Shown one piece after another: positions 1 to 40,213 of a DNA stretch of 40,213 bases. The number at the start of each line of letters is the position of its first letter. The stretch's first letter is position 1. Both the position numbers and the translations under genes were made by a program. A model generated the notes under the pieces. The model was given only the letters and a program-made list of their open reading frames with translations, was not told the DNA's origin and searched no databases. This DNA is from a virus (Duplodnaviria; Caudoviricetes): positions 1 through 40,213 of the IMG/VR virus record IMGVR_UViG_3300029825_000020. One strand, written 5' to 3'.

Positions 1-98
1 AAGGCTTCCGATACATCCGATTATGTCGATGGAGCCAGGTATTTAAATGGTTCAGTTATGACCAATGACTTGACTTTTTGGGTTTATACCGCCACACC
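1..98. repeat. Terminal direct repeat, copy 1 (circular assembly overlap)
   Basis: Bases 1-98 are identical to 40115-40212; the next base differs (A99 vs G40213). Confidence 0.95.
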
Positions 99-2472
99 AA
101 AAACTGGGACATACACACATTCGGTAATTGACATTAGTAGTGTACCTACAGAGCAAGCGATAAAGGCTGCGTTTAATACCACCACCCCATCGGGAACATA
201 CGTAACCTTTGAGGTTGCCTTGTCAAATGACTCTGGTGTAAATTACGGGGCATGGACGGCATACACCAGCGGTGAATTGGTGGTTGCTGCCGGTGTAGAC
301 AAATCTACAGATCGTCTTAAATGGAGAGCAATTTTATCTACTGTTGTTGATAGTGCCTCACCTAGTCTTGATGATGTTACATTGAGTCTGACTTACGGAA
401 CGGTAGGGGATTGGACATCGCCTGTTTATGATATAAGCAATACACCTGTAACCGCAACCATGACCTATACCAAGGGAACACCTGCTAATACCACTTGCAA
501 TGCGTATGTGCGTGGTAGCGGAAATGGCACGATATTTGGTGATTGGCAGGAGATACTGACAAGTGGTGACCCAATTCCACTACAAAGATATTTGCAAGTT
601 AAAGTGACCCTGACCTCTACCGATTTAACAAGCACACCGACATTTAGTGATTTTGTAATATCCCATAGTACAGGGTACACCGTTGCCAACAAATTAGACA
701 TATCGCCATTGGGCAGGGTAGATAACTTGCTATCCGGTAATAGCGTGTGTTTTTGCAACTATGAAGATTGGTGTTTAACCACCGATGGTTTAAGACCATT
801 CCTATTATATATAACCGATGATACCCAAGAGGTAGATACCGCACAGGCAGGGGGAGCATTAAGTATTACACTAAAGGCGGGGGCAAGTGCGGTAAATAAT
901 TTCTATAACAATGCCTTCATAACCATCACGGGTGGCACAGGAGAAGGGCAGACAAGATGGATAAGCGGATATGTAGGAGCAACCAAGGTAGCAACTGTAT
1001 CGGCGGCATGGGACACTCAACCCGATGCAACCACCACTTATTCCATAGGTTCTGCAATTAAGGTTAGGAATTTAGGCGTAGACCCCCCTGAGACTGCCCC
1101 TAGCGGTGTAGCTGGTGATTCAGGTAATCCCAATGGCGCATATAAACTAATGGTAACATACGTCAACGCAGACGGTGTGGAGAGCAATCCTAGCCCTGCC
1201 AGTGAATTAGTGACCGTATCCGGCAAGATGATAGTGTGGACTATACCAACCGATTCAAGTACGGGCAATACAACGGCAAAGCGAAGGTTATACAGGACAG
1301 CAGCGGGTGGTGCGGTATATAAGTATTTGAAAGAGGTAGCGAATAATACTTCCGCTACATACATCGATAATCGCTCTGACGCAGCATTGGGCAGTTTGAT
1401 GCTCGATAATAATAATGTCCCACCTTCGACTTGTTCACTTATATTTACATTTACCTCTTATGTTTTCTATGTCACGGAGCATTATTATGTGAGGTTCAGC
1501 AAGGCGGGTGCGCCTGACCAATGCCCCTATACCGAGTATGATATACAGGAGATAGCATTTCCCGATGAAGTAACCGATATGCGGTCAAGCCCTATTGCGT
1601 TGATATTCGGTGGAGAAAACTTCTTGGCCTCCGTTACAAGTAACGGGGGGTTTATATTCGATTCAGACCCGACAATAGACACCACCACCATGAAGATAGT
1701 AGACACACATGGAGGGTTGAGTTATAGGGCAAGTGCCATGTGTACGTCGCCTAACTTAAAGTCAACGCTAGTGGTCAATACCAATGTCGGATTACGCAGT
1801 ATCATACCTGGATTACAGGATAATTCGGTGGAGTCTGTTCCTTTTAGTAAGAATATGCAGAAGTATTATGACAGGAGTATAAACAGGGAACAGGCGGCAG
1901 CGGTATTCTACAACAATTACTATATCTACTCCTTTGAGTACATGGCAGAGGACGCATCAGAGAGCGAATATTTAACCTTTGCCTATGACTTTAGGACTGA
2001 ACAATGGAATGGGCCGTGGACGTTTGGAATGAGTGCCTACACCATACAGGGGAATGACCTGTACGCAGGGGATACCGCTAACGGCAAAGTGTATAAGATG
2101 TTCACGGGTAATACAGATGCAGGATCGGCAATAGTGATGGAGTGCGATATGCCAATGAGAGCACCAGGTAGTGAAGCCGGAACCTGTAAATTCAAGCGGC
2201 TCATGGGGATAATCCACGGTGACAGCACGACCACGGACACACTGATAAAGCCCAAGGTGGACGAGGCCGAGTGCATTATCCCGCTGGGACCCCTTGCGAC
2301 CACATTCACAGGTGACAAGCGGCCGGGACACGATTTTATCCGCACCCGAAAATACGGGATCGGCCTACCGAGAGGGCATACCTATTCTTTGCGGATAGTG
2401 GATGATAGTGTGAATCCGCTGAGAGTAATGAAGATAATCACGGAATACGAAGTACTACCGTTACGAAATTAG
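1..2472 (+). CDS. C-terminal part of podovirus tail nozzle/stabilisation-type protein (full gene 39281..40114 + 1..2472, about 1101 aa)
   Basis: The frame is open from base 1 and in frame with the ORF at 39281. It follows the adaptor gene and has a beta-rich, propeller-like C-terminus (AAAVFYNNYYIYS, TFAYDFRTEQW, LYAGD, KFKRL) with Thr/Ser-rich inserted modules. Confidence 0.7.
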   Translation, partial: KASDTSDYVDGARYLNGSVMTNDLTFWVYTATPKTGTYTHSVIDISSVPTEQAIKAAFNTTTPSGTYVTFEVALSNDSGVNYGAWTAYTSGELVVAAGVDKSTDRLKWRAILSTVVDSASPSLDDVTLSLTYGTVGDWTSPVYDISNTPVTATMTYTKGTPANTTCNAYVRGSGNGTIFGDWQEILTSGDPIPLQRYLQVKVTLTSTDLTSTPTFSDFVISHSTGYTVANKLDISPLGRVDNLLSGNSVCFCNYEDWCLTTDGLRPFLLYITDDTQEVDTAQAGGALSITLKAGASAVNNFYNNAFITITGGTGEGQTRWISGYVGATKVATVSAAWDTQPDATTTYSIGSAIKVRNLGVDPPETAPSGVAGDSGNPNGAYKLMVTYVNADGVESNPSPASELVTVSGKMIVWTIPTDSSTGNTTAKRRLYRTAAGGAVYKYLKEVANNTSATYIDNRSDAALGSLMLDNNNVPPSTCSLIFTFTSYVFYVTEHYYVRFSKAGAPDQCPYTEYDIQEIAFPDEVTDMRSSPIALIFGGENFLASVTSNGGFIFDSDPTIDTTTMKIVDTHGGLSYRASAMCTSPNLKSTLVVNTNVGLRSIIPGLQDNSVESVPFSKNMQKYYDRSINREQAAAVFYNNYYIYSFEYMAEDASESEYLTFAYDFRTEQWNGPWTFGMSAYTIQGNDLYAGDTANGKVYKMFTGNTDAGSAIVMECDMPMRAPGSEAGTCKFKRLMGIIHGDSTTTDTLIKPKVDEAECIIPLGPLATTFTGDKRPGHDFIRTRKYGIGLPRGHTYSLRIVDDSVNPLRVMKIITEYEVLPLRN

Positions 2473-2483
2473 GGGGTGACACA

Positions 2484-3878
2484 TTGGCTAATTCGGAAAC
2501 AAAGGATTTATATGAGATTGGTGGAGCCTACTACTATGATGACATAGGTACGAAAAGAGCAAGTGCAGATGACCAAGCGGCATATCTTATTGGACAAGCA
2601 ACAAGTGACCCTGCTAATACCACACTGGCAGATATGGGCTATGCAAATCCGCAAGGTGGTTGGGCAGGCACAGACACAAGCAGCACAGGCAATGGCCTTA
2701 TTTATAGTAATGATTATAGTAATAATGATGACTATACTCCCATGGGTGATACAAGGTCTAAATATGGAAACACCGAATGGACAGGGATGGGAAACCTGTA
2801 TAATCTTCCCGATGGTTCTAAACTGAGATATGACGGTAGTACGGTAGGACTCATATCTGCTCTTAATAAATATTACGGTGAGGGTGGTTGGAGCGATGGC
2901 AAGACACCCGATTCTTTCCCTAAGTTAAGCACTAGACCGGGATCAGGGCAAGTGCCTAAGTCACCGGGACTATACAAGGACCCCAACGACGGCTTGACCT
3001 ACGGCTATACCCTGGACAAGAGCGGCAATAGAGTGTGGGGTTCAGCTGGGAACGAATGGGCTTATCCCGAAGATATGAGTGGTGGTGACGCTATGACTTG
3101 GAATCAAGCACTTGCCCGTGCGGGTGGACAATTAAACCCTGTCTATGATACTCAGAGGGATAGACAAGAGGTTGCCGCATCACAGAACAGGGAAATGCTA
3201 CCTCAACTAATGGCAGCTAGATACGGCATGAGTGGTACTAAGGGTGGTAGGATAGGTTCTCAAATAACCAAATCCGTCCAAGCAGAAGGTTCAGCCATCA
3301 ATGCCATTGAGGGAGAGCGCACTAGAGGCATCAATGAATTAGCACAAGGACTGTATGAGCAGGACCAGGCAAGAGTTGAACGGCAATTAGCATTGCAAGC
3401 CGAGCAAGAACGGATAGCACAAGGATGGGCGCAGATAAACAATGCCCAAGCCAATGCAGAGGCAGACCGCAAGATGGCGTATGACTTCCGTTACCTTGAT
3501 GAAGAACGGTTCTTAAAGACCTACGGATTAAGTAAAGAACAATTCGCCTATGAGAAGATGACGGGTGACAGGGCATTTAATGAAGGTGTGCGCCAGTTCG
3601 ATACTTCATTGGATTGGGAGAAACAACAGTACGCAGATGATATGGCATATAAGCAAGCAGCATTAACAGCAAGTGGTAGCGGTGGTACTGGTGGTACAGG
3701 TGGTAGTGGTGGTGGAGATTTGACCGCCAATCAAGCTGACCAATCCCAACAAGCAGCAACTAAATGGGTAACTGAGCGAGTGAATAATGACCCTAGGTTA
3801 TTACCCGATGGCTCTAATTATTGGGTGCTTGCTGATGCTTGGAAAAATATGTATGTGCAAATGACTTATGGTAAGTAA
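2484..3878 (+). CDS. Putative internal virion/ejection protein, 464 aa
   Basis: Located between the nozzle and the large polyvalent protein. Gly/Ala/Gln-rich with a coiled-coil C-half (QQYADDMAYKQA, RQFD). TTG start after GGGGTG. Confidence 0.55.
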   Translation: MANSETKDLYEIGGAYYYDDIGTKRASADDQAAYLIGQATSDPANTTLADMGYANPQGGWAGTDTSSTGNGLIYSNDYSNNDDYTPMGDTRSKYGNTEWTGMGNLYNLPDGSKLRYDGSTVGLISALNKYYGEGGWSDGKTPDSFPKLSTRPGSGQVPKSPGLYKDPNDGLTYGYTLDKSGNRVWGSAGNEWAYPEDMSGGDAMTWNQALARAGGQLNPVYDTQRDRQEVAASQNREMLPQLMAARYGMSGTKGGRIGSQITKSVQAEGSAINAIEGERTRGINELAQGLYEQDQARVERQLALQAEQERIAQGWAQINNAQANAEADRKMAYDFRYLDEERFLKTYGLSKEQFAYEKMTGDRAFNEGVRQFDTSLDWEKQQYADDMAYKQAALTASGSGGTGGTGGSGGGDLTANQADQSQQAATKWVTERVNNDPRLLPDGSNYWVLADAWKNMYVQMTYGK

Positions 3879-3890
3879 GGGGGTGGGATA

Positions 3891-6800
3891 ATGGCTATCC
3901 CTTCATGGGCAAGAGAATATATGCAACAGTCTATAGACAATGGGAGCATGGATTATAACAATCTTGGAAGTGAAGCAAAGAAAATTCTCACCCCTAATAA
4001 AGAAATAGAGGAAGAAAAGAAAAAGCGTGAAGCGGTTGCGAAATTAAATGAAACATTAGGTAGTGCAACCCGCAACGCACGGAAGATTAGTAATGGTGTA
4101 GACCCGTTGCTTGCCAATGTTCCTAGGACAGTAGGTGAAAACCTATTCCTGACCAATGTAATGCCCATTAAGAGTGATGACAATATCGCCAAGAAAGCAG
4201 GGAAGGGTGCAGTAAACGCTATTGCTAGCACCCTCGTTGCCCCTGGTGAAGCTGCACGAAAAGGGGCATTGACCCTTGACAGTTTAGTAAGGGGTAAGGG
4301 ATTACCTTCTTTGCCCAAGAACACCACATTTGCCAAGGATATATTGCCCCAACAGGCATCTAGTAAACTAAGTGCATTTGAGCAAAGTAATCCGTTGGTG
4401 GGTGGTTTGGTGAACATGGGTATAGATATTGCCTTTGACCCAACCACTTATATCGGCATGGGTGGAGCGAAGTCTGTATTTTTGCCCAAAGATAAAATGT
4501 TGCCACCCATGCCCCCTAAGGTAAAGGGCAGTCCTATTCCTAAAGTAGCAGATGACCTTGATGTAATCCCCGATGATCCTGGTGAGTTCGCAATGTTTGA
4601 TTTGCAGTCACCAAAAGCAGAACATAAGGGATTAGAAAAATGGATACAAGGCAACAAGATAGCAAGCGATGAAGCTATACGGCAACAGCAACCCGCATAT
4701 ACTAGATTAAATCCATATCTGACACCAGACAACATGGGTAAAAATCCTGTTCATACCAAGACTAATCCTGTTCCTATAACACCAGAACAGATAGCAATTA
4801 ATAAGGCGAAGTTACAACAACCTACGTTAAACCGTAATGTTGATATGTCCACCTTACCGAATAAATATCCTTTGCCCCCAAGTGCAGATGATCTTATACA
4901 AGGGGCATGGGATAACTTGACACCAATACAACAAGCAGCACGGACACAAAAGATAGCAGTTGATAAAATTGCTACTGAGAATGTCGGCAAGCTGACACCC
5001 GAACAGGAAATAAGAAGTCTTGCTAAACAGCAAAAGACCATCGTTGAAAGAATCTTGCAAGCTGAAAAAGAAGCAAGGGCAAATGTTGATGCAAGAAACG
5101 CCGCCTATTCTGATCCGCAAGCACTTCATGCCAAGGCTCGTGACCCATTAGAAGATTTAAGGGACTTGACCATCATAGCAGCAGGGAAGGTAGTCAGAAC
5201 AGGCATAACCTTTAAGCAATTCGCTGATGAGATGATACAGCAATATGGTAAGGGAATAGAACCAAACCTTGCTGCATTATGGCACAGGGGGGTGGAATTA
5301 TCCAAGTCTGGACAGACCACCATAAAATACAACGGCAAGACGCTTGCTGTAACGCTTGATAATAGCACACCTAATACTGTTAATCCTGTTCCAGTAGTAA
5401 ACGCTTCACAGGGCATCACAGGTGGCAATACATCGAATGTGGCAGGAATCCGCAAGCATATTGAGAATACCAAGAAGGCAACTAAATATGATGGTAATGA
5501 ACCGGCAAGACAAGCGAGAATAGCGGAGTTAGAGGCGCAATTAACAGAGGCAGAAACAGGGTGGAAACCTGGGCAACCTCTACCCCAAGCATCTAATGAA
5601 GTGGTGATGTCCGTTGATAAGGGCAAGGGAATAAAAGATGCGGTATCAGAGGGGTACCATAAAATCTATACTAAATGGTTTAACGATCAACACGGTTATA
5701 GGGATTTCACCAACGAAACAGATTCCAATATTGGCAAGATGGCTATGAACACCAAGAATGTGCAGGGTGTCGTTGATTACAACCTTACTGAAAAACTTGT
5801 CGATAAGAACGGTAAGGTTATAGGTAAATCCCTGCAAGAGATAGCAGAGTTGATACCTAAAGGGCAAGAAACTACCTTTTGGAATTATTTTGCACATAGC
5901 CACAATATTGACCGTGCAGCTAGGGGCAAGAGGGTAATAGGTAATTATAGTTCCGATATGTCCAAGCAAGCAGTAGACGAATTTGATGTTGACTTCCCTG
6001 GGTTTAAGCCAATTAAGGAAGAATTGGTTAAATGGCTTCAAGATTTTATGGATACTTGGGGTGTTAAGACAGGGATAGTAGATGAAGATGTGTTCTCCCA
6101 ATTAAAGCAAGTGTATAAGTCATATTTCCCCACACAACGGCATTTGACCGATGATGTGATGGATAAACTTGACGAAATGGATACCATTATACACCCTGAT
6201 ATAGCGAAGAAGTTTGCCAACCAAAAGACACCCATTGATACAGCAACCGGCTCTAGTGAGAACATTAAGAATCCCATTGAGAACATCATGCAACTTGTTG
6301 ACCGTACCATACGGACAGCCAAATACAATGAGGTTGGGCAGGAATTATTAAAACAGATACGCACCAATCCCGAAAAAGCAGGTAGATTCGCACAGATACT
6401 GCCCAACGGTAAGGGATTCACCATTACCCCCGACATTGTGACAGTGTTAGAGAATGGCAAACCTACTTATGTAAAGATAAAAGACCCTGCGTTATTAGAT
6501 GCCATGTTAGGTTTACCGCAATCAGTCAATGATGTGAAGTATATAACCACATTAACGCAAGGTGTCAAGGGATTAATAACACAAAAGAATCCAATCTTTG
6601 CCGTTAGGAATACCGCCAGAGATGTTTTCACCGCATACGCCTACGGTAGTGAGTCTAATCCCTTGAAGTTCGTTAGGGGTTTAGGTAAGGCGTATGGTGA
6701 CATAGCAACCGATAGTGCCAAATACCAGAAGTATCGTTCGGTAGGTGGAGGGCAATCAAACTATTTCAAGAGCGATAAAGCAGCTGTTAGGGCAGATGAA

Positions 6801-8114
6801 TTAGTCAACCCTGGTAAAAGAGATGCAGCAGTCAAAGCGTTATCTAAATTGGTGGGTGACGGTCTGCCAGGTAGAGCAGTAACCAAGACAGCGAATGTAG
6901 CTATGCACCCGCTTAAATCAATAGAGGGTTTTAATAATATCATGGAAACTGCACCCAGGCTAGCTGAGTTCAATAGGGTGCTAGACAGGACGGGTGATGT
7001 CACGGAGGCACTCCACGCATCCGGAGAGGTTACAGTCAACTTCGCAAGGGGTGGTAATAATGCCAAGGCAGTAGACAAGTGGGGCGGTATGTATGTCAAC
7101 GCATCTTTTCAAGGTTTAGATAGGTTTGTGAGAGCGTTTAAGAGTCCCAAGGCGGCATTGACCACACTAGCAAGAGCAGGGGTAGCAGTAACTGCACCAG
7201 ACATAGCGTTATACTTTGTCAACCAGGATAACCCTCATTACAATGCGATAGACAACCGTAACAAAGATGCTTACTGGTTGATACCCGACCTACATGACAA
7301 AGACGAGAACGGTTACGCTAAAACATTCCACAAGATACCGAAGTCTAGGGAATTAGGCGTACTGTTCGGGGCATTGTTTGATAGAACCATGAGAGCAAGC
7401 AAGGGAGAAGAAGATGCTTTCAAAGGATTTGGCAACTCCGTAAAAACAAACTTCCTTCCCGCCAACCCGGTTGAGAGTAGTCTTTATACACCGTGGCTTG
7501 CATTAAAAACCAACAAAGACTTTGCGGATAGGCCGATAGTTCCCCAGAGTTTACAGGATGGTAGTAGTAAGTATCTGCAATACGATGACAAAACTTCAAA
7601 GATAGCCAAGGCAATAGGGGAATATAGCAACAAAGTAATAGACGGTGGCATATCACCCAAGCAGATTGACTACCTTATTAAGTCCTATACTGGTGTGGTA
7701 GGGCAAGTGGTGTTGCCGATGAATGTTCCTGGCGGTAGTCCTGCCAAGGCAGTAAAACAACAGTTCAAGGTTGACCCATTATACAGTAATCAAGCAACAG
7801 GCGATTTCTACGAGAAATTAAATGAATTGACAAGGATCGCCAAGGATAAAAACAAGATAGAGAATATCCCAAGCAAGAAGGTAACACCAGAAGAAGATAT
7901 TAAAAATTCAATGTCTGGTATTAGTCAAGCAATAGGTAGAGGCACAAAAGAGATAAATAGACTTAACGCAAGTAGTGGCCCCGATAAAGATGCCAAGATT
8001 CGGGCAATCAAGCAACAGATAGTCGATCTAAGTAAGAGGGCAGTAGACACCAAAAATGCCAAAGAAATGAACCGGATAGAATCTGAGGCAAAAAAAATAT
8101 TCAAAGATAAGTAG
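3891..8114 (+). CDS. Large polyvalent/ejection protein with C-terminal LPD38-like domain, 1407 aa
   Basis: C-terminal motifs VTVNFARGG, YVNASFQGLDRF, KIPKSRELGVLF, NKDFADRPIVP and ISPKQIDYLIKSYTG. It is the last structural gene before lysis. Confidence 0.75.
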   Translation: MAIPSWAREYMQQSIDNGSMDYNNLGSEAKKILTPNKEIEEEKKKREAVAKLNETLGSATRNARKISNGVDPLLANVPRTVGENLFLTNVMPIKSDDNIAKKAGKGAVNAIASTLVAPGEAARKGALTLDSLVRGKGLPSLPKNTTFAKDILPQQASSKLSAFEQSNPLVGGLVNMGIDIAFDPTTYIGMGGAKSVFLPKDKMLPPMPPKVKGSPIPKVADDLDVIPDDPGEFAMFDLQSPKAEHKGLEKWIQGNKIASDEAIRQQQPAYTRLNPYLTPDNMGKNPVHTKTNPVPITPEQIAINKAKLQQPTLNRNVDMSTLPNKYPLPPSADDLIQGAWDNLTPIQQAARTQKIAVDKIATENVGKLTPEQEIRSLAKQQKTIVERILQAEKEARANVDARNAAYSDPQALHAKARDPLEDLRDLTIIAAGKVVRTGITFKQFADEMIQQYGKGIEPNLAALWHRGVELSKSGQTTIKYNGKTLAVTLDNSTPNTVNPVPVVNASQGITGGNTSNVAGIRKHIENTKKATKYDGNEPARQARIAELEAQLTEAETGWKPGQPLPQASNEVVMSVDKGKGIKDAVSEGYHKIYTKWFNDQHGYRDFTNETDSNIGKMAMNTKNVQGVVDYNLTEKLVDKNGKVIGKSLQEIAELIPKGQETTFWNYFAHSHNIDRAARGKRVIGNYSSDMSKQAVDEFDVDFPGFKPIKEELVKWLQDFMDTWGVKTGIVDEDVFSQLKQVYKSYFPTQRHLTDDVMDKLDEMDTIIHPDIAKKFANQKTPIDTATGSSENIKNPIENIMQLVDRTIRTAKYNEVGQELLKQIRTNPEKAGRFAQILPNGKGFTITPDIVTVLENGKPTYVKIKDPALLDAMLGLPQSVNDVKYITTLTQGVKGLITQKNPIFAVRNTARDVFTAYAYGSESNPLKFVRGLGKAYGDIATDSAKYQKYRSVGGGQSNYFKSDKAAVRADELVNPGKRDAAVKALSKLVGDGLPGRAVTKTANVAMHPLKSIEGFNNIMETAPRLAEFNRVLDRTGDVTEALHASGEVTVNFARGGNNAKAVDKWGGMYVNASFQGLDRFVRAFKSPKAALTTLARAGVAVTAPDIALYFVNQDNPHYNAIDNRNKDAYWLIPDLHDKDENGYAKTFHKIPKSRELGVLFGALFDRTMRASKGEEDAFKGFGNSVKTNFLPANPVESSLYTPWLALKTNKDFADRPIVPQSLQDGSSKYLQYDDKTSKIAKAIGEYSNKVIDGGISPKQIDYLIKSYTGVVGQVVLPMNVPGGSPAKAVKQQFKVDPLYSNQATGDFYEKLNELTRIAKDKNKIENIPSKKVTPEEDIKNSMSGISQAIGRGTKEINRLNASSGPDKDAKIRAIKQQIVDLSKRAVDTKNAKEMNRIESEAKKIFKDK

Positions 8115-8132
8115 TTTTATTGGGGGTGCATA

Positions 8133-8348
8133 ATGGAGAGTTGCGTTTTCCATGATGATATAAAGGAAACGGTACAGAATCATGAGGTGCGGATACAGCA
8201 TTTAGAGGTGGTAGAAGCAGAGTTTGGTGCAGATATGAAAGCAATCTGCAACAGACTTGATGATCTGATTACAGTAATTAAGTTTTCGATAGGCACTTTC
8301 ATTGGAGGTTTGGCTTGTTTCGCCGCTTTCCTTGAGGTGTATAAGTGA
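8133..8348 (+). CDS. XhlA-like small membrane protein (holin-like)
   Basis: N-terminal coiled coil (NHEVRIQHLE) plus one C-terminal hydrophobic helix; first gene of the lysis block. Confidence 0.65.
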   Translation: MESCVFHDDIKETVQNHEVRIQHLEVVEAEFGADMKAICNRLDDLITVIKFSIGTFIGGLACFAAFLEVYK

Positions 8349-8358
8349 GGGGGATTTT

Positions 8359-9336
8359 ATGGATGTGAAGTTTGGGGCAATACAGTCACCACCGGATTAT
8401 AGGGACTACCTTTATCGGGCTATTTTTAGGGCAGAACCGTTGCCAAGGAAGTATAGCCGTAAGGCACAGATGGGCGCCATGAGGGATCAAGGTGAGTATG
8501 GAAGCTGCGTAGGTTTTGCCGGGGCGGCAGTCAAGGATTGTCACGAGAGAATCGTAACCAGTCCTCTTTATCTGTACAAGAAATGTAAGGAGCAGGACGG
8601 GATACCTAAAACCGAGGGCACTTATCCCCGCATAGCTATGGCGGCGCTTAAAAATAGCGGGATTTGCCCGGAGGCTGATTTTCCTTACAGCATGATGAAC
8701 TGGCCGACCATGCCCCAAGTACCAGCCAAGGCAGAAGCGGCCGCCGCCGAGTATAAGATAGGGGCATACGCAAGGGTTTCAACCTTGGACGAGGTTAAAC
8801 AGAGTGTTTATCGGGATGGACCCGTATTGGGCGCCCTGTTGGTCTGTGACAGCTTTGTTGATGCCAACGATGGATTTATACCTATTCCCGGCGAAAACGG
8901 GCAACGGGACTACATCAGGGGCGGCCACGCTATCACAGTGGTGGGATTTAATGATGATTTGACTCATGGCAAGCACAAGGGGTATCTGGAGGTCAAAAAC
9001 AGTTGGGGGACGGACTGGGGCCAAGACGGTTACTGCTGGATACCTTATGACTTTTTCAATTTTGTGCAGGATGGGAACGTCCAAATGACCTACTGGTTTG
9101 AATCCTGGACCAGCGTTGACATCATCACGCCTCCTACCGCATGTAAAGAGGGTTATCTATGGATAGACAAGAACATTGCCGTGCTGGACGGCAAAGAGGT
9201 TATGCTTGACCAAGCGCCGACGATAAACCCCAAGACTGACCGCACTTTGGTGCCGATGCGATTCATGGCAGAGCATATGGGATATACGGTGCATTGGGAT
9301 GGTGGGTTGAATCAAATCCATTTCTTTAGGAGTTGA
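8359..9336 (+). CDS. Papain-like (C1 family) cysteine peptidase with C-terminal copper-amine-oxidase-N/stalk domain
   Basis: Catalytic motifs DQGEYGSCVGFA (Cys), GGHAITVVG (His) and VKNSWGTDWG (Asn); C-terminus LDQAPTI..RTLVPMRFMAEHMGYTVHWD. ATG 8359 after GAGGGGG is preferred to the track start at 8302. Confidence 0.9.
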   Translation: MDVKFGAIQSPPDYRDYLYRAIFRAEPLPRKYSRKAQMGAMRDQGEYGSCVGFAGAAVKDCHERIVTSPLYLYKKCKEQDGIPKTEGTYPRIAMAALKNSGICPEADFPYSMMNWPTMPQVPAKAEAAAAEYKIGAYARVSTLDEVKQSVYRDGPVLGALLVCDSFVDANDGFIPIPGENGQRDYIRGGHAITVVGFNDDLTHGKHKGYLEVKNSWGTDWGQDGYCWIPYDFFNFVQDGNVQMTYWFESWTSVDIITPPTACKEGYLWIDKNIAVLDGKEVMLDQAPTINPKTDRTLVPMRFMAEHMGYTVHWDGGLNQIHFFRS

Positions 9337-9340
9337 GTTT

Positions 9341-9715
9341 ATGAACGATACAGTAAGCAAGATACTGTCTCAGGACAGGAGCCAGAAATGGTTTTTCATT
9401 ATAGCGGGTACGGTATTTTCAGGATTAGCGGCATACCTATTCCTGTTTAGGAGTGGTATCCCTGCTCAGTTAGAGCAAATGTGGTTTGCGGTGATGGCTT
9501 TTATAGCAGCAGGTTTCGCCAAGGGAGTGAACACAGCCGAAAAGATTTTGAATAAAGACCTTGACGGTGACGGTGACATAGGGATAGATAATCCTATTGC
9601 CCCAACTATCGAGCAATCCTCGGTAGTTGCACAAGTCACACCAGTACAGGAGGTGATCGAGATTGACCCTGAAGATGATCCCAGCAAATATAACCTTCTC
9701 CAAACCCCTGTATAA
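9341..9715 (+). CDS. Two-TM membrane protein (holin-like) with DLDGDGDIG calcium-binding-like loop
   Basis: Two hydrophobic helices, a DxDxDG motif and an acidic tail; sits directly before the amidase. Confidence 0.55.
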   Translation: MNDTVSKILSQDRSQKWFFIIAGTVFSGLAAYLFLFRSGIPAQLEQMWFAVMAFIAAGFAKGVNTAEKILNKDLDGDGDIGIDNPIAPTIEQSSVVAQVTPVQEVIEIDPEDDPSKYNLLQTPV

Positions 9716-10244
9716 TCGCAAGGCAACCAATCGAATAGTAGTGCATCATAGTGTATCTGACCCCATGACATCAGCAGAAACCATACACCAATGGCATCTT
9801 GATAAAGGTTGGAGTGGTATCGGTTATCATTATGTAATCCGTAGTGACGGTTCGATACAGACAGGTAGGGGGATAGACTATCAGGGCGCACATACCTATA
9901 ACTACAATGACGATGGCATAGGAATATGTTTATCGGGTAACTTTATGTATTCCCCGCCGACTGAGTTACAACTACAAAGTCTGGTGGAGTTAGTTAGATA
10001 CATCAAGGGTGTCTACAAAAAGGAATTGTTACTGCAAAGGCACAAAGACTTAAATCCTACCGCTTGTCCAGGTGATATGTTCCCAATGGACAGAGTGTTG
10101 CAAATGCTGTCCGAACCTATACCCAATAATACCTTAATACAGAGGGCATTGGATAACAAACTGATAACACAGTCACATGACATTAAGGAACCGGCAACCA
10201 AGGAGTTTGTATTACAAGTAGGGTTAAATATTATAGGAAAGTAG
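9663..10244 (+). CDS. Endolysin, N-acetylmuramoyl-L-alanine amidase (Amidase_2/T7 lysozyme-like)
   Basis: Motifs IVVHHS, IGYHYVI, GAHT..N..GIGICL.GNF and HKDLNPTACPG. GGAGGTG lies upstream of the TTG. Confidence 0.92.
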   Translation: MTLKMIPANITFSKPLYNRKATNRIVVHHSVSDPMTSAETIHQWHLDKGWSGIGYHYVIRSDGSIQTGRGIDYQGAHTYNYNDDGIGICLSGNFMYSPPTELQLQSLVELVRYIKGVYKKELLLQRHKDLNPTACPGDMFPMDRVLQMLSEPIPNNTLIQRALDNKLITQSHDIKEPATKEFVLQVGLNIIGK

Positions 10245-10253
10245 GTAGATATA

Positions 10254-10499
10254 ATGGAGAGCAACAAAACATCACAGGTGATAACCGCAATCGTGGCAGT
10301 ATTGACTTCGCTCAATGTATTGGTTTTCAACCTAACCGGATTCACCCCGTTCCAAGAAGGACAGATTCTACTCATTGTCAATGGATTCTCAGCCTTAGTG
10401 ATAGTTCTTGGATATTGGTGGACAACATACCGTAATGCCAAGCTAGAAACTGAATTGGCAGAGGTAAAAACTGAGTTAATTCGGGCGAAAATAGACTAA
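10254..10499 (+). CDS. Holin (two TM helices, SPP1-holin-like)
   Basis: Two hydrophobic segments followed by WWTTYRN; adjacent to the endolysin. Confidence 0.7.
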   Translation: MESNKTSQVITAIVAVLTSLNVLVFNLTGFTPFQEGQILLIVNGFSALVIVLGYWWTTYRNAKLETELAEVKTELIRAKID

Positions 10500-10536
10500 T
10501 CAATTCTAAGGTGTCTAGCATCGTCATAGACGAAAG

Positions 10537-10577
10537 AAAGCCTCCCAAGGACATAACAGTCCAAGGGAGGTTTTTTC
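10537..10577. terminator. Bidirectional intrinsic terminator between the converging arms
   Basis: AAAGCCTCCC-AA-GGAC-loop-GTCC-AA-GGGAGGTTTTTT, with T/A tracts on both sides. Confidence 0.8.
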
Positions 10578-10607
10578 TCGTTTTAGGAGCGATGTGGGAA
10601 GGGTGTT

Positions 10608-10973
10608 TTAAAACGGAGCGTCATCGTCGATTCTAATTTCTTTCGATATATCATCCCAATTTTCTTTGGGTTTTGATTTCCTGTCTAATACTTTAACAGT
10701 ATTACCCTTTACTGACCAGTATGTCTTGCCATCATTACCCTTATTACTTTCGTGGGAGCCTGCTACCATTACGCTTGAACCTTTGACAATATCCTTTGCC
10801 AACCATTCGGCCTGTTTACCGAACACAACCACATTAAACCAATCGGAATCTTTGTCCTTACCTTTGTTTACACCCACCGAGAATTTACACATGGGTTTGC
10901 CATCCCCGTAATAACTCAATTCTGCGTCCCTTCCTGCGTTGCCGATAATTGTGATCTGATTATAACTCGCCAT
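10608..10973 (-). CDS. ssb: Single-stranded DNA-binding protein
   Basis: Motifs NQITIIGNAGRDAE, DWFNVVVFGKQAE and KGSSVMVAG; acidic DDDAPF tail. Confidence 0.95.
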   Translation of the reverse strand: MASYNQITIIGNAGRDAELSYYGDGKPMCKFSVGVNKGKDKDSDWFNVVVFGKQAEWLAKDIVKGSSVMVAGSHESNKGNDGKTYWSVKGNTVKVLDRKSKPKENWDDISKEIRIDDDAPF

Positions 10974-11496
10974 TAAAAATCCCCCTATATAGTGCGTATT
11001 CGTGTTTAGGTATCCTTATTGCTTGTGCTAACTTGGGTAATGCCTTGTTGATGGTGTTGTAGACTGTTTGCCTTGAACAACCAGCTATCTTGGCAACGTC
11101 TTTATCATTGGTTCCGTTGATTAGATATTCTTTGACTACAATCCTTTCTTTGTCCGTCAGTACGCCATTTGCTTTGTTAAATTGGTAGACAAGGGTTTCA
11201 ATCACCAACATTTCCTGCTCGATTGCTTCAAGGGTATCATCGTAAATTTCTATCAATTTATCTCGATAGGTATCAATAATTGCGGTTTCTTTTCTGCCAG
11301 GCTCTGGTGACACACCAGGCATCCCTGACAGTACATGATTGCCGACTGCCATCGACAGTAAAACCGCATCTGATATAGTACGGTTCTTGATAGCATCGTA
11401 TTGTTTTTTAAGGTTGGCGTGTTTCACTTCTGCCATTTTGAGATTACGAAGGATAAACTCTACTTCGTCCCTACCTATATATAAATCGTTACTCAA
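10960..11496 (-). CDS. Sigma-70 region-4-like HTH transcription regulator (candidate late activator)
   Basis: C-terminal LTDKERIVV...DKDVAKIAGCSRQTVYNTINKAL. TTG 11496 after GGAGGGA is preferred to the track start at 11649. Confidence 0.7.
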   Translation of the reverse strand: MSNDLYIGRDEVEFILRNLKMAEVKHANLKKQYDAIKNRTISDAVLLSMAVGNHVLSGMPGVSPEPGRKETAIIDTYRDKLIEIYDDTLEAIEQEMLVIETLVYQFNKANGVLTDKERIVVKEYLINGTNDKDVAKIAGCSRQTVYNTINKALPKLAQAIRIPKHEYALYRGIFNGEL

Positions 11497-11725
11497 TAGA
11501 TCCCTCCAAATCTTCAAGTGTCTCAAACAGTAAGGTTTCCGCACGGCAGTAATTGTCGTGTAAATGGTAATGATATAGACTCTCTTTGTCGAAGTAGTTT
11601 TCCGCTGCCTCAAACGCTGATTTGACGTGCCTCGCTGCATCTGCCACATTGCGAAGTAGGGTTAGTTCTTCCTTTAATTTATAGTTTTCTTGCAATATTT
11701 CGCTAATCTTATAAATTCCTGCCAT
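11489..11725 (-). CDS. Hypothetical coiled-coil protein
   Basis: GGAGGG RBS; abuts its neighbours; contains the LRNVADAAR module. Confidence 0.6.
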   Translation of the reverse strand: MAGIYKISEILQENYKLKEELTLLRNVADAARHVKSAFEAAENYFDKESLYHYHLHDNYCRAETLLFETLEDLEGSIE

Positions 11726-11728
11726 ATA

Positions 11729-11890
11729 TTATCCCTCCTGCTCTTTTTTACTTTGTAGCATCTTGCTTAATTTGTCTGCCATCGCTTGTATGTCGGCCCG
11801 TTGTTCTGGAGTAAACTTGTCCATAATCTTCTCTTTTTCGACGTACTCCTTGAGTTTGGTCAGGTCGTAGTATTCTTTGGGCCAGCTCAT
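11729..11890 (-). CDS. Hypothetical protein, 53 aa (MSWPKEYY...)
   Basis: AAGGAGGGG RBS and ATGA overlap with the upstream stop. Confidence 0.55.
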   Translation of the reverse strand: MSWPKEYYDLTKLKEYVEKEKIMDKFTPEQRADIQAMADKLSKMLQSKKEQEG

Positions 11891-12117
11891 TCCTGCCCCT
11901 CCTTTAGATACCTGTCGCAGTTTTCTTGGGAGCAATTGTTGTAGTTAAGGTCTATATCGTCGTCCCACTCAAATTCCTCGGACTCCTTAACACCAAAGGT
12001 AAAGACGATTGAATCATCAGATAAAAGTCTTTCTAAGTCATACTGGATTTCATCGAAACTCTCATAATCTCCGTTAATATCCACAACATACAGCTCTGCC
12101 TTAAATACTTTTGCCAT
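11887..12117 (-). CDS. Hypothetical acidic protein (MAKVFKAELYVVD...)
   Basis: AAGGAGGGG RBS before ATG 12117; motif FEWDDDIDLN. Confidence 0.65.
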   Translation of the reverse strand: MAKVFKAELYVVDINGDYESFDEIQYDLERLLSDDSIVFTFGVKESEEFEWDDDIDLNYNNCSQENCDRYLKEGQE

Positions 12118-12370
12118 CCTGCCCCTCCTTCGCCTTGTCGTACTCATCGAGAATGCGCTTCAGGTCGAAAAGATGGCGTATATACTGATACATCTCGATA
12201 GGTACCAATGCCCTCGCCGCATCTGCCACTTTGCGGAGCTGGGCGTTTTCGGCTTCAAGGTCAAACGCCGTATCTATGGCGTTATCTAACTTCGCCTGTA
12301 GCGCGGCGTTGCTCTCCTGGTACTGCCGCCCCTGCTCCTGCATGGTCTCGCAGGCCATTAAATCCCTCAC
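12101..12370 (-). CDS. Hypothetical coiled-coil protein
   Basis: In-operon ORF containing the LEAENAQLRKVADAAR module. Confidence 0.6.
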   Translation of the reverse strand: MRDLMACETMQEQGRQYQESNAALQAKLDNAIDTAFDLEAENAQLRKVADAARALVPIEMYQYIRHLFDLKRILDEYDKAKEGQDGKSI

Positions 12371-12547
12371 TCACTTGCCCTCGCTTTCCAGTATTTTTAT
12401 GCCCTCATTTTTAATAATAATTTTCTTAGCGTGGGCAGAGGTAGCAAAGCTATTATTATATGTGGCTACTTTCCATGCTGGCCATTTTAACTCAATTTCT
12501 TTCCTAATAGATTTATAATCTACTGAGTATCCTTTGTCCCTGCTCAT
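12371..12547 (-). CDS. Hypothetical protein, 58 aa (MSRDKGYSVDYK...), absent from the ORF track
   Basis: Translated by eye. GGGAGGG RBS; fills the gap exactly. Confidence 0.55.
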   Translation of the reverse strand: MSRDKGYSVDYKSIRKEIELKWPAWKVATYNNSFATSAHAKKIIIKNEGIKILESEGK

Positions 12548-12702
12548 CTCTCGCCCTCCCCATCATCTATGAGTTCCAATCCCGCACAATCAAGGAAGAA
12601 TGTCTGTAAATCCCTTTGGCGCAAGGTGTGGTCAACATAGCAGGACACCATAGTGCCGACATACCCTATGGTAATGCCAATCAACAATGAGTACACATCC
12701 AA
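12544..12702 (-). CDS. Small membrane protein, 52 aa, absent from the ORF track
   Basis: TTG start after GGGGG; hydrophobic N-terminus YSLLIGITIGYVGTMVSC; ATGA overlap with the next gene. Confidence 0.45.
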   Translation of the reverse strand: MDVYSLLIGITIGYVGTMVSCYVDHTLRQRDLQTFFLDCAGLELIDDGEGER

Positions 12703-13284
12703 TTAACTAACCCCCAATATCATTCTCATTTTTGGTAGTGATTCTATCCAGTCACAGTATATTTGCCATTCTTCAAGTCTATGGTGTCTGCGTTGCCCGT
12801 ATATGGATTTTAATTGCAGGTAGTTAGTAACTGTTCCTGCTGTGAGTTCAAGCCCCATAGGGCAGTTGGATATGATCTGCTGAAACAATGTCTTGCGGTA
12901 GTCAGAGGTAATGTCTTGTTCGTTGTACTGAGCTATCATGCCCCGCATAAGTTCAATGATGGTAGGATGGACATACTTGTTGCATTGGGTGTCTATGTCC
13001 ATCTTTAGTATTCGGTGCATCTTGCTTTGGCTTGATACAATGTCATGGAAATGGTATCGCTGCCATTGTAACCACCAATACTGCGGTGCAGTTATATCGC
13101 ATGATACCAGACACCCTTTGAGCCATGTGTCATGCCCTGTGCCCGATGGTACAGATGCCAACTTCACCGCACGATCAATGTCTGATTGTTTTATCCTGTT
13201 GTGTTCAATCCTTGTTTTCATGGGAAATCCCGATGCTCTTATGGCATTGTCAACATTGAATGTCCATGTGTTCTCAATTTTCAA
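12703..13284 (-). CDS. ThyX-like (flavin-dependent thymidylate synthase fold) phage protein
   Basis: Motifs SGTGHDTWLKG, DITAPQYWW, SSQSKMH and NYLQLKSIYGQRRHHRLEEW. The canonical RHR motif is absent. Confidence 0.6.
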   Translation of the reverse strand: MKIENTWTFNVDNAIRASGFPMKTRIEHNRIKQSDIDRAVKLASVPSGTGHDTWLKGCLVSCDITAPQYWWLQWQRYHFHDIVSSQSKMHRILKMDIDTQCNKYVHPTIIELMRGMIAQYNEQDITSDYRKTLFQQIISNCPMGLELTAGTVTNYLQLKSIYGQRRHHRLEEWQIYCDWIESLPKMRMILGVS

Positions 13285-13285
13285 T

Positions 13286-13369
13286 TCATAAAACCCCCAT
13301 CCATATAAGGATAAATGCGGTAATCAACCCTGCTAGGTAGCCCGCTACAAACCCGATACTATATTCCAT
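13286..13369 (-). CDS. 27-aa single-TM peptide (MEYSIGFVAGYLAGLITAFILIWMGVL)
   Basis: Fills the gap between the radical SAM and ThyX-like genes; AAGGCG upstream. Confidence 0.45.
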   Translation of the reverse strand: MEYSIGFVAGYLAGLITAFILIWMGVL

Positions 13370-14179
13370 CTACTTTTCGCCTTTCATATATGCCTTAGTA
13401 GCAGCCGGTCTACTCCATGTCCGTGCAAACTGTTTCCATTCTTTGCTATACTCAATAGGTTGTTCTGGTTGATATAATTGGGCGAATGGCAATGCACCTG
13501 AGTTATATACTGCTTTTAACCTTGCTTTATTCTCCGTTCTATCGTCACCTATCAGGACGTAACACCTAATGTGGTTCTGACTAAATCCTGCATCCCTAAG
13601 TTTACGGATTGCCTTGGTTGAAGTTTTTATTGCGCCCTTGGTATCGCAAGCCAACCATAATTCCTTGATGCGCAATTTCCGCATTTCTTCTACGTCCCAA
13701 TCTGTTAGACGATTCGCCTCCAATCCCCCGACAAATCGGACTTCCTTTTGGGTGCGCAGCATATCATATACCTTTTGCCTATGACACTTACTGCAAGCTA
13801 GAAAGTTGTTGTCTTGGATTGTATTACCCTCTGCTATGGGCAATTCCCTAATCTTCCCCTCTCTTTTGGGAACAAAACAGAATTTACAGTTATTCGGACA
13901 ACCGCGACTAGTGAAGGTGATCCCCTTTCTAACGTACATCCCTGGCACAAAATCCCCCAAAGAATCATCATAAGCAGGGCCACTTAGTTTTACTTTAGAC
14001 CCTATTGCCCTCCATTGTTCGGCAAGGTATTCAGCGTAATTCTTTTGCCAAGTGAACACACAAGATATATGGACTTCATCATGGGGTGGTATAAATAATC
14101 CAGGTTCACCGATAAAAGTATATTCATCTGTTGGGGTATTACTTGTTTGTTCGCAAAAGACTCTAATGATCTGTTTTAT
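13370..14179 (-). CDS. Radical SAM protein (probable ATA start)
   Basis: TSRGCPNNCKFCFVP (CxxxCxxC) and IQDNNFLA. The frame stays open 40 codons upstream of the track GTG (14059), up to ATA 14179 behind GAGGGTGAGGG. Confidence 0.85.
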   Translation of the reverse strand: MKQIIRVFCEQTSNTPTDEYTFIGEPGLFIPPHDEVHISCVFTWQKNYAEYLAEQWRAIGSKVKLSGPAYDDSLGDFVPGMYVRKGITFTSRGCPNNCKFCFVPKREGKIRELPIAEGNTIQDNNFLACSKCHRQKVYDMLRTQKEVRFVGGLEANRLTDWDVEEMRKLRIKELWLACDTKGAIKTSTKAIRKLRDAGFSQNHIRCYVLIGDDRTENKARLKAVYNSGALPFAQLYQPEQPIEYSKEWKQFARTWSRPAATKAYMKGEK

Positions 14180-14181
14180 TT

Positions 14182-14442
14182 CTATCCCTCACCCTCTATA
14201 AATCCCTTTGGTGGCATTACAAACATGGGATTGTCGTAAACATCCCTCTCCCAAGGGTCTGATGTTCGTTTTGCCAACATATCCAATACGGCATTTGCTT
14301 CAAATTCGCTCTTGTATCTGCCTAAGTAATATTCTTTACTACCTGTAACAACTCCCCATATAACAGGGTTTTCCGCGTCTTGGTTAAAGCGGAATCCCGT
14401 GCAATCAATTAACATGGTTTCGTCTTGACTCCTAATCCACAT
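14182..14442 (-). CDS. Hypothetical protein (MWIRSQD...)
   Basis: AAGGAG RBS; motifs WIRSQD, LGRYKSE and FVMP. Confidence 0.65.
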   Translation of the reverse strand: MWIRSQDETMLIDCTGFRFNQDAENPVIWGVVTGSKEYYLGRYKSEFEANAVLDMLAKRTSDPWERDVYDNPMFVMPPKGFIEGEG

Positions 14443-14677
14443 CTATTTCACTCTCCTTACTCCTAATAAAATGACTACACCCGTAAACCTTAATGATCGT
14501 GTAGGTGTAGTCATCACTCGGCACATATATATCCATCTCTCTTGACTCTGAATAAGGGTGTCCCTCTATCTGTCTATCCCCGTCCCTTCGGTGAAATGCG
14601 CACCCTCCATCTTCATCCAATAGCGCAAACGCTCTAGCGCAATCCCAACAAAGACTGTCCTGTTTATTTTTGTCCAT
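14432..14677 (-). CDS. Small Cys-containing protein, possible zinc binder
   Basis: SLCWDCARA..GC...VYGCSHF. Confidence 0.6.
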   Translation of the reverse strand: MDKNKQDSLCWDCARAFALLDEDGGCAFHRRDGDRQIEGHPYSESREMDIYVPSDDYTYTIIKVYGCSHFIRSKESEIDVD

Positions 14678-14927
14678 GCCTTAATACCTTAACTTGCTCT
14701 TGCATATAATCGTTGTAGTATCGGCAAGTATCCAACTCAGCTTGTAACACCTTAATTTTGTTGATAATCTCCCTCATATAAAAGAGGGTGTCCATCTGTT
14801 CTTCACAAGCAGCTTCAACCGCTTCAATCAATGTGCGGGGATTGTCCTCTAGGTGTTTGCCGTATTTGTCATATCCCTTTGCTATCTGCTTGTCCATTAT
14901 CGCTATAATCTCATCCCGATACTGCAA
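14664..14927 (-). CDS. Small all-alpha protein, MazG/NTP-pyrophosphohydrolase-like
   Basis: KGYDKYGKHL and EAACEEQMDTLFY (EExxD) motifs. Confidence 0.5.
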   Translation of the reverse strand: MQYRDEIIAIMDKQIAKGYDKYGKHLEDNPRTLIEAVEAACEEQMDTLFYMREIINKIKVLQAELDTCRYYNDYMQEQVKVLRHGQK

Positions 14928-15513
14928 TCCGTATATCCTCCTTGTATGGCTCTAATTTTTCACGCATTACTTTTAACCTATAAGATATAGCTTGGTATGT
15001 AATGCCGTATTTATCGCCAATTATTTGTGTTGGTGCGGGTTGGTCTTGTAACAAATAAAACCATTTAAGTGTGTCTATCTCCACTTGTTTCAATCCATAC
15101 CGTTTAAAACTGTCTATAAACTTTAGTGCATCTTCTACCTCAAATTGGTCAGTATGTTTATCTGGTTCGGAACCGATTAATATTTCCCAACCACCATAAT
15201 CTACCCAACCTGCCCCTAAATCTTCCAAGTAAAGTTTATTGTTGGGGCCTACATATCGAGTAAGGCACATTGATAGGTACCCTCTCATGTACTGGTAAGT
15301 AAATGTCCCTAATGTACCCTTAGTGGGGTCATACCTTTGAATAGCACGACAATATCCCTCAGCGCAAACACCCATTATATCTCCATATTCCAACCTAGGG
15401 TATTCGATTCTGTTGCGCTTAACAAAACTATATAACAACTTTATATTGTCGTTTGCCATCTCTAATTGCTCAGGAGTTAGCTTTGTTAAAGGTTTTTTCG
15501 ACATTCCTTTCAC
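14911..15513 (-). CDS. Sigma-70-family sigma factor-like protein
   Basis: Region-2-like NIKLLYSF..DIMGVCAEGYCRAIQRYDPTKGTLGTF and C-terminal HTH IGDKYGITYQAIS. Confidence 0.75.
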   Translation of the reverse strand: MKGMSKKPLTKLTPEQLEMANDNIKLLYSFVKRNRIEYPRLEYGDIMGVCAEGYCRAIQRYDPTKGTLGTFTYQYMRGYLSMCLTRYVGPNNKLYLEDLGAGWVDYGGWEILIGSEPDKHTDQFEVEDALKFIDSFKRYGLKQVEIDTLKWFYLLQDQPAPTQIIGDKYGITYQAISYRLKVMREKLEPYKEDIRIAVSG

Positions 15514-15661
15514 TCCGTATCTGTTCAGCTAATTCGATATTCAGCTTTATTTGCACATCTAAACTGTGTTCTAATTTTGCTATATGCCGTTCATTATCGT
15601 CTATTACCCTGCGTAACCTTGCTATTTCCGCTTTATTGTCAAACAGTGCGTCAGTTTGCAT
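15470..15661 (-). CDS. Hypothetical coiled-coil protein
   Basis: In-operon ORF overlapping its neighbours. Confidence 0.5.
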   Translation of the reverse strand: MQTDALFDNKAEIARLRRVIDDNERHIAKLEHSLDVQIKLNIELAEQIRSERNVEKTFNKANS

Positions 15662-15869
15662 AACTCTTTCGCTTTTTTCCTTTCTTTTTAATAGGTGTGG
15701 GAATGGTCTGCTCTATATTGCATTTCTTTAATACGTCTGATTTTGGGACACGGTATCGGTTCTTTGCCTTGTCTTGGCAGTAAAAAACCACTCCTTCATC
15801 TTCAAGAGTGGTTAGAATCAGGCTTCCAGTTAGGGTCTGTTGGCCTTTATTAAACATTAAGACTTGCAA
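15651..15869 (-). CDS. Hypothetical basic protein
   Basis: AAGGAAGTG RBS, TTG start, Lys-rich tail. Confidence 0.55.
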   Translation of the reverse strand: MQVLMFNKGQQTLTGSLILTTLEDEGVVFYCQDKAKNRYRVPKSDVLKKCNIEQTIPTPIKKKGKKRKSYAN

Positions 15870-15890
15870 TTTAACACTTCCTTTTATATA

Positions 15891-16769
15891 TCAATCCTCT
15901 ATAAACTCACCATTCACCAACTTATACCATGTGTTAGCCTTGATAATCTCGCCGTCTACTTGGGCAGATTTAACACATATCGGTTTATAATATGTTATGT
16001 CCCATTTATACTCTGCGAGGGTGATCCAACAACCAAGGGAGGCTTTGATTCTGTTGTTAATTCCGATAGCCGCCCCGACTGAATTTGAACCCGTGATTTC
16101 TAGTTGGCTGGAGTCTCCTGATGCCATTAGTCGGCTGCAATCTCCTGATGCCATTAGTTGGCTGTAGTATCCTGATGCCGCGAGTTGGCTGCAATCTCCT
16201 GATGTCGCGAGTTGGCTGCAATCTCCTGATGCCGCGAGTTTACTGGAGTCTCCTGATGCCATTAGTCGGCTGGAGTGTCCTGATGCCGCGAGTTTACTGG
16301 AGTCTCCTGATGCCGCGAGTTGGCTGCGGTATCCTGATGCCGCGAGTTTACTGGAGTCTCCTGATGCCACTAGTCGGCTGGAGTCTCCTGATGTCGCGAG
16401 TTGGCTGTGGTATCCTGATGCCGCGAGTATCCTATCATTTTCCCCGCCCTCTTTTTTGCACTTTTCTAACAAAAAATCTACACTTGCCTTAACGAATCCC
16501 GATATGCCCAACTTCGCACCGATTTTTATTTTAGTAGTGCATACCTTGGAATCACTGTCATTGGTTTGAGTTTCGCCCAATGCCTCAACCTTGGCAAATT
16601 CGCTTTCGCAAAGGTTGTAGTAATTAAGCGTATCCAGCGGATTTTCACAGAAATGGAATCCGCTCTCGCATATAACCGCCTTGTCTGTTTCGTACGTCTG
16701 TTCTTCCTCAAACTGGAATCCCCGGCAAGTCATATCCTTCTTAAATGCCTTATATCCTTTAATTGGCAT
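15891..16769 (-). CDS. DUF7666-like phage protein with 9-aa tandem repeats
   Basis: N-terminus GYKAFKKDMTCRGFQF..CESGFHFCENPLD, then (LAASGDSSK)n, then C-terminus VDGEIIKANTWY. Confidence 0.85.
   Translation of the reverse strand: MPIKGYKAFKKDMTCRGFQFEEEQTYETDKAVICESGFHFCENPLDTLNYYNLCESEFAKVEALGETQTNDSDSKVCTTKIKIGAKLGISGFVKASVDFLLEKCKKEGGENDRILAASGYHSQLATSGDSSRLVASGDSSKLAASGYRSQLAASGDSSKLAASGHSSRLMASGDSSKLAASGDCSQLATSGDCSQLAASGYYSQLMASGDCSRLMASGDSSQLEITGSNSVGAAIGINNRIKASLGCWITLAEYKWDITYYKPICVKSAQVDGEIIKANTWYKLVNGEFIED
16102..16428. repeat. Coding tandem repeat, 12 copies of a 27-bp unit
   Basis: CCTGATG recurs every 27 bp from 16117 to 16414. Confidence 0.95.
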
Positions 16770-16771
16770 TT

Positions 16772-17275
16772 TTACTTCCCCCCCTCCATTAAACTCTTTA
16801 CTCCCATCATGGCCAAGGCGTAAGCATCAGCCACATTATTGTCCTTTGCCTCATATCCCCACTTCTTCAAGACTTGCTGCATCATTATGTCTTTGGTTGC
16901 ATTGCCCTTGCCGGTGACAAATTTTTTCAACTCGTTAGGTGATACTTCCATCCAGGGAATGTGCATTTCATTTTTCATTACATGAAGTTCCTCACGGATT
17001 CGGTATCCAAGGTATGCTGTTTCAAACAATCCCCTGCCCCTGCTACCATAACTAAATCCTTCTATGACTATCATATTAGGGGGAAGATACCATCCAACGT
17101 CATCACAAATGTTGCCGATCTCGTTTGTGATGTCCTCAACAATCGACAATACCCTCGGTATGATGTCCCAATTCGGATGATTCTTCAATGTCTTGGCGAT
17201 TATAACTTTGCCATCATGCCATGCAACCAATCCTGTACCCGTTAATGACGGGTCAATCCCTATTACAAGCATCAT
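16772..17275 (-). CDS. ruvC: RuvC-like Holliday junction resolvase
   Basis: Motifs VIGIDPSLTGTG, IVIEG, LKKFVTGKGNATK and NNVADAYAL. Confidence 0.9.
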   Translation of the reverse strand: MMLVIGIDPSLTGTGLVAWHDGKVIIAKTLKNHPNWDIIPRVLSIVEDITNEIGNICDDVGWYLPPNMIVIEGFSYGSRGRGLFETAYLGYRIREELHVMKNEMHIPWMEVSPNELKKFVTGKGNATKDIMMQQVLKKWGYEAKDNNVADAYALAMMGVKSLMEGGK

Positions 17276-17526
17276 TCTTGCCCCCTACACACATCAGTAT
17301 AGAATCGTATAGCCATGGCTCCCACTTGGATACACTCTTTTCTTAGGTATTCATAGTCCATTTTGCCCGGTTTTTGTTTGACTTCCGCCCATAGTTCGTC
17401 CACTTCTTCTTTAAGTATGGCGAATCCCTCATGGGGTGAGTTCATAGGTGGGTATCGTCTGGTGGCATTGAAGTATTCCGTACCCATCTCCGCTATCGCT
17501 TCGCTAAAGTATTTTGTATTATTAAT
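17272..17526 (-). CDS. Small MazG-like all-alpha protein (possible ATT start; ATG 17487 is the alternative)
   Basis: NSPHEGFAILKEEVDELW..ECIQVGAMAIRF; AGGAGATGA lies 6 nt upstream of ATT 17526. Confidence 0.55.
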   Translation of the reverse strand: MNNTKYFSEAIAEMGTEYFNATRRYPPMNSPHEGFAILKEEVDELWAEVKQKPGKMDYEYLRKECIQVGAMAIRFYTDVCRGQE

Positions 17527-17539
17527 CTCTAATCATCTC

Positions 17540-18334
17540 CTATTCAAACAAGACTGATTGGTCATCATCACAGTATGTCTTATCTTCGTGATATTTACGT
17601 CCCTGTCCGTGTATCCACCAATCAAACATTTCTTCGCCATTTGTCCAATGCCCGTAGATTGGTTTGCCGTCTGCTATGCGTTTCTCGCAAGCACGGATGC
17701 AAGCCCTTCTGTATCCATCTGCTATCTTAGGCCAACGCTCCGCTTGTTTGGCTTGATTGGCGTTAGGACAGCATACACACCCCAACCTTTTCCAACCCTC
17801 GTCATATAGGGAGCAGTATGGTATGTTGTAACCTCTTAAAAACTCCCATACATCGGCATCTGTCCAGTCTATAATGACGTTGACATAGTTTTTATTACTC
17901 CCTGCTACTTGACAATTCTCAACCATCCTCCGTTTAGACCGCTTAAAACTCTCTGCTGACCGTATGCCCGTAACTACGGTTCTGCCATCACCACCACGCT
18001 CTTTAAGGATTCGACAACAATATCGCATTTGTCGCAACGGTGGCATACCGTTTTCAACTATCAACTTCCACATGGTCTTTTCGGGATGATGTATTTCTAT
18101 CTCTGGATGGGCCTTAATGTGCCAAACTACTTCGGGTGGGTCTACAGTAGTTAATTGGTAATGTGCATCGAATTTGCAACCACTCATTTTGGCAAGTGCC
18201 AGGATAGTGTCTGAGTCTTTGCCTCCTGAGTATGCTAGATAATACCCTTCCGGTGGTTCAAACGCCTTGAGTCTATCTATCACTATTTGTACCTTGTCCA
18301 CTCTACCGAATAAGGTATCCTCAACTAATGCCAC
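17540..18334 (-). CDS. Phosphoadenosine phosphosulfate (PAPS) reductase family protein
   Basis: PP-loop AYSGGKDS, RYCCRILKE, TGIRSAES..RS and RLGCVCCP. Confidence 0.9.
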   Translation of the reverse strand: MALVEDTLFGRVDKVQIVIDRLKAFEPPEGYYLAYSGGKDSDTILALAKMSGCKFDAHYQLTTVDPPEVVWHIKAHPEIEIHHPEKTMWKLIVENGMPPLRQMRYCCRILKERGGDGRTVVTGIRSAESFKRSKRRMVENCQVAGSNKNYVNVIIDWTDADVWEFLRGYNIPYCSLYDEGWKRLGCVCCPNANQAKQAERWPKIADGYRRACIRACEKRIADGKPIYGHWTNGEEMFDWWIHGQGRKYHEDKTYCDDDQSVLFE

Positions 18335-19703
18335 CTCTAATAATCGCCTCCCTTATAATCTGCCTGTCCTTATCAAAAACAAGAGGGATACTTAATCCTG
18401 CCTGACTATCCCTTGCCTTGTCGATATAGAGCCGGTAATTAAACGGCTCGAAATCTTTTTTGTAAATTCTTCGCATTTCATCTGCGGTATCTTCATCTGT
18501 CGGTAGTAACTTCAACATTAAGTCACACTCGTTTTTCATGCGCTTTGCACCTTGCAAACTTCCATCCTCATTGAGTTGCACTAGTACCATTGATGCTACG
18601 TCCAGGGTTTGCGCTAGTAACTTCTGCGTCTTGATTATCTGTTCCAATACTTGCCATTCCTGCAACTTCGGGTCTGATTTCTCCATCCTTCCAACGTAGT
18701 CAAGGATAATCATATCCATGTTGGTCTGTAACTTGGCCTTTCTGCCTAAAATGGTCATTATATTAGGTGTTAAATTTGGCGTGTAGGCCGTGTAAAATCC
18801 TGATTTAGCAAGGAGTTTATAACCTGTTTCTACCTGATACTGTTCAGCATCCCTAAGTGATCCTACTCTGATTTGCTGTAAAGGCATTTGGGACAAGATG
18901 CTACCCCACCGATACGCTATCTGCTTGGGTGACATTTCGGTGTTGATATACAGTAGCCTGTTTTGAGATTCCACACACACGGCATTGGCAGTATTGATGG
19001 CAAATGCAGTCTTGCCGTGTCCTGTTTCGGCTCCTAGAATGATTAAATCCCCCGGCTTGTACCCTAGTGTTAAGACATCAAGTGAGGGGATTCCTGTTGG
19101 TACACCTTCTAATGGCACTTGGCCTGTAAACGCCAGGTCATCCTGCATGGCTCTCCATTTGTCTACATTGGCCTGTACCATTTCTATTCCCAAGTTTGCT
19201 ATATCTTGACCGGATTCTATGCCCCCTTCATCGGTATCCATTGACAAGGTTAAAGCGTCCATTGATAGTCTGTTAATGATTCCGTCCACATCGGGATTAT
19301 TGCTGTTTATCTGCTCTTGATATTGGAGCATCAACCGCTGAAACTTCCTGCCCTTTGATGCTTTACGCACCCTGTCTATCCAATACTTGATATTCTGATC
19401 ATCAATATGGTGTTCTGCTATCCATTGGACTTCCGCTATGCTATCCCTGTTTAACGCACCTATATCCATCATCTCACGAACTAACTCGGCGTAGGTTGGT
19501 TTTGCTCCTTTCCTATATATACTCCTTGATAATGTGTATAGGGTTGCATGAGTGGGAACACTAAAATCATCAGCGGTAAGGGTGTTAAGGGATTCTACAC
19601 AGGCCGTGTCGGAATGTAACATACCGCTTAATACCCGCTGCTCGGATTCTGTATCTGTAATATATTGCAACCGTCTATGATTCCTCCTTCTTCCAACCTT
19701 CAT
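18321..19703 (-). CDS. dnaB: Replicative DnaB-like helicase (start may be TTG 19670)
   Basis: N-terminal ESEQRVLSGML, GVPTGIPSLD, Walker A GAETGHGKT, INTEMS, IILDY and LVQLN. Confidence 0.92.
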   Translation of the reverse strand: MKVGRRRNHRRLQYITDTESEQRVLSGMLHSDTACVESLNTLTADDFSVPTHATLYTLSRSIYRKGAKPTYAELVREMMDIGALNRDSIAEVQWIAEHHIDDQNIKYWIDRVRKASKGRKFQRLMLQYQEQINSNNPDVDGIINRLSMDALTLSMDTDEGGIESGQDIANLGIEMVQANVDKWRAMQDDLAFTGQVPLEGVPTGIPSLDVLTLGYKPGDLIILGAETGHGKTAFAINTANAVCVESQNRLLYINTEMSPKQIAYRWGSILSQMPLQQIRVGSLRDAEQYQVETGYKLLAKSGFYTAYTPNLTPNIMTILGRKAKLQTNMDMIILDYVGRMEKSDPKLQEWQVLEQIIKTQKLLAQTLDVASMVLVQLNEDGSLQGAKRMKNECDLMLKLLPTDEDTADEMRRIYKKDFEPFNYRLYIDKARDSQAGLSIPLVFDKDRQIIREAIIRGGIS

Positions 19704-19881
19704 AATTCTCTATAGTATTCTGTAAAGCCTTAATGCTCCAAAAAGAATTTTCGTCGTGACACGCTCCGAAGCCCACTACGTCCCTCGCCGCCTCCACCAC
19801 CTTGCGGAGTTTAACAACCTCGGCCTCTAGCTTACGAATGTATATCCTCTCGTTATCACCCTTCTGCCAATTAAGTATCAT
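19675..19881 (-). CDS. Hypothetical coiled-coil protein
   Basis: AAGGAGGG RBS; contains the LRKVVEAAR module. Confidence 0.55.
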   Translation of the reverse strand: MILNWQKGDNERIYIRKLEAEVVKLRKVVEAARDVVGFGACHDENSFWSIKALQNTIENYEGWKKEES

Positions 19882-20297
19882 CTCTCGCCCTCCTTATCTA
19901 GTTCGGCAAGGGTTTTCCATACGAATTTACATAAACTATCTTTATTACTATATGGATCCCTTTTCTCGTCCGGACATTTACAAGCTAATTCGCATATACT
20001 ACAAATGCAGGGATACCCTTCTGTTGATTCATCAGTTGCTACAATCCGCAAATCAGCATTTAACCCGTCAATAATTTTTTCTAGGTAATGGTTGGTTTCT
20101 ATGGCTTCATCCAATCCCTCGGTTATAGATGTAACCATCAGCTTTAACCGCTCAACCTCGGCCTCCAACTTACAAACCTTCTCCATGTGTTGTTTTGCCA
20201 CTTCCCGCCAATCCGCAGCCTCAGCCTCGGCCTCAGTTGCCCTTTCCTGCCATGTATAAGCTAAATCTATAATTTCACTAACTTCTGTACCCCTCAT
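19878..20297 (-). CDS. Hypothetical coiled-coil protein with C-terminal Cys cluster
   Basis: ATGA overlaps at both ends; CICSICELACKC..CKFVWK. Confidence 0.6.
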   Translation of the reverse strand: MRGTEVSEIIDLAYTWQERATEAEAEAADWREVAKQHMEKVCKLEAEVERLKLMVTSITEGLDEAIETNHYLEKIIDGLNADLRIVATDESTEGYPCICSICELACKCPDEKRDPYSNKDSLCKFVWKTLAELDKEGER

Positions 20298-20629
20298 ATC
20301 ATCCTCTCCTGCCGTTCCTTGTCTAATGTCTTAGGTTTGGGTGCAGGGTTCTTCCGTTCCCATGCCAGGATAGTCAAATAATCGCTAGCGTATTTCCTGC
20401 CCGTGCTACCCTTATATAGGTTGAGATTGTCTATCCTGTCCTCCGTCCCTGTTACCCCGAATTGCTCTATCAGTTTAGCGTGTTCCTGCTCTGTCATGGT
20501 CACATATTCGGCATAGCGTACCTTCTTAGATCGTTTGGGTTTCTCAACAGTAAAGCACTCCCCTTCGAGTGCTTCAATCTTGACCAGTATGCGGTTCACC
20601 AAGTCTTTCAGTTCTTCCAATTTATCCAT
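20294..20629 (-). CDS. Putative replication initiator/helicase-loader-associated protein
   Basis: VTMTEQEHAKLIEQFG..LNLYKGSTGRKYASDYLTILAW resembles C-terminal domains of phage replication proteins; located upstream of dnaB. Confidence 0.55.
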   Translation of the reverse strand: MDKLEELKDLVNRILVKIEALEGECFTVEKPKRSKKVRYAEYVTMTEQEHAKLIEQFGVTGTEDRIDNLNLYKGSTGRKYASDYLTILAWERKNPAPKPKTLDKERQERMI

Positions 20630-20670
20630 TATACCCTTCCTGCCATGATATCTTTGGTGTTAATGATCAT

Positions 20671-21312
20671 TTAACTAACCTCCTTCTTGGGGTACTGTTT
20701 CATCGTTGCCAATAGTGCTAATCCTTGTTCTCTGCCTAATTCATCCAATGCCTTGACGTTATACTCGGCTGCGGCAAAGTCTAGTAATTCTTCATCCGTC
20801 ATATCTAAACTCTTGGCGGTAGTTTTGATAACCTCAACCATTTTGTTGACATTAAACGGTGGGGCTTTCTGTTTATCTGGCACTTTGGTTTGGGGCTTGA
20901 TTCTGGTTTCACCCTTTCCATGTTGGTTGGTGTTATCTGAATCCTTGGTGTCATCAATGGCGAACAGTCCGTTGAGGGCATATTTTCGGGCATAGGATGA
21001 TGCTGCTCCTGTTACCTGGCTGCCATCCATCCCTTTCTTGTTTTCTTCTTCTCTAGCAAATGCCTGTACGCTATATAAGTCCGTGCTTTCCGTATCGCTC
21101 AAAGTAACTCTCGCCTTGATATAGTACCTATCCCCTACCATCACCACATCATCAGATATGTTTAAGACGGTCTTGGTTTCCAGCAATAGGGGTTTGACCG
21201 CTTCGAGAATGTCCTCGGCGTTGCGGTATGCGTATTTACCGAATGAATTATACTGGCTTTTGGGTGCTTTTAGTTTGGATTGGATAATCAGTAATTTATC
21301 GTAGATATTCAA
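20671..21312 (-). CDS. erf: ERF-family single-strand annealing protein
   Basis: LKAPKSQYNSFGKYAYRNAEDIL and QVTGAASSYARKYALNGLFAIDDTKDSD. Confidence 0.92.
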   Translation of the reverse strand: MNIYDKLLIIQSKLKAPKSQYNSFGKYAYRNAEDILEAVKPLLLETKTVLNISDDVVMVGDRYYIKARVTLSDTESTDLYSVQAFAREEENKKGMDGSQVTGAASSYARKYALNGLFAIDDTKDSDNTNQHGKGETRIKPQTKVPDKQKAPPFNVNKMVEVIKTTAKSLDMTDEELLDFAAAEYNVKALDELGREQGLALLATMKQYPKKEVS

Positions 21313-21491
21313 TTATTAACCTCCTTAGGTTTAACAACAAACCATTGTTGTTTATTGGGTGGTAACTGCCTAGAGTTTCTCCAATCTGCTACAGCTTTTT
21401 TGCTAACACCCTGTAATTCTGCTATCTGTCGGTCAAACAGACCTGATGAATACATGGCCCATCGTTGTTTGTCTACTATTGGATCGATCAT
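21309..21491 (-). CDS. Small HTH DNA-binding protein
   Basis: MYSSGLFDRQIAELQGVSKKAVADWR. Confidence 0.7.
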   Translation of the reverse strand: MIDPIVDKQRWAMYSSGLFDRQIAELQGVSKKAVADWRNSRQLPPNKQQWFVVKPKEVNN

Positions 21492-22345
21492 GACTTACAT
21501 CCTAAGTCACACCATTCTGCAACATTACAATATGATTGGCATTTCCTGCCCTGCCATCTTTCGTCCATGCTACACGGTGGTGGTGTTTGTCTGTTTTCTA
21601 ATGCGGTTAAGAGGGCATCTCTTTTTGCGCGGAAGTACGCTAGAACCTCGCTATCGTCCATATGTGGGACTTCGATCAAATATGCGTTCTGCTTTACTCC
21701 CCTGGTAGTGGCCATCTGTATACCACCATCTCTTACCGCAATGTCAAGAAACATCATCTTAACGGGGAAACCTGAATCCTCTAACATTAAACGGTACATG
21801 TTTAACTGGAGTTTTTGCTCTGTCAGGTCTGGAACACCTTGACGGGGCATCTTTTTTGTCTTGACTTGGCCTTTTTTGGGGCCTGTTTTGTAAACTTCGC
21901 CGGTGGGTTCGTTCACCATTTCTATCCCTAGGCATTTCATTACCTTGTAACTGCCATAGGTTTTAGAGTCATAAAGGCATTGATCTTCGTAGTAGTCAAA
22001 GGCTCCAGTGATACCTTCCAACTCTAATCTAATCTCGCCTATCTCATTATCAGCGGTGTATTTGTCCAACTCGGCGTGTGCCTTAGTTCCGATGATCCGG
22101 AATATGGCATCTTGGGGATTGATATAATAAGGATGGATGATTTCTAAATATGATTCTCTTGTACCTTTCAATAACTGCGTTACTGAGGGTTTGCCGTTCC
22201 ATACCCTGGCATCGGCTATCATCCGCAAGTTACGGAGTGCCATGCACTTCTTTGCAGGGTGTTGGTCTGCTATGCGGCAACCTTGGAAACATTGGTCAAA
22301 CGGTATAGATTGACCGTCCGTACATATAAATCCAATCTGACCCAA
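21488..22345 (-). CDS. PD-(D/E)XK (Cas4-like) nuclease
   Basis: PSVTQL, IGTKAH, ITGAFD..LYDSKT, QLNMY and C-terminal C..KCQSYCNVAEWC; paired with ERF. Confidence 0.8.
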   Translation of the reverse strand: MGQIGFICTDGQSIPFDQCFQGCRIADQHPAKKCMALRNLRMIADARVWNGKPSVTQLLKGTRESYLEIIHPYYINPQDAIFRIIGTKAHAELDKYTADNEIGEIRLELEGITGAFDYYEDQCLYDSKTYGSYKVMKCLGIEMVNEPTGEVYKTGPKKGQVKTKKMPRQGVPDLTEQKLQLNMYRLMLEDSGFPVKMMFLDIAVRDGGIQMATTRGVKQNAYLIEVPHMDDSEVLAYFRAKRDALLTALENRQTPPPCSMDERWQGRKCQSYCNVAEWCDLGCKS

Positions 22346-22519
22346 CTAGTTCACTTCCTTTATATGTATCTCCGCTTGTCCTCGCCTGTCATATCTTTCA
22401 ATTTATCTCTCCCTGCTTGCCCCGGCTCAATGGCTCCAGGTATGCGGCTCGGAAGGTCGGCTCCGGTATTCTCTTTTTAAAGAACATTGTCAACGGTAAT
22501 TTTTACCTTAACAATTCAC

Positions 22520-22548
22520 ATTGTAATGCTATGACATTATATTGTCAA
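22520..22548 (-). promoter_or_regulatory. SigmaA promoter of the replication operon, with a palindrome in its spacer
   Basis: TTGACA-17 bp-TACAAT on the minus strand; TAATG-N6-CATTA at 22524-22539. Confidence 0.85.
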
Positions 22549-22597
22549 CAACTTTTTATGTTTTTTTCATTTTTTCAATACTAAATAATTAATAAAT

Positions 22598-22622
22598 AAG
22601 AAAAAGCAGGGTTGCCCCTGCT
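22598..22622 (-). terminator. Intrinsic terminator of the early operon
   Basis: AGCAGGG-4 nt-CCCTGCT hairpin followed by TTTTCTT on the minus strand, just after the recombinase stop. Confidence 0.8.
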
Positions 22623-22644
22623 ATATTTTTTGCCTTATTTGCTT

Positions 22645-23310
22645 TTATTTATCCAGTAACCTTATCTTGCCAATTAGGTCAGTCATAGATATATGTGTAT
22701 ATATCTGAGTGGTTGAGATGTACGAATGCCCAAGCAGCTTACCTATATCCACAATAGACATTCCCTTGTTCAATAACTCTGTGGCGAATGTATGCCTTAA
22801 GCTATGGGGATGCACCAGTTTCTTATCTGCTCCATCCTGCAAATAAACTTTAGCCCGTTTGCTAATCGAATAAACCATCTCGCAGATGTTTCGGGCAACC
22901 GATTGCTTGCCCTTGAAGGTGGAGAACAACCATTTACTCTCTGGTGCAATCTTTAACCATTCCCTTATACAGGCTTCTACCGTGTTGCTCATAGGTATAT
23001 ATCGGTCTTTGCCACCCTTACCCATTTGAATGTATAGGGTATGTCTATCAAAGTCTATATCTGCCTTAGTCAGCTTTGTTACCTCTGATATACGCAGACC
23101 GCACTTTAACATAACCATGATTATTGCCATTTGTCGCTTGCCTGTTATGGTTGATGTGTTTATAACTGATAAGAATTGATCCACCTGGGATGACGTTAGC
23201 ACTTTGGGCAGCTTGCGGGATGGTTTTGGTTTTTCCTTTTCCCTGGCTAACTCCGCTGCTTGCCGTGCCAGTTCCCTTAATTGCTTTATGTCCATATTAG
23301 ATAAATCCAT
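22645..23310 (-). CDS. Short Xer-like tyrosine recombinase (catalytic domain only), 221 aa
   Basis: GLRISE (R), GKGGKDR (K), HSLRH (HxxR) and LLGH..TTQIY (H, Y) are all intact. Confidence 0.93.
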   Translation of the reverse strand: MDLSNMDIKQLRELARQAAELAREKEKPKPSRKLPKVLTSSQVDQFLSVINTSTITGKRQMAIIMVMLKCGLRISEVTKLTKADIDFDRHTLYIQMGKGGKDRYIPMSNTVEACIREWLKIAPESKWLFSTFKGKQSVARNICEMVYSISKRAKVYLQDGADKKLVHPHSLRHTFATELLNKGMSIVDIGKLLGHSYISTTQIYTHISMTDLIGKIRLLDK

Positions 23311-23365
23311 ATGTTTCCCTCCTTACTTGCTACGCCGGATTAAGGCTCCGGCTGCCTTATTTGCT

Positions 23366-23665
23366 TTAATTATTTAATACAACCGTTCTACCACCAACGA
23401 TAGTATATAAGGTGTAACCGTCCTTGCGGTACTGATCAATTTTAACTTGTGCCGATTTTCTAATCCCTTGTATAGTGGTGCTGCCTGGGTGGTGCTGAAT
23501 ATGCGATGTTCCGCGCACCTTAAACTCGACTACCTTATATTTCGGATATTCAACATAGTCGACGTACCTTTGCGCTAAAACTGTGTAGTATTCGTATTTA
23601 TTTTCCTTCATTCCAATCGCCCCTTCCTTACTTGCTTCAATAACTGCCTTTTCCAATCTGTTCAT
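23366..23665 (-). CDS. Early hypothetical protein (second in-frame start at ATG 23611)
   Basis: Both starts are preceded by the AGCAARTAAGG motif and an RBS. Confidence 0.6.
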   Translation of the reverse strand: MNRLEKAVIEASKEGAIGMKENKYEYYTVLAQRYVDYVEYPKYKVVEFKVRGTSHIQHHPGSTTIQGIRKSAQVKIDQYRKDGYTLYTIVGGRTVVLNN

Positions 23666-23689
23666 TACAATTCCACCTTTCCTTATTTG

Positions 23690-23938
23690 CTATATGTCGT
23701 AGTCGTATTCTTCGGTTGGTATAACTATTTTCCCTAGGGCGTGATTGATAATTTTCAACCTATTGGCATATACCGTTGCGCCGTTCTCTAGGTCGATTAA
23801 TGCTGAGTCTGCTCGGTTGTATTTGTCCAAGTTATTTGTTTCGATATATACCTTACTTGCTCTATGCCGTGGTTTGCAGTTTATAGTTAGTTCTATATCT
23901 TCTATTGGCAGTAATATATCCCCATGTTGAAAATACAT
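23690..23938 (-). CDS. Early hypothetical protein
   Basis: AAGGAAGGGG RBS. Confidence 0.6.
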   Translation of the reverse strand: MYFQHGDILLPIEDIELTINCKPRHRASKVYIETNNLDKYNRADSALIDLENGATVYANRLKIINHALGKIVIPTEEYDYDI

Positions 23939-23960
23939 TTTTATTCCCCTTCCTTAATCG

Positions 23961-24065
23961 CTAAAATTTGATTATGCTTGCCAGATAACTCGCTGCTATT
24001 ATCGCTCCAATACCTATGATCCAATATACACCACATACGCTGAGTGCCAATAATAAATCTTCCAT
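23961..24065 (-). CDS. Early 34-aa single-TM peptide, absent from the ORF track
   Basis: MEDLLLALSVCGVYWIIGIGAIIAASYLASIIKF; motif and AAGGGG RBS upstream. Confidence 0.55.
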   Translation of the reverse strand: MEDLLLALSVCGVYWIIGIGAIIAASYLASIIKF

Positions 24066-24147
24066 GCCTTATCCCCTTTCCTTATTTGCTTGGATGGGAT
24101 AAGATATAAGTGGTTGGGTTTATACCTTATCCCTTATTAGATTAGGC

Positions 24148-24318
24148 TTAGATTGCACTCTCGGCCTTTTCTATTTCCTGGTTAAACTGATCCCGTAGTT
24201 CCTGGGCCTTGACTTGCCATTCAAGCATCTTCTTAAAATTGCCTTTTTGAAAATAGATGTACACTTTATTCTCTGCATTGGAAACCTTCTGGTATAGCTT
24301 TAACTGCTCTCTTGTCAT
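24148..24318 (-). CDS. Early 56-aa helical protein (MTREQLKLYQK...), absent from the ORF track
   Basis: Translated by eye; GAGAGGT RBS. Confidence 0.6.
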   Translation of the reverse strand: MTREQLKLYQKVSNAENKVYIYFQKGNFKKMLEWQVKAQELRDQFNQEIEKAESAI

Positions 24319-24379
24319 GCCGTTTACCTCTCTTTCCTTATTAGTCGTTAATCATGTAGTTACTATTTACTCACTAATC

Positions 24380-24757
24380 CTAATCTTCATCTTCGCTATC
24401 ATTTTTATTAGTCAATATACCTATGTCTTTCAAGAAGTCTATATCTTCCTGGTTCCAACTGTCCTTATCTTCGTTATACATTTCAAGCAATTCGTTGGCA
24501 AAGCCTTCGTAACCGTGATAAGGAGTGTTATAAAAGGATTCCAATTTATCGCCGTTCATCATTGCGACTTGGCATTCATCGTTGACAAAAAACACGTTAC
24601 CGGAATTACGGTTCATCATTATTTGCACTCCAGAATCTTCAAAGTCTACAGGGAAACCTTGTTCGCATGATGCTATTAGCAATTCAGCTGCTAATTTTCT
24701 CTCTCTCCATCCAAAGTCTGCTAAGTTGGTGGTGGTCATTTCGTTACTCATTTCCAT
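24380..24757 (-). CDS. Early acidic protein, 125 aa
   Basis: ATG 24757 after GAGAGGTA is preferred to the track start at 24799; about 28 D/E vs 8 K/R. Confidence 0.7.
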   Translation of the reverse strand: MEMSNEMTTTNLADFGWRERKLAAELLIASCEQGFPVDFEDSGVQIMMNRNSGNVFFVNDECQVAMMNGDKLESFYNTPYHGYEGFANELLEMYNEDKDSWNQEDIDFLKDIGILTNKNDSEDED

Positions 24758-24780
24758 TACCTCTCTTTCCTTATTTGCTG

Positions 24781-24936
24781 TTATTTTTGATTCTTCCATG
24801 TGTCGTATTCAGCAATGTGATCAAAACACATATAGCCGCCAGCTACCTTTTTAATGATAGGATAGATATTGATATTGATTTTCTTTGCCAACTCTTTCCG
24901 GTCTTTCGCCTCAATAAAAACTTTCGCCATTTCCAT
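24781..24936 (-). CDS. Early 51-aa protein (..KVAGGYMCFDHIAEYDTWKNQK), absent from the ORF track
   Basis: GAGGAGGT RBS; fills the gap between its neighbours. Confidence 0.6.
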   Translation of the reverse strand: MEMAKVFIEAKDRKELAKKININIYPIIKKVAGGYMCFDHIAEYDTWKNQK

Positions 24937-24947
24937 TACCTCCTCGT

Positions 24948-25136
24948 TTATTGGTTACATAAAAAATCATCATCGGAAAAAATAATGCCTGCGTAATGGT
25001 TAAAAATTATATCGTCTGGTATTTCGCGACTTTCGGATAATTCTCCCCATGATATTCCATCGGTTGCAAGTTGTTCGACATAAGATTCTTTTAGTTCGTC
25101 CATCTCATCCCGGCTTAAGTCATAAACGGTTTTCAT
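24948..25136 (-). CDS. First early gene, 62-aa highly acidic protein
   Basis: GAGAGGT RBS; 16 D/E vs 4 K/R; directly downstream of the early promoter. Confidence 0.7.
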   Translation of the reverse strand: MKTVYDLSRDEMDELKESYVEQLATDGISWGELSESREIPDDIIFNHYAGIIFSDDDFLCNQ

Positions 25137-25175
25137 TTTGTTACCTCTCTTTCGCTTGTTTGTTTTGTTGTACTC

Positions 25176-25204
25176 AGTATATCACCGTCCAATTACCTTG
25201 TCAA
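25176..25204 (-). promoter_or_regulatory. Strong sigmaA early promoter
   Basis: TTGACA-17 bp-TATACT with extended -10 TG, and AT-rich DNA upstream. Confidence 0.9.
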
Positions 25205-25304
25205 GCATTTTATGATATTTTTATAAATATTTTTATGCCATATATATTTATTTTGAGGTATACGGCTGCCTGGATCAGTCAGAAAGTATGTGTAAAGTAA
25301 ATTT

Positions 25305-25332
25305 ACTTAACATAATATTAGATATTTAATGT
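25305..25332 (-). other. dif-like site (good XerD arm, degenerate XerC arm)
   Basis: Minus strand ACATTAAATAT-CTAATA-TTATGTTAAGT, compared with the E. coli XerD arm TTATGTTAAAT. Confidence 0.55.
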
Positions 25333-25409
25333 GCGTCATATTTAAGTAAATGTGCTATACTAATTAATTGTAAACCTATAAGAGAAAAAGAGGTTAACAA
25401 TCTTATATG

Positions 25410-25435
25410 AACATATGAGCAAGTATTCATATGTT
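25410..25435. promoter_or_regulatory. ArsR/SmtB-type 12-2-12 operator-like palindrome
   Basis: AACATATGAGCA-AG-TATTCATATGTT. Confidence 0.6.
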
Positions 25436-25505
25436 ATTGTGTGAGATATGGCATTGATGAAAATATAGAGTTTTAACCGAATGGTCATTCTTTTATAATA
25501 AGGAC

Positions 25506-25530
25506 AATTCCCACCAACATACTAGGAATT
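25506..25530. promoter_or_regulatory. Rrf2 (IscR/CymR)-type operator-like site
   Basis: 25-bp imperfect palindrome AATTCCCACCAACATACTAGGAATT. Confidence 0.5.
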
Positions 25531-25669
25531 AAGATTACAATCGGATCCTGTCTGTTTCCAACTGGATTCAACCCATAAAACCATAATATATCCGATTCTG
25601 TATCTTATCGGATATTTTTACGGGTATATTCGGTAGGTATCACAAGCAATATACCCTTCAACTACTCAA

Positions 25670-25708
25670 TCTGTATAGATATGCAGAATTTATGCATAAA
25701 TATATGGT
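25670..25708. promoter_or_regulatory. Tandem ARG-box-like (ArgR/AhrC) site
   Basis: Cores TGTATAGATATGCA (25672) and TGCATAAATATATG (25693) start 21 bp apart, the canonical 18+3 spacing. Confidence 0.5.
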
Positions 25709-26377
25709 TACTACCAGATCCTCTTGATTATAAAATTCTATCTGGTAGGGTATGGGGGTACACTCCCACCACCGTCTTTGATCCCCACCCCCATATATAA
25801 TAATTAGTGTTGAGATTACATATCAAAATTTTAAAACCAATTCTTAATCAAAGTCAGACACCTCTATGCGGTAGCGATTGATGTTTAATTATATCCTCTT
25901 TGTCAACACGGTTCCTGTACCAGTATGTCTATCCACTATCCCGATTAAACGAAGCTATGTTTGTATAGGGGGATATATCTCGTTCCCTTAAAAATGAACA
26001 AAAAAATAAAGGGCTATGCCCCTATAATTTTTATAAAATTTGTGGTTTCCGTTTATATAATATAATATTCCGTCCCAGCTATCGCTGGGCTTAACATACG
26101 TGTTGTATACATCTGACACGAACAACTACGGCAATACTGTTATATGCCTTGTGTTCGCTAGAGTCTTTTCTTTTATTCTTTTTTAATAACCAAGTTAGTA
26201 GTAGTTGTGGTGTTACTTAAAGACTTCGTTTTTATATATTATATCAATTTTTTCGCACTTTTACAAGGTAATCACTTGCAAGAATTTTCACAAATATAAA
26301 GATATTATATATATAAATATATATTATAACTATAATTTATAATAAGTTTCAATCAACTTATACATAAATTAGAATAT

Positions 26378-26388
26378 TGTGGTATAAT
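26378..26388 (+). promoter_or_regulatory. Probable late promoter (extended -10, poor -35)
   Basis: TGTGGTATAAT immediately upstream of the structured RNA, tRNA and terS. Confidence 0.65.
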
Positions 26389-26430
26389 ACTTATAGGTAG
26401 ATTTGTCTTCACGGGTATTTCTACATATTT

Positions 26431-26503
26431 GACCCGCCGCACCTCTCAGATGGAGTGACCCTGCTATCAGGGCATGGAAACCCGATGTGACCCATGGCGG
26501 GTT
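26431..26503 (+). ncRNA. Candidate structured RNA (four-way junction) upstream of the tRNA
   Basis: Closing stem ACCCGC/GCGGGT encloses hairpins CAC(C)TC/GAGTG, CCCTG/CAGGG and CATGG/CCATG. Confidence 0.45.
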
Positions 26504-26512
26504 GCTTATTAT

Positions 26513-26587
26513 GCCCCTGTAGCCCAACGGAACGGCAACTGCCTTGTAAGCAGTCGATTGTGGGTTCAAATCCTACCAGGGGCTCCA
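26513..26587 (+). tRNA. tRNA-Thr (anticodon UGU) with encoded CCA
   Basis: Acceptor GCCCCTG/CAGGGGC, anticodon arm ACTGC-CTTGTAA-GCAGT, T arm GTGGG-TTCAAAT-CCTAC and a TCCA end. Confidence 0.93.
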
Positions 26588-26641
26588 ATATGTTTAATGT
26601 CGGCAGGAATGTAGATTTTTTTTGTTTAATGAGGTGATGTT

Positions 26642-26857
26642 GTGAGTTTTGATAAAGCCATCCAGCATGGCAAAGTAAGGCGCAAACCATATAGAGGCAG
26701 CAAGGCAGTAGACCGCACTTGTCGCAATCATGGGAGTTGCTCTTGGTGTCAACAAAACAGAACATATCAAGCTCGCAAATGGGAATTATTGTCTGATGTG
26801 GATAGTGAGGTGATGGCATGGCAGAACCAAAGAAACGGGGTAGACCACCAAAAGTAA
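26642..26857 (+). CDS. Small basic Cys/His protein
   Basis: GAGGTGA RBS; motif KPYRGSKAVDRTCRNHGSCSWCQQNR. Confidence 0.65.
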   Translation: MSFDKAIQHGKVRRKPYRGSKAVDRTCRNHGSCSWCQQNRTYQARKWELLSDVDSEVMAWQNQRNGVDHQK

Positions 26858-27417
26858 AACCAGTAGAGCAAGTGGTTGAACTTATACCTCTTATTAAAGA
26901 AGAAACAGAGCCTAAACCGGAACTGGATTTAACACCTAAGAACAAGGGCGGTAGACCTAAAGGGTCAATATACACCGAAGAAGAACGGGAAAAAATACTC
27001 GCCTATATGGTAACACACATGAATCCGCACACACAAAAGCCTAATCTCAGACGTTGTTCACAAGAAATTAGTGTACCGTATGCGACATTACAGGCTATAT
27101 GGGACAAGCGGGACGAGATGGCACTTGATATAAGAGAGGCACGGCAGGAATGGATACCGTCTGTTATAGAGGCTTGTCAAAGGGTGGCGTTAAAGGCTGT
27201 TATACAGGCTGAGAATAAGATTGAAAATGCAGGTCCAGGTGAAGCAGCTAAGGTGGCAGGGATACTTATAGACAAGCAAGCACTCCTGTCGGGGATGCCG
27301 ACTTCCATTGTCAACAGCAATATAGCGAATATGTCGGATGAAGAACGTAGGGCAAGGATTGATGAACTTGAAGCAAAACGTGCAGCAAGGCAAAGACCTA
27401 AAGAATTGGCTCAATAA
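26818..27417 (+). CDS. terS: Probable terminase small subunit
   Basis: Upstream of terL; AT-hook-like KKRGRPPK and KGGRPKG, HTH NLRRCSQEISVPYATLQ, and AGILIDK.LLSG.PT. Confidence 0.65.
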   Translation: MAEPKKRGRPPKVKPVEQVVELIPLIKEETEPKPELDLTPKNKGGRPKGSIYTEEEREKILAYMVTHMNPHTQKPNLRRCSQEISVPYATLQAIWDKRDEMALDIREARQEWIPSVIEACQRVALKAVIQAENKIENAGPGEAAKVAGILIDKQALLSGMPTSIVNSNIANMSDEERRARIDELEAKRAARQRPKELAQ

Positions 27418-28174
27418 GATAATCCAGGGCGATTGCCTAGAAGTGATGCAGGGGATACCCGACAAGTCAGTTGATATGATACTCTGTGATTTGCCCTACG
27501 GTACAACCGCTTGTAAGTGGGACACGATTATTCCTTTTGAGCCATTGTGGGCGCAGTATGAGCGGATTGTTAAAGACAATGGTGCGATAGTGCTGACCGC
27601 AAGTCAACCGTTTACTACGAGCCTTATAGCAAGCAATATGGTGATGTTTAAATATGAGTGGATATGGGATAAAGGGGTATCTGGTTCTTTTGCTATTGCT
27701 AAATATCAACCTTTAAAGACCCATGAAAATATTTTAATTTTTGGCAAAAACAAAATTTTATATCAACCTCAAATGGTAAAAAGGGAAAAACCGGCTCGAA
27801 TTGGTGGAGTTAAATCAGGAAGCAAACAAGGTGGTAGGGATATTATTTATAATCCCGATAAACTTGATGCTAGAAAAATATATAATGAGGCGTTCCCTAA
27901 GACTATACAATATTTTTCACCTCGTTCCATGAAAAGTGATAGGGGATTACACCCCACGCAAAAACCGGTAGCACTCTTTGAATACCTAATAAAAACCTAC
28001 ACTCAACCGGGAGAGATAGTCTTAGATAACTGTATAGGTTCCGGTACAACCGCAGTAGCCGCCCTCAACACGGGGCGGTTTTTTATTGGCATAGAAAAGG
28101 AACCGCAATATGTGGAGATAGCAAGACAAAGAGTAGAACAGGCACAGGCGCAACAAAGCCTATTTGGAGGGTAA
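27338..28174 (+). CDS. DNA methyltransferase (N6-A/N4-C, beta class); start uncertain
   Basis: Motifs IIQGDCLE, ILCDLPY, HPTQKPV and VLDNCIGSGTT. Confidence 0.92.
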   Translation: MKNVGQGLMNLKQNVQQGKDLKNWLNKIIQGDCLEVMQGIPDKSVDMILCDLPYGTTACKWDTIIPFEPLWAQYERIVKDNGAIVLTASQPFTTSLIASNMVMFKYEWIWDKGVSGSFAIAKYQPLKTHENILIFGKNKILYQPQMVKREKPARIGGVKSGSKQGGRDIIYNPDKLDARKIYNEAFPKTIQYFSPRSMKSDRGLHPTQKPVALFEYLIKTYTQPGEIVLDNCIGSGTTAVAALNTGRFFIGIEKEPQYVEIARQRVEQAQAQQSLFGG

Positions 28175-28175
28175 T

Positions 28176-29711
28176 ATGGCAGACAAAGGGTTGGGGGAGT
28201 ATCTAACCCCACAGCAAGAGGAAATAGCATATCTTGAAATGCTTGAGTTGGAAAACCAACAGTTTGCCAAAGACTACTACATTGATTACGTTGAATATGT
28301 CCATAGAGGCCAATGGAAAACAGCAAAGCATCTGGAGTTGATATGTAATGAACTCCAAAAGATTATAGATAAACCAGACCAATCACATCGAATAATGATA
28401 TTTATGTCACCACGGGGAGGGAAAAGTCAATGCGTGAGCGAAACATTCCCTTCCTTTTTTCTTGGTCATTTCCCCGACAAGCGGGTGATGATAGGCAGTT
28501 ATGGGGATTCATTGGCACAGAGATTCGGTAAGCTGAACAGGCAGAAGATAAGCGAATTTGGGCCATCCATGTTTAATGTGTCCATATCAAAACAAAAGTC
28601 ATCCATGACCAATTTTGATATAGAGGGACACAGAGGCGGTATGCTCAGTATCGGTATCGGCTCCGGTGCAACAGGGCATGGTGCTGACCTGCTCCTACTT
28701 GATGACCCTGTCAAGAATAAGGAGGAGGCCGAATCTCAGACATACAGGGATAAGATATGGGCAGAGTGGCAGAACACATTTAGAACTAGACTCCACCCTG
28801 GCGCATCGGTCATCTTGATTATGACCAGATGGCATGAAGATGATTTAGCGGGACGGTTGCTCAACCCTGAGTATGGTGAGGTTGATGATTGGAGAATCAT
28901 AAATATTCCTGCCATAGCAGAAGAAAATGATTTACTTGGTAGACAACCAGGGGAACCGTACTGGCCTGAACACGGATTTGATTTGAAGTGGGCAGAAGAT
29001 ACTAAAAATGCGGTAGGTACGCAGACTTGGAACGCATTATACCAACAAAGACCCGCACCGGCAGAGGGAGCCATGATAAAGCGGGAATGGTTTAAGTTTT
29101 ATGAAGAAGTCCCGACTAACTTTGACCTATTGTTACAGAGTTGGGATTTATCCTTCAAAGATAGCGTAGGGAGTGACTTCGTATCGGGAATGGTGATGGG
29201 GAATGTCGGGGCCAACATATATTTATTACCTGACATATCTTATGGCAGAATGGATTTTCCGACTACATTAGATGCGATAAGGAAACTAACAGCAAGGAAT
29301 CCCAAGGCGCACTTAAAACTGATAGAGGATAAAGCTAATGGCCCTGCTGTTATTGCCATGTTGCGTAAGGAGATACGTGGGATTATACCCATAACACCCA
29401 AAGGCTCAAAGGTAGCAAGGGTTAGTGCCGTATCCCCGCTGATGGAGGCCGGTAACGTATTCTTGCCATCCCCCAAAATATGTTCTTGGGTAGAAGATTT
29501 CATAGAAGAATGTGCTGCTTTCCCCAATGGGACACACGATGATCGCGTTGACAGTCTAAGTCAAGGGTTACAACGGTTCATGTACGCAAGGGAAAAGAAA
29601 GCGAAGATAAAAGACAGGGACGAGTTTTTACATAGGAACACAAGCAACATTGATGACGTTTACAGGGGTGGGGAACCATCCGACAGTTACACCCGATTCG
29701 GTATGAAATAG
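28176..29711 (+). CDS. terL: Terminase large subunit
   Basis: Walker A MSPRGGKS, Walker B LLLLDDP, MTRWHEDDLAG, nuclease SWDLSF and HDDRVD. ATG after GGAGGG. Confidence 0.95.
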   Translation: MADKGLGEYLTPQQEEIAYLEMLELENQQFAKDYYIDYVEYVHRGQWKTAKHLELICNELQKIIDKPDQSHRIMIFMSPRGGKSQCVSETFPSFFLGHFPDKRVMIGSYGDSLAQRFGKLNRQKISEFGPSMFNVSISKQKSSMTNFDIEGHRGGMLSIGIGSGATGHGADLLLLDDPVKNKEEAESQTYRDKIWAEWQNTFRTRLHPGASVILIMTRWHEDDLAGRLLNPEYGEVDDWRIINIPAIAEENDLLGRQPGEPYWPEHGFDLKWAEDTKNAVGTQTWNALYQQRPAPAEGAMIKREWFKFYEEVPTNFDLLLQSWDLSFKDSVGSDFVSGMVMGNVGANIYLLPDISYGRMDFPTTLDAIRKLTARNPKAHLKLIEDKANGPAVIAMLRKEIRGIIPITPKGSKVARVSAVSPLMEAGNVFLPSPKICSWVEDFIEECAAFPNGTHDDRVDSLSQGLQRFMYAREKKAKIKDRDEFLHRNTSNIDDVYRGGEPSDSYTRFGMK

Positions 29712-29724
29712 GGGGAATTGAATA

Positions 29725-29976
29725 ATGGTTTATTCCTTTATGGCAGGGTTTTCCCTGCTTTTTGTATTTATGTGTCTGTTTTGTTTCAAGACAGGGTATA
29801 ACGCAGGACAGGCGGTAGCACAGGGCAAGCCCATTGAGCCGTTGATTGCCAATCCTATTGAGTACATCGAGCGCAGAGCAGAAGTCAAGAAAACTCAAAA
29901 AGAGAATGACGTTATCGCCAAGGGTATAAGCAATCTGTTTGCCTATGATGGTAGCCCACAGAAGGGAAGTGAGTAG
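29725..29976 (+). CDS. Small protein with N-terminal TM helix
   Basis: Hydrophobic N-terminus; lies between terL and portal. Confidence 0.6.
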   Translation: MVYSFMAGFSLLFVFMCLFCFKTGYNAGQAVAQGKPIEPLIANPIEYIERRAEVKKTQKENDVIAKGISNLFAYDGSPQKGSE

Positions 29977-31773
29977 GTGGCAGAGATGAATACCGATGCC
30001 TGGAAGTTATATGAAACAGGTAAGTCATACCATGAGAAAATCCATCTTGTTTATGACGTTGATATTGCAGAACGATTCTACTCAGGGGATCAATGGCATG
30101 GAGTACAGGCAAACGGTCTGCCCACTCCTGTTTTTAATATTCACAAGAGGGTTATAGATCATTTTATTTCTTCTATATTAAGCCAGGATATACGGTTGCA
30201 ATTCACGCCTTATAATATACCCAAGGAACCGGAAAATCCTAAAGACCAATACAAGGCGTATGCAGCGGAGATAGTCAATGAACAATGCCTTAACCTTTGG
30301 GAACGGTTGAAAATGTCAACCATCATGCGCCACGCATTGAGGGATATGGGATTAAGCGGTGATGCCGCAGGGTATTCCTACTTTGACGAAAACCTAATGA
30401 TAGCCGATCCCATAGAGGTAGATGGGGTGGAGGTAGAGCGACCTAAGGGCGATATAGCTTTTGAGTTGGTTGATAACGTCAATGTTATGTTCGGCAATCC
30501 CAATGATTACAGGGTGGAAACGCAACCCTACATATTAATAGTGTTCCGGTCTTTGGTTGAGGATTTAAAAGAAGAAGCAAAGGCCAATGGTATACCCAAG
30601 CGGGATTACGAATTTATCATGGCTGATAATGACGTAGAAAACCAGGCGGGTGACAGAGCCAAGATAGAGTTAGACAGCAAGGACGGTGGGGGTAAAGCAA
30701 CCACCATTATTAAGATGTGGCGGGACAAGGAAACCAAACGTATCTTTTGGAACAAGTCAACTAAGAATTGCACGATAAAAAAAGATGTAGACGCCGGACT
30801 GTCTCACTACTTAATAGCATGGACAAGTTGGGGATTCCGCAAGAACAGTTATCATGGCATAGCGGTAGGGACAGAGATAATTCCGAATCAAATCTTCATT
30901 AATAAGATGTTCGCTATGGTCATGTTAAATCTCATGCAGACCGCATTTCCCAAGGCAGTATATAATTCTTCTTTGATTGATAAGTGGTCGAATCAGATCG
31001 GTGAAGCGATACCGGTTGAAGCCGCCGAAGATATGGGCAGGGTGGCCATGTATCTATCACCTGGGGTAATGAGCAGCCAGGTAATGAACGTCATAGATGC
31101 TGCCATCAATTACACCAAACAGATGCTTGGAGCCAATGATGCGGCTTTGGGTGACATAAGACCGGAGAATCATAGTGCCATCATAGCTTTACAGAAGGCC
31201 GCCATGGTTCCGCTAGAAACCGTACAGAGAAACCTCTATCAATGGGTAGAAGATATAGGCAGGATATGGTTTGACATTATGGCACACAAGTATGGTAAAC
31301 GTACCGTTGTCCATAAAGGCCAGAAGGTAGAGTTTGATTTCGACACCTTGCGTGATATGCAAATGAATCTACGTATAGACGTTGGAGCATCAAGCTATTG
31401 GAGCGAGATAACCTCTGCGCAGACCCTTGACAGCCTGTTTAGGGAGAAGTCGATAGACTTTGTTCAGTATTTAGAGCGTATGCCAGAGGGGTATATACCC
31501 CGTAAGCAGGAGTTGTTGGATGACATCAAACGCAAGATAGCGGAGAGGGCAGGGAAACCAGAGGCACCCATTGATAAACCGAGTGTATCAATCAGTTATA
31601 CTGACCTACCTATCAATGGGCAGATACAGTTAGCGCAACAGATAGGTATAGAGTTGCAACCGCAAGACTTCGCTAATATGCCGATGGATGAAGGGCAGAT
31701 GCAATCTCAACCTATGCCTATACCAGAGAAACCGCCAATGCAAATGCCTCCACAAGGGGGCATGGTTATTTAA
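29977..31773 (+). CDS. Portal protein (P22-like)
   Basis: Follows terL; FYSGDQW, PVFN..KRVID, SAIIALQ, IDVG and a Gln/Met/Pro-rich tail; 598 aa. Confidence 0.85.
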   Translation: MAEMNTDAWKLYETGKSYHEKIHLVYDVDIAERFYSGDQWHGVQANGLPTPVFNIHKRVIDHFISSILSQDIRLQFTPYNIPKEPENPKDQYKAYAAEIVNEQCLNLWERLKMSTIMRHALRDMGLSGDAAGYSYFDENLMIADPIEVDGVEVERPKGDIAFELVDNVNVMFGNPNDYRVETQPYILIVFRSLVEDLKEEAKANGIPKRDYEFIMADNDVENQAGDRAKIELDSKDGGGKATTIIKMWRDKETKRIFWNKSTKNCTIKKDVDAGLSHYLIAWTSWGFRKNSYHGIAVGTEIIPNQIFINKMFAMVMLNLMQTAFPKAVYNSSLIDKWSNQIGEAIPVEAAEDMGRVAMYLSPGVMSSQVMNVIDAAINYTKQMLGANDAALGDIRPENHSAIIALQKAAMVPLETVQRNLYQWVEDIGRIWFDIMAHKYGKRTVVHKGQKVEFDFDTLRDMQMNLRIDVGASSYWSEITSAQTLDSLFREKSIDFVQYLERMPEGYIPRKQELLDDIKRKIAERAGKPEAPIDKPSVSISYTDLPINGQIQLAQQIGIELQPQDFANMPMDEGQMQSQPMPIPEKPPMQMPPQGGMVI

Positions 31774-32537
31774 TGAGGTTTATAATCAAAGACTTCGGTA
31801 ATTTAGATTATGCCTATGTGTTGCCGTTGGGGGATATGCATATTGGCGATCCTGCCTTTGACAGTAAGAAGTTTATCAAACTGAGGGATTGGATACTAGA
31901 GAATCCCAATGTCTATGTAATCCTTGTTGGTGACATATTGAATTGCGCCATCAAGAGCAGTAAGTCTGAGATATACAATGAGTTAATGAATCCCCAACAG
32001 GCCAAGAAATATGCCATGGAATTATTGACTCCCATCAAAGACCGATTGATCGGGATGGTGGCAGGAAACCATGAATACCGTATATACAGGGAAAGCGGGA
32101 CAGATATAAGTGAAGATATAGCGGATAGATTGGGCGTTCCGTATGATATGGACGGTCTGTTATTGAATATGAAATTCGACCCGTACCCTGAGTTGCGGAA
32201 GGGCAAGATAAACTATACGACCTATGTAAGTCACGGATTCGGTGGTGGAGGCACGAAGGGTGCAAAGATAAACGCAGTATCTAAACTGAGCAATATCGTG
32301 CTTGCCGATATATATGTGACGGGACATGTGCATTTTGCAACAGTATTCAAAGATTCGTTCTTTATTCCAGACACCCGTAACGGGAAAATAGACAAAATGA
32401 CCCGTACCTTTGTAAGTGCGGGTTCTTTCTTGTCATGGGGAGGGTATGCAGAACGTATGTCGCTTGCCCCTGCCAAGTTAGGCACTCCAAGGATACGCCT
32501 TGATGGGCAGAAGAAGGATTGCCATGTATCAATATAA
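31773..32537 (+). CDS. Calcineurin-like metallophosphoesterase
   Basis: Motifs GDMHIG, VGD, GNHE, SHG and TGHVH. Confidence 0.9.
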   Translation: MRFIIKDFGNLDYAYVLPLGDMHIGDPAFDSKKFIKLRDWILENPNVYVILVGDILNCAIKSSKSEIYNELMNPQQAKKYAMELLTPIKDRLIGMVAGNHEYRIYRESGTDISEDIADRLGVPYDMDGLLLNMKFDPYPELRKGKINYTTYVSHGFGGGGTKGAKINAVSKLSNIVLADIYVTGHVHFATVFKDSFFIPDTRNGKIDKMTRTFVSAGSFLSWGGYAERMSLAPAKLGTPRIRLDGQKKDCHVSI

Positions 32538-32741
32538 GGGGGTTATAGATATGGAACTGGGGCTGTCGTTACCACCTTAGTAATGGGATTACTCTTAATT
32601 GTTTATGTAATAACGCCTAGGGGGTGATGCTCATGGACACCGCCATGAGCGAATAGACCTAGCGTAGCCAAATGGACAAGTGGGTGTGAACGCCAAGATA
32701 GAGATGCAGGGGTAGGGAGCATATTGGCGTGAATATTGTTT

Positions 32742-32798
32742 AGCAACGGAGTTTCGGAGAGTTTCGCTACTTTCCGATTCTCCGTTTGCTTTTTATTT
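32742..32798 (+). terminator. Long hairpin plus T tract (terminator or processing site) before the scaffold gene
   Basis: AGCAACGGAG-TT-TCGGAGAGT-loop-ACTTTCCGA-TT-CTCCGTTTGCT followed by TTTTATTT. Confidence 0.55.
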
Positions 32799-32854
32799 AT
32801 GAAACGGGCGTTGACTTTTGACAAGTGCCGCCGACTTGAAAGGGGTATTCAGTA

Positions 32855-33679
32855 ATGGAAGAACTAGGAACTTCGGGCGTAGAAAGTGCTTCTGTTGAAA
32901 GCACTCCTGTTGCCGCCGAACAGGGGAGTCAAGTTGAAACTGCCGCTGTACCGGAAGATACAGGAACACCTACAACGGGCGAAAGCACTCCTGCCGCCGG
33001 GGAGAGTACAGGAACAGAGGATAAAACCGAGATAGCATTTGCAAAGAGGTTGGCGAAAGAGCGGGAGAAGATTGAGGCAGAAGTGTTTGCCAAAGCACAA
33101 GCACAGATAATGTCTAATGATCCCACAATGAAATTCGTCAGCAAAATAGCCAAAGAGAATGGCATGACACCCCAAGAACTCGTGCAGTATTGGGAGCAGG
33201 AACAACAGAGGCAGGAGAGGGAGCAATTCTTGGCACAAGGAATTCCCGAACACCTGGCTGAGAAACTTCAAAAATTGCCTGAGTTAGAGAGCAAGGTGCA
33301 GGGTTGGGAAAAAGCCCAAGCCTTAACCAAAAAAGTACAAGCGGAACGCAAAGAGTTTTTCGAGCATTACCCTGATGTTCAGATCGCAGACATTTCGGAA
33401 GAAGTGTTCTTCCTCATTGACAACAGGGGATTGACCTTGCTTGATGCGTACAACCGTGTCCATGCGAAAGAGAGAATAGCGCAGTTAGAAAAGGCATTAG
33501 GAGTGAAGGAGAAAAACGCTGCCAATACGGGTGGCACTCCAGGTAGCGTAGCAGGGCAGGGTACTGTACCGTCTGACTTCATAAGTTACGAAACATTCCA
33601 AGCCAACAAGAGCAACCAGAGATGGGTAATAGACAACCTATCAATAATAAACAAGAGCCGCTCCAAGTGGGGAGGTTAA
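32855..33679 (+). CDS. Capsid scaffolding protein
   Basis: Directly upstream of the major capsid gene; acidic disordered N-terminus, coiled coil, FFEHYPD, LLDAY and TPGS. Confidence 0.8.
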   Translation: MEELGTSGVESASVESTPVAAEQGSQVETAAVPEDTGTPTTGESTPAAGESTGTEDKTEIAFAKRLAKEREKIEAEVFAKAQAQIMSNDPTMKFVSKIAKENGMTPQELVQYWEQEQQRQEREQFLAQGIPEHLAEKLQKLPELESKVQGWEKAQALTKKVQAERKEFFEHYPDVQIADISEEVFFLIDNRGLTLLDAYNRVHAKERIAQLEKALGVKEKNAANTGGTPGSVAGQGTVPSDFISYETFQANKSNQRWVIDNLSIINKSRSKWGG

Positions 33680-33699
33680 TATGAAAGGATGATTAAAGG

Positions 33700-34554
33700 A
33701 TGAACGTTAATAACGTAGCCAGAGGATTCATACCGGAACTATTCGATGCAAGTGTGTATCGCACATTAGAGGACAATCTTGTCCTAAAGAAAATTTGTAC
33801 TGCTGCTTTAAAAGCACCCATCAAGGAATATGGTGACACCGTATATTTCACTGACCTTGCCGATCCCACCATTACCGATTACACCGGAACCCTAAACGCT
33901 GAGGACTTGGTTGATTCTCAGATCGCCATGCTGATTGATAAGACTAAAACCTTCGCCTTTAAAGTGCATGACGTTGACAGACTTATGGCAAACGTAGACC
34001 TCAAAGGTTCACAGGCTGAGAGAGCCGCCTATTCGTTGAAAGATGCAGTAGAGAGAGATGTATTCCGTTATGTTGGCGATTATGCTAATGCCGGCACTGC
34101 ACTTACCGCAACCATAGATGCTAGTCTTGCCATCAGTACAGTATCTGAACTAGCACGGCGGTTGTATGAGAACAACGTACAGGACAGCAATATGTGGATG
34201 CTTATTCCCCCGTGGATGATGATTAAACTGAAAATTGCCGGTATCGAATTTAGCATTAACGAAGGTATCAACGGCAAGGGTGGCATGCAATGGTCGAAAG
34301 ACCTTGGTTTCGATGTGTATGTAACCAATACCGTCTACAATGCCAATACTCAGGCGGCTCCGGTATCAACCGTACTGGCGGGTTCATATCAGGCCATTGG
34401 TTATGCTGACCAGCAGTTAACAACCCGTACCATTGAACTGTCTGGAAGTCGTTCTACTCAGTTGGACGGTGGACTGGTTTATGGTTACAAGGTAATTAAA
34501 CCGAAGGAGCTGGCGAAACTTACTGCCACCTTCCAAGCTGAGGCGGCTATTTGA
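33700..34554 (+). CDS. Major capsid protein (P22-coat-like)
   Basis: FIPELF, IKEYGDTV, LIDKTKTFAFKV.DVD, GFDVY.TN and VYGYKVIKP; position after the scaffold. Confidence 0.88.
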   Translation: MNVNNVARGFIPELFDASVYRTLEDNLVLKKICTAALKAPIKEYGDTVYFTDLADPTITDYTGTLNAEDLVDSQIAMLIDKTKTFAFKVHDVDRLMANVDLKGSQAERAAYSLKDAVERDVFRYVGDYANAGTALTATIDASLAISTVSELARRLYENNVQDSNMWMLIPPWMMIKLKIAGIEFSINEGINGKGGMQWSKDLGFDVYVTNTVYNANTQAAPVSTVLAGSYQAIGYADQQLTTRTIELSGSRSTQLDGGLVYGYKVIKPKELAKLTATFQAEAAI

Positions 34555-34563
34555 CCTTAAACA

Positions 34564-34593
34564 TTAACAACCTCCATTAAAAGTTGCTATACT
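34564..34593 (+). promoter_or_regulatory. Putative promoter of the HNH gene
   Basis: TTAACA-18 bp-TATACT with extended TG. Confidence 0.5.
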
Positions 34594-34612
34594 ATATAAG
34601 AGGTGATTTACT

Positions 34613-35245
34613 ATGAGCAAACTCATAAATATAGTGGGGCAAAAATATGGAAGGTTATTGGTGTTAGAAAAAGCCGAATCTCAAAAAGGACGCACTTTAT
34701 GGAAGTGTCTTTGTGATTGTGGTAATGAGGTTGTAATACAGGGATTATTGTTAAAGAATGGACATACCAAGAGTTGTGGTTGCCTCCGTAAAGAAATGGC
34801 AGCGGAGGCGAAAACCACACATGGTATGGGGAAAACCAAACTAAATTATGTTTGGTTGGACATGAAGGGTAGATGTTTGCGCCCAACCCATCGAAGTTAC
34901 AAAAACTATGGCGGGAGAGGTATAACATATACTAAGGATTGGGAAACATTTGAGGGGTTTTATGCCGATATGGGTTCTACTTATCAAGAGGGTTTAACTT
35001 TAGATAGGATAGATAACAACAAGGGGTACAGTAAAGATAACTGCCGTTGGACTACTGTATTAATTCAAAATAACAATAAAAGAAATAGTGCTTTAGAAAC
35101 GGTAGATGGTATAACTGCAACTCGTTCTCAATTGAGCGATATGTATGGAATACCGAGATGTACTTTTTATTGGCGAATAAACGCCGGAATGAGCGTGGAG
35201 GAAGCATTAAAAACCCCACGGAGGAAACCTAAGTTAAACCGATAA
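34613..35245 (+). CDS. Free-standing HNH homing endonuclease-like protein
   Basis: GQKYGRL, WKCLCDCG, TKSCGC, NYGGRGI and LTLDRIDNNKGYSKDNCRW. Confidence 0.88.
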   Translation: MSKLINIVGQKYGRLLVLEKAESQKGRTLWKCLCDCGNEVVIQGLLLKNGHTKSCGCLRKEMAAEAKTTHGMGKTKLNYVWLDMKGRCLRPTHRSYKNYGGRGITYTKDWETFEGFYADMGSTYQEGLTLDRIDNNKGYSKDNCRWTTVLIQNNNKRNSALETVDGITATRSQLSDMYGIPRCTFYWRINAGMSVEEALKTPRRKPKLNR

Positions 35246-35264
35246 TAGAAAGGATGATTGAATA

Positions 35265-35654
35265 ATGGGTAATATAGCGATTGTAAATAGTCTTGTTGCT
35301 AAGATGGCAACTAATCAAGTGCTGACCATGACCGCTGCCGATGAAGATAATGCGGGCGTAGCACAGAAATTCGTCTATACCCCTACCGGAAAAGACAGTA
35401 AAATTTGTTTTGTTATCTATAATGGCGCAACCGAGAAACTTGATGTGACCATATCTGCCGGTAGTGGGGTTTTTGGACTTCCTGCCAAAACCACTCAGAT
35501 TCCCAATGTTGCCGGATATTATCTTATCCAGTTAGAAACTGGTCATTACAGACAGGCAAATGGGACGGTAGAATTGTCCCTTGACCCGAATAATGTCGCA
35601 AAGAAACTGACAACCGACCACGGTGTCACCGTTGGGTGCATAGAATTAATCTAA
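35265..35654 (+). CDS. Putative capsid decoration protein
   Basis: Beta-rich, 129 aa, after the capsid gene and before a terminator; has the same GAAAGGATGATT RBS as the capsid gene. Confidence 0.55.
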   Translation: MGNIAIVNSLVAKMATNQVLTMTAADEDNAGVAQKFVYTPTGKDSKICFVIYNGATEKLDVTISAGSGVFGLPAKTTQIPNVAGYYLIQLETGHYRQANGTVELSLDPNNVAKKLTTDHGVTVGCIELI

Positions 35655-35659
35655 TTATA

Positions 35660-35690
35660 AGAGGGGGCTTTTGCCCCCTCTCTTTTGTTT
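35660..35690 (+). terminator. Intrinsic terminator after the capsid genes
   Basis: AGAGGGGGC-TTTT-GCCCCCTCT followed by CTTTTGTTT. Confidence 0.85.
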
Positions 35691-35701
35691 AGGAGGACAT
35701 A

Positions 35702-35989
35702 ATGTTATTTTACGGTACGCCTGGGGAGGCAGTAAGAGTAGCTAAGCCAAAGAGAGGCGGCAAAGGATTCAATTATGAGGTAAAGGGTAGGTTTAATGCA
35801 GAGGGACATTTTGAAACAGATGATCCGACATTGATCGAGAAGTTAAAACGCAAGTATAAATGGTACAATCCCGATGCCTACCATTGTACCAAGTGTGATT
35901 TCCAAACCACCCGGAGAGGGGAGTTTTCGGTACATTACCGACATAAACACCCAAAACCTATATACGATGATTGGGAGGAAGATGAATGA
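35702..35989 (+). CDS. Small protein with C2H2 zinc finger
   Basis: YHCTKCDFQTTRRGEFSVHYRHKH (C-x2-C-x12-H-x4-H); AGGAGG RBS. Confidence 0.75.
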   Translation: MLFYGTPGEAVRVAKPKRGGKGFNYEVKGRFNAEGHFETDDPTLIEKLKRKYKWYNPDAYHCTKCDFQTTRRGEFSVHYRHKHPKPIYDDWEEDE

Positions 35990-37029
35990 GCCAAGCATTA
36001 ATGAATTTCCTAGGGCAATCCTTGGGTAAGGGACAGGCAACAGGGGGTACTAAGACTACCCTGTTAGATACTAGAAAAGTATTTGTGGATGGGATGCTTA
36101 ACGGCAGGATAATCCGTATGACCATAGGCGGGATAGACTACTACCGTACTATTACAGGCACAACCGCATCAACGTCAACTATTACATTTCCAACCCTGCC
36201 AGGGACACCGGCATCTTGTGCATGGACAGCAGTAGCGGGTCATGTGATAACCACCACTAGCGTAGCCGATGGGGGCAACGATTATACCATCGTAGCGGCA
36301 TTGGCAGTAGGCAAAAATAAACCGTTGGCAGTTACATTGGTAGGCAATGTAATCACCATAGCACTTGCAACAGGAGCAGGGGGAGCAAGTAACGATGCTG
36401 CTAATACTACAACCTTGGTAGCGGCTGCGATAGATGCCTTGGCAGAATTTACTTCTAGCGTAACGTCTGGTGGTGGTTCTGGCGTAGTAGCGGCAACCTC
36501 CGCACCCGTAGCGTTCAGCGGTGGTGTAGATGAAGTAAAACCTGTTAGCGGTACTCATTATGAGGTTGTTGGTGGCATAGGTAGTGCCGTGTCACTATCG
36601 GGCAGTAATGTTGAGCAAGATGGTAGCTTAAAAACTACTATGACAACTGCTCTGGATTCTGATTACGATTCCATTAATGTAGATAAAATGGGAAAGGGCG
36701 GTGTAACTACCGTTCATTCTGCTATTGCCGATACTGCGACAAGTGATGAAGTTGATTGTCGTGGGTATAATGCTGTTTTAATTGAGGTGGCAATATCCGC
36801 GGAGGCTAAACTTTGGACATTTAAAGTACAGGGCTGCATGGTCAGCGGCGGCACATTCGTTGATTGGTATGAGATGGCAAACACCGGGACTATGAATTTA
36901 ATGAGTTATCAGACCAATACTAGTAAGGGTTGGGTATTCAAGGGTATACCTGACTACATCAAGATAGTAGCGACTGAGGATGAAGATACTGCAACTTGTA
37001 CCGTTAAAGTCCAACCCCTTAACTTATAG
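35986..37029 (+). CDS. Virion fibre/appendage protein
   Basis: Thr/Ala/Gly-rich beta modules; located in the structural cluster. Confidence 0.6.
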   Translation: MSQALMNFLGQSLGKGQATGGTKTTLLDTRKVFVDGMLNGRIIRMTIGGIDYYRTITGTTASTSTITFPTLPGTPASCAWTAVAGHVITTTSVADGGNDYTIVAALAVGKNKPLAVTLVGNVITIALATGAGGASNDAANTTTLVAAAIDALAEFTSSVTSGGGSGVVAATSAPVAFSGGVDEVKPVSGTHYEVVGGIGSAVSLSGSNVEQDGSLKTTMTTALDSDYDSINVDKMGKGGVTTVHSAIADTATSDEVDCRGYNAVLIEVAISAEAKLWTFKVQGCMVSGGTFVDWYEMANTGTMNLMSYQTNTSKGWVFKGIPDYIKIVATEDEDTATCTVKVQPLNL

Positions 37030-37042
37030 GGGGGGTGTAAAC

Positions 37043-38260
37043 ATGACAAGAAATGCGTTACCACAAAACTATATTGTAAACCAAGGCACATTATTAGACG
37101 ATTTTGAAACTGCAGGAAGTTATACTGGCGTTTATGGCTGTACAGTAGCGGCAAACACAACCGAGTACAAAACCGGGAGTAAGTCATTAAAGGTTACGGG
37201 GAACGTTGGAGTTGGATGTTCTTTTGACAAGGTTATTAATGCTAATTTATCAACTGATTGCAAAAATATGGGCATATGGATTTATTTTCATAGTGATCCC
37301 GCTACAACTTTAGCATATGCAATAATATTTTTAAGTTCTACCGCTGATTTTTCAAAACATTTTTATAAAGCAATTAGCTTAACTACTAACCCAGAATTAA
37401 AAATAGGTTGGAATTGGATTCCTCTTTATGGCATAGGATCAGGCGTAGCTTGGACTAATGTTGGCTCAGATAGTTGGGATAGTCCCAGAATAAGAATGCG
37501 TATATCTATAAACTCAAAAGCTGGTCAACAAGCAATTATGTCGTTTGATTCTTGGTATGTTGGTATAAAATACAGACCAAAAGCGTTAATTATGTTTGAC
37601 GATTGTACTTTATCTAGCTATACAGAGGGTTTTAGTTATATGCAAACCAAGGGAATAAAGGGTACATCTTATATTAATAGCGCAGTTATAAACAGTACAC
37701 AGGAAGCACAACTAGTCGAAATGTATAATGCTGGATGGGCAATAGGGAATCATAGTAGTACTCACGAAGATTTTGGCGCATTATCACAGGCAGTTATTGA
37801 AGAAAGGTTGCAAGCTTGCACAGACTGGCTTTTGGCTCATGGGTTTAACAGAGGAGCATATCATGTTGCTTATCCATTTGGCACTCAAAATGCGGCGGTA
37901 TTGGCGGCAATGGCTAAATTAGGGATGAAAACTGGTAGAAGCGTTACTGCATATTATCAAAGAACCCCTCCGCAAAATAAGTATATTTTAGGATCTAGTT
38001 CTATTGGTGAAAGTACAAGATCACTTGCAACGGCTAAAGGTTATGTTGACTCTGCAATAGCTGCTGGACATTCAATGTTCTTTTTGTTTCATCACCTTGC
38101 TGTATCTGCAGCATCGGCAACATGGGCAATAGCAGATTTTCATACATTTATTGATTATCTTATAGAACGTGGAGTAGAATGTGTGACTATTGATGAATGG
38201 TACGAGGGGTTGACTAATCCGAGATATAGATCAGTTCCACTTAGCAGAGCAACAGTCTAA
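37043..38260 (+). CDS. Polysaccharide deacetylase (NodB/CE4) with N-terminal carbohydrate-binding-like domain
   Basis: IMFDD, IGNHSSTH, AYPFG and FLFHH. ATG 37043 after a G-rich RBS is preferred to the track start at 36980. Confidence 0.88.
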   Translation: MTRNALPQNYIVNQGTLLDDFETAGSYTGVYGCTVAANTTEYKTGSKSLKVTGNVGVGCSFDKVINANLSTDCKNMGIWIYFHSDPATTLAYAIIFLSSTADFSKHFYKAISLTTNPELKIGWNWIPLYGIGSGVAWTNVGSDSWDSPRIRMRISINSKAGQQAIMSFDSWYVGIKYRPKALIMFDDCTLSSYTEGFSYMQTKGIKGTSYINSAVINSTQEAQLVEMYNAGWAIGNHSSTHEDFGALSQAVIEERLQACTDWLLAHGFNRGAYHVAYPFGTQNAAVLAAMAKLGMKTGRSVTAYYQRTPPQNKYILGSSSIGESTRSLATAKGYVDSAIAAGHSMFFLFHHLAVSAASATWAIADFHTFIDYLIERGVECVTIDEWYEGLTNPRYRSVPLSRATV

Positions 38261-38287
38261 TTCAATAAACGGACAAGCGAATATGGA

Positions 38288-38317
38288 ATAAGGCCACTCC
38301 TTCGGGGGTGGTCTTAT
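38288..38317 (+). terminator. UUCG-capped hairpin (weak terminator or mRNA stability element)
   Basis: ATAAGGCCACTCC-TTCG-GGGGTGGTCTTAT; poor U tract. Confidence 0.5.
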
Positions 38318-38331
38318 AATGGGGTGATGTA

Positions 38332-38601
38332 ATGGCACAGACACAGATAATCAGGTGTATCAAGTGCAACAATGTACTCGGCACAGTCGATGCCTTAAAT
38401 GGTGATTACAAAGGCATAACCTTCAATCAGAAGTTAGACAAATTGGAAAAAGAAATAGCAAAACTTGAAGGCAAGACAGACAAGATCATCAAGAAAACAC
38501 AGACCAAAGCAGGGTACAGGGTGCAGAAAGAATCAAAGGTAAATATAGAAGAACGTAAGGCCGTGACTTGCTCATGCGGTCAAGTTAATGGGATTTACTG
38601 A
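38332..38601 (+). CDS. Small zinc-ribbon-like protein with inserted coiled coil
   Basis: IRCIKCNNVLG ... VTCSCGQVN. Confidence 0.6.
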   Translation: MAQTQIIRCIKCNNVLGTVDALNGDYKGITFNQKLDKLEKEIAKLEGKTDKIIKKTQTKAGYRVQKESKVNIEERKAVTCSCGQVNGIY

Positions 38602-38618
38602 GTCAAGGGGGTGAAACA

Positions 38619-39284
38619 TTGGCAACCACAGACGCAATCATAGATTCTTGCTTGGAGGCGATAGGAGAGTCAGACACAACTAATCCGGTCTTAATGACCA
38701 GGGCAAAGGTGCTGGCGTTATGCAACACCATCTACCTTGATGCAATGAAGAAAGTACGGGCATTGGCAACATATTCTTATGATGCCTCAGATGCCAACCA
38801 TACCATAACCAATGGGGTAGGCACTCTACCAACAGACTATCTAATGATGCACAGGGTATATGACGGTGATGCACCCGATGATTACCCCTTGAATTGGACA
38901 AAGAGCATTGATGACAAAGTGAATGACGCGGATACTACCACGCAATTCATGATTCCCGACTCTCAGACATTATGGATATTCGGCAAAACTCCTACCAATA
39001 CAGTCAAGATTTACTATTACAAGAAACCTACCGCCTTGACTGATGCCGGTTCATCGACACCTACATTGCTTGACGAGAAATTCCATGTCGGGGTGAAGGG
39101 GATATTTGAGGCAGGAGTAAAAGCTGAATACGCCAAGAGGGATAATTCGACCTATGACCAACTAGATATGTTGGCTTTATATCAAGACTTGTTGGACGAG
39201 ATAGGTGCATACCACAACCGCAATAAGGTTGATGATGACACTAATCTTATTGTCAATATGTATGGAGGGTGTGATGTTGGTTGA
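38619..39284 (+). CDS. Head-tail adaptor protein
   Basis: LPTDYL.M.RV, LWIFG.TP, KIYYYKKPTAL and LDEKFH; directly upstream of the nozzle gene. Confidence 0.75.
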   Translation: MATTDAIIDSCLEAIGESDTTNPVLMTRAKVLALCNTIYLDAMKKVRALATYSYDASDANHTITNGVGTLPTDYLMMHRVYDGDAPDDYPLNWTKSIDDKVNDADTTTQFMIPDSQTLWIFGKTPTNTVKIYYYKKPTALTDAGSSTPTLLDEKFHVGVKGIFEAGVKAEYAKRDNSTYDQLDMLALYQDLLDEIGAYHNRNKVDDDTNLIVNMYGGCDVG

Positions 39285-40213
39285 GTTTTAATAATGTATT
39301 ACAACGCAAGGGCAGACTGAGCCAACAAAAGCGTGACCAACTCCTAGAATACGCCAATATCGTAGGTGTCAACTATGCCGATTCGATATACACGATGGCA
39401 GAGAATCAGAGTCCATACGCTAAGAATGTAGACTTTGGTGATCCTATCGGTTGCTTCACTAAACGTAAAGGTTATGAATCCCTTATAACCTCATTGGGTA
39501 CAGGGAAGGTGCTTGGCCTTAACAACTGGCAGCATAGCGTTGGTGACAAAATGCTTATGGCATGGGGAAATGACCTCTATGTATTGGGTGGCACGGTAGG
39601 TAGTGTAGCCAAGTCAAGCGATGCGGATTGGAACGCAGGGACACATAATCTTACAGAGGTAAGTAGCGGGGATATTGTTTTATCTAATGGAACATGGACA
39701 GATGCCATTACCGCCACCGCAGATTTCAATGGTTCACATAGTAACACTGCTGCCGCTAGTGACAAGGTTAGTTTGGTGGATGCTACCGTAAGTCAAACTG
39801 TCGTTATAACCCAAAATGTTGCCACGGGTACAGATGTCACAATTAATTCCACTACCTCACAAGGACAGACCATAACGATGCCCACGGGGGTAACCAATGT
39901 TAGTTCAATACAAGTTGGTGTGGATTTAGTTACGACAAGCGGCGATGTAACCATGACCTTCTATGATGGTGTCGCAAAGTCCAATACGCTAGGTTCAGCA
40001 GTAGTAAGTATAACCACAACAGGCACTAAGACATTCGCAGTAGGGGCATTGGGATTAACTGTCGGAGAAACCTATTATTTTGAACTAACTACCGCAAGTG
40101 CGAGTATAAAGATTAAGGCTTCCGATACATCCGATTATGTCGATGGAGCCAGGTATTTAAATGGTTCAGTTATGACCAATGACTTGACTTTTTGGGTTTA
40201 TACCGCCACACCG
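39281..40213 (+). CDS. N-terminal part of the tail nozzle gene (continues at base 1), absent from the ORF track
   Basis: The TTG overlaps the adaptor stop (TTGA). Reads MSFNNVLQRK..GVNYADS..ENQSPYAKNVDF..FTKRKGY, in frame with 40115 (= base 1). Confidence 0.8.
   Translation, partial: MSFNNVLQRKGRLSQQKRDQLLEYANIVGVNYADSIYTMAENQSPYAKNVDFGDPIGCFTKRKGYESLITSLGTGKVLGLNNWQHSVGDKMLMAWGNDLYVLGGTVGSVAKSSDADWNAGTHNLTEVSSGDIVLSNGTWTDAITATADFNGSHSNTAAASDKVSLVDATVSQTVVITQNVATGTDVTINSTTSQGQTITMPTGVTNVSSIQVGVDLVTTSGDVTMTFYDGVAKSNTLGSAVVSITTTGTKTFAVGALGLTVGETYYFELTTASASIKIKASDTSDYVDGARYLNGSVMTNDLTFWVYTATP
40115..40212. repeat. Terminal direct repeat, copy 2
   Basis: Identical to bases 1-98. Confidence 0.95.

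Follow-up and report, generated by a model that had tools for sequence, protein, structure and literature searches.

An array of operator-like sites for unrelated host regulators in a gene-free region of a phage genome

The locus and its palindromes

The window, that is the whole stretch of DNA analysed here (40,213 nucleotides), covers positions 1 to 40,213 of the IMG/VR record IMGVR_UViG_3300029825_000020, a virus of the Caudoviricetes. Its positions 1-99 and 40115-40213 repeat each other in 98 of 99 bases, which indicates a closed circle of ~40.1 kb even though the record is classed as linear and 47% complete. The segment 39285-40114 is coding-looking and resembles the beginning of the listed ORF 58-2472. 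By searching PHROGs and Pfam, we found genes for a portal, a capsid, internal virion proteins and an LPD38 protein, and no clear CI-type repressor was found in the phage. The ribosome-binding sites and the nearest terminases point to a host among the Bacillota, and the closest prophage relative is a single one with a portal identity of 39%. The DNA of the window occurs in a fermentation metagenome run, and contigs of relatives come from wastewater and landfill runs.

The array under study sits inside a stretch without any accepted gene (25137-26512). Leftward from 25136 lie the early and replication genes, and rightward from 26513 a tRNA-Thr, terS, a methylase, terL and the portal gene. Among the early genes, 2 kb from the array, positions 22645-23310 encode a 221-aa tyrosine recombinase that is almost purely a catalytic domain. 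Identical 13-bp repeats (24324-24336, 24757-24769 and 25141-25153) lie over the ribosome-binding regions of small early genes, and contigs in other runs jump between them, which suggests that early-gene cassettes are exchanged there. The main features are given below, one per line, with the strand where the feature has one; L237 is the relative discussed in the third section.

25176..25204, minus strand: near-consensus sigma70 promoter for the leftward early genes (11/12 consensus matches plus TG; function assigned from position)
25305..25315, minus strand: XerD-arm-like 11-mer, the genome-best arm (13.6 bits; 50/5000 shuffles reach the score)
25367..25401: BirA (biotin repressor) operator-type site (27.5 bits, genome best; 0/5000 shuffles)
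25410..25435: ArsR/SmtB (CzrA/CadC-type) 12-2-12 operator-type site (30.3 bits; 0/5000 shuffles)
25473..25488: TetR-like dyad (16/16 identical in L237; no host enrichment)
25506..25530: CymR/IscR (Rrf2) operator-type site (22.3 bits; 0/5000 shuffles; 25/25 identical in L237)
25588..25615: dyad, mostly preserved in L237 (24/28 identical, 6/9 pairs kept)
25622..25656: perfect 9-bp dyad whose spacer is conserved and whose arms are not (L237: 7/9 pairs broken, spacer 17/17)
25670..25708: tandem ARG boxes (ArgR/AhrC-type), 21 bp apart (21.1 bits; 0/5000 shuffles; L237 scores 17.3)
25711..25748: perfect 9-bp dyad not kept as a dyad, central core kept (L237: 7/9 pairs broken, 1 compensated, spacer 14/20)
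25751..25795: conserved block of G/C runs, a candidate signal for packaging or cutting (43/45 identical in L237)
25854..26344: conserved non-coding segment on the terS side of the array, putative late promoter or packaging region (91-92% identity in L234 and L237)
26513-26587, plus strand: tRNA-Thr(TGT) ahead of terS (in the relatives L234 and L237, the alignment stops at 26344 and starts again past the tRNA)
28164..29711, plus strand: large terminase (phrog_38; nearest isolates FP_Brigit, Pagevirus and B054)

A previous reading of the letters without database searches (the sequence-only reading) had described a ladder of different dyads in ~500 non-coding bp, and we recovered all eleven of its elements in place. 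Counting perfect stems of at least 9 bp with a loop of up to 30 nucleotides, we found 13 in the whole genome, 5 of which fall in 25410-25795; shuffled versions of 25290-25800 hold 0.17 such stems on average and none of 1500 shuffles reached 4. The array is confirmed, and is stronger than first put forward. Three further perfect 9-bp dyads of the window could be additional operators, or palindromes that template switching has made perfect.

Two observations concern the neighbouring DNA. On the minus strand of 26009-26352, inside the 91-92% conserved block, two promoter-like sites (11/12 and 10/12) face a terminator-like hairpin (26023-26009); this could possibly be a small RNA of about 250-300 nt, for which Rfam gave no match, the only match in the genome being the tRNA. 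A list of consensus motifs, run on the non-coding region of the window, returned a weak CodY-like match at 26026 as its sole hit.

Operator identity

The host tests were run on a phylum-wide sample of Bacillota. Matrices were learnt de novo and independently of the phage upstream of host bioY (30 loci), cadA operons (19 loci, the motif being learnt on intergenic DNA), cymR/rrf2 (30), argC (30) and csoR (30), and a dif matrix was built from 25 pattern-selected host sites. The significance of matrix scores was judged against 5000 dinucleotide shuffles, and the reversed pattern served as control for the pattern scans of hosts and phages.

First, the BirA matrix gave 27.5 bits at 25367, with 13.1 bits for the next site elsewhere in the genome and 29.3 bits for the top host site. 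This dyad also fits the geometry expected of a BirA operator, two inverted arms of ~11 bp lying 12-14 bp apart, so that a palindrome left unnamed by the sequence-only reading is newly identified as BirA-type. Second, the genome-best ArsR site at 25410 reaches 30.3 bits in a host range of 17.6-30.4. Third, the genome-best CymR site at 25506 (22.3 bits) falls in the middle of the host range. Fourth, the tandem ARG matrix has its genome-best site at 25670/25691 with 21.1 bits, followed by 7.5 bits for the next one; host sites score 13-34 bits in 29 of 30 loci, which places the phage boxes in the lower-middle of that range, box 2 alone being weak (8.6 bits). The boxes have the expected length of 18 bp, and their period of 21 bp falls in the expected range of 20-22 bp. 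These four genome-best sites all lie within 342 bp (25367-25708). With the same thresholds, 528 kb of distant portal/terminase relatives gave no BirA, ArsR, CymR or tandem-ArgR hit. Four site types of the array hence score like the operators of unrelated host repressors, far beyond chance.

We then looked at the places where such patterns occur in host genomes. Having been modelled in part on known operators and in part on the phage sites themselves, such patterns give a test that is not independent of the phage. The BirA-type pattern was found in 16/201 host genomes (1 for the reversed pattern), and 14 of the 16 places adjoin bioY, bioB, bioD, bioW or birA. The ArsR-type pattern occurred in 6/101 genomes versus 0 reversed, with all 7 places adjoining Zn/Cd P-type ATPases or a CDF exporter; one host match equals the phage core across 20 bases. 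For the CymR-type pattern we counted 5/151 genomes versus 0, all 6 places adjoining nifS, cymR or a moeB-type gene, and for the tandem ARG pattern 6/101 versus 0, two of them directly upstream of argC.

The five operator labels of the sequence-only reading did not all fare alike. Its ArsR/SmtB, CymR/IscR and tandem ArgR labels hold, and a shuffle-controlled matrix scan of the kind it had proposed gave 0/5000 for each of the four host-trained matrices. The XerD arm is real but weak: 25305-25332 has an 11-6-11 layout (with 25316-25332) in which a host-type XerC arm is absent, and as a full dif it scores 3.7 bits against 19.9-41.4 for the 25 host sites, a value reached by 534/5000 shuffles, only the XerD arm contributing. 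The RutR/TetR label for 25473 is not supported, the pattern occurring in 11/101 host genomes versus 14 for its reversal, with unrelated neighbours at 4 intergenic places. Two other assignments failed: a CsoR site in 25751-25795 (17-bp dyad matrix; best of the region 4.4 bits, as high in 4047/5000 shuffles) and a host counterpart of the 25588 dyad (1/151 host genomes versus 4 for the control).

The array resembles the Bacillota host operators of BirA, ArsR/SmtB, CymR/IscR and ArgR/AhrC in dyad geometry and score range, and differs from them in lying on a phage, with its sites side by side and without promoter overlap or regulated genes. Searches of PHROGs (56 ORFs) and Pfam (48 ORFs) found neither the regulators BirA, ArsR, CymR and ArgR nor their target genes, which agrees with the earlier statement that no ArsR, TetR, Rrf2 or ArgR protein is encoded. 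Overlap with promoters of biotin or metal-efflux genes, as seen in host operators, is absent, and the phage has no such genes. It had also been argued that the sites are too distant from the early -35 element for ordinary repression; the closest repressor-type site is 163 bp upstream of that hexamer and none overlaps a strong promoter. The sites of the array are very probably true binding sites for host regulators.

Relatives, DNA ends and similar arrays

Among the relatives, only L237 is informative for the array: L233 is identical to the window and hence not independent, L234 covers the right block only, and L235 and L236 have other genes upstream. L237 is 80% identical to the window over 25468-25842. 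It keeps the TetR-like dyad (16/16), the CymR site (25/25), ARG box 1 (17/18) and the G/C block (43/45), the first three giving 58/59 identical positions together, versus 102/152 between elements. The 94 bases of L237 opposite the BirA and ArsR sites are unrelated sequence carrying other dyads. The comparison in relatives suggested earlier thus revealed a different module set, with BirA and ArsR replaced and CymR, TetR-like and ARG sites retained. Contigs of other runs differ from the window at three points: another palindrome has been inserted at 25292-25305, the sequence after 25438 is foreign, and the DNA ahead of 25688 holds another ARG-like half, still in register.

The palindromes at 25622 and 25711 behave otherwise. 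In L237 each of these dyads has lost 7 of its 9 pairs, with 0 and 1 compensated, respectively, while the spacers were kept, and no perfect 9-bp stem is left. That two perfect palindromes are broken makes RNA hairpins, which the sequence-only reading had named as a possible refutation, unlikely. Stems kept by compensatory change, as expected for a structured non-coding RNA, were not found in this one informative relative, nor did Rfam match the region. Together, the conservation and breakage seen in L237 and the swaps seen in contigs indicate that the region behaves as a set of exchangeable duplex sites and not as an RNA fold.

The array had been proposed to lie at the first-injected end of the genome. 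This placement remains a conjecture: the terminase is closest to headful types (FP_Brigit, 54% identity; Pageviruses and B054, 49%), and the arrays of L105/G221 and L178, two other phages, are on the terminase side. In a close relative (L003 and L001, one contig), the terminase is 96-98% identical and interrupted by ~800 bp of additional DNA, which could be an intron or a mobile insertion. In its genome announcement, the terminase of the Pagevirus Pascal is called pac-type headful by homology (PMC4319499). Contigs of four runs, aligned on 20000-26200, pass through the array region, so that ends cannot be read from them; contig depth rises over the array in three runs, which is not evidence of ends.

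Packaging of the P22/SPP1 type provides the logic by which we placed pac. If pac lay between the G/C block and terS and packaging ran rightward, the array would be a few kb (at least 2 kb) inside the entering end, ahead of a genome-facing promoter; in the same headful layout, only the DNA left unpackaged by the cut would have the array at its end. The common feature of the arrays is their closeness to presumed cuts or ends, not the leading end itself.

By scanning IMG/VR with the ArsR pattern, we found 96 loci versus 37 for its reversal. The 80 loci with flanks fall into 47 clusters, 34 of which are in gene-free stretches of at least 250 bp without host metal genes, compared with 3/19 for the reversed pattern, and 10 of these 34 non-coding clusters have a second ArsR site. 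ArsR-type sites within 600 bp of a contig end were seen in 11/44 cases (1.9 expected), against 0/13 for the small control (0.7 expected), contig ends also arising from assembly breaks and at variable non-coding DNA. One of these records has inverted terminal repeats, with an ArsR-type site about 50 bp from each end. Contigs of 12 kb that are phi29-like (L141/L142, L149/L150 and L226/L227) have an ArsR-type site 13-77 bp from both ends, the L141 record being classed as having inverted terminal repeats. The L141 site, by eye, follows closely on a promoter, the arrangement of ordinary repression.

Mixed arrays were searched for with five matrices. A second, different high-scoring operator within 600 bp was found in 6/39 CIRCE-anchored clusters (0.19 expected), 2/45 ArsR clusters (0.47 expected) and 1/36 BirA clusters (0.20 expected), and in 0/19 of the control (0.33 expected). 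Many viral CIRCE sites are ordinary, 8 of the 30 neighbouring proteins tested being Hsp20, GroES, HrcA or Clp. A set of 27 BirA-pattern loci near contig starts was put aside as a chance match within a gene. Of the ORFs flanking arrays, 60/78 could be annotated, and terminase or portal genes adjoin 8 loci; a terminase search located TerL in 1 of 5 array-bearing records.

Several individual cases can be mentioned. CIRCE is combined with BirA-, ArgR-, ArsR- or CsoR-type sites in L523, L570, L506, L544, L564, L572, L195 and L137, several of these arrays being just upstream of consensus promoters. XerD-arm sites, which are not repressor sites, share the same arrays, L570 having tandem ARG boxes together with a XerD arm, and so do sites that we take, by eye, to be parS-like. 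The cultured Enterococcus phage H1 (L607, OP534061.1) has a 980-bp gene-free stretch (2050-3030) between divergent genes, behind a consensus promoter, with two ArsR-type sites (25.5 and 23.3 bits) and, by eye, what are presumably two cre-like, two Rex-like and one dre-like site; this stretch is common to 7 records. Staphylococcus phage vB_SpsS-DH5 (L606) has two ArsR-type sites in a gene-free segment (691-957) that is within 2 kb of a record end in 4 of 6 related records. In L488, a CymR-pattern site (1201-1225) has an ORF that is HNH-type by eye on one side and, at a distance of 58 bp, the contig end on the other, a layout like that of cos phages. No such site was found in the whole of Page or at the record starts of SPO1, A511, K and 6ec, so the feature is not universal.

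Possible functions of the array

We prefer, tentatively and from sequence comparisons, the idea that the array is a position-dependent landing pad for host proteins near the DNA ends. On arrival of the phage DNA, host proteins would bind the operator-type sites and coat the DNA beside the predicted packaging start, where ends would form. This coat would hold or shield the DNA until the early promoter, 160-500 bp away, fires. Selection would then act on occupancy, not on the identity of each regulator. Both the binding in vivo and the location of the ends are parts that we infer. The landing pad is preferred because the sites form a cluster, lack promoters, can be exchanged, stand alongside non-repressor sites and, in other phages, are enriched near ends. 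Concerning the clustering, four non-coding positions drawn at random span no more than 325 bp with a P of about 0.002 (slightly higher when 39285-40114 is left out). Against the landing pad stand the headful-like terminase, the arrays on the terminase side, the weak mixed co-occurrence in two of the three sets, the small control for the end bias, the promoter-adjacent ArsR-type site of L141 and the negative results for Page and the four record starts; in addition, RecBCD and AddAB displace single bound proteins.

A partial parallel is the injection stop of T5, which the accessible part of the source describes as gene-free and palindrome-rich, with DnaA boxes proposed to hold the entering DNA and the host factor unsolved (bioRxiv 10.1101/866236). 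The array likewise is a gene-free, palindrome-rich stretch with sites for host proteins. In contrast, the T5 region, as far as that part of the source goes, concerns one protein type, is inside a long terminal repeat and goes with a two-step injection, the latter not being known for this podovirus-like phage.

A less likely alternative is that of a repressor decoy, in which the tens to hundreds of consensus operators on the amplified genome would titrate host repressors and thereby switch on supply genes: those for biotin, cysteine and Fe-S, and arginine here, and chaperone, iron and carbon genes in other phages. Multicopy operators do titrate repressors in plasmid work. The array shares with such plasmid experiments the presence of consensus operators on an amplified replicon, and a literature search found no phage example of operator titration. 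A decoy would fit the consensus strength of the sites, the repeated ArsR sites in 10/34 non-coding clusters, and the fact that the four identified proteins all repress supply or detoxification genes, judging from the host neighbours. However, it needs neither the tight clustering nor the bias towards ends, each operator is single-copy here, and the part that L237 covers has neither the BirA nor the ArsR site. Moreover, XerD-arm and parS-like sites titrate no regulon, and the gain from derepressed metal efflux is unclear. Titration during genome amplification may be a side effect in any case.

With a lower probability still, the array could be a sensor of the host state, in which repressor occupancy would tune early-promoter activity or read-through transcription, thereby deciding whether to proceed, like Spo0A in phi29. 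BirA, CymR and ArgR occupy their operators when the cell is replete, ArsR when it is unstressed. ArsR-type sites do adjoin promoters in L141 and L166, and transcription from leftward promoter-like sites at 25826, 26266 and 26352 could run on across the array. A precedent exists in the Spo0A boxes of phi29 and Nf, through which, according to the accessible part of that study, the host regulator represses early promoters and replication origins directly (PMC2731898). These lytic phages resemble ours in keeping host-regulator sites on their genome, but involve one regulator, whereas the array combines four unrelated site types 160-500 bp upstream of the promoter. The phi29-type layout of host boxes overlapping the early promoter was not found, with 163 bp between the -35 hexamer and the nearest repressor-type site, and the free swapping of regulators between relatives fits a tuned sensor poorly.

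We consider it improbable that the array is a recombination or packaging architecture, either a cer-like multimer-resolution site (core 25305-25332) with ArgR and other host proteins as benders, serving host Xer or the phage tyrosine recombinase 22645-23310, or an IHF-like aid to the terminase. ArgR is an accessory factor at ColE1 cer, and a XerD-type arm and ARG boxes are common to dif/cer and the array. The XerD arm is the best of the genome, the recombinase gene is 2 kb away and L570 pairs tandem ARG boxes with a XerD arm. Nevertheless, the XerC-type arm is missing (3.7 versus 20-41 bits), 50/5000 shuffles reach the score of the XerD arm, about 340 bp separate the ARG boxes from the core, and BirA, ArsR and CymR have no known role of this kind.

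Even less probable are neutral relics, that is host promoter fragments taken up through illegitimate recombination that have yet to decay: the modular make-up of the region and its variation among relatives speak for relics, but the sites are stripped of their host promoter and gene context, score at the top of the range, are far better kept in L237 than the DNA between them, and recur as a layout in unrelated phages. Least of all do we expect the dyads to be hairpins, be it in a non-coding RNA or in single-stranded DNA, since folding z-scores of -2.7 (plus strand) and -1.75 (minus strand) and five perfect stems where 0.17 are expected are outweighed by the lost pairs and retained spacers of L237, the lack of any Rfam match besides the tRNA and the match to four host matrices, which hairpins leave unexplained.

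Returning to the landing pad, we propose with more reserve a general version of it: many Bacillota phages might keep a tight, promoter-less cassette of sites for unrelated host proteins, and the bound proteins might act, while the DNA enters and is packaged, as a cap or anchor that the phage borrows for its DNA ends. If true, this would be a non-coding counter-defence or entry device made wholly of host regulators.

Our searches of the literature, which covered mainly open-access papers, returned no account of a phage with host operators of several kinds arrayed away from promoters. Taken together, our data establish that the array is real and highly non-random, that it has operator-type sites for four named host regulators and that it recurs in unrelated phages, its function being proposed. 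Most non-coding DNA near phage termini lacks an explanation, and the array offers an example that can be decoded. Each of the four regulators has a well-studied counterpart in B. subtilis, and Enterococcus phage H1 is a cultured carrier of the same layout. The operator set could also aid host prediction for uncultured phages. Finally, end capping or titration, if either is true, would mean that phages use host regulators without any phage protein.
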